Shown piece by piece: positions 1 to 64,000 of a stretch of DNA of 64,000 bases (the first letter of the stretch is position 1; every line of letters starts with the position of its first letter). The stretch is from an uncultured Azospirillum sp. Its GTDB lineage: Bacteria > Pseudomonadota > Alphaproteobacteria > RF32 > CAG-239. The notes under the pieces were generated by a model, which saw nothing but the letters and a program-made list of their open reading frames with translations, made no database searches and was not told where the DNA came from. The stretch lies in NCBI GenBank assembly GCA_902489795.1, contig CABUBU010000005.1, positions 166 through 64,165 of the forward strand, read 5' to 3'. A program made the translations under genes and the position numbers.

Positions 1-1017
1 CTCTCTCTCCTTTGTTACCCCAAATCCCCTTACATCACTTTCACACCGAACAGTCTGCATGCCATTTTATACTCCCCGCTGTCAGCCCCCATACGTTACT
101 TCATATGATCCGCCCGCATTCCGCTTCACACCACTTTTTATCTCTCCGAATCCCCTTATATTTCCCCCGAACCCGGTACCGGATCTTGCGGGAAAAAAGA
201 AAAAAAGACGCCTTATCCGTCAGTTTTTCTCCTGCCGAAAGCACGACGGATAAGACCGTCATCCCGCAAAAACAAACACAGCCGTATCCGCCATCCTGCA
301 AGCAAACGAAAAGGCCTGGGGAACTTACAAAAAAACAAACAGCCAAACGAAAAGCAATACACAAAGAGGTACAAGAGCCAAGTGCGGCCTGACAGACTTT
401 CCGTCCGTTTCCCGCAAGCGAAAGGGATAAGCGGATTCGGGAATCCTGCGGAAAAGGAAGGACAAAAAAGGAAAAGGAAAATAAAACTCAACGGAGTTGA
501 AAACGGCATGATTCCGAGAAAAAACAGATAAAAAAGGAAACAAACGGAGTGAGCGGATTCGGGAACCTCATGTCGCGAAAAAGAAGCGGAAAGCCGGAAC
601 TGTTCCGCCATATTCATATGTTGCCGGAGATACCGCCTGAATATCCCGTAAAATTAATGGCGGGCGACCTCAAAGGCAAAAACCGCCTTTTAACATAAGA
701 ACAGTTTTGACATCACAACCAAAAATTTGGGCATAAAGGGCATCACGTCGATACCACAGAAAAAAAACAGCTGGAAGAATATATCCGAAATCAACCTAAA
801 GAAGACGCAGCAAAAGTCAACAGACTGTGGATTTTCCCTCGTTTAGGACAAACCGGACAATCTTTCCCCATCGAAACGTCAGCAGCTTTAAAGACAAAGA
901 TATTGTCTGATGTATGCCAAGTGCCGGCATTATATGCAGAAACTTCTCTTCTTATCAGAAAAGCCGTGTTCCGGGCATGCGGTCAACCTGCCGCGCCAGA
1001 GCGTCATATATCTTTTA

Positions 1018-1092
1018 GCGTTCGCCGATACCTTGAGGGTTACACCCGAGCATGAAAATCCCCGCGTTTTATGCGGGGAGCTTTTCATTTTT
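1018..1092 (+). repeat. Solo copy of the IS200/IS605-type element end that also occurs at 18366-18440 (inverted there)
   Basis: By-eye alignment of 1018-1092 with the reverse complement of 18366-18440. Shared core CCTTGAGGGTTACACCCG, followed by a G/C hairpin (CCCCGC-N7-GCGGGG here). Roughly 70 percent identity over ~75 nt. No transposase lies next to this copy. Confidence 0.55.
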
Positions 1093-2095
1093 TCAAACCA
1101 TAAGAGAAATAGCGCGGCTTTTCATAAACCACGATCCGTTCGATTTTTTCAAAAGAACTCATACGGCTGCCGTAAATGATCTTGCCGTTGGTTCCGGGCA
1201 GACTGCCGTTTCTTTCCTGATATTCCTTCAGATCCATCAGATTCATAAATACGCCGTTTTCAAAAAAAACGTTCCAGCCGTAAGGCGAATCAATGTTGAC
1301 ATGAATGGTTTTAATGCTTTTGTCATAATCAAGAAACTCCGGCATATTATTCAAAGAAATCTCATAAACCTTTTCTCCCAGCGTGCCGTCATACCATCTC
1401 AGGCATCCGAGAGCCCGACGGTCTTCCTCGGACAGAAAACATGCCTCTTCGGGTTTGTTTTCCTCCGCCGGCAACACCGCGTTTTCCATCCTCGGCGCTT
1501 CTGCCACCGGTTCCTCCTCCGGCAGGCTTCCCCCTGCCGCCGGATTTTCCGGTTTTTCCCCGCCGACGGCAGCCATCAGCTCGGCAACCGTCGCCGCCGG
1601 CGCCGTTCCCAGCCCCGACAAAGAACCGAAAGCCGCCGCACGGTTTGCCGCCGAAGCGTCAAATCTCGGTTTTTCCGCAAACTCGGGTATTTCCGGCTCG
1701 GCTTCGGCAATGCCGGACTGCGGCATCGCTGCCGTCAACGCGTCAAAATCGGACAATGTTTCCTCCGCCGCGTCAAACCTCGGCATTTCCGGTTCAATCC
1801 CGGCATCGTCAACTGCCGCTTCCTTCGCCGGAATTGCAGGTTCTGCCGCGGACGTCTGCGCCGGTTTGGATTTTCCGCCGCCTCTTGAAGCTTCGTATTT
1901 GCTCAGCGCCGTATCCAGATCGTCAATACTGAAATCGTTAAAATCGATAAAATCGTCATCATCGTCCGCGTTGCCGTTTCCGCCGGCGGCCGGCGCATCG
2001 TTCCCGTCGGCGGCAAGCAAAGCGTCGATACTGCCGACACCGCCGTCCGCGTCCTTAAGGTTTAATTCAAAATCGTCGTTTTCTTTACCAGCCAT
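1085..2095 (-). CDS. Hypothetical protein with an acidic low-complexity N-terminal half and a compact C-terminal domain
   Basis: 336-aa ORF; ATG at 2095 preceded by AAGGA. The N-terminal ~200 aa are D/E/A/P-rich; the C-terminal ~110 aa are non-repetitive (RWYDGTLGEKVYEISL...). No family recognised. The plus-strand ORFs over the same DNA are low-complexity shadows. Confidence 0.55.
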   Translation of the reverse strand: MAGKENDDFELNLKDADGGVGSIDALLAADGNDAPAAGGNGNADDDDDFIDFNDFSIDDLDTALSKYEASRGGGKSKPAQTSAAEPAIPAKEAAVDDAGIEPEMPRFDAAEETLSDFDALTAAMPQSGIAEAEPEIPEFAEKPRFDASAANRAAAFGSLSGLGTAPAATVAELMAAVGGEKPENPAAGGSLPEEEPVAEAPRMENAVLPAEENKPEEACFLSEEDRRALGCLRWYDGTLGEKVYEISLNNMPEFLDYDKSIKTIHVNIDSPYGWNVFFENGVFMNLMDLKEYQERNGSLPGTNGKIIYGSRMSSFEKIERIVVYEKPRYFSYGLKK

Positions 2096-2287
2096 CGTTT
2101 TGATCCTTGAATCGCAGAATTTTTACCTGAACACAGCTTACACAACATAAGTTAATTTGTTTTTAACAAAAAAAAGCCCCGACTGCAAGCAGAATGGCGG
2201 AAAATAAAAAAAGTTTTTCAGCCGTACCCGGATCAGGCGTAACTGAAAAACCTTTTTTATCGGAAAGTATATTTCCTGATGTGAGAG

Positions 2288-3661
2288 TTATAAGGGAATA
2301 GAAATGAGTACCCTCAAGCCTCCTATCGGTGAATCGGCCAGCTCTATTTTGCCGCCGTGTGAAACGATAACGTCCTTGGCAATCGACAGTCCGAGACCGA
2401 CGCCGCCGGTTTCCTTGTTGCGGGAACCTTCAATCCGGTAAAAGGCCTTGAACACGTCTTCCCTTTTGTCGGGCGGAATCCCCGGCCCGTCGTCATCGAC
2501 CGTCACTTCCAGCTTGTTGTTGTTGCTCTCAAGCGCAACCGAAACCGTGCTGCCGTAGTTAAACGCGTTGCCGATAACGTTGGTCAGCGCCCTTTTCAGC
2601 GACTGTTCGCGCCCCTGAATGGCGCTCACCTGATCGTTGGTGCTGTAACGGATCAGCGCCTTGCTGTTGCGGAATTTGTTCAAAATGCTTAAAATCATTT
2701 CGTTCATGTCAACAAAAGTCGACGGTTCGCCGCCTTCGCCGCTGACAAACGACAAATAGCCTTCAAGCATTTTTTCCATCTCGTTGACGTCTTGCAGAAA
2801 CTCTTCCTTGTCCAGACCGTTTTTATCGCCGTTGTCGGGCAGCATCGCCAACTGCAGCTTCATCCGCGTCAGCGGCGTGCGCAGATCGTGGGAAACGCCG
2901 GCCAGCATCTGCGTTCTTTCGCTGATCTGGCGCTGAATGCGCTCTTTCATCTTGATAAAGGCAATGCCGGCGCGGCGCACTTCCGAAGAACCGTAAGGCT
3001 TGAACTTTTTATTGTCCACCCCTTTGCCGAACTCTTCAGCAGCTTCCGCCAGATCAGCAATCGAACGAACCTGAATGCGCAGAAACAAAACCGCCACCAG
3101 AAACAGCAAAAGCGAAGTGCCGATCATCCAGGCGACGAACCCGAAAATGGAAGTACTGAAAATATTCTTTGACGAAGTCGCAAACTGATACAAACCTTTT
3201 TCGGTATCGACGAAAACCACCAGGTCGGGATTGCTCTTGCCGATGTAAATGCTGGTGATCGCTTCCGGAAACTCCACTCTCAGCGCGTCTTCCAAAAACC
3301 CGGTCACCAGTTTGTTCTGTTTTCTGACCTTGCGGATCACCTCATGCTTTTTGTCGTTGGGATAATACTCAAACTCCATGTCAAAAATCTCTTTGGTCAG
3401 CGCCTGAATTTCGGGCAGATTGGCCGGAGATTTTTCCGACAACTGTATGGCAAAGGCCATGTTGGACGTCAGATTGGTAGAGAGCCGTTTGCCGACCCGC
3501 CCCCAGCTGCCGTCAAAAAACGCGACGATCGACACCACCTGAACCACAATCAACGGAATGAAGATCAGAAGCATCGTACGAAAGAACAGCGTGCGCGGCA
3601 GCATCTTGATCTTCAGATAGCGCATCGTGTCTTCCACTTTTTTCGGAAATGTCAAATGCAT
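2288..3661 (-). CDS. envZ: Sensor histidine kinase, EnvZ-like
   Basis: 457-aa ORF with two hydrophobic segments, H-box SHDLRTPLTR and ATPase boxes (NAFNYG, DDDGPGIP, GGVGLGLSI) resembling E. coli EnvZ. It lies 30 nt downstream of the ompR-like gene. Confidence 0.85.
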   Translation of the reverse strand: MHLTFPKKVEDTMRYLKIKMLPRTLFFRTMLLIFIPLIVVQVVSIVAFFDGSWGRVGKRLSTNLTSNMAFAIQLSEKSPANLPEIQALTKEIFDMEFEYYPNDKKHEVIRKVRKQNKLVTGFLEDALRVEFPEAITSIYIGKSNPDLVVFVDTEKGLYQFATSSKNIFSTSIFGFVAWMIGTSLLLFLVAVLFLRIQVRSIADLAEAAEEFGKGVDNKKFKPYGSSEVRRAGIAFIKMKERIQRQISERTQMLAGVSHDLRTPLTRMKLQLAMLPDNGDKNGLDKEEFLQDVNEMEKMLEGYLSFVSGEGGEPSTFVDMNEMILSILNKFRNSKALIRYSTNDQVSAIQGREQSLKRALTNVIGNAFNYGSTVSVALESNNNKLEVTVDDDGPGIPPDKREDVFKAFYRIEGSRNKETGGVGLGLSIAKDVIVSHGGKIELADSPIGGLRVLISIPL

Positions 3662-3691
3662 TTTCCCGCTCCTTCAAGTTATCAAAAAAAG

Positions 3692-4396
3692 TTATTCGGT
3701 CAGCAGCATATAGCCTTTGCCGCGAACCGTCTGCAAATAGCGCGGATTTTTGGAATCCCTTTCAATCTTCTTGCGCAGCCTTGTCACCTGCACGTCAATC
3801 GAACGCGGCCCCTGTCCGGCCCCCAGCAGTTCCGCCAGCCGATCGCGGCTGAAAATCTGCCCCGGCTTCTGTCCCAAAAGCGAAAGCATGGACTGTTCCA
3901 CCGGCGTGATATGGACAATCTCCCCGTCTGCGCCGGTCAGTTCCCGGGTTTCCAGATCATAGCGGCAAAGCCCCAGGTTAAGCCGGGTTTCCTGTTTTTC
4001 GTTTTCCTGCGGCGCGCGGCGGAGAATGTTTTTAATCCTCAAAACCAGTTCCTTGGGTTCAAACGGCTTCGGCAGATAATCGTCGGCACCGCTCTCCAGC
4101 CCCGCGATACGGTCGCCGGTTTCCCCCATCGCCGTCAGCAGAATTACCGGAACGTTGTCTTCCTTTCTCAGGCCGGCAAGAAATTCCAGACCGCTTTCCT
4201 CGGGCATCATAATGTCGACGATCAGAAGATCGAACTTATACTGTTTCAGCATCATCCGGGCTTCCGCCGCGCCTTTGGCGGCCGACACGCGAAAACCGTT
4301 TTCCTGCAGAAAGCGCTGCAGCAGCGCCCGCAGACGGGTATCGTCGTCCACCACCAGAATATGCGCTTTGTGCATTTCCATCGCGGCTCCGGCCAA
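3692..4396 (-). CDS. ompR: OmpR-family response regulator
   Basis: Receiver domain (ILVVDDDTRLRALL, LLIVDIMMP, DDYLPKPF) plus a winged-helix C-terminus (VTRLRKKIE...YLQTVRGKGY), alignable by eye to E. coli OmpR. The start is ambiguous (ATG at 4396, 4381 or 4375). Confidence 0.9.
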   Translation of the reverse strand: MAGAAMEMHKAHILVVDDDTRLRALLQRFLQENGFRVSAAKGAAEARMMLKQYKFDLLIVDIMMPEESGLEFLAGLRKEDNVPVILLTAMGETGDRIAGLESGADDYLPKPFEPKELVLRIKNILRRAPQENEKQETRLNLGLCRYDLETRELTGADGEIVHITPVEQSMLSLLGQKPGQIFSRDRLAELLGAGQGPRSIDVQVTRLRKKIERDSKNPRYLQTVRGKGYMLLTE

Positions 4397-4398
4397 TG

Positions 4399-5340
4399 TC
4401 AGTTTTCCGTTTTCTCAGGCACCGCCGACCGGTCCGCCGCAGGCGCCGGGAACGCTTCCGCCGTCGTCTGTGTTTCCGCCGACTTAATCTCCTTCACCCC
4501 CGTTTTGGCCGCCGCTTTTTTCCGTCGGCGGCTGTTTTTCACCGCCGCTTTGGCAGCTGTCTTTTTCGGCGCCGCGGCATCCGTTTCCGCAGTCTTGGCC
4601 TTGCGCCCGCGCTTCGCCGCCGCTTTCTTCACCACCGTTTTTTCCACGCTGTTCTTAACCTTGACGGCAATTTTCTTAACTTCCTGTTCCACCTGTTTGA
4701 CCGGATTCTTCTTGTTGTTTTCAACCGTATAAATATAATCCAGACATTTTTCGAAATACTGATAACCGGTAATGAAAGTCAGAATGCCGGCCACCCACAG
4801 CAGCCATTCGCCGAGCACGCCGACGGGATTGCCGATCAGCGGCAGGTTTTGCAGCAAAATCATAGCGATCGCCGTCATCTGAAAACCGGTTTTCCATTTG
4901 GCCAGACGGGTTACCGGCATGCCGACGTGGAACTCGGCCAGAAACTCGCGCAGACCGGAAACCAGAACTTCCCGGCACATGATGATGATGACCGGAATAT
5001 AGGTCAGCGGCGTCACCAACTGGTTGGCAACCACGATGACCAGCGCCGACACCACCAGCAGTTTGTCGGCAATCGGATCAAGCAGCCGTCCGAGCACCGA
5101 ACTCTGATTGCGCGAACGGGCAAGATAACCATCAAGATAATCGGTAATCGAAGCCGTTACGAACAACGCGCCGGCAAAAATCGACCACAGGACGGAATGA
5201 ATATAAATCGAAAGAAAAATGACCGGGATCACGACAATCCGGGAAATTGTCAGAACATTGGGAAGATTTAACACTGCAACACCTATCAAAAAAACAAAAT
5301 TAAAAATCCATTTACCAAGATAATATTGCATAAATTTCAT
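4399..5340 (-). CDS. pgsA: CDP-diacylglycerol--glycerol-3-phosphate 3-phosphatidyltransferase with a ~110-aa Lys/Ala-rich C-terminal tail
   Basis: CDP-alcohol phosphatidyltransferase motif DGYLAR-x8-G-x2-LDPIADK and multiple TM helices. The ATG at 5340 overlaps the uvrC stop (ATGA). An alternative GTG at 5274 gives the usual MLNLPN N-terminus. The tail (about 4399-4740) is KAAAK/KKTAAK-like. Confidence 0.85.
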   Translation of the reverse strand: MKFMQYYLGKWIFNFVFLIGVAVLNLPNVLTISRIVVIPVIFLSIYIHSVLWSIFAGALFVTASITDYLDGYLARSRNQSSVLGRLLDPIADKLLVVSALVIVVANQLVTPLTYIPVIIIMCREVLVSGLREFLAEFHVGMPVTRLAKWKTGFQMTAIAMILLQNLPLIGNPVGVLGEWLLWVAGILTFITGYQYFEKCLDYIYTVENNKKNPVKQVEQEVKKIAVKVKNSVEKTVVKKAAAKRGRKAKTAETDAAAPKKTAAKAAVKNSRRRKKAAAKTGVKEIKSAETQTTAEAFPAPAADRSAVPEKTEN

Positions 5341-7142
5341 TTATGGAAGTATTTAAACACTTTTTCCGCCGTTTTTTTGCTGATTCCCGCCACTTTTTCA
5401 ATATCTTTAAGACCTGCCTGTGCCACCGCCTCGGCTGAACCGAAATAATTGAGCAATGCCTTCTTGCGGCCGGCGCCGATTCCCTCGATGGCGTCAAGCT
5501 TCGACCGGGTTATCGATTTGCCGCGTTTTTTGCGGTGGGTACCGATGGCGAAGCGGTGTGCCTCGTCGCGGATGTTCTGCATGTAAAAGGCCAGCGGCGA
5601 AGCAAACGGCAGGGCAAAGCTTTCTTTGCCCGCTTGATGGTAGAACTCCTTGCCGGCATTACGTTCCGGCCCTTTCGAAATGGCGATCACCGCAATCCCC
5701 GAAAGATCGAAATCTTTCAGGCATTCAAGCACCGCATGCAACTGGCCGAGACCGCCGTCAAGCAAAATCACATCCGGACGGTTTTCCGGCGTCATCCGCT
5801 TAAACCGACGGGTCAGCACTTCTTTCATCATTGCAAAATCGTCGTTGGTAATGGCCGGATCCTTGATGTTGAAAGTGCGGTAAGACTTCTTGTCGAAACC
5901 TTCCGGAGTGGCCACGATCATCGCCCCCACCGCATAGCTGCCCTGGATGTGCGAGTTGTCGTAAACCTCGATCCGTTCCGGCATTTTCGGCAGCCCGAAC
6001 GCCCGCTGCATTTCAAGCAGATTGCTGCGGACGGAATTTTCCAGCGCCATTTTGCGTTCCAGCGATTCTTTGGCATTGTTCCTGACATTGGCGGCAATTT
6101 TGGCTTTGTCGCCGCGTTGATAAACATTGATCCTTGCGCCGATCGCCTCGCTTAAAAATTCCCGCCCTTCTATTTCATCGGCGAGCACGATCTCTTCCGG
6201 CGGCACGTGCGAAGCGTAAAAACTGCTTAAGAAAGCCTCCATAATCTCGCCGTCATCGGCTTCTTCCGCCTGCGCGGGGAAAAACGGCAGATTGCCGCAG
6301 TTCTGCCCCGAACGGATAAAAAAGACCTGAATGGAAACCCTGCCGCTTTGACGGTACAAAGCAACAAAATCCGCCGACTTGATCGAACCGTATTCGACGT
6401 TGGTACCCTGCTGCACGCTGGTTAAGGCGCGGATCCGGTCGCGGTACGTTATCGCTTCCTCAAAATCCTGCCGTTCGCTCGCTTCCTGCATTTTCGCCGT
6501 CATTTCGTCGCGCAGCCGGCTGCTCTTGTTTTCGATAAAGGCCACCGCCTCGTTGACCAGCTGCCGGTATTCCTCTTTGGAAACTTTGCCGACACACGGC
6601 GCCGAACAACGTTTGATCTGATACATCAGACAGGGGCGGTCGCGGTGGGCAAACACGCTGTCCGAACACGAACGCAGCAAAAACGCCTTCTGCAAAAGGT
6701 CCAGCACGTTGTTGACCGCGCCGGCGTTGGCAAACGGACCGAAATATTTGTAACCGTCCTTTTTTTCGCCGCGATACTTGCAAAGCACCGGATATTCGGC
6801 CTTCACGTCCAGCGAAAGATAGGGAAAGCTCTTGTCGTCCTTGAGCAGAATGTTGTAATGCGGCACCAGTTTTTTGATCAGCTCGTTTTCCAGCAGCAGC
6901 GCCCGCGCCTCGTTTTCGACGACGATAAACTCCATCCGTTCGATTTCCGACACCATCCGCTGCAGCCGGACCGGCAGCTTTTCGATATGCGAATAGGCCA
7001 CGATCCGCTTTTTGATGTTTTTCGCCTTGCCGACGTAAAGCACCTTTCCGCCCTCGCCCAGCATCCGGTAAACACCGGGCTTTTCGGGAGCAATGCGGAT
7101 GTTTTTCTTCAATATTTCCAGTCCGCGCCTGATATCAATCAA
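5337..7142 (-). CDS. uvrC: Excinuclease ABC subunit C
   Basis: 601 aa. N-terminal GIY-YIG (GVYRMLGEGGKVLYVGKA), central UvrC endonuclease region, C-terminal HhH2 (IEGIGAGRKKALLNYFGS). Confidence 0.95.
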   Translation of the reverse strand: MIDIRRGLEILKKNIRIAPEKPGVYRMLGEGGKVLYVGKAKNIKKRIVAYSHIEKLPVRLQRMVSEIERMEFIVVENEARALLLENELIKKLVPHYNILLKDDKSFPYLSLDVKAEYPVLCKYRGEKKDGYKYFGPFANAGAVNNVLDLLQKAFLLRSCSDSVFAHRDRPCLMYQIKRCSAPCVGKVSKEEYRQLVNEAVAFIENKSSRLRDEMTAKMQEASERQDFEEAITYRDRIRALTSVQQGTNVEYGSIKSADFVALYRQSGRVSIQVFFIRSGQNCGNLPFFPAQAEEADDGEIMEAFLSSFYASHVPPEEIVLADEIEGREFLSEAIGARINVYQRGDKAKIAANVRNNAKESLERKMALENSVRSNLLEMQRAFGLPKMPERIEVYDNSHIQGSYAVGAMIVATPEGFDKKSYRTFNIKDPAITNDDFAMMKEVLTRRFKRMTPENRPDVILLDGGLGQLHAVLECLKDFDLSGIAVIAISKGPERNAGKEFYHQAGKESFALPFASPLAFYMQNIRDEAHRFAIGTHRKKRGKSITRSKLDAIEGIGAGRKKALLNYFGSAEAVAQAGLKDIEKVAGISKKTAEKVFKYFHK

Positions 7143-7154
7143 ATCTACTCTTCC

Positions 7155-7472
7155 TTAAAAAATCAGCGTTTCAAAAAAGATAAAGGCCAACAGCCCCGAA
7201 AACATCAACTGCAGCAGGTTGCCGACAAACCTTCCGCCCATCGCCGGATAATCGAGCCCGCGCCCGTGTTCTTTATATATTTGATTGAAAAACAAAGTGT
7301 AAAGCCCAGACCAGGCTGCCGACAGCAAATAAAAGCTCAGATCCGAAAACAACGGAAAGGCTTCTTCCATATCCAGAAACGCCGACAACAGAAACCCGGC
7401 GATGATACCCGAAAACACCATCGGCCGGAAAATGATGCCGCTGGCAAACAGGGCCTTCAATCCGTTCAGCAA
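7155..7472 (-). CDS. Small hypothetical membrane protein
   Basis: 105-codon ORF (TTG start as tracked) between glmM and uvrC on the same strand, with 3 hydrophobic helices. No family recognised; start uncertain. Confidence 0.4.
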   Translation of the reverse strand: MLNGLKALFASGIIFRPMVFSGIIAGFLLSAFLDMEEAFPLFSDLSFYLLSAAWSGLYTLFFNQIYKEHGRGLDYPAMGGRFVGNLLQLMFSGLLAFIFFETLIF

Positions 7473-7487
7473 TGTTTTTCGCCTCCT

Positions 7488-8831
7488 TTACTGAAAACGT
7501 TTAATTTCGTTGACAATAGAGTCGCTCAGTTCCCGCACCAGCGCCTCGTCGCTGCCGGAAACCCAGACCCGGATCAGCGGTTCGGTTCCCGACGGGTGCA
7601 AAACCACCCGCCCGCGGCCGGCGATTTTTTCTTCCGCCGCCTTTACCGCCGCTTGCACTCTTTCGTCCTCGACCGCCTGCCGAACCACTTCGCGGCTGGC
7701 CACCCGCGGATTGACAAACACAAACGGATCAAAGGCGAAACGAGGAAAAATTTCGCTCATTTTCCTGCCGCTCTTCAACAGCCCCAAACTGAGCAAAAGC
7801 CCGGCCACCATACCGTCGCCGGTTTTGCCGTAATCGGCAACCACCACATGACCGGACTCTTCGCCGCCGACGCTGCAGCCGACTTCCCGCATTTTGGCAA
7901 TTACCGCCCGTTCGCCGACTTTGGTGCTGTAATATTCCATGCCGAGCGAACGAACGTAACGCTCCAGAGCGGTGTTGGAAAGTACCGTCGAAACCACCGC
8001 GTTGCCGTTGTATTTGCCTTCCGCTTTCAGAGTTTCCGCCAAAAAGGCAATCAGCTGTTCGCTGGCGACTTTCTCGCCTTTTTCGTTGCAGACGATAATG
8101 CGGTCGCCGTCGCCGTCCACCGCGATTCCCAAATGGGCATGGGCATCGCGCACGGTCTCAAACATTTTTTCCGGGTGCTGCGATCCGCAGTCTTTGTTGA
8201 TGTTGCAGCCATCCGGCCGATTGCCGAGCGCGATCACGCCGGCGCCGAGGTCTTTAAACACCTGCGGCATAATGTCGGCAAATACGCCGTTGGCGCAGTC
8301 AAGCACCACCCGCTGCCCTTTCAGCGGCCGGTCCGATTCGATAAAGCTTTTGGCTTTTTCCAGATAAAGCACGACCGCTTCCCTGTTTTCGCCGACGGTA
8401 CCCGGCCGGCAGCCTTCCAGTTCAATACTGTCTGCGGCAATCAGCTCTTCCAGCCGCGAAGTCACCTCGTCGGAAAATTTGTCGCCTTCCGCGGTGATCA
8501 GTTTGATGCCGTTGTCCTGATACGGATTGTGAGAAGCCGTAATCATAAACGACATGTCCACGCCAAGTTCGGGGGTTACCGAAGTTACCGCCGGCGTCGG
8601 CAGCACGCCGAGCTTAACCACGTCGACCCCGGCCGCCGTCAGTCCGGCCGTCAGCCCGGCTTCAAGCATTTCACCGGAAATGCGGGTATCGCGCCCGATC
8701 GCCGCCCGCTTTTTGTTGCGGCAGATTTCCTGCCCGCAGGCCATTCCCAGTTTTACCGCAAATTCGGCAGTCATCGGATAAACGTTGGCCACCCCGCGCA
8801 CCCCGTCGGTGCCGAACAATTTTTTAGTCAT
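7488..8831 (-). CDS. glmM: Phosphoglucosamine mutase
   Basis: 447 aa. N-terminus MTKKLFGTDGVRG; active-site loop TASHNPYQDNGIK; full-length phosphohexomutase architecture. Confidence 0.95.
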   Translation of the reverse strand: MTKKLFGTDGVRGVANVYPMTAEFAVKLGMACGQEICRNKKRAAIGRDTRISGEMLEAGLTAGLTAAGVDVVKLGVLPTPAVTSVTPELGVDMSFMITASHNPYQDNGIKLITAEGDKFSDEVTSRLEELIAADSIELEGCRPGTVGENREAVVLYLEKAKSFIESDRPLKGQRVVLDCANGVFADIMPQVFKDLGAGVIALGNRPDGCNINKDCGSQHPEKMFETVRDAHAHLGIAVDGDGDRIIVCNEKGEKVASEQLIAFLAETLKAEGKYNGNAVVSTVLSNTALERYVRSLGMEYYSTKVGERAVIAKMREVGCSVGGEESGHVVVADYGKTGDGMVAGLLLSLGLLKSGRKMSEIFPRFAFDPFVFVNPRVASREVVRQAVEDERVQAAVKAAEEKIAGRGRVVLHPSGTEPLIRVWVSGSDEALVRELSDSIVNEIKRFQ

Positions 8832-8978
8832 GATTCCAAAATCTCCTGTTTAAAACTGTCATCAATATATAAACATTCGCCGCAAATGGCAACAATCCAT
8901 TTCGCAGCCGGGCAATTGACTTTTTTTGTCCAATAAAGTACGATAGAAAAACAATGTACCGGACACGGAGCGGCAGCA

Positions 8979-11564
8979 ATGATAAACATCAAAGAATATT
9001 TAATGACGAGGGGAAAAGAAGAAAGGCGCGTTTACCATATTGTCAAAAACGGAAGAATCGACCTGCTGCAACAGATTTTTCCCGATGCCGAAACGCTGGT
9101 TGCCAAAACCGAAAACTGCCGCGAATTCGGTTACGACGTCATGGCCAACCTGGCCGACGACGGCAACACCGGCATGCTGAAAAAAATACTCTCGGCTTAC
9201 TTTTCCGAAAACACGGAAGAAAACAACGCCCTGAAACGCCGTTTCCTCCTCAGCCATCGTATCAACGGCACTCCCAAAGACTTCCACCATTTCATCCGTT
9301 TTCTGTCCCCCCGGGAACAGGAGCTGGCCAAATTTGAACAAATGGAATGCTCCGACATCGACGAAATCGTCTTTCAGCAGCAAAAATTAAAACACGGCGT
9401 TTTTCCTCCCGACCTGCGCTCAAAAAAAGACCGCAGACGGGCGGAATTTTATTATCTACTGCGTGACGAATATCAAAACAGCCTGCCGTTGAAAAACCCC
9501 CACGAAAAAATGCCGACCGCCCGTCTCGGCATCGCTCCGAAAGGCGTCAGCGCAATAGAAATCAAAGGATACGTCGGCAGCCCGGAAGAAAAAAACGCCG
9601 TCGAATTTCGTTCCTGGCAGGAAACTTATCCCCGGTTTCGCTTAACCCAAATCCCCGAAGACCAGCAGCCCGATCAGCCGCTTTGCTGCCGTACCGAAGA
9701 TCTGCCGGCAATCCCTTACCGCCCCGGCCGATACGATTTGGCCAAAGAAGCTTTCCGGCAAATGCATTTTCCCGACCTGTGGTTTAACGATCATTATTTT
9801 CATTTCCTGCATTTCTTCGACCGTTCCTATCAGGATCTGCACGACAACGACCCGGTCGTTTCGGCTTCTTTCAAAAACTTCAACGAAAACGGACATTTTT
9901 TCTCCGTTGAGAACCGGATCGATCCCACCGCTTCGGGGAATTCCCTTGCCGGCGTCAAATACAGCGCATATTCTTCCGACGACTACATCTGCCTGCTCTC
10001 GCAGACCGCGCCCATGTTTATGACGTCACTTCTTCTCCACGAACTGGCGCATGACACCGACAAAAGCAACAACTTCTGCTGTTCCGACATATACGTTTTT
10101 TCCGCCTCTCTGATGGCCGCTCATCCCGAACACAGCATTCCCCGCACCAGAGCCGTTAACACAACCCGCCGTTATTATTCGGCATCAGAATTCGAAAAAG
10201 AGAGTCTGGCCCGCGTTGCCGAAGCCGGCGTTTCCGCTTCTCTTGACCAAAAAGATAAACTGCTGGGAGCAATATATAAAATGTTCTCCGCCTATGGCAA
10301 CGCTCAGCTCAATCAGGAAAGCGCCGTTCTCAACCGCATCAAACTCTGCGCGCGGCTGCGCCTGCCCGGACGCCCCGGCTATCACAAATTCGAAGAAGCG
10401 GCAAAAGCCTGCCGGCATATGCATATACTGTCGGATCACTGCCGGAATATGGCTGACGGCATCTTATATGACCGCTCAGCCACACCGCCCCCCTGCTCAC
10501 GGGAAAAACTGCAAGACGCAGAAAACAAATTTAAAGAAAGCTGCAAACAGTTACAAGGAAGCGGTTATTCGATCGTTGGCGGCAAAGACGTATCCTACCT
10601 GATTGCCGAAAAAGAAATCATCAAATGTATCGAGGCAGAACTCCGCGACATTGAAAAAATCAGAAAAAATCCGCTGGCCGCCAAAGTCGTGTTCAACTTC
10701 GACACGGTCTCGCGCGACAACATCACCGACAACACGCCGCTCGAACTGCTGGCTGCCGAAGAATTTTCCCGCGCGCAGAAGCTCGGCGCCGCCCGAATAA
10801 AAGTAACGCCAGACAAAAAAATGCGGGAAGAACTGAAATTCTATGCCGACGCCTGTCGGAACATCATGCAAAACCTGCAAAAAGACGCCGAAGAGGGGAT
10901 GCCTTTCGACCGCGCCCTTTTCCGCGCCGGCATCAACCGCACCGTCTACGCCTTAACATTTGCCGAAAAAGTCGCCGAACGCTACTTTCCGGACTATCAA
11001 CCGCAACCATTTGGCATCAACCGATGTCTGCCGCAAACAGAGGATAACGGAACGATTCGCACAGGAACAGAGGCGGTGCTGGAAAATATAGGCAATTTGG
11101 AAGCCAACATCGGTTATATAACGACCGACAACCCGGATCTTCGCCTGTCGGCAGAAATCATCGGCACTCCCTATTCAAACACTAAAGGAATTTTGGAAAG
11201 CGCAGAAAAACTGTATAAGCGCAAATTGGAACGTGCAGACAAAAACGACCCTGAAGACGGCAAACTTGAAACCATCGGCGATATGTTGGAACAAATCAGC
11301 CAAAGCAACTCAAATTCAAAACGTAATATTCTATTCGATATGCGCACCATGCAGTTAATCTATCAAGAGCTTCATCCCAACATCTCCCATTTACCGAATG
11401 ACCTGCAGTTTTCCGGTTTGACTGCCGATTCGTTTGCTTCTTTGGATCAAAATACGCCGGCTCCGGCCAGACAAAACCTGCAAAAATACTGCCGGCAGCT
11501 TTTGCAAATCACAGCCGGTCAGAATACGGCCATCCGCCCCACTGCCCGCGAATACGGAGACTAA
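8979..11564 (+). CDS. Large orphan protein with an HExxH motif (putative zinc metallopeptidase / effector-like)
   Basis: 861-aa uninterrupted ORF on the opposite strand to the flanking glmM and ftsH. A single HELAH motif (LLLHELAHDTDK) near residue 355; ankyrin-like N-terminal segment (ANLADDGNTGMLKKIL); no signal peptide seen; no family recognised. Confidence 0.7.
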   Translation: MINIKEYLMTRGKEERRVYHIVKNGRIDLLQQIFPDAETLVAKTENCREFGYDVMANLADDGNTGMLKKILSAYFSENTEENNALKRRFLLSHRINGTPKDFHHFIRFLSPREQELAKFEQMECSDIDEIVFQQQKLKHGVFPPDLRSKKDRRRAEFYYLLRDEYQNSLPLKNPHEKMPTARLGIAPKGVSAIEIKGYVGSPEEKNAVEFRSWQETYPRFRLTQIPEDQQPDQPLCCRTEDLPAIPYRPGRYDLAKEAFRQMHFPDLWFNDHYFHFLHFFDRSYQDLHDNDPVVSASFKNFNENGHFFSVENRIDPTASGNSLAGVKYSAYSSDDYICLLSQTAPMFMTSLLLHELAHDTDKSNNFCCSDIYVFSASLMAAHPEHSIPRTRAVNTTRRYYSASEFEKESLARVAEAGVSASLDQKDKLLGAIYKMFSAYGNAQLNQESAVLNRIKLCARLRLPGRPGYHKFEEAAKACRHMHILSDHCRNMADGILYDRSATPPPCSREKLQDAENKFKESCKQLQGSGYSIVGGKDVSYLIAEKEIIKCIEAELRDIEKIRKNPLAAKVVFNFDTVSRDNITDNTPLELLAAEEFSRAQKLGAARIKVTPDKKMREELKFYADACRNIMQNLQKDAEEGMPFDRALFRAGINRTVYALTFAEKVAERYFPDYQPQPFGINRCLPQTEDNGTIRTGTEAVLENIGNLEANIGYITTDNPDLRLSAEIIGTPYSNTKGILESAEKLYKRKLERADKNDPEDGKLETIGDMLEQISQSNSNSKRNILFDMRTMQLIYQELHPNISHLPNDLQFSGLTADSFASLDQNTPAPARQNLQKYCRQLLQITAGQNTAIRPTAREYGD

Positions 11565-11567
11565 GTC

Positions 11568-11661
11568 TCTGTCGTCCGCACCGGCTTCTGCCGTCCCCAA
11601 AAAACTACAGTTCGGGAACGGAAGCATGGTTTTGTTTTGCGGTATCGACCGACGTTTCCGC
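11568..11661. repeat. Displaced duplicate of the ftsH 3' end and its 3' flank (partner at 11756-11849)
   Basis: CTACAGTTCGGGAACGGAAGCATGG is identical at 11605 and 11793, where it is the ftsH stop plus last codons. I counted 50 of 57 nt identical over the coding part. Similarity extends ~35 nt into the 3' flank (CTGCCGTCCCC). The offset between copies is 188 bp. Confidence 0.85.
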
Positions 11662-11705
11662 TATCCCCACATAACTACAATAAGCGGAAACCATTCCCGA
11701 ATCTC

Positions 11706-11736
11706 AAAAAAAAGGCACCCAAAAGTGCCTTTTTTG
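11706..11736. terminator. Bidirectional intrinsic terminator between the 861-aa gene and ftsH
   Basis: AAAAAAAAGGCAC-CCAAAA-GTGCCTTTTTT: a perfect stem flanked by an A-run and a T-run. Confidence 0.75.
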
Positions 11737-11792
11737 CCATTTCTACCCTACACCGGTATCTTATCGTTCGCCCCTGCCGTCCCCGGCAAATA

Positions 11793-13664
11793 CTACAGTT
11801 CGGGAACGGAAGCATGGGTTTGTCTGGCAGGATCGACTGGCGTTTCCGCCGATTTGTTGATCTTTTCGCCGTTAATCACCTGCCTGATTTCTTCACCTGT
11901 CAGGGTTTCATATTCAATCAGGGCTTCGGAAAGACGCTCCCAGTCTTCCTTTTTCTCTTTCAGAATATTCAAAGCCCCTTCATGCGCTTCGCAAACCAGA
12001 CGCTTGATTTCGGCATCCACCACCCGCGCGGTTTCCTCGCTCATGTTCTTGTTCTGGGTTACCGATTTGCCGAGGAAAACCTCTTCCGAATTTTCCGCGT
12101 ACAGCACCGGTCCGAGCAGGTCGCTCATGCCCCATTCGGTAACCATCGAACGCGCCAGCTTGGTCGCCGCGGCAATGTCGGAGGAAGCGCCGCTCGTCAC
12201 TTTGTCACGGCCGAATTTCAATTCTTCCGCCGCCCGGCCGCCCATGCAGATAATCAGACGCGAAAGCATTTTGGCCCGGGAATAGGAGTACTGGTCTTTT
12301 TCCGGCAATTGCTGCACCATGCCGAGAGCCCGTCCCCGCGGCACGATCGTCGCCTTGTGGATAGGATCGGTTTCCTCAACGTTCAATGAACAAATTGCAT
12401 GTCCGGCCTCGTGATAGGCGGTCAGCTTCTTTTCCTGCTCGTCCATTGCCATCGACTTGCGCTCGTTGCCCATCAGCACTTTGTCCTTGGCGTCGTCAAA
12501 GTCTTTGGAAGTAACTTTGCGCTTGTTGCGGCGTGCAGCCAGAAGCGCCGCCTCGTTTACCAGGTTGGCCAGATCGGCGCCGGAAAAACCGGGCGTTCCG
12601 CGGGCCACCACGGCCAGATTGACGTCTTTGGCCAGCGGCACTTTGCGCACATGCACCTTCAAAATTTCCTCGCGGCCTTTCACATCGGGATTGGGCACCA
12701 CCACCTGCCGGTCAAAACGTCCCGGCCGCAGAAGCGCCGGATCCAAAACGTCCGGCCGGTTGGTAGCGGCAATCAGAATAACATTTTCATTCTCATCAAA
12801 ACCGTCCATCTCCACCAACAGCTGGTTTAAGGTCTGTTCGCGTTCGTCGTTGCCGCCGCCGAGACCCGCGCCGCGGTGACGCCCGACCGCATCGATTTCG
12901 TCGATAAACAGCAGACAAGGCGAGTTCTTTTTGGCCTGAGAAAACATGTCACGCACCCGCGAAGCGCCCACACCGACAAACATCTCGACAAAGTCAGAAC
13001 CGGAAATCGAAAAGAACGGAACGTCAGCTTCACCGGCCACCGCTTTGGCCAAAAGCGTCTTACCGGTTCCCGGAGGACCTACCAGCAAAACGCCCTTCGG
13101 TATCTTGCCCCCCAAACGCTGAAACTTGCCGGGATCTTTCAAAAAGTCGATCACTTCTTCCAGTTCCTGCTTGGATTCGTCACAGCCGGCCACGTCGGCA
13201 AACGTCACCTTTTTGCTGTTTTCCAAAAGCCGCGCACGCGACTTGCCGAAACTCATTGCTTTGCTGTTGCCGGCATTGGCCTGACGCATAAAAAAGATCC
13301 AAACCCCGATCAGCAAAATCATTGGGAACCAGGAAATGACGATTCCCCAGAAAGTGTTGGCGGAAGTGTCTTCCGGTTTGGCATTAACCACCACGTTGTT
13401 TTTGCGCAGGGTTTCGATCATGGTCGGATCATACGGCACATAAGTATAAAACTTGCCGCCGTCGGTATAAGTTCCGTATACGTCCGGGCCGGAAACCGTC
13501 ACTTCGGCAATCTTGCTGTTTTCCGCCTGATTCATAAACTCGGAAAACGGCAGTTCGCTGCCGGCGGACCTGGCCGGCGTTCCCTGTCCGGTCATGTTGG
13601 CAATCGCGGTCAGCAAAACGATCGCCGCCAGCCAGAAGATTAAACTTTTCCCTATTTTCATCAC
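11793..13664 (-). CDS. ftsH: ATP-dependent zinc metalloprotease FtsH
   Basis: 623 aa with two N-terminal TM helices. AAA+ Walker A GPPGTGKT, Walker [10 protein letters not shown], and zinc site HEAGHA. Confidence 0.97.
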
Positions 13665-13731
13665 ATTTCCTTAATTTAATAATCAATCTTGTCTATATAT
13701 AGTTTTTTTCTTCGCAAAACACAATAGACTT

Positions 13732-14832
13732 TCAACAATCGTCTTCCGCCGCCGTCAACAGACGTTTCAGCTTGTGCGGCAAAACCGCCGTCCGGCCGCC
13801 GGACAGCGCCGACAGACCGTTTTTTCTCCTGCCGGACATCCGCTTCGCGCCGGCTTCGGGAATAATCCACCAGCGTTTCATAAACGGCAGAATTTCGCAG
13901 CCGCCAAGCGTGCAGCCGGCAAACGTCGGATTTTGCAGCCGTTCAATAAGCCGCCGCAGCTCCCGGTATTCCGGCGGATAGCTGCGGCCGCCGGCTTCCC
14001 TGATCAACCGCGCCAGAACCCGCCGGCCGATCTCGGGATGCAGCCGGGCAAACGCCGATGGAGAAACGCTGAAAGCCGGTCCTTCAAAACAGCGGACGCG
14101 GACGCGGACAAAAGCGTCCGTTTCCGCTTCCAGATATTCCCTGGTCATACGCAAAGCCCGAGCCGTTTCCGCCAGTCGGTGGACGCTGATGCCGGTTTTC
14201 TTTTCCAGTTCGGGCAGAAATTTGCGGATTCTCACCCGCAGGAAATCGTCGCAGCCGTTTGAAGCGTCTTCCGCCCAGACAATGCCTTTTTTCCGCAAAA
14301 GCCGCCGCAGCGCCGCAGGCTCGGCTTCAAGCAGCGGCCGCACGACGCAGATTTTTCCGCGGGGCGTCATTTCCGCCATTGCCGACAATCCGTCAACCCC
14401 GCTGCCGCGTTGCAAACGCATTAAAAAAGTTTCCGCCTGATCCTGCTGATGATGAGCCGTCAGGAGATAGTAAAAACCGTTTTTGACACACCAGTCTTCC
14501 ATCAGCCGGTAACGGGCTTCTCTTGCTTTTTCTTCAATACTGCCGTTTCCCTCTTCGGGAAACCAGTTCAGAACATGATGTTCGATGCCCCATTTTTTCA
14601 TCAACGCGGCCACCATTGCGGCTTCCGCATCCGCTTCCGTCCGCAGGTGATGATTGACCGTCAACACCGCCGCCCGGCCGCCGTTTTGTCTTTGAAAATC
14701 TTTCAGCAGGAACGCCAGCGCCAGCGAGTCCGCGCCGCCGGAAACGGCCGCCGCCACCTGCCGGAAATCGGCATTATATTCCGCCGCCAGTTCCTGCATT
14801 TTAGCGGCAAAACTTTCGGCCGTCGCATCCAT
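13732..14832 (-). CDS. tilS: tRNA(Ile)-lysidine synthetase
   Basis: PP-loop SGGADSLALA near the N-terminus; 366 aa. It sits between ybgF and ftsH, as in alphaproteobacterial tol-pal clusters. Confidence 0.9.
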   Translation of the reverse strand: MDATAESFAAKMQELAAEYNADFRQVAAAVSGGADSLALAFLLKDFQRQNGGRAAVLTVNHHLRTEADAEAAMVAALMKKWGIEHHVLNWFPEEGNGSIEEKAREARYRLMEDWCVKNGFYYLLTAHHQQDQAETFLMRLQRGSGVDGLSAMAEMTPRGKICVVRPLLEAEPAALRRLLRKKGIVWAEDASNGCDDFLRVRIRKFLPELEKKTGISVHRLAETARALRMTREYLEAETDAFVRVRVRCFEGPAFSVSPSAFARLHPEIGRRVLARLIREAGGRSYPPEYRELRRLIERLQNPTFAGCTLGGCEILPFMKRWWIIPEAGAKRMSGRRKNGLSALSGGRTAVLPHKLKRLLTAAEDDC

Positions 14833-14834
14833 AA

Positions 14835-15665
14835 TTACTTACAGCCCAGCTTTTTGGCTCTTTCCGCGGCTTTTTCCTTAAGCCCTTTCTCTGCTTTCGG
14901 AAATTCTTCTTTCAGACTGAGAAAAGCCGCGCAGGCTTCATCTTTCTTTCCCAACTCCTGCATTGACATACCCAGTTTGAGCAGACTGTCAGCGCCTTTG
15001 GGATTGTTTTTATATACCTGATAGCCTTTGGCAAAAGCCACCGCCGCACGGCTGTAATCTTTCCTCGCATAATAGGTTTCTCCCAACCAGTATTGAGCGT
15101 TACCGGCCAGCTTGTCTTTGGGATACTTGTTTAAAACCGTATTAAAGTTTTCTTCCGCTACGGCAAAGTCGGAAGCCTTCAAAGCCTCCAGCCCTTTCTG
15201 GTAAATTTCCGCCGCGGTCAGCTTTCTGATCGGTTTCAGTTCGTCGTTGCTGATGCTTCCACCGACAATGGACTGTGGTGCCTCTTTAGCCACCGGCGCG
15301 GAAAACTTTGGCGAATTGTCGGCAATACTTCCGCCGCTGCCGGTGATTTTCTTACCTTCCAGCAGTTTCATCCGCACGTCAATGTCCTTGTTGATTAAAT
15401 TGATTTTCTCATCCAGCTGCTTGATTTTATAATCCAGTTCATCCAGCCGGCCGGCAGTCGAACGAACCAGCTCGTCCAAACGCCCAACGGTAACAACCAA
15501 TTCGGATCCTCCATCATTATACATCTGACGCTGTAAAATTTTCAAATCTTCCCTGATGTCATTCATTTCCTGCATAAGTACGGTAACGTCCTGTGCCGCC
15601 GCAGGCATTGCGTTGACAAGCGTCAGCGCCAGAACGGCAGTCAAAATCCGATATTGTTTTTTCAT
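14835..15665 (-). CDS. ybgF: Tol-Pal system protein YbgF/CpoB
   Basis: Signal peptide (ALTLVNAMPAAAQD), coiled-coil N-domain, and C-terminal TPR repeats (YWLGETYYARKDYSRAAVAF...). The stop is 3 nt from the tilS start. Confidence 0.85.
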   Translation of the reverse strand: MKKQYRILTAVLALTLVNAMPAAAQDVTVLMQEMNDIREDLKILQRQMYNDGGSELVVTVGRLDELVRSTAGRLDELDYKIKQLDEKINLINKDIDVRMKLLEGKKITGSGGSIADNSPKFSAPVAKEAPQSIVGGSISNDELKPIRKLTAAEIYQKGLEALKASDFAVAEENFNTVLNKYPKDKLAGNAQYWLGETYYARKDYSRAAVAFAKGYQVYKNNPKGADSLLKLGMSMQELGKKDEACAAFLSLKEEFPKAEKGLKEKAAERAKKLGCK

Positions 15666-15768
15666 CTGCTAACCTCTCCCAAGTTGATTTTCTATAAGAT
15701 ATAGGGCAATTTGCGTCAAATCACAAGTTAAAAAAGGAGGTGTCCTGAAAGCCCTCGTTTCCGCATGA

Positions 15769-16080
15769 GCCAACCGCCCGGCCTTTTATTTTTTCTTCGC
15801 CCCCCGCGAAGGCAAACCTGCGCCCGCTTCCCTTGCCGTTTTTTTAACATTTGCTCATAACAAACATCGCCGCCAAAGCGCCCCGCTTCCGCCAACCGCC
15901 CGAGCCTGCCGTTTATTCCTTTCTTCATCACCTGGGTTCAAAACAAGAGCGCTTCCGCCTCACCGGTTTCAATGTTTGTCCATAAATAAAACCATCACCG
16001 AAAGCGCCGCCAAACGCCCGAAATCGTCTTTTATTCCTTCACCATTAAAATTTCCACCCCCTGTTCCCGCCGGACGCCCG
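15769..16080. repeat. Degenerate ~120-bp periodic repeats in the pal-ybgF spacer
   Basis: The motif GCC(A/G)(A/G)ACGCCCG recurs at 15769, 15891, 16009 and 16069. Three of the four are followed within ~15 nt by TTTATT(C/T)C(T)TTC. No ORF with coding character is present. Confidence 0.6.
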
Positions 16081-16137
16081 AACCAGTCTCCATAGATATT
16101 TCTCGGTAACCTGAAGAGCTATAAAAGACACAAATCG

Positions 16138-16197
16138 AACGGTTTAGCCACAATCAAAGGCATGGAGTAGCGTCTAACGACACCTTAGCATTCAGCC
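16138..16197. other. Conserved ~60-70-nt non-coding element, copy 1 (partner at 20139-20210)
   Basis: AACGGTTTAGCCACAATCAAAGGC...GACACCTTAGCATTCAGCC versus AACGGTTTAACCATAATCTAAGGC...GACACTAAAGCATTCAGCT. 24 of the first 30 nt are identical and the 3' block is conserved. Both copies lie ~110-180 nt beyond the stop of a highly expressed minus-strand gene (pal, ppdK). Confidence 0.45.
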
Positions 16198-16309
16198 CCG
16201 GATAAACCTGTTTTTTCTGTAAAGCATGTAACAACGAAAAGGAGACACTCCTTTTAAGAGCGCCTCCCTTTACAGTTGTAAGCTTACTTGAATAAAAACA
16301 GGCTTCGGA

Positions 16310-16774
16310 TTAATTGCCTGCCTTGACAACGGTTACGGCACGACGATTCTGAGCCCAGGCAGCTTCATTGTTGCCGAGAACAGCCGGTCTTTCCTTACCG
16401 TAAGAGATGGTGGAAATTCTGTCGGCGGCAATACCCTCCAAAATCAGATAATCTCTGACAGCGCTGGCACGACGTTCACCCAAAGCCAGGTTGTATTCTC
16501 TGGTACCTCTTTCGTCGCAGTAACCTTGAACGACGACATTAACGTTTTCGTGTTTTTTCAGCCAGTTAACCTGAGTATTCAGAATTTCTTTAGCATTGTC
16601 GCTCAGAGAAGAGCTGTCAAAAGCGAAGAATACTCTGTCTTCGGCATTGGCCATAAAGTTGCGGGCATCTCTCGAATCGCATTCGCTGCCGCCGAACAGA
16701 CCGCCGTTGGAACCGGTCGACGAACAAGCGGACAACAAAGCTACCACGCAGAACAAACCTAAAAGCTTTTTCAT
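16310..16774 (-). CDS. pal: Peptidoglycan-associated lipoprotein Pal
   Basis: MKKLLGLFCVVALLSAC lipobox and an OmpA-like C-terminal domain (VVVQGYCDERGTREYNLALGERRA). The start at 16774 is preferred over the tracked 16798. Confidence 0.92.
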   Translation of the reverse strand: MKKLLGLFCVVALLSACSSTGSNGGLFGGSECDSRDARNFMANAEDRVFFAFDSSSLSDNAKEILNTQVNWLKKHENVNVVVQGYCDERGTREYNLALGERRASAVRDYLILEGIAADRISTISYGKERPAVLGNNEAAWAQNRRAVTVVKAGN

Positions 16775-17013
16775 TTTTTTTCTCCATATGGGTTTCATTT
16801 ATTAAATAACTAATACAAAAGCTAACTTAAGCAATAATAGTTTATATTTCAATAACAAAAACGCAAAAAATCAAAAAAAATAAAACTTTTTTTCAAACTC
16901 CGCCTATAACGGCGGTTTTAATTTCGTTTTATGGACATAAAACCCGCCGACGGACGACTCAGACCAGGACGTCGGCAGATTTTAAGACTTCAGGCGGCAC
17001 AACAGCCGTTTAA

Positions 17014-17044
17014 AACAAAAAAGAGCAGGCTTCCCTGCTCTTTC
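17014..17044 (-). terminator. Intrinsic terminator downstream of the 17065..17670 gene
   Basis: AGAGCAGG-CTTC-CCTGCTCT preceded by an A-run on the plus strand, which is a T-run after the stem on the minus strand. Confidence 0.65.
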
Positions 17045-17064
17045 AAACCGGTCTGATACGGCCG

Positions 17065-17670
17065 TCACGGCTGCATGACCATTCCCCGCCACTGATTTTT
17101 CAACTCAAGCGGCAGATTAACGTTGTTTTGGCACAAGTCGCCCATCAGATTGATGAACTCCTGCCGTTTGCCGTCGACGGCATCGGGCCAGGCAACCAGA
17201 AAAGCGATCACTTTTTCCTCTTTGAACGGCAGTTCACGCAACTTGCACAAGCTGTCGGGAAACGCCTTTTTCAGCGCCGTCAGCAGTTTTTTCTCTTCCT
17301 CGGACATGGCCTTCGGCTTTTCGCGCAGATTTCCGCAAATCTGTTTTAACTCCGCAGGAACGTCGATTCCGTGATCCTCGAAACTGTTCAGCAGCGAAAA
17401 CAGCTTTTCGCCTTTTCCGCCGAGCGTTTCCGGAAATTTGAGCAGCATGTTCATAAACTGCATAACGTCAAATTGCGGATGAGCTTCGGCATTGGCCAGC
17501 GACAAAGGGAAATTGGCGGCAAACTGAGCCAGCAAAATCCTTTTTTGCTTAACAACGGCAGCAGCGACTGCGGGATTTTCTCCGGCAGCGGCGAAAATTT
17601 CGCATGCTGCTCCATACAAATACTCGAAATCCTGAAATTTCATCATAACGTTTCTTATTTGGTTCAACAA
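17065..17670 (-). CDS. Hypothetical helical protein
   Basis: 201-aa ORF with balanced composition and its own terminator. No motif recognised. The start may be the internal MMKFQDF. Confidence 0.55.
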   Translation of the reverse strand: MLNQIRNVMMKFQDFEYLYGAACEIFAAAGENPAVAAAVVKQKRILLAQFAANFPLSLANAEAHPQFDVMQFMNMLLKFPETLGGKGEKLFSLLNSFEDHGIDVPAELKQICGNLREKPKAMSEEEKKLLTALKKAFPDSLCKLRELPFKEEKVIAFLVAWPDAVDGKRQEFINLMGDLCQNNVNLPLELKNQWRGMVMQP

Positions 17671-18037
17671 TTTATTAATAATTTTTAACTGCCCATTAAA
17701 TTAACAATTTTAGACAAAACTGTCAACAAAAATATGTACCGACGGCCTTGTCGTCCCCGTTTGCAAACCTTTTTTAAAAACGTTTCCGTCCGCTCTGAAA
17801 CGCCCGAAGCACGCTTTGAAACCTTCAGTCCGCTCAAAAATGCGGATAGACACCTCCGGTAAACCGTTAATTCTATGGGAAAGGCCTCATCAGATGCTTT
17901 TCGTCGTCACAGCTACAGTCTATGCTGACCTAAATCTTCTTAAAATTCTACATAATATTTTTTCTTCATCCGAACCAACGCTACTAACCAAGTATCCCCA
18001 AGACCAAAATACATTTTCCCTAAAGCATGCCTGGTTC

Positions 18038-18300
18038 TTATTCGCAATGAAGATCGGCTTTTAAATTGAGCCGTTGCATCTGCACATCCCGTGGGATTGT
18101 CATTATAAAATGAACGCGGCCTTTATCAAAGCCAACTTTCTCTGCCTTACGGCCGGAGATGCTTCCTGACAGTTCAGGCACAGTTTTTTGATATAATCGA
18201 CAACGCCGGGCTTTGTTTGGGACACGACGACAACATTCACACCCCAGACTGCATGGCAACTTAAACGATAAACTCTATGTCCGCTTTGTATGACTTCCAT
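18038..18300 (-). pseudogene. Possible remnant of a second IS200/IS605-family tnpA (frameshifted, truncated)
   Basis: Two overlapping minus-strand frames read YRLSCHAVWG and then CCRRVP...GRVHFIMTIPRDVQMQRL. This resembles the Y1-transposase blocks Y-x-L-x-YH-x-VW-x-KYRR and DHVH-hhh-x-PP. The reading stops after ~85 codons. Confidence 0.35.
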
Positions 18301-18365
18301 ACTTTCTTACCGCATCGTCGCCGTACTTGTTCGGCCACATGTAAACTCGGGAAAACCGTTAGTCA

Positions 18366-18923
18366 TTAAAAAAAGTAACCACCGCGTCTAACACGGGGTT
18401 CTTCATTAACGGGTGTAACCCTCAAGGTGCCGACGAACGCCTGAAGGGCGCGAGGAGGTCTGACAGGGCGAGTATTACTTGCCCCCGTAATCGGGTCAAA
18501 ATCCATCGTCAACTGACTTGCCTTCGCGTCTTCTTTTAATTGGTTCCGTATATACTCGGCTATCTTTTGAGTATTTTTCCCGGTAGTATCAACATAGTAC
18601 CCTTTACACCAAAATTCTCTGTTTCCATATCTGAGTTTCGCATTTCCCCATCGTTCATATATCGAAAGACTGCTCTTGCCTTTGAGATAGCCCATGATAC
18701 TGCTTACTGAATATTTTGCCGGTATCTCCGGCAACATATGAATATGGTCCGGACAAACTTCTGCTTCTATACTTCCTATTTTTTTTCACCGGCATAATTC
18801 TCTAAGTATAGCCCCTGTCTCCAGACGTCGACCGCCATAAAACGCCTTCCTGCGATATTTGGGAGCGAAGACAACATGATATTTACAACTCCATGTCGTA
18901 TGTGCCATTGTATGTATGGTCAT
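18366..18923 (-). pseudogene. tnpA: IS200/IS605 Y1 transposase TnpA interrupted by one in-frame TGA
   Basis: ATG at 18923 preceded by AAGGAG. N-terminal part HTTWSCKYHVVFAPKYRRK...ILRELCR, then TGA at 18786-18788, then in the same frame KKIGSIEAEVCPDHIHMLPEIPAKYSVSSIMGYLKGKSS...FWCKGYYVDTTG. The two tracked ORFs are in phase (offset 444 nt). From memory, family members have Trp at the stop position (LC-x-W-K). Confidence 0.85.
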
Positions 18924-18995
18924 ATAAAAACTCCTTTGCTTGTCATTAGACTGTTGCCAGACCGTCTTACCTAAAACAGCAAAGGAGTTTTTTAT
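18924..18995 (-). promoter_or_regulatory. Shine-Dalgarno-occluding stem-loop in the tnpA leader
   Basis: 18924-18940 (ATAAAAACTCCTTTGCT) pairs with 18978-18995 (AGCAAAGGAGTTTTTTAT). This is a ~17-bp stem with one bulge, and one arm contains the AAGGAG RBS. It matches the translational repression structure described for Salmonella IS200. Confidence 0.6.
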
Positions 18996-19059
18996 CTGTA
19001 AAGCCGTAAGCTTTTTGCAACCACGCGCCTGGCGCGTGGTTTTCTGGATACAAAAACAA

Positions 19060-19088
19060 AAAGCACGGTTCAAACCGTGCTTTTTTCT
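19060..19088. terminator. Bidirectional intrinsic terminator downstream of 19102..19476
   Basis: AAAAAGCACGGTT-CAA-ACCGTGCTTTTTT. Confidence 0.7.
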
Positions 19089-19101
19089 CAAGAATACGTT
19101 T

Positions 19102-19476
19102 TTATTCCATGATTGACGCCAAAAAATGCGTCGCCTCATTGGCGGGCAGTTCCGCAAGCAGACCGCGCAGCTTTTCCTCATTTCCCGTCAGCAGTCCGGG
19201 ATAGGCGGTCAGCAGACGAGCCAGAGCTACCGGTGAAAAATCGTCGATTTTTTCCGTATCAGCCATTGTCGCCGGAAACAGACTGTCAAACAGCGTTTTC
19301 AATATCTTTCGCTGGTTCAGGGCATTTCCTTCCAATTTTTTTCTCATTGTTGCCCAGCCGTTGAAAGATTCTCCTTCCAAATCGTACATTGCCACCGACC
19401 AAAAACCGGCAAGCAAAGGCTCGGCTTTAAACGTGCTCTCATACAACTGCTGAAATAAAGTTAAATTCATAAGCAA
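19102..19476 (-). CDS. Hypothetical protein
   Basis: 124-aa ORF followed by a terminator; helical, no motif recognised. Confidence 0.5.
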   Translation of the reverse strand: MLMNLTLFQQLYESTFKAEPLLAGFWSVAMYDLEGESFNGWATMRKKLEGNALNQRKILKTLFDSLFPATMADTEKIDDFSPVALARLLTAYPGLLTGNEEKLRGLLAELPANEATHFLASIME

Positions 19477-20138
19477 AATTAATAATTGTTAAATACGTTG
19501 CAACCATATGTAAAATTTTGTTTTTTGTCAAATATTTTCTGCCTTGCTTCATCTCCTCTCTTTTCGTTTCCTTTTTTCCTTCTTCCTGCCGTACCTGCCT
19601 TTCTTCCTCTCCCGCCCGTTTTCCTTTTTCCCTGTCTTTCGGAGATACCCAGCACTCTTTTTCCCCTGCCTCCTCTTTTCTCCTTTTTCCTTCGTTTCCA
19701 TACCCCGTTTCCGAATATTTTTCCTCTCCCTGCGCCTTTCCGTCCGAACACAACATTTCTGAATATAAGCCGAAAACATGCCGATTCTTCGTTTTGCCGT
19801 CCAAAGCGTCGTACACGGCAGATTATAAAAGTTTCTCCGAGACAACAGGAATGTATAAAAAACACTCGACCCGACCGACCAAAATTCCGAACCTCGAAAC
19901 ATCAGCAGAACAAATTTTGTCTTCGCCCCGGAAAATACGCGAAACGACAAAAAAACAAAGGCTTCCCGGTCAAGACAAAAGCATTACCCGTTCCAAACCG
20001 CAAATGCATCAAACGCTCTAAAAACCGACAGCCAAACTGAAAAGTCCGTATCTGCCTGCCTACACGGACATTTAAACCATCTCCCCTGAAGAAACGGAGA
20101 TTTCCCGGCAAACAGAGAGATCAAAACGTCTGCAAACT

Positions 20139-20210
20139 AACGGTTTAACCATAATCTAAGGCGTAAAGCGGTGTTGTCCAGACACTAAAGCATTCAGCTC
20201 AGAGCAAACC
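20139..20210. other. Conserved ~60-70-nt non-coding element, copy 2 (partner at 16138-16197)
   Basis: See copy 1. This copy lies just beyond the ppdK terminator hairpin. Confidence 0.45.
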
Positions 20211-20241
20211 CGGGGGCCGTCAGGCAACCGATAAGAATAAA

Positions 20242-20278
20242 GGAAATCCGCCGTACTTTTCCGTACGGCGGATTTTCC
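20242..20278 (-). terminator. Intrinsic terminator of ppdK
   Basis: GGAAATCCGCCGTAC-TTTTCC-GTACGGCGGATTTTCC: a 13-15-bp stem ~45 nt after the ppdK stop, followed by a T-rich tract on the minus strand. Confidence 0.7.
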
Positions 20279-20322
20279 CTTTTTGCGCTTTTTGCTCTAA
20301 ACGAGCCGGTTATTCGCGCTTT

Positions 20323-23019
20323 TTAGCAGGCTTTCTTGCAGCAGCAGGAATCCTTGCATTCTTCCTTCTTGTCGTTCTTGTGACGAACGGCAGCCTGAGC
20401 GGCGGCCAGACGTGCAACCGGAACGCGGTACGGCGAGCAGGAAACATAGTTCATGCCGCAGGTCTGGAAGAAGTCGATGGACGCCGGATCGCCGCCGTGC
20501 TCACCGCAGACGCCGAGCCAGATGCTCGGGTTGGCGCAGCGTGCCTTTTCACAGGCCAGCTTAACCAGGCAGCCGACACCTTCAACGTCGATCGAAGCAA
20601 ACGGATCGGCTACATAAACGCCGCGGGCGCGGTATTCATCCAGAATGGCACCGGTATCGTCACGGCTCATACCCAGAGTGGTCTGAGTCAGGTCGTTGGT
20701 ACCGAAACCGAAGAACTCGGCGGACTGAGCCAGTTCGTCGGCCTTCAGAGCCGCACGCGGCAGTTCAATCATCGAACCGACTTCGTATTTGATCTTCTTG
20801 CCTTTTTCTGCGAAGATCTTTTCGGCAGTGGTGTCGATGATGTTCTTAACGATATCCAGCTCTTTCTTGGAACCGGTCAACGGAACTTCGATTTCCGGCA
20901 ACACCTTGATGCCTTCGGCATCGCATTCCATTGCAGCTTCCAAAATAGCACGGGTCTGCATTTCGCAGATTTCCGGATAGGTAATCGGCAGACGACAGCC
21001 GCGGTGACCCAGCATCGGGTTGGCTTCGTGCAGGGAGTTGGCGCGCTGTTTAACCTTTTCCAAAGTCATGCCCAGCTTGTTGGCCAGTTCCTGCATTTCC
21101 GCATCGGTGTTCGGCAGGAACTCGTGCAGCGGCGGATCCAGCAGACGGATAACGACCGGCAGGCCTTCCATGATCTTGAACAGGTCTTTGAAGTCCTGCT
21201 TCTGATAAGGCAACAGACGATCCAGAGCAGCGCGGCGGCCTTCTTCGTTGTCAGCCAAAATCATGGCGCGCATGTCCGGAATACGTTCGGCGTCAAAGAA
21301 CATGTGTTCGGTACGGGCCAGACCGATACCCTGGGCACCGAAGTCGCGGGCGGTCTGAGCGTCTTTCGGCGTTTCGGCGTTGGCACGAACTTCCAGCGTG
21401 CGGATTTCGTCAACCCAGCTCATCAGTTTGCCGAAGTTGCCGCTGTTGGTGTCGGCCTTGACGGTCGGAACCTGGCCTTCGATAATCTGGCCTTTGGCGC
21501 CGTCCAGAGATACCCAGTCGCCTTCTTTGACAACCACGCCGCTGTCGGTGGTCATGGTCTTTTTGGCATAGTCGATGTGAATTTCATGAGAACCGGAAAC
21601 GCACGGAGTACCCATACCGCGGGCAACAACCGCCGCGTGAGAGGTCATGCCGCCGCGGGCAGTGATAACGCCCTGCGAAGCGTGCATGCCGCCGATGTCT
21701 TCCGGCGAGGTTTCGTTACGGATAAGGATAACTTTTTCACCCTTGGCAGCCCAGGATTCGGCATCTTCCGCATTAAATACGGCGCGGCCGACGGCAGCTC
21801 CCGGAGAAGCCGGCAGACCGGTGGCGATAACTTTCTTTTCGGCCTTCGGGTCAAGCATCGGGTGCAGCAGCTGGTCAAGCTGGTCGGCGCCGACGCGCAT
21901 AATGGCTTCTTCCTTGTTGATCAGGCCTTCTTCAACCATTTCTACGGCCATACGGACGGCAGCGGCGGCGGTACGTTTGCCGTTGCGGCACTGCAGCATC
22001 CACAGTTTGCCGTGTTCAATGGTGAATTCCATATCCTGCATGTCTTTGTAGTGTTTTTCGAGGTTGTTGCGAACGTCAACCAGTTCCTGATAAAGGTGCG
22101 GCCATTTCTCTTCCAGGGAAGTGCCGTCGCCTTTCGAGGCCATCGGCTGCGGCGTACGGATACCGGCCACAACGTCTTCACCCTGAGCATTTACCAGATA
22201 TTCGCCATAGTAAACGTTTTCACCGGTTGCCGGGTCGCGCGAGAAGCATACGCCGGTAGCGCAGTCGTCGCCGGCATTGCCGAAGACCATGGTCTGAACG
22301 TTAACGGCCGTACCCCAGTCGCCGGGGATGTTGTTGAGTTTGCGATAGGTGATCGCGCGAGCAGCCATCCAGGAACCGAATACGGCGCCGATGCCGGCCC
22401 ACAGCTGATCCCACGGATCCTGCGGAACGACTTTGCCCAGTTTCTGACCGATTTCCTTATATTCCTTAACCAGTTCTTTCAGGTCTTCGGCGGTCAGATC
22501 GGTGTCGGACTTGTAACCTTTAGCTTTCTTCATCGCTTCGAGAGCGCCTTCGTATTCGTCCAGATCGGCGCCGAGAACAACGTCGGAGAACATCTGCAGG
22601 AAACGACGGTAAGAGTCGTAGGCAAATCTTTCGGAACCGGAAGCTTTGGCCAGAGCCTTAACCGTTTCGTCGTTCAAACCGAGGTTCAAAACGGTATCCA
22701 TCATGCCCGGCATGGAAACGCGGGCGCCGGAACGAACCGAGAACAACAGCGGGTTTTCGGCATCGGCAAATTTTTTGCCCATGATTTTTTCAACGCCGGC
22801 AACGGCGGCCTTAACCTGGTCTTTCAGGTCGGCCGGATAGGTTTTGTTGTTGGCATAGTAGTAGGTGCAGACTTCGGTCGTAACTGTAAATCCGGGAGGA
22901 ACGGGCAAACCGACGACGTTCATTTCCGCCAGGTTGGCACCCTTACCGCCCAGGAGGTTTCGCATGGAGGCATCGCCTTCGGCTTGGCCGTTTCCAAATG
23001 TATATACCCATTTACTCAT
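20323..23019 (-). CDS. ppdK: Pyruvate, phosphate dikinase
   Basis: 898 aa. ATP-grasp N-terminus (LLGGKGANLAEM), phospho-histidine swivel domain (GGMTSHAAVVARGMG), and C-terminal PEP/pyruvate TIM-barrel domain. Unusual Cys-rich last ~20 aa. Confidence 0.97.
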   Translation of the reverse strand: MSKWVYTFGNGQAEGDASMRNLLGGKGANLAEMNVVGLPVPPGFTVTTEVCTYYYANNKTYPADLKDQVKAAVAGVEKIMGKKFADAENPLLFSVRSGARVSMPGMMDTVLNLGLNDETVKALAKASGSERFAYDSYRRFLQMFSDVVLGADLDEYEGALEAMKKAKGYKSDTDLTAEDLKELVKEYKEIGQKLGKVVPQDPWDQLWAGIGAVFGSWMAARAITYRKLNNIPGDWGTAVNVQTMVFGNAGDDCATGVCFSRDPATGENVYYGEYLVNAQGEDVVAGIRTPQPMASKGDGTSLEEKWPHLYQELVDVRNNLEKHYKDMQDMEFTIEHGKLWMLQCRNGKRTAAAAVRMAVEMVEEGLINKEEAIMRVGADQLDQLLHPMLDPKAEKKVIATGLPASPGAAVGRAVFNAEDAESWAAKGEKVILIRNETSPEDIGGMHASQGVITARGGMTSHAAVVARGMGTPCVSGSHEIHIDYAKKTMTTDSGVVVKEGDWVSLDGAKGQIIEGQVPTVKADTNSGNFGKLMSWVDEIRTLEVRANAETPKDAQTARDFGAQGIGLARTEHMFFDAERIPDMRAMILADNEEGRRAALDRLLPYQKQDFKDLFKIMEGLPVVIRLLDPPLHEFLPNTDAEMQELANKLGMTLEKVKQRANSLHEANPMLGHRGCRLPITYPEICEMQTRAILEAAMECDAEGIKVLPEIEVPLTGSKKELDIVKNIIDTTAEKIFAEKGKKIKYEVGSMIELPRAALKADELAQSAEFFGFGTNDLTQTTLGMSRDDTGAILDEYRARGVYVADPFASIDVEGVGCLVKLACEKARCANPSIWLGVCGEHGGDPASIDFFQTCGMNYVSCSPYRVPVARLAAAQAAVRHKNDKKEECKDSCCCKKAC

Positions 23020-23256
23020 GGTAATTCTTAGCTCCTATAGCTATTAAGGTTGACACAAAAATCACACTTCCCAAAAAAATTCATGCAAAATATGATTTTA
23101 AACAAATTCAGTTCAAGAAGTTATAACACTTCCGGCGATTCTTCAAGCAAAATCTTTGCGTTCGCTCCGTTTATCAACAGCCGGAGCAAGGCGGCGCGCG
23201 CTTGACAGCACCTTTGGCGTATGTTAGCCTTGGCAGAAATTTTCGGAGAACTTTTT

Positions 23257-24099
23257 ATGCTTAAAATCGTTTATCAGGGCGTGGCCGGCGCCTATTCGCA
23301 TATTGCCGCGCAGAATATTTATCCCGGGCAGAATTATCTGCCGTGTGAAACCTTTGAACAGGCGATGGACATGGTGCAGAAAAACCTCGCCGACGTCGCC
23401 GTCATTCCGGTTGAAAACTCCAACGCCGGACGGGTGGCAGACGTCCATTTTCTGCTGCCGCGCACCGGCCTGTTCATCAACGGTGAATACTTTTTGCGGG
23501 TGGAGCATCAGCTGCTTGGGTTAAAAGGCGCAAAACCGGAAGAAATCGTTTCCGCCTCTTCGCATCCGCAGGCGCTTGCCCAATGTTCGGAATTTCTGAA
23601 AAAACACAAAATCAGCGCAATTGCCCGCATCGACACCGCCAAATCCTGTCAGGACATCATCAATTTTCAGGACAAAAGCAAGGCGGCCATCGCCTCAAAG
23701 CTGGCGGCCGAAATCTACGGTCTGGAAATACTGAAATCCAACATCGAGAACGACGGCAACAACACCACCCGCTTTCTCGTCATGAGCCGCGAAAGCCAGA
23801 TTCCCGAAGACGACGGCGGCCGCTTCATCACCTCCTGCGTGTTCCGGGTCAAATCGATTCCCGCCGCGCTGTACAAAGCGCTCGGCGGCTTTGCCACCAA
23901 CGGCATCAACCTCACCAAACTGGAAAGCTATCAGGTTGACGGCAGGTTCGTTTCCGCCCGTTTTTACATGGAAATAGAATCCCACCCCGCCCGTTCCGCT
24001 TTTCAAAACGCTTTTGACGAACTGCGCTTTTTTGCCGACGAACTGCACATGCTCGGCACCTATGCCGCCAGTCCTTTCAGGGAGAAACAACATGACTGA
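23257..24099 (+). CDS. pheA: Prephenate dehydratase
   Basis: PDT domain beginning MLKIVYQGVAGAYSH, a TRF motif (NNTTRFLVM), and a C-terminal ACT domain (IESHP). The ATG at 23257 has GGAGA 8 nt upstream; the tracked ORF starts at 23221. Confidence 0.9.
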   Translation: MLKIVYQGVAGAYSHIAAQNIYPGQNYLPCETFEQAMDMVQKNLADVAVIPVENSNAGRVADVHFLLPRTGLFINGEYFLRVEHQLLGLKGAKPEEIVSASSHPQALAQCSEFLKKHKISAIARIDTAKSCQDIINFQDKSKAAIASKLAAEIYGLEILKSNIENDGNNTTRFLVMSRESQIPEDDGGRFITSCVFRVKSIPAALYKALGGFATNGINLTKLESYQVDGRFVSARFYMEIESHPARSAFQNAFDELRFFADELHMLGTYAASPFREKQHD

Positions 24100-24697
24100 A
24101 CAATTTATCGTTTTTGACACCGAATACGCCTCCTGACAGGGCTTCCTCAACGCCCCCGAGGAGGAAAAGAAAAAAGCCGAAATCGTTCAGATTGCGGCGC
24201 TCAAAATCAATTTGAACGACCTAAGCGTGGCGGAAAAACTCAACCTCTACGTTAAGCCGAGGTTTGCGCCCAAACTGACCGACTATTTTATCAACCTGAC
24301 CGGGATTACCGACGAGCTGTTGGCGCAAGAAGGCCTTCTCTTCCCCGCAGCTTATGCCCGTTTCAAACAATTTGCCGGCGGACTGCCCTGCTACTCCCAC
24401 GCCTGGCAACCTGACAACGACGGCATCGCCGACGGCAAAGTCATCGGTTACAACCTGGACATGTTCGGCATTAAAGACGATTCTCCGCTCAATTATCGCA
24501 ACATCGCCGGCTGGTTCAAACAGGCTTATCGCAAAAACGGCATATTCGTCGAAAAACAGTCTTCCGGGCAAATTGCCAAACTGCTCGGTCTTGAAGACGA
24601 AATCCGCACGCTCGGACTGGACGAACATAACGCTTTCTACGATGTCCACTCGATTCTCGCCGGCCTGCGTCATCTTGGTTTGGCTGAAACAATTTAA
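24092..24697 (+). pseudogene. DnaQ-like 3'-5' exonuclease (KapD/ERI-1-like) with one in-frame TGA at codon 15
   Basis: The ATG at 24092 overlaps the pheA stop (ATGACTGA). It reads MTEQFIVFDTEYAS-TGA(24134-24136)-QGFLNAPEEEKKKAEIVQIAALKI and continues in phase (120 nt) into the tracked ORF 24212..24697, which has the later exonuclease motif (DEHNAFYDVHS). From memory, family members read DxE-x-T/S-A/S-W-E/Q-G, so Trp is expected at the stop. Confidence 0.75.
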
Positions 24698-24890
24698 ACT
24701 TTTCCGACATTAAAAAATTCCTTTGCACGGATTTTTATGCAATGCCCCTTTGCCACACAGGGACATATGTTTTTACATGCCGTACACAGACAAAAGATAC
24801 TTGCCAAACGTCACAAAAGATGAAAAGACACAACCATTATTTGCGGAAATAAATTTTACAAAATCAAACATCTTGCAACGGAGGTTGTTG

Positions 24891-25877
24891 ATGCCAAAAA
24901 AATATTTCTTCAATCTGTTTATTGTTCTCGGCACCGCCCTGCTGACCGGATGCTCGGCCCTTATCGGGGCTTACGGCGATAATCCTTACGGACCCGTCGT
25001 CAACTGCGATTCCGATCTGCCGACCGACGAATTGATCCTGTGCATCAAAGATCAATACGAACTGATGGATAAAATATATATGGATCCTCATCAAAAATTC
25101 GACCGCAAATGGGCAAAGATTTATTCCCAGGAAAAATACCGAAACAGCAAAGACTTTTATTTTCCCGATACTTACCAAAACGTTTCCTACAAAACCGTCC
25201 CTCGGTTCAACAGCATCAAAAACTGTTACAAAAAAGACGGATGTATTGTGTATGAAGACAATTATCGTCAAGAACAGCTTGGAAGATATGATAACTACAA
25301 ACGAACAATTGCCGTCAGACGCAGCCACTCCATAGACGGCTGGGAACCAAACCTATGTAATGACAAAGAATGCAAAGCTGATTATTCAAAAATAGAGATT
25401 TATTTTCTTATAATGGATGTCGTTCATCGTCGTTTTTCTCGCAGTTACAGCAGTCTCAACAAAGATATCATTCTTTTCGCAGACCCCAAACTAAACCTCT
25501 ATACGGCACATTTCGAAGCCGTACAGCTTTCCGAAGGAAAAAAATTAATAGGCATACGAATTATTAAATTCCATTCCTTTGATCCCGTTAAAGACGGATT
25601 TTCCCTCACCGGCAATGTTTATGAAAGAGAAATACCGGGAGTTAGAACAGAATACTTAAATAAAGCTTCTGCTTTTAAACATTTTTTCCCCGATTCCATC
25701 TTTACGGTCTGGGATATCAGGGACGATGACATTCAATCCATGGCCGACAATTTCGCCATCAGCTTAGACAAACGGAAAAATCCGTCCAAAATCTATATTA
25801 ACACCGGTTCCAAAGTCTACGAAATCAAAATTCCGAAACCGGAAGAGCCCCAAGCAACAAACCGGAAAGGAGACTAA
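24891..25877 (+). CDS. Hypothetical lipoprotein
   Basis: ATG at 24891 with GGAGG 7 nt upstream. MPKKYFFNLFIVLGTALLTGC signal peptide/lipobox. 328 aa, AT-rich, Cys/Tyr/Lys/Asp-rich mature part. No family recognised. Confidence 0.7.
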   Translation: MPKKYFFNLFIVLGTALLTGCSALIGAYGDNPYGPVVNCDSDLPTDELILCIKDQYELMDKIYMDPHQKFDRKWAKIYSQEKYRNSKDFYFPDTYQNVSYKTVPRFNSIKNCYKKDGCIVYEDNYRQEQLGRYDNYKRTIAVRRSHSIDGWEPNLCNDKECKADYSKIEIYFLIMDVVHRRFSRSYSSLNKDIILFADPKLNLYTAHFEAVQLSEGKKLIGIRIIKFHSFDPVKDGFSLTGNVYEREIPGVRTEYLNKASAFKHFFPDSIFTVWDIRDDDIQSMADNFAISLDKRKNPSKIYINTGSKVYEIKIPKPEEPQATNRKGD

Positions 25878-25951
25878 AACACAAAATATTCCCTGTACAA
25901 CACCTTATCATTCACAATTTGACATAAACTGTTTTTATAAAGGAGTTTTCC

Positions 25952-26779
25952 ATGAGCACATTTAAGTTACAGGTTCACAGTCGGGATTTGGCTGCGCCTG
26001 TTGTCGGCGGCATCGCCTCTCATACCGGGTACGATTTGGTTGAATATGACGACAACGGAAAGGCACTGTCCATCAAAAGCATTGATCTGGTTAATAAAGA
26101 CGGAATCATTTGGTTCGACACCACCCCAAAAAAATTTATTTCCGTTGAAATAGACGGGAAAAAACAAATATGGGCTTCAACAATCTATAAAGATGAAACT
26201 TATGACATAAAAGTCGATCAAGAATTTGCCGAAAACAACCATTTTTATACGGCAAACATGTCGGCAGCCCGCCCTCAGGACGTATTCAATCAAATTCTCT
26301 TTGACGCCACGTTCCGCAACGCGCTGACGGAAGGCGGCATCGACGGCGGCGGTATTGATTATCAATTATGCGGCCCCAACTGCAACACCTGGACCAAATA
26401 CATCGGCATCACATACCTGGGATTCGACGTTTTCAAATACCTGCCCAAAAACGACCAGCTGTTCAACTACACCGGCAAAAACCAAACCTTTGCCGACTGT
26501 GCGGACGAAAAAGACGCCCGCAATTGTGCAATACTTGAAAACATAAGCCAAAATTTTTTCAAGAAATACAGTAACAATTTTAATTTCGACAATCTCAAAA
26601 TAGAACCTTATAACGTCACTTCGGCAACTGACCAAACAACAATCACCGGCTTTTCCGCCGGCCTTTTCCCTTTCTCCGCCGGTCGCACCGTCGCCGGCCT
26701 TCTCCCGTTCCAGCGCTTATACCCTTGCCGCCGCCTTTCCGCCGGCCTTCTCCGATACGGCAAAAAAAGGCACGAATAA
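25952..26779 (+). CDS. Putative permuted papain-fold thiol enzyme (PPPDE/DeSI- or LRAT/NC-domain-like)
   Basis: 275-aa ORF with AAGGAG upstream. His in GGIASHTGYDLV and Cys in IDYQLCGPNCNTWTKY resemble the H...Y-x-L-x3-NCNHF catalytic dyad motifs of PPPDE/LRAT-type enzymes. This assignment is from motif memory only. The last ~45 codons run into GC-rich CCGCCGGCCTT(C/T)TCC repeats and may not be genuine. Confidence 0.55.
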   Translation: MSTFKLQVHSRDLAAPVVGGIASHTGYDLVEYDDNGKALSIKSIDLVNKDGIIWFDTTPKKFISVEIDGKKQIWASTIYKDETYDIKVDQEFAENNHFYTANMSAARPQDVFNQILFDATFRNALTEGGIDGGGIDYQLCGPNCNTWTKYIGITYLGFDVFKYLPKNDQLFNYTGKNQTFADCADEKDARNCAILENISQNFFKKYSNNFNFDNLKIEPYNVTSATDQTTITGFSAGLFPFSAGRTVAGLLPFQRLYPCRRLSAGLLRYGKKRHE

Positions 26780-26810
26780 TGTCCGTGTCTTCTGCATAAA
26801 AAACTTCCGG

Positions 26811-27422
26811 TTACAAAGATTCTATTCTTTTTATCGATTCGTCAATCAGCTTTGCGCGGGCGCCGTCATCAAATTTTGCAGCCAGAGTGTCTTTCAGCAG
26901 CCCGATCGTCCGCTCAGTCACCAGCGATGCCAATTCGTTTTCAATGCGGCTTTGTTCGCCTCTGATTCTCTCATTGACGCTTTTCTCCTGCACCTGCATT
27001 TTTCGATCCAGATCCGCCAGCGCCTTTTTTTTCAAAACGCCGGCCTCTTTTTTGGCCTTTTCAATGATAGCCGCCCTTTCGCCATCAAGATTTTCAAGTT
27101 TTTTTTCATAGGCAGCCAGCAGTTTGCGCGCTTCCGTCTTCAGGTTTTCAGCCTCGTTGATACGCCTGGCTTCTTTCTCCGCATATTTGCCGAGATAAGT
27201 CAGCAGCATCTTTTTCAACGGCACGAACAAAACCGCAACCACCAGCACGAAAGTCATGCCTACCCAGAATTCGGCCGTCAGGTAAAAGGCTTCTCCGTTC
27301 CCGTGCAACTCTGCCGCCGTATCTTGTATAATCGTTTCCACGTTGCCGGCCGCGCCGACCACCGCCTGCTGGGTTGCATCAAGCAGCTCCCGGCTGCCGG
27401 AATTTGCCGCCTGTTCATTCAT
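26811..27422 (-). CDS. atpF: F0F1 ATP synthase subunit b
   Basis: ATG at 27422 (GGAGG upstream, 8-nt overlap with the b' stop). One TM helix (WVGMTFVLVVAVLFVPL) then a long charged helix. The tracked ORF extends spuriously to 27683. Confidence 0.85.
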   Translation of the reverse strand: MNEQAANSGSRELLDATQQAVVGAAGNVETIIQDTAAELHGNGEAFYLTAEFWVGMTFVLVVAVLFVPLKKMLLTYLGKYAEKEARRINEAENLKTEARKLLAAYEKKLENLDGERAAIIEKAKKEAGVLKKKALADLDRKMQVQEKSVNERIRGEQSRIENELASLVTERTIGLLKDTLAAKFDDGARAKLIDESIKRIESL

Positions 27423-27906
27423 GTTCCCGCCTCCTTCCGGTCGTCTCGGCCACGTCTTCGGCCGAAACCAAACCACCCAGTTCCAGCCGGCCGGCAATCC
27501 GCACCGCCAGCTCTGCCGCAATGTTTTCGATCTGCTCCATCGTCTGTCGCCGGTTTTCTTCCGTCCGGCGTTCGTTTTCCGCCATCGCCTCCGCCAGCCG
27601 GCGGCTTTTTTCGACTTCCCGTGCCGCAATTTTCTTTTCCAGCTCTTCACCGGCCTTTCGCAGATTCTCCGCCGCTTCGGCATTGGCCTCGCGCAAAACC
27701 CGCTCGTATTTTTCCAACGCCTCTTCCGCCGTCTGCTTAAACTCTCCGGCCGCCGTCAGATAGTCGTCGATCTTGCGCTGCCGCCGATTCAGAATGTCGG
27801 TGATTTTCGGCACGATCATTTTGGCCATAACCAGCCACATCAGCGTAAAGCTGACGACCAGCCAGAAAGCCTGCGAAGGAAATGTGGAAAAATCAAGCTG
27901 TGGCAT
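27415..27906 (-). CDS. atpF2: F0F1 ATP synthase subunit b'
   Basis: N-terminus MPQLDFSTFPSQAFWLVVSF, typical of b-prime; single TM helix plus coiled helix; 163 aa. Confidence 0.85.
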   Translation of the reverse strand: MPQLDFSTFPSQAFWLVVSFTLMWLVMAKMIVPKITDILNRRQRKIDDYLTAAGEFKQTAEEALEKYERVLREANAEAAENLRKAGEELEKKIAAREVEKSRRLAEAMAENERRTEENRRQTMEQIENIAAELAVRIAGRLELGGLVSAEDVAETTGRRREHE

Positions 27907-28002
27907 AACGCCTCTTCCTCACCGATAAATTACCGTCCGCCCCGGCGGAACAGCGGGGAAAAGAGGTCTTCTCCCCATGTTCGCTCCGCCGACTCCTGAA
28001 AA

Positions 28003-28227
28003 TTATTCGCCGCCCGTCAGCATAAGCAGAGCAATAACCAGCGCATAGAGCGCAATCGCTTCAATCGCGGCAAAGCCCGCCCAGCCGTATATATCAACAT
28101 CTTTTTTCACTTGCGGATTGCGACCGACGGTAGTAATGATCGTTGTCCACAATTTAGTTACGCCCCAAGCAGCAACCGTCATTGACAAGGCGCAAACCGC
28201 AGCGCCCACATAAGCTAAAGGTTCCAT
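28003..28227 (-). CDS. atpE: F0F1 ATP synthase subunit c
   Basis: 74-aa two-helix proteolipid with the conserved carboxylate in FAAIEAIALYALVIALL. Confidence 0.92.
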   Translation of the reverse strand: MEPLAYVGAAVCALSMTVAAWGVTKLWTTIITTVGRNPQVKKDVDIYGWAGFAAIEAIALYALVIALLMLTGGE

Positions 28228-28283
28228 TTAATTTTCCTTTCAGATTTTAACATTAAACATATCCTACAAAATAATCTTTTTCG

Positions 28284-29006
28284 CTAGTGACTGCGCAAAG
28301 CGTCCCCCAGATAGATGCAGCTCAGCACCGTGTAGATGAAAGCCTGCAAAACGCCGATAAACAACTCAAAAACGACAATACAGGCACTAAACAGCATCGG
28401 TACTGCACCAAGCACACCCAGACTGACAATAAAACCGGCAATAATTTTGAGCATGATATGCCCCACCGTCATATTGGCCACCAGTCGCACCGTCAGGCTG
28501 AAAGGCTTGGAAAGCATGGAAATGGTTTCTATCGGCACGATCAGCGGTGCCAACACCAGCGGAATGCCTTTAGGCATAAACGTGCGCAGATACCCCCATT
28601 TCCGTTTGCGGATGCCAACCGCAACGTTAAACAGCAACGCCGCAATTGACAAAGCTCCTACCGCAGTTGCATGCGAAGTAAAGGTAAAGGCATAAGGGAA
28701 CAATCCTAAAACATTACCAAAAGCGACAAACAAAAAGACCGAAAAGATGAAACTGAAATATTTCAACCCTTCGGGACCGATATTCTCCTTCATCAGATTG
28801 GCGATAAAGCCGTAAACACATTCGGGCAGCGACTGCGCCAGTCCGGGAACGATGGTTCGGCGCCGCAGACAAAGCGAAAACAAAAGCGCTGCCGCCGCCA
28901 CCGCCAGCAGCATAAACAGCGAAGAGTTGGTAAAAGAAATATCGACGTCGCCGGCCTTAAGCGGAATAATCGGCTTAATAACAAACTGTTCCAACGGATT
29001 TGACAA
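28284..29006 (-). CDS. atpB: F0F1 ATP synthase subunit a
   Basis: 240 aa, polytopic. Conserved Arg in SLTVRLVANMTVGH. Confidence 0.93.
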   Translation of the reverse strand: MSNPLEQFVIKPIIPLKAGDVDISFTNSSLFMLLAVAAAALLFSLCLRRRTIVPGLAQSLPECVYGFIANLMKENIGPEGLKYFSFIFSVFLFVAFGNVLGLFPYAFTFTSHATAVGALSIAALLFNVAVGIRKRKWGYLRTFMPKGIPLVLAPLIVPIETISMLSKPFSLTVRLVANMTVGHIMLKIIAGFIVSLGVLGAVPMLFSACIVVFELFIGVLQAFIYTVLSCIYLGDALRSH

Positions 29007-29012
29007 CTTAAC

Positions 29013-29324
29013 CTACTCCTTATTCGTTTTCCGTTCCTCTTCCGCTTTGGCCAGACGGTAAACGTTCAAAATGCCGGCCGCTCCGCCCAAAAACAGAAGC
29101 ACCATCAGAAAAAACGGACGGCTGCCCGCCATGCGGTCAACCACGTAACCGACTGCGCCGCCGACCAGAATCGCCGACAGAAATTCCGCCGTAATTCTGA
29201 GGCCGACCCCCGCCGCTCCGGCATATTCCGAAGCTTTGGCCGGCTCCCGCAAACGTTTTTCCTTTTCCCGCTGGCGGGCAATTTTTTCCTCCAGTGCCCT
29301 GATGTCTTCAGGAATTTTTTTCAT
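29013..29324 (-). CDS. atpI: ATP synthase protein I (AtpI/AtpZ-like)
   Basis: 103 aa with a charged N-terminus and two TM helices, located directly upstream of atpB. Confidence 0.7.
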   Translation of the reverse strand: MKKIPEDIRALEEKIARQREKEKRLREPAKASEYAGAAGVGLRITAEFLSAILVGGAVGYVVDRMAGSRPFFLMVLLFLGGAAGILNVYRLAKAEEERKTNKE

Positions 29325-29350
29325 CGGCCAGCATATTCCCTAAAGGTTAC

Positions 29351-30076
29351 TTACTTGTTAACGCCAAGATATTTATTCAGCACTTCTTTCAGTTTTTCAT
29401 AATCGGGCACTCCGGGCAAAACTTCTTCGCCAAGATCACTCCTCACCAAGAAGGACGGCGTTCCCTGAATTTGCAGCTTTTCCATCGCGTCCTGACGAAC
29501 CGACATAATTTCCTTGGCCACGTTGTCGTCTTCCATACAGGCTTTGGCCTTTTCAGCAGAAAGCCCCTCCAGTTCGGCATAACTGGTCAGCAGTTTTTCG
29601 GTTTTAAAGGAAAGCCCCCAGGTCAGCTGTTTTTTAAACAGCAGGCTCAAAAAGTCAAAATATTTATCGGCAGGCATACAACGAGCCAGCATTGCCCCTT
29701 TCATTGATTTGGCATCGATCGGAAAATCGGCAAACACCAGCTTGACCTTGCCGCTGTCAATATAATCTTTCTTCAACTCAGGCAGCATGTTCAGATGGAA
29801 ATCGGCACAATGGGAACAGCCGAGCGACGAAAACTCATAAATCGTCACCGGCGCGTCCGTGCTGCCGAGCACATGCGCGGCATTCATTTCAAAACGGCTG
29901 GGCACCGCGCCGCCGGCGACCGCCGACACCGACGCTTCCGCCGGTCTGACCAACACCAGACTGCCGTCCACCCAGTTGAATCCCTTCTGCGACAGATAGA
30001 AACCGTCGGCCATCAAGAACATAAACGCCGCGGCCAACACCTGGCTCACTCTCTTTATGATATTTTCAAAAGTCAT
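29351..30076 (-). CDS. DsbA-family thiol:disulfide oxidoreductase
   Basis: N-terminal anchor helix and a thioredoxin fold with CSHC (FSSLGCSHCADF). Confidence 0.85.
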   Translation of the reverse strand: MTFENIIKRVSQVLAAAFMFLMADGFYLSQKGFNWVDGSLVLVRPAEASVSAVAGGAVPSRFEMNAAHVLGSTDAPVTIYEFSSLGCSHCADFHLNMLPELKKDYIDSGKVKLVFADFPIDAKSMKGAMLARCMPADKYFDFLSLLFKKQLTWGLSFKTEKLLTSYAELEGLSAEKAKACMEDDNVAKEIMSVRQDAMEKLQIQGTPSFLVRSDLGEEVLPGVPDYEKLKEVLNKYLGVNK

Positions 30077-30088
30077 TGCTACTCCTGT

Positions 30089-30631
30089 TTATTTGCGGTT
30101 TTGCGATAATACACACTTTCCCAGACGGATCAGGCTGTCTTTGAGATCGCCGTCGTTCAGCCCCCCGGTCAGTTGTTCAATATAATTTTGTTCCTCGCCG
30201 CTTACAAGTATTTTCTTAAATTCCGGTTGATTAATTTTCCGCCGCCGGCGAAAGGGAACCCCGCCGCTCTGACGGATTCGGAGTTCGGAAACCGCGTTGT
30301 AGCCAAAAAATGCGTTAACCTTTTCCAGCACAAACTTTTCCCGGTGCTGCAGTTCCAGAGCAAAAGCGCCGTTGACCGCCGCCACCTGCAAAACGCCGTT
30401 CTGCCGTTCCCTGCCGCGGAAACTGATTTTTTCCGGGAAAGTGAAAGCGGCCAGTTCCTCCCCTGCAATCTGTTCCCAAAAAGCCAGCACGTCGGCCGCC
30501 ATCATCCCCTTTCGGCCGAGGATTCGGCGCAAAAGCGGCATCGTTTCGGAGGCCAGCGTATTCAGCCCCGAAGCCGTTCTTTTTTCCTCATTTGTCGTTT
30601 TTTCTTTCGTCATAATCGTTACGGCTAGCAC
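30089..30631 (-). CDS. DUF721 (DciA-like) protein
   Basis: Pattern W..I.G..LA..T.P.....G.L.V.....A.A.ELQ.....L...N.F.G recognisable in FWEQIAGEELAAFTFPEKISF...VLQVAAVNGAFALELQHREKFVLEKVNAFFGY. Start uncertain (30631 or 30611). Confidence 0.65.
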   Translation of the reverse strand: MLAVTIMTKEKTTNEEKRTASGLNTLASETMPLLRRILGRKGMMAADVLAFWEQIAGEELAAFTFPEKISFRGRERQNGVLQVAAVNGAFALELQHREKFVLEKVNAFFGYNAVSELRIRQSGGVPFRRRRKINQPEFKKILVSGEEQNYIEQLTGGLNDGDLKDSLIRLGKCVLSQNRK

Positions 30632-30814
30632 AAAACCGTTGAAAAAGCAAGCATACTGCTTAAATTATACCGGCGGCTCCAAACGGACTCCCGACAAATC
30701 CGGCCGATCCCGACAAATTCTGCCGCCGCCGCACAAAAAACTTGATTCAATTAAAAAATTAATGTACTCTTTGTCCAGAATTTTCATTTTGCTTTAACGA
30801 GAGGAATCTTTAGA

Positions 30815-31435
30815 ATGTTGAAAAAAATGTTGGCCGGAGCATCGGCAATAGTTTTGGGAATGGTCGCGGCTTCCGACGCCATGGCCGAATGCGACGGTAT
30901 TTACCTCGGCTTGCGCGGCGGTGTTGCCGAACCTGACATCGGAGACAGACACACCTCGGGTGACCGTCTGGACATCGACGACAACCTGTTCATGCTTTCC
31001 GGCGCCATCGGTTACCGTTATCAGTACTTCCGCGCCGAAGTCGAATATATCTGGCGCGACAAGAGCGAAGATTCCGAAACGCTCGTCATTCCGGTGGAAG
31101 GACGCGATCCGATCGTTTCCACCAGTACCGGCACGTTTGAATACGATTCCTATATGTTCAACGTCTATTACGACTTCTCTCCGTATACTTGGTTTACGCC
31201 CTATCTGCAGGCCGGTATCGGTGTAACCAACCTTGAATACAAATTCTCGTACGACGACGGCCGCGACAGTTACAAGAAACACAATTTCACCTGGGTACTG
31301 GGCGGCGGTATCTCCGCAAAGATGACCAACCGCCTGAACATCGACGTCGGTTACCGTTACTACGACATGGGCAAAATCGGCGACGGCAAAGTCCACAATC
31401 AGGAAATCTACGGCGGCGTCCGCTACGTTTTCTAA
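30815..31435 (+). CDS. Small outer-membrane beta-barrel protein (Omp25/OmpA-like porin family)
   Basis: Signal peptide ending AMA, alternating beta-strand pattern, and aromatic C-terminus GGVRYVF. A terminator follows. Confidence 0.8.
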   Translation: MLKKMLAGASAIVLGMVAASDAMAECDGIYLGLRGGVAEPDIGDRHTSGDRLDIDDNLFMLSGAIGYRYQYFRAEVEYIWRDKSEDSETLVIPVEGRDPIVSTSTGTFEYDSYMFNVYYDFSPYTWFTPYLQAGIGVTNLEYKFSYDDGRDSYKKHNFTWVLGGGISAKMTNRLNIDVGYRYYDMGKIGDGKVHNQEIYGGVRYVF

Positions 31436-31451
31436 ATTGCAAATCTACAAA

Positions 31452-31479
31452 AAACTCCCCTGCCCGGGGAGTTTTTTTA
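31452..31479 (+). terminator. Intrinsic terminator of the OMP gene
   Basis: AAACTCCCC-TGCCC-GGGGAGTTTTTTT. Confidence 0.8.
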
Positions 31480-31613
31480 GTTCAAGCATCGACAAAAACC
31501 GACAGATGCGGACATTTCGACCCAGCGGCAAGGATTACGAAGCTTTCAAGATGCATATTTAAGGAACTAAAATCAAGTCTGCGGCGGCCGGCGGACACTT
31601 GTCGGCACTGCCG

Positions 31614-32432
31614 TCAGCGGCCGGTGCCAAAACGCCGATTCAGCCAGTCGAGCATCGTCCGATGGTTGCCGTCTTCAAAAAACAAACGGTTGTGGTCAAC
31701 CCCCTCCGCCAAAAAGAATTCCTTGTCCGCAGCTGGCGACAATTTAAAAAGTTCCTGTCCATGGTATGGCAGAATCAGTTTGTCTTCGCTGCCGTGAACA
31801 ACCAGCAGCGGCCCCGAGTAGGCGGCAATAAACCGGCTTGATTCCAAACGGTTTTTCAACACCAGCCGGGCCAGGGGAATCGGCTTGTCGCCGACCTCGC
31901 GTTCCAGAGAATAAAACGGCGCGGCCAGAATCAGCGCGTCGGCAGAGCACATGCCTGCCGCCGCCGAAGCCGGCGCGGTTCCCATCGAATAGCCAAAAAC
32001 GACAATTCTGTCATGCCCGAGTCTGTCTTTCAGATAATTGCAGGCAACGACGGCATCGGCATACATTGTTTCTTCCGAAAGCTTACCGCCGCTTAAGCCA
32101 AAACCGCGATATTCGGGCATAAACACCGGGTAGCCGGCATCAATATACGCTTTCAGATGCGGCGCAAAAGTCGCCAGCTGCCCGGCATTGCCGTGGAAAA
32201 ACAAAATTGCCGGCTTGTCGGCGGCGCCTTTTGCATACCAGGCCATAATCAAGTGCCCGTCGGCGGTTACCAGCGGTCGCTCTTCAAACGCCGGTACGCC
32301 GGCATTGTTTGGGCCGGCATAAAACCTGTCCGGATAAAAGATGAGATAATCCTGCACCGCATACAGACAGACCAGATAAACGACGACGAACGCCGCTCCC
32401 GCAGCCGCTGCCCGCAATATTTTTTTCAACAT
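31614..32432 (-). CDS. Alpha/beta-fold hydrolase
   Basis: ATG at 32432 (GGAGG upstream). N-terminal TM helix, oxyanion HG (FFHGNAG), nucleophile elbow GYSMGT, C-terminal DHN. The tracked ORF extends spuriously to 32789 across the divergent neighbour. Confidence 0.85.
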   Translation of the reverse strand: MLKKILRAAAAGAAFVVVYLVCLYAVQDYLIFYPDRFYAGPNNAGVPAFEERPLVTADGHLIMAWYAKGAADKPAILFFHGNAGQLATFAPHLKAYIDAGYPVFMPEYRGFGLSGGKLSEETMYADAVVACNYLKDRLGHDRIVVFGYSMGTAPASAAAGMCSADALILAAPFYSLEREVGDKPIPLARLVLKNRLESSRFIAAYSGPLLVVHGSEDKLILPYHGQELFKLSPAADKEFFLAEGVDHNRLFFEDGNHRTMLDWLNRRFGTGR

Positions 32433-32517
32433 TTTCGACCTCCGCCAGAAAAAACTTGACTTCTCCCTTCTCTGATGGCGTAAATTATAACCAGCAATTA
32501 ATTTCGGATAAGTTAAA

Positions 32518-33693
32518 ATGACTGACAAAAAACTGTACCTGACACGCGCCCAGCTAATTTCTGAACTGGGACGCTGTTTGGGCTGCAAAAACAAACCCTG
32601 CATGAACGCCTGCCCCGTCAACTGCAACCCGCAGGAGTTTATCGCCAAAGCAAAGGCAAACGATTTTGCCGGCGCGGTCGAGAGCATTACCCGCAACAAC
32701 CCGATGGGACAGACCTGCGGCCTGATCTGCCCCGACAAGTTCTGCATGCAGGCCTGTACCCGCGCCGGCATCGACTTTCCGATCAACATTCCGCGGGTTC
32801 AGGCCACCATTTTGGAAAAATACCGCACCGCGGAATCCGCCGTCCATCCCAAGCTGCCGGCCAACGGCAAAAAAGTCGCCGTCATCGGCGCCGGGCCGGC
32901 GGGCATTGCCGCAACGGCGGAACTGTCACGGCTCGGTTACCGCATTACCCTGTTTGAGGGAGATGAAAAAATCGGCGGCGCCCTCAATCTCATCCCCGAC
33001 AGCCGGCTGCCATTTGAGGTCATCGCCAAAGACTGGAGCTTTATTGACGCCCCCGACATGATCGAACTGCGGCTCAACGCCCCCGTCGACACCCCCGCCG
33101 CGCTTCTGAACCGGGACTTTGACGGCGTTATCGTCGCCACCGGAGAACCGGAAGGCATTAACCTCGACATTGAAGGTGAAGAGCACGCCGTTTCCTATCT
33201 TGACTATCTCCGCCACCCCGAGTGCTATACGGCGGAAGGAAACGTCGCCGTCATCGGCGGCGGCGCTGTCGCTGTCGACTGTGCGCTGACAGCCGTCAAC
33301 TTTGGCGCCGAAAACGTTGAAATGTTCGTCCGCCGCAGGGTATCCGACATGCGGATCACCGGCGAGGAACGAAAATCGCTGCTTGATGCCGGCGTAGATC
33401 TGACCACCATGACCAAAGTCAAAAAAATCGGTACCGACGGCGAATATCTCACCCTGTATACCGCCAAAAACCGTTTTAACCGCGGCAAACTGGAAGAAAT
33501 TCCCGACACCACCATTGCCCGACCCGGCTTTTCCCTGGTTATCAAAGCCATCGGCAGCACCGCTCCCCGCCAGCCGGACACCGACCGTGTCATCTATGCC
33601 GGCGACTGCAAACACGGCGGCTCCACCATCGTCGAAGCTCTGGCTTCTGGAAAAACGGCAGCCTGCAGCCTGGACGAAAAACTGATTCCCTGA
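32518..33693 (+). CDS. GltD/PreT-like NAD(P)H-dependent Fe-S flavoprotein oxidoreductase
   Basis: N-terminal Cys clusters (CLGCKNKPCMNACP; CGLICPDKFCMQAC) and two Rossmann GxGxxG motifs (VIGAGPAG, VIGGGAVA). 391 aa. Confidence 0.8.
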   Translation: MTDKKLYLTRAQLISELGRCLGCKNKPCMNACPVNCNPQEFIAKAKANDFAGAVESITRNNPMGQTCGLICPDKFCMQACTRAGIDFPINIPRVQATILEKYRTAESAVHPKLPANGKKVAVIGAGPAGIAATAELSRLGYRITLFEGDEKIGGALNLIPDSRLPFEVIAKDWSFIDAPDMIELRLNAPVDTPAALLNRDFDGVIVATGEPEGINLDIEGEEHAVSYLDYLRHPECYTAEGNVAVIGGGAVAVDCALTAVNFGAENVEMFVRRRVSDMRITGEERKSLLDAGVDLTTMTKVKKIGTDGEYLTLYTAKNRFNRGKLEEIPDTTIARPGFSLVIKAIGSTAPRQPDTDRVIYAGDCKHGGSTIVEALASGKTAACSLDEKLIP

Positions 33694-33715
33694 AACGGCA
33701 AAGGACTTCTACCCG

Positions 33716-34680
33716 ATGGCATACGAAAAAATGCACAACATATTTGACCTTGCCATCCGTATGCAATCAAGCGCCGAAGGAATTTCCATCGCCGACGTCA
33801 TGCAGCAGTTTGACGTTTCTCGCCGCACGGCGGAAAGAATGCGCAATTTTATTCGCGAAAGATTTCCCCAGCTGACCGAAACCATCGGCGAACACGGTGT
33901 CAAACGCTGGCACCTGCCGTACGGATCACTCAAAAACTACATCAGTTTCTCGACCGAGGAAATATCCACCCTGCAAAACGCCCTGCGGCTATTAAAACAC
34001 GTTCAGCTTTGCGAACAGTCGCGCACGCTGGCCGGCCTTTTGACCAAACTCAAAGCCATGATGCGGCCGGAAGTCTGCTGCCGGATAGAAACCGACACCG
34101 AAATCATGCAGGCTTCCGAAGGCTACCTCTTCAGGCCGATGCAAAAAATCGAGATCAACCCGCGCCATCTGGCGCTGCTCCGACATGCCGTCACCGCCTG
34201 CCGTAAAATCCGCCTGTGCTGGGCAGAAAGAGGCCACCAGACAAAATGTCAAACATTATGCCCATACGCCTTCATTTACGGCCCCAATCATCACCTTATC
34301 GCCTATTCGGAAAAAAACGGGAGTTTCTCTACGTCTGCCTGAGCGACATCATTGACATTAAAGAAACCGGCAGCTATTTTATCCGCAACGCTGACTTTTG
34401 TCTGGAAAACCATTGCTGTGCAAATTTCGGACAGTTCAGCGAACCGGCTTTTGAAAACGAATGGCTTTTTGACGCCCGCTCGGCTGCTGCTGCCAAAAAC
34501 TATATTTTTCACCCCCGCCAGCAGGTTCGCGAAAACTCCAACGGCAGTCTGACCGTCAGTTTCAAAGCGGGCGGCGTGTTGGAACTGGGCCGCTGCCTTT
34601 ACGGCTGGGAACCGCATGTCAAAGTCATCAAACCCAAAAACTGGAAACACATGGTCAGGGAGGCCAAAAAACATGTCTGA
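33716..34680 (+). pseudogene. HTH-WYL-WCX transcriptional regulator, frameshifted in an A7 run
   Basis: Frame 1 (33716..34342) gives the HTH (ISIADVMQQFDVSRRTAERMRNFI) and the start of the WYL domain (YAFIYGPNHHLIAYSEK). A second frame (to 34680) continues REFLYVCLSDIIDIKETGSYF and the C-terminal extension. The switch maps to AAAAAAA at 34311-34317; one extra A restores a single ~321-aa ORF. Confidence 0.8.
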
Positions 34681-35482
34681 ACCGGCAGCGCAAACCATCC
34701 GCAGCCTTCTGCACGATCTGGAAGAACAATGGCAGATAAAAATTCTTTTTGCCGTTGAAAGCGGCAGCCGCGCCTGGCGGATCGAAAGTGCCGACAGTGA
34801 TTACAACGTCCGCTTTGTCTATTATCGATCGCTGAAAGACTATGTCAGCCTTGCCCGGGCGGGCGACGTCATTAACGCGGCGTTTGACCAAAAGCTTGCC
34901 CCCTGTACCGCGCACGACGCCTTGTACGACCTTTGCGGATTTGACATTTTCAAATTCCTGCGTCTTCTGGCAAAATCCAACCCTTCAACCATCGAATGGC
35001 TGATCTCAAACGTCGTCTACCTCGGACCGGTGCCGCCGGAACTGCGCACTTTTGCCGAAAAAAGTTTTGACGACGGCACTCTGATCCGCCACTACCGTTC
35101 CATGGGCGCCGACAATCTCCGGGAAATGGAAAAACGCCAAACCTTCACCGGCAAAAAATACCTCTACGCTTTCCGCGGCCTGCTCAACGCCTTTTGCGTC
35201 GCCGCATTCCGCCGCCTGCCGGAAACCGATTTCACCCACACGCTGGAAACCTGCCGGCAGACGCTCGGCGAAGAAACATACGCCGCCCTTTCCCGTTTGA
35301 TCGAAAACAAAAAATACGGCAGAGAAAAAGAAGACCTCGGCCGGCAACCGTTGCTTGACGAAGTGCTTGGCAAACTCCTTTCGCTTACCGAAACCAACGC
35401 CCGCGCACAAAATTTCCGAGAAGAAAAAGAACGCTTTTTAAACGCTTATCTGCAAAAACTGCTGTTGGGAGAAAAAGTATGA
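34673..35482 (+). CDS. Pol-beta-superfamily nucleotidyltransferase (COG3541-like)
   Basis: ATG at 34673 (GGGAGG upstream, 8-nt overlap with the WYL stop). Motif AVESGSRAWRIESADSDYNVRFVY matches G-S-x(n)-D-x-D nucleotidyltransferases of the predicted-nucleotidyltransferase family. The stop overlaps the cca start (ATGA). Confidence 0.7.
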   Translation: MSEPAAQTIRSLLHDLEEQWQIKILFAVESGSRAWRIESADSDYNVRFVYYRSLKDYVSLARAGDVINAAFDQKLAPCTAHDALYDLCGFDIFKFLRLLAKSNPSTIEWLISNVVYLGPVPPELRTFAEKSFDDGTLIRHYRSMGADNLREMEKRQTFTGKKYLYAFRGLLNAFCVAAFRRLPETDFTHTLETCRQTLGEETYAALSRLIENKKYGREKEDLGRQPLLDEVLGKLLSLTETNARAQNFREEKERFLNAYLQKLLLGEKV

Positions 35483-36720
35483 AAATCTATCAGGTCGGCG
35501 GCAGCGTACGCGACAGACTGCGCGGCCGACAGCCGCAGGATTACGACTATGTCGTCACCGGCGCCTCGCCTGACGAAATGCTTGCCCGCGGCTTTGTCCG
35601 TGTCGGCAAAGACTTTCCGGTGTTTCTCCACCCCGAAAGCAAAGAAGAATACGCACTTGCCCGCAAAGAGATTAAAACCGGCCGCGGCCACGCCGATTTC
35701 CGTTTTATTTTCGACCCCTCTGTCACTTTGGAAGAAGACCTCGAACGGCGGGACTTCACCTGCAACGCCATCGCCTTTGCCCCGCAAACGGGAGAATACT
35801 TTGACCCTTTCAACGGGCGGAAAGACATTGAAAACCGCGTTTTAAGGCACATTAACGCCGAACATTTTCAGGAAGATCCCCTAAGGGTTCTCCGCCTTTG
35901 CCGGTTTGCCGCCCAGCTCAATTTTACTCCAGCGCCGGAAACGCTTGAACTGGTTGCCCGGATGACGGCGGAAGGACAGCTTGCCCACCTCTCCGCCGAG
36001 CGGATATGGAAAGAACTGGAAAAAGCCCTGCGCTTTCCCGATTTTCCCCGTTTTGTACAGACTGCCCGCGCCTGCGGAGCGCTTGAAGCCGTTCTGCCGG
36101 AAGTCAACCGGTTGTGGAATACGCCCGAGCGCACCGACTATCACCCGGAAGGCAACAGCGGCGACCATACTCTGTCGGCGCTGGAACAGGCTGCCGGCGG
36201 CAATGCCCTCGTCCGCTTCGGCATTCTCCTGCACGATATCGGCAAAACCGTCACCCCGGCGGAAATTCTCCCTTCGCACCACAATCATGAACAAAACGGT
36301 CTGGGAATTATCCGCACAATCTGCCGCCGACTGAAAATCCCCAACCATTACCGCGATTTTGCCCTCACAGCCTGCCGTTATCATATGAAGTTTTGCAAAA
36401 TCCCGGAAATGAGGATCGGCACACTGGTCGACTTTTGCGAAGATCTCACCCGTGCCGGCTCAAAAGACCTTGAAAACTACATCGCCGTCTGCCGCGCCGA
36501 CATGCATGGCTGCAAACGAACAATTGCCAAAGAAGAAGACCTAATATTTGAACAAAATGCCACCCGATTGCGACAAATCGTAGCCATCTTGCAAGATATC
36601 AAAGCAACCGATATGCCAAACTTTGCAGTACTGCCCAAAGACGAACATTTTGGCAACCTATATCGCGAATTTCGCATCCAAAAAGTTCGGCAAATAATGC
36701 ATTCTGCTCAAAACAGTTGA
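35479..36720 (+). CDS. cca: Multifunctional CCA-adding enzyme (nucleotidyltransferase plus HD phosphohydrolase)
   Basis: MKIYQVGGSVRDRLRG, DYDYVV, RRDFTCNA, and an HD domain (LLHDIGK). 413 aa, E. coli Cca-like. Confidence 0.9.
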   Translation: MKIYQVGGSVRDRLRGRQPQDYDYVVTGASPDEMLARGFVRVGKDFPVFLHPESKEEYALARKEIKTGRGHADFRFIFDPSVTLEEDLERRDFTCNAIAFAPQTGEYFDPFNGRKDIENRVLRHINAEHFQEDPLRVLRLCRFAAQLNFTPAPETLELVARMTAEGQLAHLSAERIWKELEKALRFPDFPRFVQTARACGALEAVLPEVNRLWNTPERTDYHPEGNSGDHTLSALEQAAGGNALVRFGILLHDIGKTVTPAEILPSHHNHEQNGLGIIRTICRRLKIPNHYRDFALTACRYHMKFCKIPEMRIGTLVDFCEDLTRAGSKDLENYIAVCRADMHGCKRTIAKEEDLIFEQNATRLRQIVAILQDIKATDMPNFAVLPKDEHFGNLYREFRIQKVRQIMHSAQNS

Positions 36721-36757
36721 ACAAGGCAGCTGTTATAAGCCGCCTTGTTTCGATTAA

Positions 36758-39598
36758 TCAGTTGAAAGTCCAGTTGAAACCAAACATCACCCGATAATCG
36801 GTCTCGGCATCTTTCTGATGATCGGGATTGAGCCGCATATCAAACTGTGCCTTAAAATTCATGTTCTCGTTAAGCTCCCGGTCATGATAAAATGAAAACT
36901 TGTATTCCCTGGCATCCGGCTTCATACTGGCACGAAACCGCTCGCGGTAAACTTCGTCGGAATAGTTGTCGCGTCCGACCGGCAGGTCAAAGGCAGCCGT
37001 GCCCTTGTAAATTCTGAGCGGCGAAGAAATCTGCAAGCCGACTGCATCGGTTTTGTTATAACGGTAATGGCCGTCCAGAGCAAAACTGTCGCTGACCAGT
37101 CGACTGGTCTGCATCAGATTAGAAGCGAGGTTTCCGGCATCGGTCCAGCCCTGATAGTAGACACCGCTCAAAAACAGATTCTTCAGCGGCGACCAGCTGA
37201 CCGAAAGCCCGGCATAACAGGTGCTCGAATCGCCGATATCAAAACCGCCGGTGCCGTTCAAACCGAGCATTGCGCTGTCTTCGTACAAAACACCGCTCAT
37301 CGCCGTCACCGTCAGATTATCCGTCAGACTGTAAGCAGCTGCGGAATCAAAACCATAAACCCGGTTGTCAAAATCGCGGTCGTTGTCATCCCGACTGCCG
37401 TCGTAAAGGCCGTTTTCGCCGGTAGCAAAGCCCATCGTCACCTTCCAGTCTGAAGACGGCTGATAGCGGCTGTAAACACCGTAAGCCGAGTTCATCGCCA
37501 TAAACGGATTAGCCAATGCCTTTTCAAAATAAGCATTATGGTTATAAAGCGTATTTTCCGTATAATAGAATCCGGCAGCATACCCCTCTCCGGCATATTC
37601 TGCTTCCATGGTGCCGAGACCACTCGCAGAATCCGCCAAAGCCGCCGGCGCATAGGAGAAAGCCAGATTGCCGCCGGCTGCTATCCTCCGCTTCGGCTGA
37701 TAGCGGGAAAAAGCATACAAATCGTTTTTGAAATTGCGCTCTCCGCTGTGGGTCATCTTCACAAAAGAAGAAATCGGCATCGCATAAGGACGTTTGTACT
37801 TGTCAAACGCAGTAACGGAACGCGGCATCTTCGCCGCCAGCGCACTCCTGAAAACGGCCGGCACCGACATTGTCGTCGAACGAGCCGCAATACCTTCCCC
37901 TTTCACGTTTGAGCCGGTAGCGATCATCAGTTCGCCCTGCGGCTGAGTCGCATTATTCAGATTGATCCGACCATGTCCGTAAATGGCATCCACGCCGACA
38001 TTCCCCAAATCATCGGCGGTTTCAAACACCAGACTGACCACTTCCTGCGGCGTCATGTATGGATAAGCGCCCATCAGAAAGGCAATACTGCCGGTAACCA
38101 CCGGCGCCGCCATCGAAGTACCGCTCATCGACCCGATCATATTGTCCTGATTGACAACCGACCAGATGTCTGTTCCCGGCGCAGCAATACAATAATTCTG
38201 TGCAGCTCCGCAAGCATTTGAATAGCTGGCCAGTTTATCATCCTTACCCAAAGCGACGACCGTCACGAACAAATTGCTCAAACTTTCCTTAAACTCGTCT
38301 AAGAGCGGTATTCCGTTCAAAACCCCTGGTTGTGCCTGACCTTCGTTACCGGCAGAAAAAACAAAAACAACGTTATTTTCAATCTGATAACGCACGCTGT
38401 CTATATGATCACCTAATTTATTTACATGTTTATTAATGGTAGAAGCATTCATATCTGGCGTTGAATCTACACCCAGACTGAAATTGACTACTTTCGCCCC
38501 CATGTCGATCACATCTTTTACCGGTGCCGAAATCGGCGACATCAAATCATAACGGGCAGCGATGATCGAGGCGTTTTCAAAAGCCACGCCGTGCATGCCG
38601 CCGCCATTTCTGTCAGCGGCAATAATGCCGGCCACATGGGTGCCGTGCGCATCTTCTTCCGACTTGTTCGGATAAAAGCCGGTGGCGCTGTCTTTTTCCT
38701 TGTTCCAATCATAACCCTCATCATAAGCAGACGCCCATTTGTCATACTCTTCTTTGCTGCCTTTACCTATCCGCGTAATGTGTACATCACCATTATCAAG
38801 TTTCAGATAAGTAACATTTGAATACCCTTTATAGTTTTTCGCCCACTGCCAGCAGTTGGTAGAGTTCCCGCTCTTGCTGCACGGACCGTAGTCATAATTG
38901 ACGCCGCTGATGTCGGTGGCGGCAAACTCCGCGTGAGCACCGTAAACACCGGTATCAACCACGCCGACGGCAACTTTTTCTAAAGAAGACACTGGTTCGT
39001 TTGACTTTACCCCGTAAAAACGCGCATAAGCTTCCGCCGCGCCGATCTGCGACAGGAAATTGCCTTGTTTGTATTCATCGGTCTGGAAAAATGAAGCATC
39101 AACTTCTTCTATAATATCACCACCGGGTTTTTCTCCCCCTCCATCGCCGGGGTTGATACCGTCGCCCCAACTGCCGTCCGATTTTGATCCGCCGCCGCTG
39201 CCGCCGGCGGCAATGGCCACGGTACCCCCGATCAGGGCGGCGGCGCCGAGATAGGTCGTCGGCCCCACGTTCCATACGAACTTGTCGTTTTTAACCGGCC
39301 GCACCGCTGCTTCCAGTTTTTTAACGCAGGGGTGGGCGGTGTTTGCTCCCATCTGCCGCAGCAGTTTATAAGCATTTTCGTCTTTGCGCACAATGGCAGT
39401 GCAAAGCGCCGTATTGCCGCGAGAATCCACGGCATCAAGAGAATAGCCGTTTCTCTTCAGCCGCGCCAGCGCCTCCCGATTGCGAAAATGCGCGTGATTG
39501 TAAATTGACGCCGCCAGATTATCCCCCTCCGCCGCCAAACAGTTTTCCGCTGCGCAGGCCAGCGCCGTCAGCAAACACAACACTTTACGGATATTCAT
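36758..39598 (-). CDS. Autotransporter with subtilisin (S8) passenger domain and N-terminal ankyrin-like repeat
   Basis: Signal peptide MNIRKVLCLLTALACAAENCLA (ATG at 39598). S8 triad blocks VGVVDTGV, HGTHVAGIIAA and GTSMAAPVVTG. The C-terminal ~280 aa form a beta-barrel ending GFNWTFN. An ANK-like segment DAVDSRGNTALCTAIVRKDENAYKLLRQMGAN follows the signal peptide. Confidence 0.88.
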   Translation of the reverse strand: MNIRKVLCLLTALACAAENCLAAEGDNLAASIYNHAHFRNREALARLKRNGYSLDAVDSRGNTALCTAIVRKDENAYKLLRQMGANTAHPCVKKLEAAVRPVKNDKFVWNVGPTTYLGAAALIGGTVAIAAGGSGGGSKSDGSWGDGINPGDGGGEKPGGDIIEEVDASFFQTDEYKQGNFLSQIGAAEAYARFYGVKSNEPVSSLEKVAVGVVDTGVYGAHAEFAATDISGVNYDYGPCSKSGNSTNCWQWAKNYKGYSNVTYLKLDNGDVHITRIGKGSKEEYDKWASAYDEGYDWNKEKDSATGFYPNKSEEDAHGTHVAGIIAADRNGGGMHGVAFENASIIAARYDLMSPISAPVKDVIDMGAKVVNFSLGVDSTPDMNASTINKHVNKLGDHIDSVRYQIENNVVFVFSAGNEGQAQPGVLNGIPLLDEFKESLSNLFVTVVALGKDDKLASYSNACGAAQNYCIAAPGTDIWSVVNQDNMIGSMSGTSMAAPVVTGSIAFLMGAYPYMTPQEVVSLVFETADDLGNVGVDAIYGHGRINLNNATQPQGELMIATGSNVKGEGIAARSTTMSVPAVFRSALAAKMPRSVTAFDKYKRPYAMPISSFVKMTHSGERNFKNDLYAFSRYQPKRRIAAGGNLAFSYAPAALADSASGLGTMEAEYAGEGYAAGFYYTENTLYNHNAYFEKALANPFMAMNSAYGVYSRYQPSSDWKVTMGFATGENGLYDGSRDDNDRDFDNRVYGFDSAAAYSLTDNLTVTAMSGVLYEDSAMLGLNGTGGFDIGDSSTCYAGLSVSWSPLKNLFLSGVYYQGWTDAGNLASNLMQTSRLVSDSFALDGHYRYNKTDAVGLQISSPLRIYKGTAAFDLPVGRDNYSDEVYRERFRASMKPDAREYKFSFYHDRELNENMNFKAQFDMRLNPDHQKDAETDYRVMFGFNWTFN

Positions 39599-39835
39599 AA
39601 GTTCCCCCCCGGTCAACAAATAATTTTTTTCAATCGTAGATGACATTGGCAAAAATGGTCAAAATAATTTCTTTCCGTCATATCACATAAGGTTTAAATT
39701 AAGATTTATATGATTATATAAAAAGCAGATTTTTTTAAACAGAAATTGACAAATTAGAAAAAAAGACTATATTATATTCAAATTTTTTGCTAATCCGTTA
39801 TATTGCAACTATCAATCAACGAAAGAGAAAAAGTC

Positions 39836-40537
39836 ATGAAAAAGTTATTTGTATTCTCCCTTCTGTTCCTGCTTGGCGCCTGCGCTGAAGGATCCATTTA
39901 TAAAAAGTACGATCAGGACTGCAACAATCATTTCTATTCCCGCAAAGACTGCCCGGCCAAAGAGGAAAAAGCCAAAATTGCAGAAAAAGCGCCCGAAAAA
40001 GTATACGTTTACCGGGAAGCAAGACCCGAGCCGCGCCGCATTACTCTGGTTGCCCAGCGTCCGGTTTATGTTGCCCCGCGCCCGGCGCCGATGCCGGCTC
40101 CCGCACCGGTTCCCGTAACCACCGTTAACATTCAGGCTCCGGCTCCCGCCCCCATCCCGACTCCTGTTGTTGTCAGCACTAACGGCTGCAACGGTTGCGC
40201 ACCGGTTGTCAGACAGACCCGCGAACCGGTTGAAGTCATCTATAAGAAAACCACCTACACCACGGTTTACGAACCGAAAACCACATCGACCGTCAGCTAT
40301 GAAAAAGAACCTGTCATCAATCAAAAAATCATTTCCAACACTCAGGTTGTCGCTCAGCCGGAAGTCAAAACGGTCGTTACTTCCCAGCCGGAAGTCAAAA
40401 CCGTAGTCACCACCCAGCCGCAGGTAAAAACCGTGGTCACCACCACGACCAAACCGGCGACCCGGAAAGTGTCCTACACCATTGAAAACACTCAGACCAC
40501 TGCTCCGAGCGAACTGCTGATTGAAGAAATCAAATAA
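39836..40537 (+). CDS. Proline-rich repeat lipoprotein
   Basis: MKKLFVFSLLFLLGAC lipobox, a PAPAPVP-rich segment, three tandem QPEVKTVVT(S/T) decapeptides, and a strong terminator. Confidence 0.75.
   Translation: MKKLFVFSLLFLLGACAEGSIYKKYDQDCNNHFYSRKDCPAKEEKAKIAEKAPEKVYVYREARPEPRRITLVAQRPVYVAPRPAPMPAPAPVPVTTVNIQAPAPAPIPTPVVVSTNGCNGCAPVVRQTREPVEVIYKKTTYTTVYEPKTTSTVSYEKEPVINQKIISNTQVVAQPEVKTVVTSQPEVKTVVTTQPQVKTVVTTTTKPATRKVSYTIENTQTTAPSELLIEEIK
40355..40444 (+). repeat. 3 x 30-bp in-frame tandem repeat
   Basis: CAGCCGGAAGTCAAAAC(G/C)GT(C/A)GT... repeated at 40355, 40385 and 40415. Confidence 0.9.
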
Positions 40538-40557
40538 GGAAACGACAGTTCCCGCCG

Positions 40558-40590
40558 ACACCGCCGTTTGAAAACGGCGGTGTTTTTTTA
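40558..40590 (+). terminator. Intrinsic terminator
   Basis: ACACCGCCGTT-TGAA-AACGGCGGTGTTTTTTT. Confidence 0.85.
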
Positions 40591-40686
40591 TGACAGCCCC
40601 GGCCGGCCCGGGGATTACGCTTCGAAAAACGGTTTGTCTTTTTGTCTTCCTGCCGTTATAATGGTTGCCGGGAAAGGAAAAAAGAA

Positions 40687-41517
40687 ATGAACAAAACGCG
40701 CGTGGCCGTCAAGGCCGTCATTGTTTGCAACGGTTGTTTTCTGCTGCTCGAACGCCGGCAAAACGGCGAAGAAGGAATATATGACCTGCCCGGCGGCGGC
40801 GTCGAAACAGGCGAAAGCCACACGCAGGCGCTGACAAGAGAGATATTTGAAGAAACCGGGTTAACGGTACGAATCAAACGCCCGCTCAGAACCTGGAGTT
40901 TTTCTCCCCGGGCGGGGGAAACGCTTTACGGCGTCACTTTTCTTGCCGAATACCTCTCCGGCACGGTCAGACTTTCCGCCGAGCACGGAAGCTGGCAATG
41001 GTTTCCTTTCAGCCACACGGCCGATGCCGGCCTGCCTCGCTGGATCCGCGACGAAAGCGCCCTGGCGGCGGAAGCCGTTGAACGGGAACGCAACGCCTTT
41101 TCCGTCACCCGCATTCACCGCGGCATCTACGGCGTTATCCGCCGGGAAGGAAAGATTCTGCTGATCCGCAAAAAACGGGGACCTTACACCGGCCTTTTCG
41201 ACCTGCCCGGCGGTTCGCCGGAAAAAGGTGAAAGCGAAGAACGGACGCTTGCCCGCGAACTGGAGGAAGAAACCGGCTGCCGTTTGCAAAGTGTTGGCGA
41301 ACGGAGGGAAGAAAATGTCTTTTTCCGCGGTTTTGTCGAAGACGACGGCCGCCCCGGCGGGCTGTTCCACACCGGCGTTTTATTCGACTGCACCGTCGAC
41401 GGCGTTCCCGACCGGGACATTTCCGACCTTGATTCCGACGGCGCTTCATGGATTGACGAAAAGGAACCGACGACGCAAAATGCCGCACCGATGGTTTTGG
41501 CTGCTCTCCGGCGCTGA
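40687..41517 (+). CDS. Tandem double-Nudix hydrolase
   Basis: Two Nudix boxes: GGGVETGESHTQALTREIFEETGL and PGGSPEKGESEERTLARELEEETGC. The start at MNKTRVAVKAV is preferred. Confidence 0.8.
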   Translation: MNKTRVAVKAVIVCNGCFLLLERRQNGEEGIYDLPGGGVETGESHTQALTREIFEETGLTVRIKRPLRTWSFSPRAGETLYGVTFLAEYLSGTVRLSAEHGSWQWFPFSHTADAGLPRWIRDESALAAEAVERERNAFSVTRIHRGIYGVIRREGKILLIRKKRGPYTGLFDLPGGSPEKGESEERTLARELEEETGCRLQSVGERREENVFFRGFVEDDGRPGGLFHTGVLFDCTVDGVPDRDISDLDSDGASWIDEKEPTTQNAAPMVLAALRR

Positions 41518-41600
41518 CCGCGAAGAGAAAACGTTGCCTGATTGAAAAACCTTCGGTTCGTACTTATATTCGAAAGAAAACAAATCAAACGGGAGAAAAA

Positions 41601-42479
41601 ATGAGCATATCGCAGGCCGTTTTCGCCGCCGGCTGCTTCTGGGGAATCCAGGCGGTGTTCGACACCGTGCCGGGAGTTGTGTCCACTACCGTCGGCTACA
41701 CCGGCGGACAAACGGAAAACCCGGACTACCGGCAGGTCTGTACCGGCGGCACCGGCCACACGGAGGCGGTCAAAGTCGTCTTTGACGACAAAATGGTCAC
41801 CTACAACCAGTTGCTGGACATTTTTTTTGCCAACCACGACCCGACCACGCTCAACCGCCAGGGATCGGACGTCGGCACCCAGTACCGGTCGGCCGTTTTC
41901 TGGTTCACGCCGGAACAAAAGAAAGAGGCCCTGGCCAAAATAGAAGAACTGAACAACTCGGGAACATATCCCGCGCCGGTGGTAACCGAAGTGGCGCCGG
42001 CTGCCGAATTCTATCCGGCCGAAGAATATCATCAGAAATACCTGGCCAAACAGGGAAAAGGCTGTTGCAGCAGAAAAACGCCGCCGCTGAACTTAAGCGA
42101 AGAAGAATGGAAAAAACGACTGTCGCCGGAACAATATAAAATTCTCCGCGAAAAAGGTACCGAAAAGCCGTTTTCCGGACAATACCTGAATATGAAGGAC
42201 GACGGCACCTTCGTCTGCGGCGCCTGCGGCAACCCGGTTTTCCGTTCCGGCGACAAATTCGATTCCGGCAGCGGCTGGCCGAGCTTTGACCGCGCCATTC
42301 CCGGCAGCATCAGACAAAATGCAGACTTCAGCCACGGCATGGTAAGGATTGAAGTTACCTGTGCGCGCTGCGGTTCCCATCTCGGACACGTATTTGAAGA
42401 CGGACCGACCAACACCGGCATGCGCTATTGCATCAACTCGGGCGCCATGAACTTCAAACCCGACGCAACAAAAGACTGA
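41601..42479 (+). CDS. msrAB: Bifunctional methionine sulfoxide reductase MsrA-MsrB fusion
   Basis: MsrA active site AGCFWG; MsrB zinc CxxC pairs (CGACGNP, CARCGSH) and RYCINS. Confidence 0.92.
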   Translation: MSISQAVFAAGCFWGIQAVFDTVPGVVSTTVGYTGGQTENPDYRQVCTGGTGHTEAVKVVFDDKMVTYNQLLDIFFANHDPTTLNRQGSDVGTQYRSAVFWFTPEQKKEALAKIEELNNSGTYPAPVVTEVAPAAEFYPAEEYHQKYLAKQGKGCCSRKTPPLNLSEEEWKKRLSPEQYKILREKGTEKPFSGQYLNMKDDGTFVCGACGNPVFRSGDKFDSGSGWPSFDRAIPGSIRQNADFSHGMVRIEVTCARCGSHLGHVFEDGPTNTGMRYCINSGAMNFKPDATKD

Positions 42480-42592
42480 ACCTTCCCCGGCCGGCCGCGC
42501 CGTTTTTCCGCCCGGAATTTCCCCCCCCAAAAAAAATTGAATGCCGGCGGCAAAAACTTTATTCTTGTTTTTTCACAACCCGGAGAAAAACA

Positions 42593-43057
42593 ATGGAAAA
42601 GATTTTCCGCTATTCAATCAAAGCCGTCATCATCCGCAACGGCAAACTGCTGGTCGAAAGCTGCGACTACGGCCGCGGCCGTTTCTGCAAACTGCCCGGC
42701 GGCGGCCACCAGTGGGGCGAAACCATGGAACAGGCTCTGATCCGCGAATGCCGGGAAGAACTCAACCTTACCGTCCGTCCGGAACGGCTGCTTTTTGCCC
42801 GCGACTATATCGCCAAAAACCACGATTCGCCTTTTGACGACCCCTGTTTTCATCAGGCGGAACTGATGTTCCTCTGTACGGTCAAAGACTTCTCGCCGCT
42901 TTGCAACGGCAGCATCCCCGACGGCGAAAAACAGCAAATCCGCTGGATCGAAATCGACCGGCTGGCCGATTCCGACTTTTTTCCCAAAGCAATCGTTCCC
43001 TGGCTTAAAAACATTGACAAAGTGACACAGACGATTGTCCTCGGCGACGTCAACTGA
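42593..43057 (+). CDS. Nudix hydrolase
   Basis: ATG at 42593 with GGAGA upstream. Nudix box PGGGHQWGETMEQALIRECREELNL. Confidence 0.8.
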   Translation: MEKIFRYSIKAVIIRNGKLLVESCDYGRGRFCKLPGGGHQWGETMEQALIRECREELNLTVRPERLLFARDYIAKNHDSPFDDPCFHQAELMFLCTVKDFSPLCNGSIPDGEKQQIRWIEIDRLADSDFFPKAIVPWLKNIDKVTQTIVLGDVN

Positions 43058-43211
43058 GCGCCGGCAACGCCCCGGCGCCGGTTCCGCCCCCGGATTCGCC
43101 CTCTCCGCCGGATATTCCGCCAATCCTCTGCCTCAGCCCGCATCAAACATGCCCTCCTTCGTTAACGGAAGCAATTCGGCCACACAACCGGAGCTTGTTT
43201 TTTGACACAGG

Positions 43212-43238
43212 AAAAGGGACGGTTTAGCCGTCCCTTTT
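43212..43238. terminator. Bidirectional terminator between the Nudix gene and the RND pump gene
   Basis: AAAAGGGACGG-TTTAG-CCGTCCCTTTT. Confidence 0.75.
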
Positions 43239-43280
43239 CTCCTGCTGCCGGAACATGTCTTCCAGCGCATTTTCCGCAAC

Positions 43281-46200
43281 TTACCGCAGTTTTCCCTTCA
43301 ACTGCGGACGGCCGAGCTTTTTCGCCCGTTTGCTGATCTTGCGACGGAGTATGTTTTCCTCGTCGAAAGTTTCGCCGATAATCGCAAACATCATCGGCAC
43401 AAACAAGGTGGCGACAAAGGTCGACAAAATCATGCCGCCGATCATGCCGGTGCCGATAGCGTGACGGCTGCCGGCGCCGGCACCGGTGGAAACGGCCAGC
43501 GGCAAAACGCCGAAGGTAAATGCCAGCGAAGTCATCACAATCGGACGGAAACGCAGTTTGGCCGCGCTGACCGCCGCTTCCGCATAAGTCAGCCCGCGCT
43601 GCACTTCCATTACCGCAAACTCAACGATCAGAATGGCGTTTTTCGCCGCCAGACCGATCAGGGTAACCAGACCAACCTGGAAATACAGATCGTTTTGAAT
43701 GCCGCGCAGATAAATTGCCAGCAAAGCGCCCAGTACCGCAAACGGCACCGACAGGATAACCACGAACGGCAGCGACCATTTTTCATATTGGGCGGCCAGA
43801 ATCAGGAAGATCATGATCAGACCGAAAACAAAGGCCTGGGTCGACGCGCCGCCGGTCAGCTTTTCCTGATAGGCGGAACCGATCCACGACAGCGAATAGT
43901 CGTCGCCCAGAACCTGACCGGCCACTTCTTCCATCGCCGCAATCGCCTGACCGGACGAATAACCGTCGCCCGGATCGCCCAGCACCTTGGCGGCCGGGAA
44001 AATGTTAAAGCGGTTAACCAGCTCCGGTCCGGTAACGCGCTCGACTTTCAGCAGAGTCGACAACGGCACCAGCTGCCCGCTGTTGGATTTGACATAAACG
44101 TAACGCAGGTCGTCCGGAGTGCGGCGGAAGCGTCCTTCCGACTGCAAAATCACCCGGAAATTACGGCCTTTGTAAGTAAAGTCATTAACATAAAGACTGC
44201 CGAAGGTTGACTGCATAACCGCATAGATGGCATCGATCGACACATTGAGGATCCTTGCCTTTTCGCGATCGAGATCAACCCGGTACTGCGGCGTGCTGAC
44301 CGAAAACGTGGTACGCACGTTTTTCAGCTCCGGCCGTTCGTTGGCGGCATTGACAAATTCGGTCACCTTGTCCATCAGCTCGTTTGAACTCTTGCCACCG
44401 CGGTTTTGGATATAACCTTCAAAACCGCCGGACATGCTCATGCCCATGATCGGCGGCATGGAAAAGGCATAGCCGATGCCCTCGGGCCGGCTCATGCCGA
44501 ATTTGGTATAAAGCTGAGCCAAAGCGTCCGCCGATTGGTCGGCGTTTTCCCGCAGTCCCCAGTCTTTTAAGATGATGAAGCTGATGCCCGAATAGGTGTT
44601 CTGGCTCGACGACAGCATATTGTATCCGTTAATCGTCAGCACGTTTTCCACGTTCGGATCCTTGTCCAGCAGTTTAACTACGGAATCGGTAAAATTCGTC
44701 GTCCGCCGCAGCGACGAAGCTTCCGGCATACTATAGGCCATCAGCAGGTTGCCCTGGTCTTCGCCCGGCACCAGACCGCCCGGCACGATCTTGAACAAAA
44801 AGGCAATCGCGGCCAGAACGGCGACGAAACTGACCGTTGCCGTTTTCCGGTGGTTAAGGAAGAAACGCACGCCGGAAAGATAGGCTTCCGTCACCCATTC
44901 GAAAAAGTTGTCAAACCATTTGAAAAAGCCTTTCGGTTCCTGATGCTGGCGGTTGGGCTTGATGATCAGGGCGCATAGAGCCGGCGTCAGCGTCAGCGCG
45001 ACAAACGCCGAAATCAACACCGAAACCGCAATCGTCACCGAAAACTGTTTGTACATAACGCCGGTCATGCCGCCCAGAAAAGCGATCGGCAAAAATACCG
45101 ACGACAACACCAGAGCCACTGCGACCACCGGTCCCGACACTTCCTGCATCGCCTTGATCGCCGCTTCTTTCGGGGTCAGCTTTTCCTCGCTCATCAAACG
45201 TTCGACGTTTTCCAGCACAATGATGGCGTCGTCAACCACGATACCGATTGCCAGAATCAGACCGAACAATGTCAGCAGGTTGATTGAGAAACCGAGCAGA
45301 TACATACCGGCAAACGCACCGATAATCGACACCGGCACCGCCAAAATCGGGATCAGGGTCGCCCGCATGTTCTGCAAAAACAAATAGACGACGACGATAA
45401 CCAGCAGCACCGCCTCAAAGAAGGTATGGATAACTTCGTTGATCGACACGTTCACAAACAAAGTCGTGTCATACGGAATTTCATAACTGATGCCGTCGGG
45501 GAAACTTTTCGACAGTTCTGCCATTTTGGCTTTGACCAGATTGGCCGTTTCCAACGCGTTGGCGCCCGGCTGCAGATAAACCGCAAAAGCCACCGCCGGT
45601 TCACCGTTGAAATAGGAATTGACGCTGTAGTCCTGCGCGCCGAGTTCGATCCGCGCCACGTCTTTCAAACGGAGAATACCGCCCTTGTCATCGCTTTTAA
45701 GAATAATGTTGCCGAATTCCTTTTCGTCGACCAAACGCCCTTTGGTGTTGACCGAATAGGTATAGGGCAGATATTCGTCCAGCGGTTCCTGACCGAACTG
45801 ACCGGCAGCAAACTGCGAGTTCTGCTCCTGTACGGCGGCAATCACGTCCTGCGGCGTCATGTCAAAATCCGCCAGTTTGTCGGGCGACAGCATAATCCGC
45901 ATCGAATAGTCCTGCGAGGCAAACAGCGAAGCGCTGCCCACGCCCTTGATACGGCGAATTTCGTCCAGCACGTTCAACAGCGCATAGTTGGAAACGTAAA
46001 TCGTATCATAGCGTTCGGAAGAAGACTTCATCATCACGACCTGTAAGATCGAGTTTGATTTCTGTTCAACCGTCACGCCCTGCTTGGTCACTTCGCTCGG
46101 CAGTTTGGAAGTCGCCGCCTGCACCTTGTTGTTGACGTCAATCGTCGCCTGATCAGGATCGGTGCCGATATCAAATACCACGCCGATGGTCAGATACCCC

Positions 46201-46457
46201 TGCGAAGTGGCGTTGGAATACATGTAGATCATGTTCTTAACGCCGTTGACTTCCTGTTCGATCGGCGCTGCCACCGTATCGGCCAGCACTTCCGCCGTCG
46301 CCCCCGGATAGGTGGCGCTGATCTGAATTTCCGTCGGCACGATGTTGGGGTACTGCTCAATCGGCAGCACCTTCATCGAAACCAACCCCGCCAGCACAAA
46401 AACCAGCGACACGACGGTCGCAAAAATCGGGCGGTCAATAAAAAACTTGGAAAACAT
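43281..46457 (-). CDS. RND multidrug efflux transporter, AcrB/HAE1 family
   Basis: 1058 aa. N-terminus MFSKFFIDRPIFATVVSL; 12-TM architecture with two large periplasmic loops. Confidence 0.93.
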   Translation of the reverse strand: MFSKFFIDRPIFATVVSLVFVLAGLVSMKVLPIEQYPNIVPTEIQISATYPGATAEVLADTVAAPIEQEVNGVKNMIYMYSNATSQGYLTIGVVFDIGTDPDQATIDVNNKVQAATSKLPSEVTKQGVTVEQKSNSILQVVMMKSSSERYDTIYVSNYALLNVLDEIRRIKGVGSASLFASQDYSMRIMLSPDKLADFDMTPQDVIAAVQEQNSQFAAGQFGQEPLDEYLPYTYSVNTKGRLVDEKEFGNIILKSDDKGGILRLKDVARIELGAQDYSVNSYFNGEPAVAFAVYLQPGANALETANLVKAKMAELSKSFPDGISYEIPYDTTLFVNVSINEVIHTFFEAVLLVIVVVYLFLQNMRATLIPILAVPVSIIGAFAGMYLLGFSINLLTLFGLILAIGIVVDDAIIVLENVERLMSEEKLTPKEAAIKAMQEVSGPVVAVALVLSSVFLPIAFLGGMTGVMYKQFSVTIAVSVLISAFVALTLTPALCALIIKPNRQHQEPKGFFKWFDNFFEWVTEAYLSGVRFFLNHRKTATVSFVAVLAAIAFLFKIVPGGLVPGEDQGNLLMAYSMPEASSLRRTTNFTDSVVKLLDKDPNVENVLTINGYNMLSSSQNTYSGISFIILKDWGLRENADQSADALAQLYTKFGMSRPEGIGYAFSMPPIMGMSMSGGFEGYIQNRGGKSSNELMDKVTEFVNAANERPELKNVRTTFSVSTPQYRVDLDREKARILNVSIDAIYAVMQSTFGSLYVNDFTYKGRNFRVILQSEGRFRRTPDDLRYVYVKSNSGQLVPLSTLLKVERVTGPELVNRFNIFPAAKVLGDPGDGYSSGQAIAAMEEVAGQVLGDDYSLSWIGSAYQEKLTGGASTQAFVFGLIMIFLILAAQYEKWSLPFVVILSVPFAVLGALLAIYLRGIQNDLYFQVGLVTLIGLAAKNAILIVEFAVMEVQRGLTYAEAAVSAAKLRFRPIVMTSLAFTFGVLPLAVSTGAGAGSRHAIGTGMIGGMILSTFVATLFVPMMFAIIGETFDEENILRRKISKRAKKLGRPQLKGKLR

Positions 46458-46474
46458 TGCTTTTTTCTCCCGGA

Positions 46475-47641
46475 TTATTCCTCGACAGTTTCCCGTTCCG
46501 CCGGCTGCCCAACGTTTTTGGGATCAACTGTCATGCCGGGGCGGATCTTCATCAGGTTGCTGACGATCACCCGGTCGCCGGCTTTCAGACCGCTGTCAAC
46601 GATCCAGCCGCCCTCCTTGGTCATCAGGCCGGTCTGGATATTAACCGCTTCAACCATCTTTTTGTCATTGACGATATAAACGTAAGAGCCGTTGGCACCC
46701 TGCATAATCGCCTCCTGCGGCACGATCAGGGCATTGACCCGGGTCAGCCCTTCCATCACCAGCCGCAGAAACTGCCCCGGCTTAAGCTGTTTTTTAGGAT
46801 TGGGGAAAACCGCCCTCAGCTTAATGGTACCGGTTCCTTCATCAATACCGGAATTGATAAAATTGATCTGTCCCGGCAACGGATAAAAACTGTCATTGCT
46901 GAACTTGACTTTGGCCACAATTTCACTCTTATTTTCCGGATTGCGGATCAAACCATTATTCACCATACCGGAAAGCGACATCATTTCGCTTTCCGAAGCG
47001 GAAAAGATGACATAAATCGGATCAAGCTGGGTAATGTTGGTCAACAGGCCTGTTGCCGAAATCAGACTTCCTTCCGACTGCACTTCCATACCGGTAACGC
47101 CGCTGATCGGCGCAGTGACTTTGGTATAGTCAAAATTCAACTGTGCGGTTTCCACTTCCGATTCCGCCATCAGCACCGCCGCTTTCTGCGCTTCCAGTTC
47201 AGCTTGGGCGTCATCGCGCGACTTTTCGCTTACCACCCGCTGTTTGAACAGCTTTTCGATTCTCGCCCATTCGGTTTCCGCCCGCCGCAGCTGTGCCTTG
47301 GCCTTGGCCAGGTTAGCCTTGGCGTTGTTGAGCCTGGCCTTGTATTCCTTGGGATCGATTTCAAACAAAACGTCTCCCTCTTTGACTTCGCTGCCTTCGA
47401 TATAATTTTTCTTCAGCAAAATGCCGCTCACCCGCGCCCGCACTTCCGTTTCCTTGTATCCTTGCGCCCGGGCGGAAAATTCAAAACTGAGAGGCACGTC
47501 TTCCGCCGCCACCTCAAGCACATTTACCGGCAGCGCCGCGGTTTTGGCCGCCGCATTCTGAACCGCGCTTTTGTCTTCCTTGCAGGCGCACAAAGACAGC
47601 ACCACCGCCAATCCCGCCAACAATTTGCTACTTTTCCACAT
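46475..47641 (-). CDS. RND periplasmic adaptor (membrane fusion protein, AcrA-like)
   Basis: Lipobox LSLCAC, coiled-coil hairpin and beta-barrel domains; located directly upstream of the RND gene. Confidence 0.88.
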   Translation of the reverse strand: MWKSSKLLAGLAVVLSLCACKEDKSAVQNAAAKTAALPVNVLEVAAEDVPLSFEFSARAQGYKETEVRARVSGILLKKNYIEGSEVKEGDVLFEIDPKEYKARLNNAKANLAKAKAQLRRAETEWARIEKLFKQRVVSEKSRDDAQAELEAQKAAVLMAESEVETAQLNFDYTKVTAPISGVTGMEVQSEGSLISATGLLTNITQLDPIYVIFSASESEMMSLSGMVNNGLIRNPENKSEIVAKVKFSNDSFYPLPGQINFINSGIDEGTGTIKLRAVFPNPKKQLKPGQFLRLVMEGLTRVNALIVPQEAIMQGANGSYVYIVNDKKMVEAVNIQTGLMTKEGGWIVDSGLKAGDRVIVSNLMKIRPGMTVDPKNVGQPAERETVEE

Positions 47642-47737
47642 TTTTTCACCTTTCGTTTTAAAAAACCGACAAAATTTTCTCATACGATAAACCGTTTTTT
47701 TACACCCGTCACCTTAATTTTTCATAAACAAACAATT

Positions 47738-49075
47738 TTACCGACGGGCAAAAAAATGCCGCATTTTGTATGGTCGGCGCTTTTTCCTGCCGAACCACAG
47801 GTAACAGACGAACAAAAACAGCAGCACGCGGGAAACCGGCATTGCCAGCCATACACCGTCCAGACCGAACCACACCGGCAGCGTAAACAGACACAGAGGC
47901 AGCGCGACAAAAGCGTCACCGTAAATCAACAGCGAAGAATCCGTGATTTTGCCGGTCGCCTGATAATAATAACCGGCCACCCGGATCACTCCCAGCAGCA
48001 CGAACGCCGTCGAACTGATAACCAGTCCGTGTGCGGCAAGAGCCGCTGCATTGCCGTGCAAATTGAACCAGGAGGGGAAAACGTTGTGTCCGACAATCGA
48101 TACGCACATCAGCACAATCCCCAACCCGAAAGCGGTATAATAGCCCATGTTGCCGATAATGTTCTGCCGGCGGTGGCGGCCGCCGCCGTAAAGGTAAGCG
48201 ACCAGCGGCTGCACCCCGAGCGCCAGCCCGGTCATCAAAAGCGAACCGAGCGATTCGACCGCGCCGATAAAGGTATAGGCGGCCAGCCCGTCCACCCGTC
48301 CGTATTTCAGCGCCTGATAATTATGGAAAAACAGCATCGCGATAATCGACAACTGGTTGCCGAGCGAAGGAAAGCCACTTACGACAATGTTTTTCAAATA
48401 CTTCGGCTTCAGCTTAAACATCTGCCGGTCGAAACGAAGAGCAGTCTTCCGGGTAAAGAAATAGGCCAGCCCGGCAACAGCAATCAACATCTGCGCGGTA
48501 ACCGTGGCATAGGCCGCGCCGGCCACGCCGCCGCCGAGCGGAAAAATAAAAACATAATCCATTACGATGTTCAGCAGCAACCCGCCGACCATCAGCCACA
48601 TCGACAGCACCGGCCGGCCGTCGTTGCGGATTACCGCCAGCACGCCGGTTACCAGCATATAGGCCAGATTGCCGTATATCAAAATCCGCGAATAACGCAC
48701 GGCGCCTGGCATCAGTTCGTCGGTAGCGCCGAACAGACGGAGTATGTCGGTCAGAAAACAGTTGACGACAGTCATCATCAGCAGGCTGAACAATACCTGC
48801 CAGACCAGCATGTTGCCGAGGCTGAGCCGTGCCAGCTGCAGATTGCCGTTGCCTCTCGACTGGGCGATGATAATTGCCGCACCGGTTCCCAGCATATCGC
48901 CGACCGCGCCGAACATCATCACCAGCGGCCAGGTAACCGCCACCGAAGCCAACCCGAGTTCGCCGGCGCTCCAGCCGATAAAAATGGTATCCACGATGCT
49001 GTAAGAACCGACGATCAGCATGCCGATCATAGACGGCAGCACATAAGAAAGAAAAAGTCTGGCATTTTTATTCAT
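47738..49075 (-). CDS. MATE-family efflux transporter
   Basis: ~445 aa, 12 TM. N-terminus MNKNARLFLSYVLPSMIGMLIVGSYSIVDTIFIG, typical of MATE/NorM-like proteins. Confidence 0.85.
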   Translation of the reverse strand: MNKNARLFLSYVLPSMIGMLIVGSYSIVDTIFIGWSAGELGLASVAVTWPLVMMFGAVGDMLGTGAAIIIAQSRGNGNLQLARLSLGNMLVWQVLFSLLMMTVVNCFLTDILRLFGATDELMPGAVRYSRILIYGNLAYMLVTGVLAVIRNDGRPVLSMWLMVGGLLLNIVMDYVFIFPLGGGVAGAAYATVTAQMLIAVAGLAYFFTRKTALRFDRQMFKLKPKYLKNIVVSGFPSLGNQLSIIAMLFFHNYQALKYGRVDGLAAYTFIGAVESLGSLLMTGLALGVQPLVAYLYGGGRHRRQNIIGNMGYYTAFGLGIVLMCVSIVGHNVFPSWFNLHGNAAALAAHGLVISSTAFVLLGVIRVAGYYYQATGKITDSSLLIYGDAFVALPLCLFTLPVWFGLDGVWLAMPVSRVLLFLFVCYLWFGRKKRRPYKMRHFFARR

Positions 49076-49250
49076 CGGCCGCTTCTCCCGCCGCGGCAAA
49101 CGCCGGTTCCGTCGGCGCGCCGTCGACGACACATGTCGCCGTTGCCGGCAGTTTCACATCGGTTGCAAACGAACCGAACGCCGCCAGAAATCCCGCAAAC
49201 ACAAAAACAAACTGCGCCGAACTGCCTGCGGCTTTTCCCTTGACCGTCAT
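49068..49250 (-). CDS. Possible small membrane peptide coupled to the MATE gene
   Basis: 60-codon ORF from ATG 49250 (AAGGAA upstream) with one hydrophobic helix (FVFVFAGFLAAFGSF). Its stop overlaps the MATE start by 8 nt. No family recognised. Confidence 0.3.
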   Translation of the reverse strand: MTVKGKAAGSSAQFVFVFAGFLAAFGSFATDVKLPATATCVVDGAPTEPAFAAAGEAADE

Positions 49251-49442
49251 TTTCCGTTCCTTAAAAAAACTTTTTCCAACCGGTGTTTTTTTAATGCGGA
49301 TTTTTTTAAATTTCAAATGCTTTTTTCACATTCGGCGACAAATGTTTCCGCCATTTTTCCCCAAAAAAACATACAGGAAAATCCGGCAACGGCACTCGTT
49401 GACTTTTCGGCATATCGTGATATAATAAAAAATGGAGAACAT

Positions 49443-50732
49443 ATGGTTGATTTGAATCGATTAAGAGGCGTCTCTGCACGCTCCGAACCGGAAGGCGACA
49501 TTTCCCCGTCACCGAAAAAAGCGGAATTAAAAGAAAAGATGGAAGCGCTTTCCGTTAGCATCCGCCGCAAAAAAGAGCGGAAAGAACAACCTCCTCCGAC
49601 AAACGGAGAAATGCCGGTTGCCGGCAAATACAATCTGACGCAGGACGAAGCGACCGTCGAAACGGCCTACAAAAATGGAAAAACCAAAACGACCGAAGAT
49701 ATTAAAGTCAGCCGCGTCACAGATACGGTGGAAGAAAACAAGACAGTCGTCAACACCACCGTTATTGCGGAAAAGAAAGAACTGCACCGGAACGGCAAAA
49801 CCGCCGCCGAACACTATTCTTCCAGCCATGTTTCGGAAAAATACAGAGACATCGGCAACAACACCCGCACGGAAACCTCCCGTAACGAAACAACGGAATT
49901 CGACCGCCGGGGACGGGCGAGGAAAATCGAAGAAACGCAAGACACGCAAACGACGTCCGAAGCGGACGCCCTTGACAGAACTCACGGATACGACGGCTCT
50001 CACAGCTGGGGAACTTCGCAAACAATAACTGTTGACTTGGACAAACAGGGACGGGAACGAATTTGGAACACGCACAACGAAAGTTTCGGACTGACCTCAT
50101 CCTTGTCTGACAGTCATACGGAAACCCGCCGCGGCTATGACATAAACGAAATCTCCCCGGAAACAAACAAAGGAATAAAAGAAACCACACAGGCAAGAGG
50201 AACCGCCGACAAAAGAAACCGACAAACAGTATCCGTCGATTCTTATCAATACGGCACAGACGGCAATTTAAAAAAGTCCTGGTGGGGCCGGTTAACCGAC
50301 GGCATAAAGGAAACCTACGGCAAAACAAAAGTTGGCAAAAAAACGACACAAACGGAAATCACCATTGAAAACGGCGAAATTACCGGACAAAGGACAATCA
50401 TCGACAAAAAAGACAACATAAAACGCAAAAAAATAAACAAGGGAATGGCCAAGCTCCGCCTGGCAGGCATACGCAGAAAAATCAACAACAGACTGAAAGA
50501 AACCGGCAACGTGGCGAACATGGAAGAGTATGCCGACAAAATTCCTGCCGTCGACCAAACGGCACGCGCCCCGCTCGGCCTCGCTTTCGATACCATTCCC
50601 GATCGGGAAAAATATGAAGAAAACAAACGGGAAGATCAGGCTCGCAACGATCAGTTGAGCGAGCGCGCCGACAAAATCACGGCAACCGACGTCATAAATA
50701 ATCTGATTCGGGAAAAATACATGAAGGAATAA
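49443..50732 (+). CDS. Hypothetical Thr/Lys/Glu/Arg-rich, probably disordered protein
   Basis: ATG at 49443 with GGAGA upstream. 429 aa, no signal peptide or TM helix, no recognisable domain. Confidence 0.5.
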   Translation: MVDLNRLRGVSARSEPEGDISPSPKKAELKEKMEALSVSIRRKKERKEQPPPTNGEMPVAGKYNLTQDEATVETAYKNGKTKTTEDIKVSRVTDTVEENKTVVNTTVIAEKKELHRNGKTAAEHYSSSHVSEKYRDIGNNTRTETSRNETTEFDRRGRARKIEETQDTQTTSEADALDRTHGYDGSHSWGTSQTITVDLDKQGRERIWNTHNESFGLTSSLSDSHTETRRGYDINEISPETNKGIKETTQARGTADKRNRQTVSVDSYQYGTDGNLKKSWWGRLTDGIKETYGKTKVGKKTTQTEITIENGEITGQRTIIDKKDNIKRKKINKGMAKLRLAGIRRKINNRLKETGNVANMEEYADKIPAVDQTARAPLGLAFDTIPDREKYEENKREDQARNDQLSERADKITATDVINNLIREKYMKE

Positions 50733-51064
50733 TCCGCCGCAAACGACGATTCACTCGGCTGCCGCCTCTTTTTCCGCCGTTTTGCCCGGTTTCCGCACGT
50801 TTTCCTTTGTTTCCTGTCGATATCTCCGGCCGCAGCACGCCGACAACTCCCGTTCAAAAGTTCCTTCCCGCACAAATTCCGAAATTGCCGACGGAGAATT
50901 AAATGCCCAACTCCTTTCTGTCTAAACGCTTTTCCTGATCCGTCCGACCTTCTCCGCGCCGTTTTTCCTATCCCCGTCCGTTTTCCGTACAAATACACAG
51001 ACCTTTACCCAAACAGAAAACTCTTACGCCTTCTGCCAGACAAACGACCCGTTTCCGCCGGCGC

Positions 51065-51623
51065 GGCAAAGCCGACCTGACGGTCGTCCAAAGCAGTTTT
51101 ATCGGCAAGTACACCTCCGTCAATCAACAGGGAACGTCAAACTACGGCGGGGCAATTTACGGCAACGAAAAACAAACGTCAGTCAGACGCTGTTTGAAGG
51201 CAACCACGCGACCCAAACCGGCGGCTCGCTCATAACCGTCGACCCCAAATTTGAATTTCGCTATGTGCACGGACAATCCAAAAACTTCAAAACCGACAAC
51301 GGCGAAATCGGCTCCATCGATTCCACCAGTTCGCTCGTCAGCAGATTTAACCTGCAGACTTCCTACCTGCCGGAAGAGCGAACCTCAAACCGGAAACTGT
51401 TTCTGGAACTAAGACTGTACAACGAATGGATCAGCCGCACCAAAGTCAAATTTGCCGACACGCACCTCACCACTTCCGACTTAAACGGCCTCGGGTTTGA
51501 CGCGTCACTCAGGTTCAACGCCGCCGTTGCCGAAGACGCCTATTGCTGCGGCGCCGTCACCCTGGAAGCCGGTGAACCTATACCTCATACCAGTTGAACG
51601 CCGGCCTGCGGGTCAGCTTCTGA
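51065..51623 (+). pseudogene. Remnant of a Pmp-like autotransporter (frameshifted, internally deleted)
   Basis: Three frames read successively SSFIGKYTS...NYGGAIYGNE, then TLFEGNHATQTGGS...KLFLELRLYNEW...GFDASLRFNAAV, then YTSYQLNAGLRVSF-stop. The first two carry GGAI and FxxN passenger motifs. The third is a terminal beta-barrel signature ending in Phe. Confidence 0.65.
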
Positions 51624-51754
51624 AACGAAGGGAGAACATGCCGGCTAACCGGAAGGTAAATCGATTTTCGTGTTAAAATCCGAAGTTATTCCTTGAAAGT
51701 CAAAGCAATCTTTAATAAGCTCGGGCTAAAAGAATTAACTTAAGAGATGCAGAC

Positions 51755-54472
51755 ATGAACGATACGCAACGAACGATTGAACAGGCACTTTCCTTGCGCG
51801 CCCCGCAAAAGGAAAGCCTCGACATTCTGGTACAAATTTTAAACAAAATCGTCTTAAGCAAAGAGATGTCCGCCGACGAAGCGCTGTGCCTGATTCGGGA
51901 AGTCTGCCCTTCCGTCAAAGACTTCGAACATGCCTTTCCCTGCATTTGCTTCGCCATCGCCACCGGCGTGGGCAAAACCCGGCTGATGGGCGCAATGATC
52001 GCCTATCTGCACGCGGAAAAAGGCATAAAAAATTTCATGGTTCTGGCACCCAACCTGACAATCTACAACAAGCTCAAAACCGACTTCACGCCCAATACCG
52101 AAAAATATGTTTTTCCCGGGTTGAAAGCGCTGGTTGACGTTCCGCAAATCATCACCGGCGACGATTATCATCAGGTCGGCGGTTTGTTTGACAATCCGAA
52201 CGACAACCGTGTCCGCATCAACATTTTCAATATTTCCAAGATCGATTCCGACAAAGACGCACGCGGCATGCCGCGCGTCCGCCGAATGGCCGAATATCTG
52301 GGACAGTCTTATTTCGACTATCTTTCCGGTTTAAAGGATTTGGTTTTGATTATGGACGAAGCGCACCGTTACCGTGCCAATGCCGGTATGGCCGCCGTCA
52401 ATGAACTGCACCCGTTTTTGGGAATTGAACTGACGGCCACCGCCAAATCGACCGGCGCCAAAGGCAAGCCTTTCCGCAACATTGCCTATGAATACAATCT
52501 GGCGCACGCCATTTGCGACGGTTACGTCAAAAAACCGGCAGTCGTCGGCCGCCTGGATTTTAACTGCGACCTGTACGGAAGCGGCAATTCCGAAGCGTTG
52601 GAAAATCTGAAAATCAAAGACGGCATCAAAGTACACGAAAGCATCAAGGCGGAATTGCAGGTTTATGCCGACAACAAAAAAAACAAAACGGTCAAACCTT
52701 TTATGATGATTGTCGCCCAGAACATTGATCATGCGGAACGCATTGAGGCAAAAATAAAAAGCGACGATTTTGAAGACGGCCGCTATAAAGACAAGGTCAT
52801 CGTCGTCAACTCCAAACAAAACGGCGAACTGAAAGACGAAGTCCTGCAACGGCTGCTGGCAATCGAAAACGCCGATGAACCGACCGAAATCGTTATCCAT
52901 GTCAATATGCTGGGCGAAGGCTGGGACGTCAACAACCTTTATACTATTGTACCGCTTCGTGCCGCCGATTCCAAAATTCTGGTTGAACAGACGATCGGCC
53001 GCGGTCTGCGTCTGCCGTTCGGAAAACGAACCGGCGTTGACGTCATCGACCGCCTGCATGTGATTGCGCACGACAAATTTGCGGACATCATCAATGCCGC
53101 TCAGGCGGAGCAATTCGAGTTTCAGCGGGAATATATCGACAACACGGACAGCGGCCTGACGGGAAAAAAGGCGGAAGACAACACCAGTAAACTGGACGAC
53201 GAAGTGAAAAACGGTCATATCGTCGTCACCCGGCCGACACCGGACAAACAGGGTAAACTGCCGGTTTTTGACAACGACGTCAATAAACAGATCGGCGACA
53301 TCGTGCGCGAAGCAATTAACGAAACCAGCCGCTACGCCCTGACCGCCGAAAATCTGTTAACGCCGGATAATCAAAACAGGATTGTCGAAATCGCAACCGA
53401 AAAAATCAAGGAAATCCGGTTGGAAAATTCCGAACTGTCGCTTGAACCGCTGGTTGACGTCAAAGAAACGGCCAAGCGCTATACGGAAAGCTTCATCAAA
53501 CTGAACATTTCCGTCCCGCGGATAAAAATTCTGTACGAACAGGAAGGCGATTTTACTTTTGACGATTTTGACATCGACACCGCGGATTTTGCCGGTTATC
53601 AGCCTTTGCGACCAACAGTTATCATCGGAGAACTGATGGATAAAGGCAAACAGGACGAAATAAAGGCCGAATTTGTCGACTGCCATTCGGACATCACGCA
53701 CTACCTGCTGGTACCGCTGATCGAAGACCCGGCCATCTCATACCAGAAAAACGCCGACTTGCTGTATAAGCTGATTCATCAGGTGATTGATTACATCACT
53801 TCCTATTCCGGCAGCGAACTGAACACCCGGAAGATTCTGTACTTCCACGGTGAAAAACTGGCGCAGAAAATCTGCACGCAGATAAAAGCCCATCTGCGGG
53901 AAGCGCCGATGACCAAACGCGTCAAAATAGACAGCGGGTATGCCGCGGTCACTTCCGCCTCTTACAAAATCAGCACAACGGAAGGACAGGATGCGCTGGA
54001 TATACATGCTTTCGTCCGCGACAAGGAAAAAATCCGCAATTTGGTCTTTACCGGTTTCAACAAATGCCTGTTTGCCAAACAAAAATTCGATTCCAACACC
54101 GAAAAGGAACTGGCGGAAATTCTGGAACGCACGCCGGCCGTGCAAAAATGGTTCAAAATCAACAATGACCGCGCCGGAGAAATTTTTGACATCAAATATT
54201 CGGACGACGATCGACAAATGCACCGTTACTTGCCGGATTTCATCGTTGAAACCGTTGACGCCAAATATATGATCGAAACCAAAGCGGCAAATCAGATGAG
54301 TGACAAGGTCGTGCAGGCCAAAAAAGAAGCCGCCGTCGACTGGTGCAAAATCGCCACCGGTTTTGAACGGGAGCATCACGGCAAACCCTGGCACTACCTG
54401 TTGATCCCCGACACGACCATTGTTGCCGACCGCGGCTTTGACAAACTCGTCAACGATTTTGAGGAAGATTAA
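51755..54472 (+). CDS. res: Type III-like restriction endonuclease/helicase subunit (Res)
   Basis: 905 aa. SF2 helicase motifs I (IATGVGKT), II (IMDEAHRY) and VI (QTIGRGLRL). C-terminal PD-(D/E)xK nuclease motif (YLPDFIVET...YMIETK). Confidence 0.88.
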   Translation: MNDTQRTIEQALSLRAPQKESLDILVQILNKIVLSKEMSADEALCLIREVCPSVKDFEHAFPCICFAIATGVGKTRLMGAMIAYLHAEKGIKNFMVLAPNLTIYNKLKTDFTPNTEKYVFPGLKALVDVPQIITGDDYHQVGGLFDNPNDNRVRINIFNISKIDSDKDARGMPRVRRMAEYLGQSYFDYLSGLKDLVLIMDEAHRYRANAGMAAVNELHPFLGIELTATAKSTGAKGKPFRNIAYEYNLAHAICDGYVKKPAVVGRLDFNCDLYGSGNSEALENLKIKDGIKVHESIKAELQVYADNKKNKTVKPFMMIVAQNIDHAERIEAKIKSDDFEDGRYKDKVIVVNSKQNGELKDEVLQRLLAIENADEPTEIVIHVNMLGEGWDVNNLYTIVPLRAADSKILVEQTIGRGLRLPFGKRTGVDVIDRLHVIAHDKFADIINAAQAEQFEFQREYIDNTDSGLTGKKAEDNTSKLDDEVKNGHIVVTRPTPDKQGKLPVFDNDVNKQIGDIVREAINETSRYALTAENLLTPDNQNRIVEIATEKIKEIRLENSELSLEPLVDVKETAKRYTESFIKLNISVPRIKILYEQEGDFTFDDFDIDTADFAGYQPLRPTVIIGELMDKGKQDEIKAEFVDCHSDITHYLLVPLIEDPAISYQKNADLLYKLIHQVIDYITSYSGSELNTRKILYFHGEKLAQKICTQIKAHLREAPMTKRVKIDSGYAAVTSASYKISTTEGQDALDIHAFVRDKEKIRNLVFTGFNKCLFAKQKFDSNTEKELAEILERTPAVQKWFKINNDRAGEIFDIKYSDDDRQMHRYLPDFIVETVDAKYMIETKAANQMSDKVVQAKKEAAVDWCKIATGFEREHHGKPWHYLLIPDTTIVADRGFDKLVNDFEED

Positions 54473-54561
54473 TGTAAAATATTTCATACACAGCAGTGTC
54501 AAGCAACATTGACATTTCGCATAAAATGTCGTATATTTACATTATATCGAGGAGCACGACA

Positions 54562-55335
54562 ATGACAAATGTTTTAAGAAGCCTGAGAGAACAAAAAGGC
54601 ATCTCTCAGGAAGAGTTAGCGTCTGAATTAAAAATAAGCCGTCAGACCCTGAGCAAATACGAAAACGAAGAAACTAAATTTTCTTTAGACATCATAAAAA
54701 AACTGGCCAGATTTTTTGATGTCGATTACTCATGCTTCATCGACAACAAAATGCCGCCGGAAACAACCTATAACATTATAGGAAACACGCCCAAAGAAAA
54801 CAAGACCGATATCCGCATCAACATTCCGCAGGAAAATATCAACAAATTCAAACAGGTTCTGCTTTATATCCTTAACAAAGTCGGCGCCAAACCGAATGTC
54901 GGGCAAACGGTAATTTACAAGCTTCTTTACTTCATAGATTTCGATTATTACGAAATATACGAAGAACAGCTGATGGGACTGAAATATATCAAAAATACAT
55001 ACGGCCCGACGCCGGTTGATTTTGCCAAATTAATAAAACAGATGGAAGACGACGGTTCTTTGGAAGAAATAAAAACCAAATATTTCAACCATGACCAAAC
55101 CAAATATCTTCCCCGCATACAACCGGATTTGTCCCTGCTTTCCGGACAGGAGCTGGCGCATATCGACAAAGAACTGGAACGCCTTGCCGGCCGGACGGGA
55201 AAAGAACTGTCGGAATTCTCGCATAAGGACATTCCGTGGATCGGCGCGGAAATGAACGAGGTTTTGGAGTACGAGGCCGTTTTTTACAGAACCCCGGAAA
55301 CTTCTGTTCGGGAGTATGACGAAGCAGATGATTAA
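54562..55335 (+). CDS. XRE-HTH plus Panacea (DUF4065/SocA-like) domain antitoxin
   Basis: ATG at 54562 with GGAG 8 nt upstream. HTH LREQKGISQEELASELKISRQTLSKYE. C-terminal domain with IYKLLYFIDFDYYEIYEEQLMGLKYIKNTYGPTPVDF, typical of DUF4065. Confidence 0.8.
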   Translation: MTNVLRSLREQKGISQEELASELKISRQTLSKYENEETKFSLDIIKKLARFFDVDYSCFIDNKMPPETTYNIIGNTPKENKTDIRINIPQENINKFKQVLLYILNKVGAKPNVGQTVIYKLLYFIDFDYYEIYEEQLMGLKYIKNTYGPTPVDFAKLIKQMEDDGSLEEIKTKYFNHDQTKYLPRIQPDLSLLSGQELAHIDKELERLAGRTGKELSEFSHKDIPWIGAEMNEVLEYEAVFYRTPETSVREYDEADD

Positions 55336-55699
55336 CTACGTAACTGTTCCCGAGTTTGACAAGGATTTCAAAACCGTGTCAAAAAAATTCCGAACTTTGG
55401 AAAAAGATTTCGGACATATGAAAAAATACACGATAGAAACGTTTTACGAAAAAGGTGTCCCGACAACGGCGTTTGTCCCCATTGAAGGTTTTTGTGGAGA
55501 AAACTATACTTCCAACAAAATGCGCAAGTTTTCCTGCCAGTCGTTAAAAGGCAGAGGTTCGGCATCGGGTATCAGGGTTATTTTCATCTGGGAAGAAGAA
55601 ACGCGAAAAATAACTTTTATCGAAATCTATTTTAAGGCAGATCAAGCCAACGAAAACAAAGAACGCCTGCAAAAATTTATAAAAGAAAATTTCGGATAG
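55316..55699 (+). CDS. RelE/ParE-superfamily-like toxin (putative)
   Basis: 127 aa (or 123 from ATG 55328). Overlaps the antitoxin stop by 20 or 8 nt. The C-terminal block GIRVIFIWEEETRKITFIEIYFK resembles the R-hh-Y...I-x-h-h-x-h core of RelE/ParE toxins (motif memory). Confidence 0.55.
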   Translation: MTKQMINYVTVPEFDKDFKTVSKKFRTLEKDFGHMKKYTIETFYEKGVPTTAFVPIEGFCGENYTSNKMRKFSCQSLKGRGSASGIRVIFIWEEETRKITFIEIYFKADQANENKERLQKFIKENFG

Positions 55700-55710
55700 G
55701 ATAATTCAAT

Positions 55711-56469
55711 ATGTATTGTTACTTGTTCTATGAGTTCTATACTCCGACACAAACATCTCATTCAATTTACAACTGGTGGAAAGATATCTGGTTGCCGGCG
55801 GCCGGTGCAATAGCAATTCCATTACTGGTTTGGTGGTTAAGTTGGCTTTTTGGAGCAAGCCGTGCTGAACAACAAAAGGAATTGAGAGATTTGAGAAATA
55901 ATCTTAATTTGCTTTCATCTATACTACTATCAACCTTTCAATCTCTGCTGTCATTAAAAGAAAATTTTGAAAACTGTCAAAAAATATATCCGTTAAAAAT
56001 TACTCCTTATGATAAAATAAATAAAATTGACAAATGTTTATTCATTGATTTTCCAATACTGAATAATATTGATATTTCTAAATACTCCCCTTGTATAAAT
56101 GCATATGGTAATTTTGTTATCGACTTAGTGAATATTAAACAAGGTTGTCGCATATTAAACGAAATGATTTTGCACAGAAATGAAGTGTTAAAATCAATCG
56201 GTTCCTGTGAGGATGAGCACATGAAAAAACTCAGAATTTTTGATTTTATTGCCGAAGATTCTGAAAATAATATTTCTAATCTGATGAGAACGAACAAACT
56301 AATACTGGAAATAAAAGAACTGGTTGATAAAATAAATATTTTAAAAACAAAAATAAAAGGCCTAAACTTAGAAGAAGTAACATTTGATGAAAACTCTTTA
56401 CAGCAATTTAAAAATATAAAATTAGAAATTGAGAAATTTATTCAAGATACAAAGGAACCAAATAAATGA
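55711..56469 (+). CDS. Orphan single-pass membrane protein translationally coupled to mod
   Basis: 252 aa, very AT-rich. One TM helix (WLPAAGAIAIPLLVWWLSWLF) followed by a helical/coiled Asn/Lys/Ile/Leu-rich domain. The stop overlaps the mod ATG (ATGA at 56466-56469). No family recognised. Confidence 0.65.
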   Translation: MYCYLFYEFYTPTQTSHSIYNWWKDIWLPAAGAIAIPLLVWWLSWLFGASRAEQQKELRDLRNNLNLLSSILLSTFQSLLSLKENFENCQKIYPLKITPYDKINKIDKCLFIDFPILNNIDISKYSPCINAYGNFVIDLVNIKQGCRILNEMILHRNEVLKSIGSCEDEHMKKLRIFDFIAEDSENNISNLMRTNKLILEIKELVDKINILKTKIKGLNLEEVTFDENSLQQFKNIKLEIEKFIQDTKEPNK

Positions 56470-58787
56470 CTGAAAAATTGCAGAGACTGGAACTGACATG
56501 GCCGGGGAAGGAAGACCGATTTAACCCGGAACCGCGGATACTGCTGGAAGACAAGGGAAAGTCCTATTCCAAACCTGTAATTTCTTCCCCTTTGCGTGAA
56601 AAAGAACGCTCTTCCGCCATTTCCTCCCCCTTGAGGAGGGAGGATAAAGGAGAGGGTGAACAACCCAGTTTCCTTCCTTTAAGTAGCAAAGAATGCTCTT
56701 CCGTCATTTCCTCCCCCTTGAGGGGGGAGGATAAAGGAGAGGGTGAACAACCCAGTTTCCTTCCTTTAAGTAGCAAAGAATGCTCTTCCGTCATTTCCTC
56801 CCCCTTGAGGGGGGAGGATAAAGGAGAGGGTGAACAACCTAACCTCCTTTCTTTAGCAAAAAAAATGAGGCATAATCCGACAGAAGCCGAAAATAAAATG
56901 TGGCAAATTCTGCGTAACAATCAATTAGGTTATAAAATACGACGTCAACATCAGATAGGCCAATACATAGTTGATTTTATATGTTTGGAAAAAAAATTAA
57001 TTATTGAATGCGATGGCGGCCAACATAATGAAACCGTCGACAAGGAAAGAACACTTTTTTTGGAAAATGAAGGCTTTAGAGTTATTCGTTTTTGGAATAA
57101 TGAAATATTAAATAATATAGAAGGATGTTGGGAGATAATTCAAAAAAGCCTGAATGATTGTACCCCTCACCCTAACCCTCTCCCCCAAGGGGCGAGGAAT
57201 TCCATTGTCCTTGAAACCTCTCCCTTGAGGGAAGAAGGCGACACTTTAGTGTCGAGCGAGGGTGATAAGTTAAATCTACTTAAGACGAAGAGAATTCAAC
57301 CGACTTTCGACAATATGCTGATCCACGGCGACAACCTGCTGGCCTTGAAAGCCCTGGAGCAGGACTATACCGGTAAAATCAAATGTATTTACATAGATCC
57401 GCCGTACAATACAGGTAACGCTTTCGAACATTATGACGACGGACTGGAACACTCCATCTGGCTTTCGCTGATGAGAGACAGATTGGAGATTTTGAGAAGA
57501 TTATTAAGTAATGACGGAGGCAGTATTTGGATTTCCATTGATGCGGACGAAAGTCATTACCTGAAAGTCCTTTGTGATGAAATTTTTGGCCGTCAATGTT
57601 TTGTTGATGAAGTTATCTGGCAACGAGCCTTTGCTCCTGTAAATTTAAAGAAAACGCTTTCACGTTCTCACGATACAATTTTAGTATATTGCAAAAATCC
57701 TATTAATTTTATCTTAAATACATTACCAAGAAGTGATAAACAATGTGAAAATTATAAAAATCCAGACAATGACCCCAGAGGTGCATGGACATCGGCAGAT
57801 TGTACTGTGGGACCTGTAGTTGAAGAAAAACTCTATGAAATAATAACTCCTGGGGGACGTTCTGTATTTCCTCCCGAAGGACGTTGTTGGTTATTTTCTA
57901 AAGATAGATTTGAAGAAGTGGTAGCAGATAATCGTATATGGTTTGGAAAAAATGGCAATAATGCACCTCGTGTAAAAAAATTTATATCAGAAGTCAAAGG
58001 CGGGGTTGTTGCGACAACGCTCTGGACCCGTGATGAATGTGGGGATAATCAGGAAGCTAAAAGAGAAATCAAGGCTTTATTTCCTGATGAAAAAAATCCG
58101 TTCGATACACCTAAACCCGAACGTTTAATTCAAAGAATCTTAACATTAGCATCCAACCCCGGCGATCTTGTTTTAGACAGCTTTTTAGGTTCAGGAACGA
58201 CTGCCGCCGTAGCGCAAAAAATGGGACGTCGCTGGATTGGGGTGGAAATGGGCGACCATGTTTACACACATTGCATTCCCCGCCTGAAAAAAGTAATCGA
58301 CGGCGAAGATCAGGGCGGCATCACCAAAACCGTCAACTGGCAGGGCGGCGGCGGTTTCAAATTCTATGAACTGGCTTCTTCCCTGATCGTGACCGACAAA
58401 TACGGCCAGCAGATCATTTCCAAAGAATACAACGCCGACATGCTGGCCGAAGCCATGTGCAAAATCTTAGGCTATCACTATAAACCGGATAAGGAAATTT
58501 ACTGGAAACAGGGCTTTTCTTCCGAAAAGAACTTTATCTATACCACCACCATGAGCTTGCAGGAAAGTTCGCTTGACCGCCTCGCCGAAGAAATCGGCGA
58601 CAACAACCTGCTGATTTGTTGCAGCGCCTTTGTCGGCAACAGCAGGATATATCCTAACATCTCGGTCAAAAAAATTCCCGCCGCTATCCTCAAAAAATGC
58701 GAATGGGGCCGCGAAGGCTACCCCCTCAACCTCCGCAACTACCACCCAACCGACGAAGAATTTGAATTCGAGGAGGAAGAGGAATAA
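56466..58787 (+). CDS. mod: Type III-like N6-adenine/N4-cytosine DNA methyltransferase (Mod) with an in-frame DUF559 endonuclease-domain insertion
   Basis: N-terminus LELTWPGKEDRFNPEPRILLED, motif IV IYIDPPYNTGN, motif I DSFLGSGTTAAVAQ (beta-class order). Residues ~35-265 are repeats plus a DUF559/Vsr-like domain (MWQILRNNQLGYKIRRQHQIGQYIVDFICLEKKLIIECDGGQH...RVIRFWNNEIL). Confidence 0.88.
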   Translation: MTEKLQRLELTWPGKEDRFNPEPRILLEDKGKSYSKPVISSPLREKERSSAISSPLRREDKGEGEQPSFLPLSSKECSSVISSPLRGEDKGEGEQPSFLPLSSKECSSVISSPLRGEDKGEGEQPNLLSLAKKMRHNPTEAENKMWQILRNNQLGYKIRRQHQIGQYIVDFICLEKKLIIECDGGQHNETVDKERTLFLENEGFRVIRFWNNEILNNIEGCWEIIQKSLNDCTPHPNPLPQGARNSIVLETSPLREEGDTLVSSEGDKLNLLKTKRIQPTFDNMLIHGDNLLALKALEQDYTGKIKCIYIDPPYNTGNAFEHYDDGLEHSIWLSLMRDRLEILRRLLSNDGGSIWISIDADESHYLKVLCDEIFGRQCFVDEVIWQRAFAPVNLKKTLSRSHDTILVYCKNPINFILNTLPRSDKQCENYKNPDNDPRGAWTSADCTVGPVVEEKLYEIITPGGRSVFPPEGRCWLFSKDRFEEVVADNRIWFGKNGNNAPRVKKFISEVKGGVVATTLWTRDECGDNQEAKREIKALFPDEKNPFDTPKPERLIQRILTLASNPGDLVLDSFLGSGTTAAVAQKMGRRWIGVEMGDHVYTHCIPRLKKVIDGEDQGGITKTVNWQGGGGFKFYELASSLIVTDKYGQQIISKEYNADMLAEAMCKILGYHYKPDKEIYWKQGFSSEKNFIYTTTMSLQESSLDRLAEEIGDNNLLICCSAFVGNSRIYPNISVKKIPAAILKKCEWGREGYPLNLRNYHPTDEEFEFEEEEE
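56565..57265 (+). other. In-frame insertion module inside mod: hairpin repeats - DUF559 domain - hairpin repeats
   Basis: DUF559 domain at ~56865-57160. Left flank: 87-bp tandem repeats, each with the hairpin CCTCCCCC-TTGA-GGGGGAGG. Right flank: hairpins CCTCTCCCCCAAGGGGCGAGG, CTCTCCCTTGAGGGAAGAAG and CGACACTTTAGTGTCG. The mod sequence resumes at ...FDNMLIHGDNLLALKAL. Confidence 0.7.
56578..56860 (+). repeat. ~3.2 copies of an 87-bp (29-codon) tandem repeat
   Basis: AGGATAAAGGAGAGGGTGAACAACC starts at 56641, 56728 and 56815 (period exactly 87), with a diverged partial copy at 56578-56640. The array is open in frame on both strands. Confidence 0.9.
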
Positions 58788-58810
58788 CAAATTCCGCACG
58801 CTCCCCTTTC

Positions 58811-58841
58811 AGGCATGACCACCCTTGTCATGCCTTTTTTA
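58811..58841 (+). terminator. Intrinsic terminator of mod
   Basis: AGGCATGAC-CACCCTT-GTCATGCCTTTTTT, located 24 nt after the mod stop. Confidence 0.8.
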
Positions 58842-58903
58842 TCTCCTCCTCGTCTGCCATACCTTTTCTTTTATCTCATCTTTCCTGCATTTTCTGTCTT
58901 CCT

Positions 58904-59640
58904 GTCATGCCTCCGACGGGCAAAAAGCCCGGCGGATCAGGCATCTTTTGCCCCTCCGGTCATCACCTTTGTTCAGGCATCTTTTGAAAAAGGAAAAACA
59001 TTGTATAATCCCTAAACTCGCTCGCTCACGCTCCCTCGCGGGATGACAGTCTGAAGAGGGTTCACGCTCCCTCGCGGGATGACAACCTCAAATTGTCATG
59101 CCTCCGACGGGCGAAAAGCCCGGCGGATCAGGCATCTTTTGCCCCTCCGGTCATCACCTTTGTTCAGGCATCTTTTGAAAAAGGAAAAACATTGTATAAT
59201 CCCTAAACTCGGTCGCTCACGCTCCCTCGCGGGATGACAACCTCAAATTGCCATGCCTCCGACGGGCAAAAAGCCCGGCGGATCAGGCATCTTTTGCCCT
59301 TCTGTTACTCCCTTTGAACAGGCTCCTCCTGAAAAAGGAAAAAACATTGTAAGATCCCTAAACTCGGTCGCTCACGCTCCCTCGCGGGATGACAACTTCA
59401 AATTGTCATGCCTCCGACAGGCGAAAAGCCCGGCGGATCAGGCATCTTTTGCCCCTCCGGTCATCACCTTTGTTCAGGCATCTTTTAAAAAAGGAAAAAC
59501 ATTGTAAGATCCCTAAACTCGGTCGCTCCCACTCCCTCGCGGGATGACAGTCTGAAGAGGGTTCACGCTCCCTCGCGGGATGACAGTCTGAAGAGGGTTC
59601 ACGCTCCCTCGCGGCAGAATGACGGCTTGGAGTATCTGCT
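58904..59640. repeat. Four tandem copies of a 155-191-bp unit with nested 36-bp sub-repeats
   Basis: Units start at 58904, 59095, 59250 and 59405 with G(T/C)CATGCCTCCGAC(G/A)GGC(A/G)AAAAGCCCGGCGGATCAGGCATCTTTTGCCC. Each ends in one to three copies of TCACGCTCCCTCGCGGGATGACAGTCTGAAGAGGGT. There are no unique spacers. Confidence 0.92.
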
Positions 59641-59728
59641 CGCAGGACGGCGTTTTTTTTCAATAAAGGCTCATGATTTCAGGAACGTTTCACTCGCAGG
59701 CCGACAGATAAACAAGAAGCGAAAAAAC

Positions 59729-60007
59729 TCAAAATAATCGTTCGTACAAATCAGACCACTCAGGGTTGTTTTCTTCTATCAATCTTATCTTCACTTTCCG
59801 AAACGCTTTTTTCAAAAACTTTTCCCGGGCAATAGCCTCATTTTCGCCAACAATCTCCTCAAAATAAACCAGCCGGATCAGATTATAACGCTTGGTAAAC
59901 CCTTCAAACAGCTTGTTCCTGTGCTCATAAACCCTTCTCGTCAGGTCTTTTGTCACTCCGACATACAGCGTTCCGCCTTTTTTGTTACTCATAATGTAAA
60001 CGTACAT
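59729..60007 (-). CDS. Small GIY-YIG nuclease family protein (COG2827/UPF0213-like)
   Basis: 92 aa: MYVYIMSNKKGGTLYVGVTKDLTRRVYEH...LVYFE...AIAREKFLK. The ATG shares one nucleotide with the SNF2 stop (TGATG at 60005-60009). Confidence 0.85.
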   Translation of the reverse strand: MYVYIMSNKKGGTLYVGVTKDLTRRVYEHRNKLFEGFTKRYNLIRLVYFEEIVGENEAIAREKFLKKAFRKVKIRLIEENNPEWSDLYERLF

Positions 60008-62898
60008 CAGCTTTTTACTTCCCAGGTAACATCAAACACCTGTTCAATGGTGTAATCCAATTTCAGACTGCGCTTTTTGCCGCCGATGAGGCGGTTGCAC
60101 TTCTTTTCCAGCTCACGCTCAATGTCAAAAGTATTGAACTCGTTATCGTTCATTTCTTTTTGCAGACGTTTGATTTCTTCATCCAAAGCCAGTTTTTTTG
60201 CAAAATCTTTCTCCAACTTAAACTGGCGTTTCAGATTGCCGATCTTATTTTTCATCTTTTCGCCTTTCAGATGAATGGCCTGTTTTTCATCCGCCAACCA
60301 GCGAGTAAGCTTGTCTACCTCAATTTTTAACAAAACATCGACCCGGTGCTTTTCGGATTTCTCATATTCGGCAATATTCCTTTCGTGCAGCCGCCGAATC
60401 AAATCCTGATACCCCATCTCAACCGGCGCAGCCGTTTTCCGCACATTATCAAAAATGTCTTCCGGTTTCAAATTTAACGCTTCGCCGTGATCGTCAATAA
60501 CTGCCGACAACAGACGAAAAGACTTTTCCGGCGCATTTTGCCTGAACAAAGACAAAATCAGCCGCCCGCGTTGTCCGGATTTTAACTTGTCTCCCGCCTT
60601 CAACAACAAATGGCACGCCTCGACCGGCTGCGCCAGCGCCTCCCGTAAAATAATCCGCCCGAACTCACTGTCCGGATTGTACGGCGTAGCTCCCCGCCAA
60701 ACGGCTTTGCGATCCTGCGGAGAAAGAAAACGATTATTGTCGCGGCTTGAAAAATCCAGACAGAAATTGAAATTCTTATTGAAAACAATGTCCGACGGCC
60801 GGTCAAAAACCTGTTCTTCAAAAGGGCCGAACACCTGCCGCGCCGGATTGATAAACATATCAGGATGATTTTTTTCCAGCATGATAACCGACAAATCCCA
60901 GAAAATTTGCTTGCGGCGTTCCAAATAATCTTCAACCCTCCGCTTGATGACCTGCAGTTTTTCCTGTGTGGTCGGGTTCAGGTTTTCCAGAACCAACTGG
61001 CGCGTTTCTTCCATTTTGGCATCACGCTTCACGCCAAGGCTTGCCTGTAATTCGTCAAAAGCACGGTTAATTTCCTCGGTTGTCCGGCACAATTCAAATA
61101 TGGAGGCCACCGCACGCTCAAAATCCACGCCGTCGGACAATGTGCCCAAAATTTCGTCGCTGGCACCGAATACATCGTCAAACAATTTAAATTTATATTG
61201 CAAAATATCATAAAGGCGCACATCGGCAAGATTCTGTTTGTTGATAAAATTGATGATTACAACATCGCATTTTTGCTTATAACGATGAATACGCCCGATT
61301 CTCTGTTCTATTCTTTGCGGATTCCACGGCAAATCGTAATTGACCAGCAGCGAACAAAACTGCAAATTCAGCCCCTCGGCCGCCGCCTCGGTGGCAATCA
61401 TGATTTCCGCCTCTTCCCTGAAAGCCGCAACCAGAGCTTTTTTCATATCGTTGGCTCGCGAACCGGTCAGCTCCGCCGAGTGATTTTCGACAAAATCGTT
61501 GTAAATCCGATTGCAAAGCGGGGAATTGTTCTGACCGTTAAAGGTGATGATTTTATCCTTAAAACCGTGAGCCGAAAGATAATCGAAAAGATAATTCAAA
61601 GTCCGGTTGCTTTCCGTAAAAATAATTACCTTGCGCAAACCTCCCTTTTCCCTGATTTTTTCAAATCCCCGGTTGATCGCGCCGACAAGCTTTTCCGTCT
61701 TGCCGTCAACTTCGATTTTACCCGCCTTGTCAATCAACGACTGCAAAAATTCCTTTTCGGCTTTAAGGTCAGCATCCGTCGGATAATTCTTAGCATAAGC
61801 GTTGCGGCAGCGATCGTCAAAATCCGACAGGGAATCCTGATATTCTTCCAGCAAATCTTCATCAAACACAATAAGATCACCGGTGTTTCCGCCAAGTTTC
61901 TCAATACGGCACAGCCTTTCCATCAACTTTTCCAATGTTCCTTTGACCGCCGCGGTGGAGGAACTCATCAATTTGCGTATCATCAGAACAATCAGCGTAC
62001 GATAACGGGTGGTAACGGCAATCTTTGAAACATCCTGAATATAAGCCGAAACTTCCCGGTAAAGTTCTTCTTCCGCTGGAGTCGGATTAAACGCAACAGT
62101 CATTGCCTCGCGATTGGTATATTTAATATACTCCGAAACATCTTTGCGCAAAGTGCGATGCAAAACGCATTTTAAACGTTCTTTCAGCTCAATATGATGC
62201 CGTTCGGAATACAGGTAATTTTCCATAAAAGAATATTCATTGCCCAAAATATGCGGATCAATAATCGTTACCAGCGAAAAAATGTCCATCAGAGAATTTT
62301 GAATGGGCGTTGCCGTCAACAAAAGCTTTTTCTTACCGTAAAAAGCCTCATTAATCCCGTCAGCCGTTTTAGTCTTGCCTTTATAAAAATTACGGAGCTT
62401 ATGCGCTTCGTCCAAAACGACCAGATCCCAATCATGTTGTTTCATGCAATCTTTTAGCTGCACCGCACAATTATACGAACAAACCGTCACGCCTTTAAAC
62501 AACAGCGGATTTTCCTTTTCCGACTTCAAAGCCTTGCCATAAATCCCGGCCTCAATAACCCGGGTCGGCAAATTAAATTTTTCCTGCATTTCAGCCTGCC
62601 ATTGCTGGCAAAGACTTGCCGGCGCAACAACCAGAACGGAAGTTCGGCCGCGTGAAAAATATTCGGAAACGACGATACCTGCCTCAATCGTCTTTCCCAA
62701 ACCGACTTCATCGGCCAGAATAACACCTTGCGACAACGGGGATTTCAAGGCAAACAACGCCGCTTCGATTTGATGCGGATTCATATCAATTTTAGATGTT
62801 TCCAATGAACCGGAAATGTTTCCCATATCCGCCTGGTTATTGGAAGCTAAAACTTCCAAAGCCCAATATTTTGCTTTTATTTCTTCTGTCGTTATCAT
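60007..62898 (-). CDS. SNF2/RAD54-family helicase with ~350-aa uncharacterised C-terminal region
   Basis: 963 aa. Motifs I ADEVGLGKTIEAG, II LVVLDEAHKLRN, III LLLTATPIQNSL and VI QRIGRIHRYKQ. The C-terminal third has no recognised motif and ends in a coiled-coil-like Lys/Glu-rich segment. Confidence 0.9.
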   Translation of the reverse strand: MITTEEIKAKYWALEVLASNNQADMGNISGSLETSKIDMNPHQIEAALFALKSPLSQGVILADEVGLGKTIEAGIVVSEYFSRGRTSVLVVAPASLCQQWQAEMQEKFNLPTRVIEAGIYGKALKSEKENPLLFKGVTVCSYNCAVQLKDCMKQHDWDLVVLDEAHKLRNFYKGKTKTADGINEAFYGKKKLLLTATPIQNSLMDIFSLVTIIDPHILGNEYSFMENYLYSERHHIELKERLKCVLHRTLRKDVSEYIKYTNREAMTVAFNPTPAEEELYREVSAYIQDVSKIAVTTRYRTLIVLMIRKLMSSSTAAVKGTLEKLMERLCRIEKLGGNTGDLIVFDEDLLEEYQDSLSDFDDRCRNAYAKNYPTDADLKAEKEFLQSLIDKAGKIEVDGKTEKLVGAINRGFEKIREKGGLRKVIIFTESNRTLNYLFDYLSAHGFKDKIITFNGQNNSPLCNRIYNDFVENHSAELTGSRANDMKKALVAAFREEAEIMIATEAAAEGLNLQFCSLLVNYDLPWNPQRIEQRIGRIHRYKQKCDVVIINFINKQNLADVRLYDILQYKFKLFDDVFGASDEILGTLSDGVDFERAVASIFELCRTTEEINRAFDELQASLGVKRDAKMEETRQLVLENLNPTTQEKLQVIKRRVEDYLERRKQIFWDLSVIMLEKNHPDMFINPARQVFGPFEEQVFDRPSDIVFNKNFNFCLDFSSRDNNRFLSPQDRKAVWRGATPYNPDSEFGRIILREALAQPVEACHLLLKAGDKLKSGQRGRLILSLFRQNAPEKSFRLLSAVIDDHGEALNLKPEDIFDNVRKTAAPVEMGYQDLIRRLHERNIAEYEKSEKHRVDVLLKIEVDKLTRWLADEKQAIHLKGEKMKNKIGNLKRQFKLEKDFAKKLALDEEIKRLQKEMNDNEFNTFDIERELEKKCNRLIGGKKRSLKLDYTIEQVFDVTWEVKS

Positions 62899-63540
62899 AT
62901 CAAAATCACAAACTATAAATATAAAAAATCAGTTTTTTACCTAAAAACTTTTCCTCCACGCAAACCTGTAAAAATACAACTCCGTTTCATTCCGGCCGCA
63001 GACGGCAGCACCGTCCTGCGGCTTCCGTCCCGTCCGACCATTGCATCGGCTTTGTCTTCCGGCCCTTCAGAAAATTTTATATTCCGTTCTATGCCTCCTC
63101 TGCAACTCAACCGCACGACAAAACCCAACCGGCAGCTATTTTTCTCCCGGAGAGTATACCTGAAGATCAAAAATTCGGCAAAACTAATTTTGACGTTTAT
63201 AATCAATTATACGGATTTGAAGCGGAAAGCTAATTCACCTTGCGGTTGAAGCCTGACTGAACAGAAAGACTTTCAGACATAAAAAAAATGAGCCGGAAAT
63301 CATCTGACTCATAAATCTTACCGGCCGCATGGGCAGGATCGGTTCTTCATTCGCCCCTCTCCGTCGCTCCGCACTGCTTCACCAGTTTCACCGTTCCGCA
63401 CCGCTTATCAGCTTCGCCGACGGTCATACCCGCATCTTGCTGCCGCCTGCCGTAAATCTGTAAACAAGCTGATATAAAAGCAGGCAATGACTTCAATCTC
63501 ACAAAAGAATTTATCAATGCTGATACGATAAATATTGAAG

Positions 63541-63774
63541 TTAAAAACAATTTAACCAATAATAGCAAACTTGTTGCGGATACGGATTTAAAGGTGATGC
63601 ATTCAAAATGGGAACTATCGCGCCCTCATTTATCATGACAGAAATATTTAATGCTATTGGAGAAGCAAAACAATTATTGAATAAGAATGTTGAGGAGCAA
63701 AAATATTGCCGCCATAGTTCTTTTAATTCGTTAACACTCATATCTTTAAGAGAAGTCACTTCATTTTCAATCAT
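63541..63774 (-). CDS. Small hypothetical protein
   Basis: 77 codons; ATG 63774 preceded by AAAGGAG; coupled to the upstream small ORF. Only a weak resemblance of the N-terminus (MSVNELKELWRQYF) to DUF2924. Confidence 0.3.
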   Translation of the reverse strand: MIENEVTSLKDMSVNELKELWRQYFCSSTFLFNNCFASPIALNISVMINEGAIVPILNASPLNPYPQQVCYYWLNCF

Positions 63775-63919
63775 TACAAACTCCTTTCTTACTCCAATGA
63801 ATGCTTGGATTTTCTTGGTTATCCAGTTCTTTTTGCAATAATTCTGAACTATTTTCGCCGTTAATCAGGGCTATCAGCTCAGGTAATAGTAACTCTATAA
63901 TTTTTTGTATTTCTGTCAT
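63767..63919 (-). CDS. Small hypothetical protein
   Basis: 50 codons from ATG 63919 with GGAGG upstream; AT-rich. The stop overlaps the next ORF's start by 8 nt. Confidence 0.3.
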   Translation of the reverse strand: MTEIQKIIELLLPELIALINGENSSELLQKELDNQENPSIHWSKKGVCND

Positions 63920-64000
63920 TTTGAACCTCCGACAGGAACACCCGAATAAAAATAAAATCGGGACCAAAAAAAATAAAGATTTTATAAGTTATTGAAATTT

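Follow-up and report, generated by a model that had tools for sequence, protein, structure and literature searches.

Organization of the locus

The DNA analyzed here (the window) is a stretch of 64,000 nucleotides from contig CABUBU010000005.1 of an uncultured Azospirillum sp. (GenBank assembly GCA_902489795.1). It encodes a large SNF2-family ATPase whose gene runs directly into a small gene for a GIY-YIG nuclease, and beyond a repeat-bearing intergenic slot lie genes for a Type III-like methyltransferase (Mod) and a Type III-like Res protein (Table 1). A first-pass annotation, made from the sequence alone, had described the SNF2 and GIY-YIG genes as overlapping in a TGATG. The open reading frames and the sequence bear out both the genes and the overlap: the reverse complement of positions 60005 to 60009 is TGATG, so that the SNF2 stop codon TGA and the GIY-YIG start codon ATG share the A at 60007.

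Table 1. Features of the SNF2-Mod-Res locus, in window coordinates
Feature	Position	Strand	Details
Type III-like Res, SF2 helicase with TnsA-like PD-(D/E)XK nuclease	51755..54472	+	ResIII; PADLOC REase_III PDLC03648, 579 bits
Type III-like Mod methyltransferase	56466..58787	+	PF01555, E 3e-46; PADLOC MTase_III PDLC03636, 641 bits; DUF559 insert
Hypervariable cargo slot, bounded by the stop codons of the convergent Mod and SNF2 genes	58788..60006	.	Breakpoint alignments
Four hairpins GTC-ATGCCTCCGACGGGC-GAAAA-GCCCGGCGG..AGGCAT-C	58904..59446	+	At 58904, 59095, 59250, and 59405; NTS/SRM-like architecture
Six copies of GTCATCCCGCGAGGGAGCGTG, a degenerate GTCAT...GGGAT element	59027..59584	- (GIY-YIG strand)	6 matches versus 0 expected
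Tandem array bearing both repeat types	59062..59614	.	Tandem Repeats Finder
Single-domain GIY-YIG nuclease gene, putatively Ssn-like	59729..60007	-	92 aa; PF01541 at residues 1-73, E 3.9e-16
Segment of 175 bp deleted in sister strains	59830..60004	-	GIY-YIG codons 2 to ~59; L088 alignment
TGATG stop/start overlap	60005..60009	-	Reverse complement of 'catca'
SNF2-family ATPase gene	60007..62898	-	963 aa; stop TGA 60007-60009; Pfam SNF2-rel_dom, Helicase_C, ResIII
Conserved SNF2 C-terminal module	60010..60981	-	Residues 640-963; helix, alpha/beta domain, coiled-coil hairpin, terminal beta strand
Predicted antiparallel coiled-coil hairpin	60067..60408	-	Residues 831-944; Lys/Glu-rich stretch; DSSP on models
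SNF2 ATPase core, DrmD_b/RapA-like	60910..62805	-	Residues 32-663; profile matches and hhalign

The SNF2 ATPase and its C-terminal module

Residues 42 to 291 of the large protein match the Pfam domain SNF2-rel_dom (PF00176; E 3.7e-35, 121.9 bits versus a cut-off of 24.9) and residues 445 to 540 match Helicase_C (PF00271; 64.9 bits versus 23.5); with both ATPase lobes above their Pfam cut-offs, the protein belongs to the SNF2/Swi2-Snf2 ATPases. Motifs I (GxGKT), II (DExH), III, and VI are all intact, and GLGKT (66 to 70), DEAH (163 to 166), TATP (195 to 198), and the motif VI pattern QRIGRxHR (532 to 539; here QRIGRIHRY, 532 to 540) showed no variation among 31 homologs.

The top-scoring named match of the core was DrmD of class 1 DISARM, with 631.9 bits for NF038318 (DrmD_b; profile positions 23 to 653 of 868) and 629 bits for the PADLOC model PDLC02619. 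Unlike a true DrmD, however, the protein does not reach the equivalog cut-off of 950, its C-terminal third lies outside the profile match, and it is partnered by a Type III-like Mod and Res. NF038317 scored 279 bits against a cut-off of 610. No match to DrmA, DrmB, or DrmC was found among the scanned neighbors (49317 to 58787), nor to DUF1998/MZB (PF09369) in the whole genome (95% complete), in a search to which the controls responded. DISARM was rejected on the basis of the sub-threshold scores and the lack of DUF1998.

RapA (HepA) is the RNA-polymerase-recycling SNF2 ATPase of E. coli. Lobe 1 of the SNF2 protein resembles it in sequence (34% identity, E 5e-29, by hhalign), and the C terminus resembles it in fold, as described below, but the score with the NCBIfam RapA model NF003426, 160.5 bits, falls short of its cut-off (576), and the context here is restriction-modification, not transcription. 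Because the SNF2 core begins at residue 32, there is no room for the N-terminal domain of RapA. Judged from these matches, the 963-aa protein appears to be an intact RapA/DrmD-like dsDNA translocase.

The last third of the protein had been left unassigned in the first-pass annotation. Beyond residue ~660, the only Pfam match is a sub-threshold one of 47 residues to DUF4391 (PF14335; 16.9 bits versus 29.9). The region is nevertheless a conserved 324-aa module with a fold match to RapA. It is common to 56 homologs and aligns at 17 to 21% identity with proteins of collinear SNF2-Mod-Res operons. In the AF2 model of the module (pLDDT 88.9), a long stalk helix is followed by an alpha/beta domain and then by a coiled-coil hairpin of ~110 residues, whose helices were assigned by DSSP to residues 831 to 895 and 899 to 944 (192 to 256 and 260 to 305 in the C-terminal model). 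The Lys/Glu-rich, coiled-coil-like end noted earlier is thus predicted to be an antiparallel coiled coil. RapA was the sole match of the module in a Foldseek search of the PDB at E ≤ 0.001 (8spg and 6bog; E 2e-5, probability 1.00), and the likeness is confined to the level of the fold, with TM scores of 0.30 to 0.36 and no sequence signal. A profile search of PDB sequences and an hhalign comparison with RapA returned only coiled-coil noise. The small proteins that matched the SNF2 C terminus in a search of 1.8 billion proteins belonged to no Pfam family and were fragment-like, and no nuclease motif was found in the 324 residues. The AF2 model of the full-length protein was poor (pLDDT 65), and a fold search from it returned SNF2 cores only. 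We take the C-terminal 324 aa to be a structural module of the SNF2 family's own, which resembles the C-terminal half of RapA, and not an effector domain.

DUF4391 was rejected both for the SNF2 C terminus and for orf252, with hhalign probabilities of 2.4% and 0.2%. The idea had been prompted by the location of orf252 and by the weak Pfam match in the SNF2 tail, which falls on the coiled coil.

Constant partners of the SNF2 gene

Whether the SNF2 gene co-occurs with the res/mod pair was a question raised by the first-pass annotation, and the answer is positive. Mod and Res are encoded together, as in Type III restriction-modification systems, with the TnsA-like nuclease forming the C terminus of Res. 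Mod adjoins SNF2 at every close orthologous locus that has a full-length SNF2 gene and sufficient flank, and Res, 70 to 96% identical across orthologous loci, is found wherever the flank extends far enough. Both are present at nine of nine alphaproteobacterial loci of the wider clade. Mod is convergent with SNF2 in this lineage; of the distant metagenome loci, 31 of 31 have it downstream of SNF2 and collinear. Mod and Res, and not the GIY-YIG nuclease, are thus the genes that constantly accompany SNF2. A DUF559 insert in Mod is restricted to loci with GIY-YIG.

The cluster resembles classical Type III systems (EcoP15I-type) in its PF01555 Mod and in a Res that joins an SF2 helicase to a PD-(D/E)XK nuclease, but differs from them in the constant linkage of a third, SNF2-family gene, in the order res...mod convergent with SNF2, and in the passenger genes inside the cluster. 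Uncharacterized SNF2-DUF4391-Mod-Res operons, seen at five of five alphaproteobacterial DUF4391 loci, likewise group a Type III-like Mod and a Res with a small protein and a SNF2 helicase of ~1,000 aa; in contrast to these, the locus studied here has no DUF4391, and the SNF2 cores are 25 to 33% identical. Literature searches for the SNF2/Type III triad or for DUF4391 returned nothing relevant. A SNF2 ATPase with its own C-terminal module, accompanied by Mod and Res, extends from gut Alphaproteobacteria to environmental metagenomes as a triad not described in the literature searched, and the role of a remodeler-type translocase in restriction is directly testable.

The GIY-YIG gene and its junction with SNF2

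The GIY-YIG gene is single-copy in the genome, and its product has kept all residues, the catalytic ones included, whose conservation across 26 homologs is 90% or more. Five further SNF2 lineages carry it at 73 to 84% identity and at the same junction (TAGaATG, TAGaagATG, TAAaattATG, TAAgaatATG, and TAAggatATG), such that the gene starts 0 to 4 nt past the SNF2 stop codon in at least six SNF2 lineages. The recurrence of this tight junction upholds the earlier argument for an operon and indicates that the pair is a conserved, coexpressed unit in those lineages; the two genes are predicted to be translationally coupled. A promoter and terminator scan gave no decisive signal.

Between lineages, GIY-YIG shows dN/dS values of 0.085 to 0.11 with dS saturated, and the gene appears to be old, intact, and under purifying selection. 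Its identity tracks that of SNF2 (r = 0.85), so that inheritance looks mostly vertical, and no transposition or homing of GIY-YIG was seen in the compared lineages. Homologs at least 70% identical to it were at this site in five of five look-ups. Remoter homologs lie 6 to 7 nt past unrelated genes (encoding HsdS, SufBD, an AAA ATPase, and a solute-binding protein), and 1ZG2 (BH0048, UPF0213) is a weak match (E 0.0011, 22.6 bits).

Patchy distribution and the cargo slot

GIY-YIG is facultative despite the conserved junction. The gene follows SNF2 in 1 of ~14 species representatives carrying a SNF2 ortholog, is missing from ~15 lineages at 56 to 81% identity, and occurs at none of ~40 distant loci, a count that goes against the proposed pairing of translocase and nuclease. 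The first-pass annotation had held that the pairing would fail if orthologs ended at the same stop codon with no GIY-YIG gene and if GIY-YIG copies with the same repeats were scattered through the genome. The former was found, in that GIY-YIG is absent from most orthologs ending at that stop codon; the genome has no scattered copies or repeats.

Among contigs with SNF2 at least 97% identical, a count that took in the window and locus L088, two have an intact GIY-YIG, nine have remnants, and ~12 are without it. A frame-breaking deletion of 175 bp, whose ends in the L088 alignment are the near-repeats GCTGATG and GCTATTG, is present in nine contigs with SNF2 at least 98% identical, among them loci L101 to L104, L111 to L113, and L120, which have the same remnant as L088. 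In these sister strains SNF2 is intact, as are Mod and Res as far as the contig extends. The opposite arrangement, an intact GIY-YIG beside a SNF2 gene split into two ORFs, is found at locus L188. Intact, degenerate, and absent states are scattered on the tree, and in three clades the alleles with and without GIY-YIG have SNF2 DNA that is 96 to 98% identical.

Homology to L008 and L088 ends exactly at the Mod and SNF2 stop codons, and the same breakpoints delimit the slot in two other clades. Alleles without GIY-YIG hold other cargo, and the exchange spans the whole slot and the 3' half of Mod. The SNF2-Mod interval is a precise cassette-exchange slot, and the cargo found there in other lineages (RelA/SpoT-like, ApeA-like, protease, and other genes) makes it a useful place to seek new defense genes.

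Hairpin repeats beside GIY-YIG

The four-copy hairpin pattern (4 matches versus 0 expected) folds as DNA at -15.7 kcal/mol (z -4.5), and the fold of the six-copy element is weak (z -1.1). The tandem array has periods of 155 bp (3.1 copies) and 36 bp (2.3 copies). Elsewhere in the genome, the slot repeats are absent. Lineage-specific repeats of the form GTC-AT...hairpin...AT-C lie 3' of GIY-YIG in all six carrier lineages, and GTCAT reaches a density of 7 to 22 per kb in slots with GIY-YIG versus 0 to 2.6 per kb in the 11 compared slots that lack the gene (~8-fold). The hairpins are found only beside GIY-YIG and are a putative target of the nuclease. A hairpin of like kind, CGTCATTTCCTCCCCC-TTGA-GGGGGGAGGAT, brackets the DUF559 insert inside mod.

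GIY-YIG homologs of related genomes (45 to 55% identity) are flanked by canonical SRMs: 87 kb yielded 10 matches, none of them farther than 300 bp from a GIY-YIG homolog; no repeats or DNA are common to the slot and these homologs. The published degenerate SRM pattern had no matches in the window, and its count in the genome was that of chance; the genome is not SRM-rich. A generic genome scan for GTCAT plus a hairpin gave 122 background matches and missed bulged hairpins.

Ssn proteins (cd10448) are single-domain GIY-YIG nucleases that cut ssDNA site specifically and are associated with NTS/SRM hairpins; the Neisseria enzyme SsnA has 94 aa (Chenal et al. 2025, PMC11893778). The GIY-YIG protein of the window is alike in size (92 versus 94 aa), in having the GIY-YIG domain only, with no DNA-binding domain, and in its repeated adjacent hairpins (GTC-AT stem ... 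stem AT-C), the sequence of which is specific to each lineage. It differs in that the repeats are on the 3' side only, beside the gene and not genome-dispersed, and do not match the published SRM pattern, and in that the gene overlaps the end of a defense gene and has persisted through the divergence of SNF2. By analogy, GIY-YIG and the hairpin repeats are read as a candidate Ssn-like nuclease/repeat module in a hypervariable cargo slot. As such, they offer a natural-history case for the recently described Ssn nucleases: one nuclease/hairpin module at a single junction, of which intact, broken, and replaced states coexist in human-gut populations.

Interpretation

We think it probable that SNF2 belongs, as a conserved third gene, to a Type III-like restriction-modification system, and that GIY-YIG is an old, dispensable rider with its own hairpins, not a partner. 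In this model, an Ssn-like nuclease with its own repeat array would have lodged in the slot that separates the convergent SNF2 and Mod genes. Translation of the nuclease would be coupled to termination at the SNF2 stop codon, and its gene would have been long retained at the junction under purifying selection. Recombination in the conserved flanks would exchange the slot, causing GIY-YIG to be lost or replaced. The nuclease may cut the neighboring hairpins as single-stranded DNA, like Ssn enzymes, and may owe its persistence to being an IS-like module, either selfish or domesticated; SNF2 may be an accessory translocase of the Mod/Res enzyme.

The suggestion of the first-pass annotation that translocase and nuclease together form a defense system is not supported: the SNF2 partners are Mod and Res, and GIY-YIG is absent from most orthologs and pseudogenized in sister strains. 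Its own caveat, that such genes are often selfish passengers, comes closer to the evidence, but the passenger is an old, site-faithful resident with hairpin repeats and not a recent insertion. Overlap of a nuclease start codon with a stop codon is insufficient to call a helicase-nuclease defense pair.

It is possible, if rather doubtful, that GIY-YIG is an optional accessory nuclease, which the SNF2 C-terminal module recruits and delivers to DNA in a sub-variant of the system. Such a role would suit a tight junction kept in six lineages, a dN/dS of about 0.1 over a time that saturates dS, the restriction of the GIY-YIG clade (at least 70% identity) to this site, and its co-occurrence with DUF559 in Mod, another nuclease domain that has been added. 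There is also the precedent of fused SNF2-nuclease defense proteins, HmaA with NOV_C and ZorD with an Mrr-like domain (PMC11232893), which likewise combine translocase and nuclease; here, however, SNF2 has no nuclease domain, and GIY-YIG is encoded apart from it by a dispensable gene of 92 aa that brings repeats of its own. An accessory nuclease is also hard to reconcile with the absence of GIY-YIG from most orthologs and from all distant SNF2-Mod-Res operons, its pseudogenization in nine near-identical contigs, and its integrity at L188, where SNF2 is split. Res already supplies a nuclease, and the hairpin repeats that always accompany GIY-YIG would be superfluous for an effector of SNF2.

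Several observations count against reading GIY-YIG as a rider. Purifying selection, site fidelity, and coupling are also compatible with GIY-YIG being an optional functional partner of SNF2, and the occurrence of DUF559 in GIY-YIG loci only could mark a functional variant of the system instead of two passengers. The unmatched SRM pattern, the co-divergence with SNF2, and the confinement of the hairpins to the vicinity of the gene belong here as well.

Homing endonucleases of the Seg and I-TevI type join a nuclease to a DNA-binding domain in about 200 to 250 aa. That GIY-YIG is a free-standing enzyme of this kind, cutting empty SNF2 3' ends in dsDNA and copied in by repair, is improbable. What the two have in common is a fixed site at which the gene is variously intact, degenerate, or absent within one population and among near-identical host alleles, and purifying selection on intact copies would agree with homing, but the protein here is a 92-aa catalytic domain alone, GIY-YIG and SNF2 co-diverge, and the "empty" alleles carry other cargo, with the whole slot and the 3' half of Mod swapped. 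The repeats, moreover, point to recognition of hairpins or ssDNA, as in Ssn (PMC11893778). A recent, strain-specific, one-off selfish insertion at the stop codon is scarcely credible: although the gene is single-copy here and a first census from the SNF2 side, a biased sample, had found no GIY-YIG in 17 orthologous lineages, a search from the GIY-YIG side overturned this reading by finding the five further carrier lineages, at the same junction and with dS saturated.

We also consider it possible, though unlikely, that the Ssn-like nuclease and its hairpins are more than a lodger and make the site a cassette-exchange point of the SNF2-Mod-Res system. Recombination would start from ssDNA nicks made at GTC-AT hairpins while DNA is replicated or taken up, and it would swap defense cargo together with the specificity half of Mod between strains; if so, the module would be a nuclease-driven diversity generator inside a three-component restriction system. 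The DUF559 insert, itself present only in GIY-YIG loci, is bracketed by hairpins like those of the slot.

The SNF2 and GIY-YIG gene pair

The stop/start overlap described for the SNF2 and GIY-YIG genes in the first-pass annotation was borne out, a single A being common to the TGA of the former and the ATG of the latter, and the distance between the two codons was 0 to 4 nt in six of six lineages. The small protein has a GIY-YIG domain (Pfam PF01541) at residues 1 to 73 and has retained all residues conserved at 90% or more among 26 relatives. The operon-like arrangement (see the table) holds as a unit of coexpression by position but not as a functional translocase-nuclease system.

Coordinates of the genes, repeats, and related loci discussed in the text
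Feature	Location	Strand	Remark
SNF2 ORF, 963 aa	60007..62898	minus	Ends in TGA
GIY-YIG ORF, 92 aa	59729..60007	minus	Starts at ATG
Type III-like Res	51755-54472	plus	Neighbor of SNF2
Type III-like Mod	56466-58787	plus	Convergent with SNF2
orf252, 252-aa membrane ORF	Window 55711-56469		Overlaps Mod start
HTH-Panacea gene			Neighbor of SNF2
127-aa ORF			Neighbor of SNF2
Window hairpin repeat, one copy	59095-59136	plus	
Second repeat element beside GIY-YIG		minus	GTCATCCCGCGAGGGAGCGTG
Slot cargo: RelA/SpoT-domain gene, ApeA_NTD1 gene, trypsin-like protease, several unannotated sets of one or two genes	L008 12957-14012; L082 8954-10009; L092 7870-9396; L095 7895-8770; L010, L012-L016, L090, L094		
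Passenger genes of wider-clade operons	L074 13428-15233; L081 6878-8602; L077 11585-12841; L079 10874-12061; L078 6586-7374		
Mobile-element or phage genes	L088 1-1040; L090 483-2039; L097 1980-3922; L092 1-4922		Beside SNF2 side

The pairing of a translocase with a nuclease for defense, as originally proposed for these genes, was not supported by comparison with related loci. The SNF2 gene occurs in 19 of 282 species-representative genomes of the family, and among approximately 14 representatives having the full gene plus flank, only the source genome of the window has GIY-YIG. In a profile-based metagenome sample, GIY-YIG was absent from approximately 15 lineages at 56 to 81% identity and from approximately 40 distant loci; these are the SNF2 orthologues lacking a downstream GIY-YIG gene that the proposal had itself named as counterevidence. 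Among contigs with an SNF2 gene at least 97% identical, GIY-YIG is intact in one, a remnant in eight, and missing from approximately 12. The remnant, carried by the related contig L088 as well, reflects a 175-bp deletion (window positions 59830 to 60004) between the near-repeats GCTGATG and GCTATTG, after which the ATG and an out-of-frame last third of the gene remain; beside it in L088, SNF2, Mod, orf252, and the toxin-antitoxin pair are intact, as is Res over the extent of the contig. On a tree of SNF2 C termini, the lineages with GIY-YIG are scattered, with seven changes, no better than shuffled labels. In three clades, SNF2 DNA is 96 to 98% identical between alleles with and without GIY-YIG, and homology ends at the SNF2 stop, returning in the 3′ half of Mod at 82 to 86%. 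The GIY-YIG gene is dispensable.

Age and site fidelity of the GIY-YIG gene

A first reading of the gene as a one-off insertion, made when none was found after 17 orthologues, was overturned by five more lineages at the same junction. Searching from the GIY-YIG side yielded a clade of approximately 26 protein clusters sharing 70% identity or more; five members were looked up, and each of the five directly follows an SNF2 orthologue and converges on Mod-Res. In comparisons between lineages, dS has reached saturation and dN is 0.09 to 0.18; the two measurable pairs gave dN/dS values of 0.085 and 0.11. GIY-YIG identity (73 to 86%) and SNF2 C-terminal identity (61 to 70%) track together (r = 0.85). 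The shared junction in six lineages, the saturated dS, and the low dN/dS together mark the gene as old, functional, and faithful to the SNF2 junction. More distant homologues in related genomes lie 6 to 7 nt after unrelated genes, those for HsdS, SufBD, an AAA ATPase, and a solute-binding protein. In one metagenome contig (L188, 2152 to 5023), the SNF2 orthologue was called as two ORFs (587 and 372 aa) with an intact GIY-YIG behind; a frameshift or a misassembly may account for the split, which, coming from a single assembly, calls for caution.

Hairpin repeats and likeness to Ssn nucleases

Ssn proteins are single-domain GIY-YIG nucleases (SsnA, 94 aa; CDD cd10448) that cut only single-stranded DNA, beside cognate NTS/SRM hairpins that usually flank the ssn gene and have the layout CGTC-AT-stem-loop-stem-AT-C (Chenal et al. 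2025, PMC11893778). The degenerate pattern published for SRMs had no match in the window, and its count in the genome equaled chance. The pattern adjoins 6 of 29 GIY-YIG homologues in related genomes, however, where all 10 matches in 87 kb lie within 300 bp of a homologue, and the family of the window gene therefore appears to be the SRM-associated one. Noncoding DNA 3′ of GIY-YIG contains lineage-specific repeats of SRM-like layout in all six SNF2-linked lineages. The window hairpin, GTC-ATGCCTCCGACGGGC-GAAAA-GCCCGGCGG..AGGCAT-C, is present in four copies (−15.7 kcal/mol, z −4.5); those of the related loci L187, GTC-ATCCCTAATATTTTGAGC-TTT-GCTCAAAATATTAGGGAT-C, and L097 have z values of −8 and −4.5, respectively. 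GTCAT occurs at 7 to 22 per kb 3′ of GIY-YIG versus 0 to 2.6 per kb in 11 slots (the stretch between the convergent SNF2 and Mod stop codons) without the gene, the chance level being approximately 2 per kb. The first-pass annotation had named as counterevidence any GIY-YIG copies with the same flanking repeats scattered elsewhere in the genome; in this genome, the repeats were found only beside GIY-YIG.

The GIY-YIG gene and its hairpin array would constitute an Ssn-like, IS-like module that exploits the 3′ end of an expressed gene, staying at the SNF2 junction and going when the slot is exchanged. The early caveat that such genes are often selfish passengers fits insofar as this one appears to be a dispensable Ssn-like rider, but not as a simple insertion, the gene being old and at the same junction in six lineages. 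That GIY-YIG is instead an optional accessory of the SNF2 protein strikes us as rather unlikely; in its favor are the purifying selection on the gene, its fidelity to one site, and its co-occurrence with a DUF559 insert in Mod (window positions 56565 to 57295, Mod residues ~37 to 253), which is confined to the window and the L100/L184 clade (L100 and L184 to L186), all loci with GIY-YIG, and was found in none of approximately 60 loci without it. The 5′ side of this insert has two to three copies of a mod-internal hairpin, CGTCATTTCCTCCCCC-TTGA-GGGGGGAGGAT, with the same layout of GTCAT plus hairpin as the repeats beside GIY-YIG.

Linkage of SNF2 to Mod and Res

The linkage of SNF2 with Mod and Res held at all scales sampled, which answers the earlier suggestion that its co-occurrence with the res/mod pair be checked. 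Among close orthologues (C termini 47 to 99% identical), Mod is present at every locus with a full-length SNF2 gene and sufficient flank, as is Res wherever the flank extends to its position; the only close locus lacking both is that of genome G021, with SNF2 truncated at approximately residue 816. In a wider alphaproteobacterial clade, where the same partial DrmD_b match (615 to 722 bits) occurs in 10 of 300 genomes, Mod and Res adjoin SNF2 in all nine loci with flank, mostly in the collinear order SNF2-(small gene)-Mod-(passenger)-Res. Distant metagenome contigs, found by a profile of the C-terminal module (residues 640 to 963) alone and counted if at least 2.5 kb lay downstream, had a same-strand Mod homologue in 31 of 31 cases. 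SNF2-DUF4391-Mod-Res, a parallel architecture that is likewise SNF2-linked and Type III-like, was present in all five alphaproteobacterial DUF4391 loci examined (L056 to L060), with SNF2 proteins of 1,065 to 1,095 aa. A limited literature search found no description of the SNF2-Mod-Res triad.

The passengers in or beside the collinear wider-clade operons are GmrSD, placed between Mod and Res, and Fic or DUF1828, placed beside SNF2. Decayed SNF2 genes were seen in G021 (L005/L011, lacking both Mod and Res within 10 kb), G516 (L196, an in-frame TAG), and G343 (L202, a 340-residue fragment). The ORF overlapping the Mod start, orf252, matched no family and has conserved counterparts in the same place at several orthologous loci (33 to 40% identity, with an N-terminal transmembrane helix).

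The SNF2 core comprises an SNF2-rel_dom (residues 42 to 291) and a Helicase_C domain (residues 445 to 540) in Pfam, with helicase motifs invariant among 31 homologues. Its best scores were to the DISARM DrmD models (NCBIfam DrmD_b, 632 bits; PADLOC DrmD, 629 bits), both spanning only profile positions ~23 to 653 and below the equivalog cut-off of 950. Membership in DISARM was rejected given these scores, neighbors that are not DISARM genes, and a genome in which no DUF1998/MZB protein was found. We infer that the SNF2 protein is an accessory double-stranded DNA translocase of the Type III-like enzyme.

The C-terminal region, initially described as having no recognized motif, indeed has no Pfam family above threshold, the sole match past approximately residue 660 being a subthreshold, 47-residue DUF4391, but it is conserved in 56 homologues and confidently modeled. 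It is alignable with that of collinear operons down to 17 to 21% identity, its invariant positions including G136, G139, and an E-x-D-K-L-x-x-W-x-x-D block. Modeled alone with an alignment (pLDDT 88.9), the module is predicted to consist of a 36-residue helix, an alpha/beta domain, a hairpin of ~65- and 46-residue helices, and a last strand. A Foldseek search of the PDB returned three matches at an E value of ≤0.001, all to Escherichia coli RapA (E values 2e-5 to 1e-4, TM scores 0.30 to 0.36); because no sequence-level RapA signal was detected in the module, we treat this likeness as a fold-level lead. No nuclease motif or fold was found in the module, and DUF4391 was rejected as the identity of either the SNF2 tail or orf252.

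A cargo slot between SNF2 and Mod

Aligned with L008, an orthologue at 99% identity, the window loses homology exactly at the SNF2 stop codon and regains it exactly at that of Mod, the L008 slot holding a RelA/SpoT-like gene. Cargo differs by lineage; with few exceptions its genes lie on the Mod strand, some of them overlapping the SNF2 stop; GIY-YIG, the sole resident on the SNF2 strand, occurs together with other cargo in L097 and L098. The slot looks like an exchange site for defense cargo. Among near-identical strains, the 3′ half of Mod (window positions 57296 to 58788) is 85 to 92% identical, versus 96 to 97% for res, the toxin-antitoxin pair, orf252, and the 5′ end of Mod (within 51218 to 56570); the divergence recurs in two other clades (82 to 86%). 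The greater divergence of this half suggests that the specificity half of Mod may be exchanged along with the slot. Genes for serine recombinase, integrase, or phage-tail proteins are frequent neighbors on the SNF2 side of the island, which suggests that mobile elements or prophages carry the module, and one homologue (P0025) is annotated as coming from Caudoviricetes.
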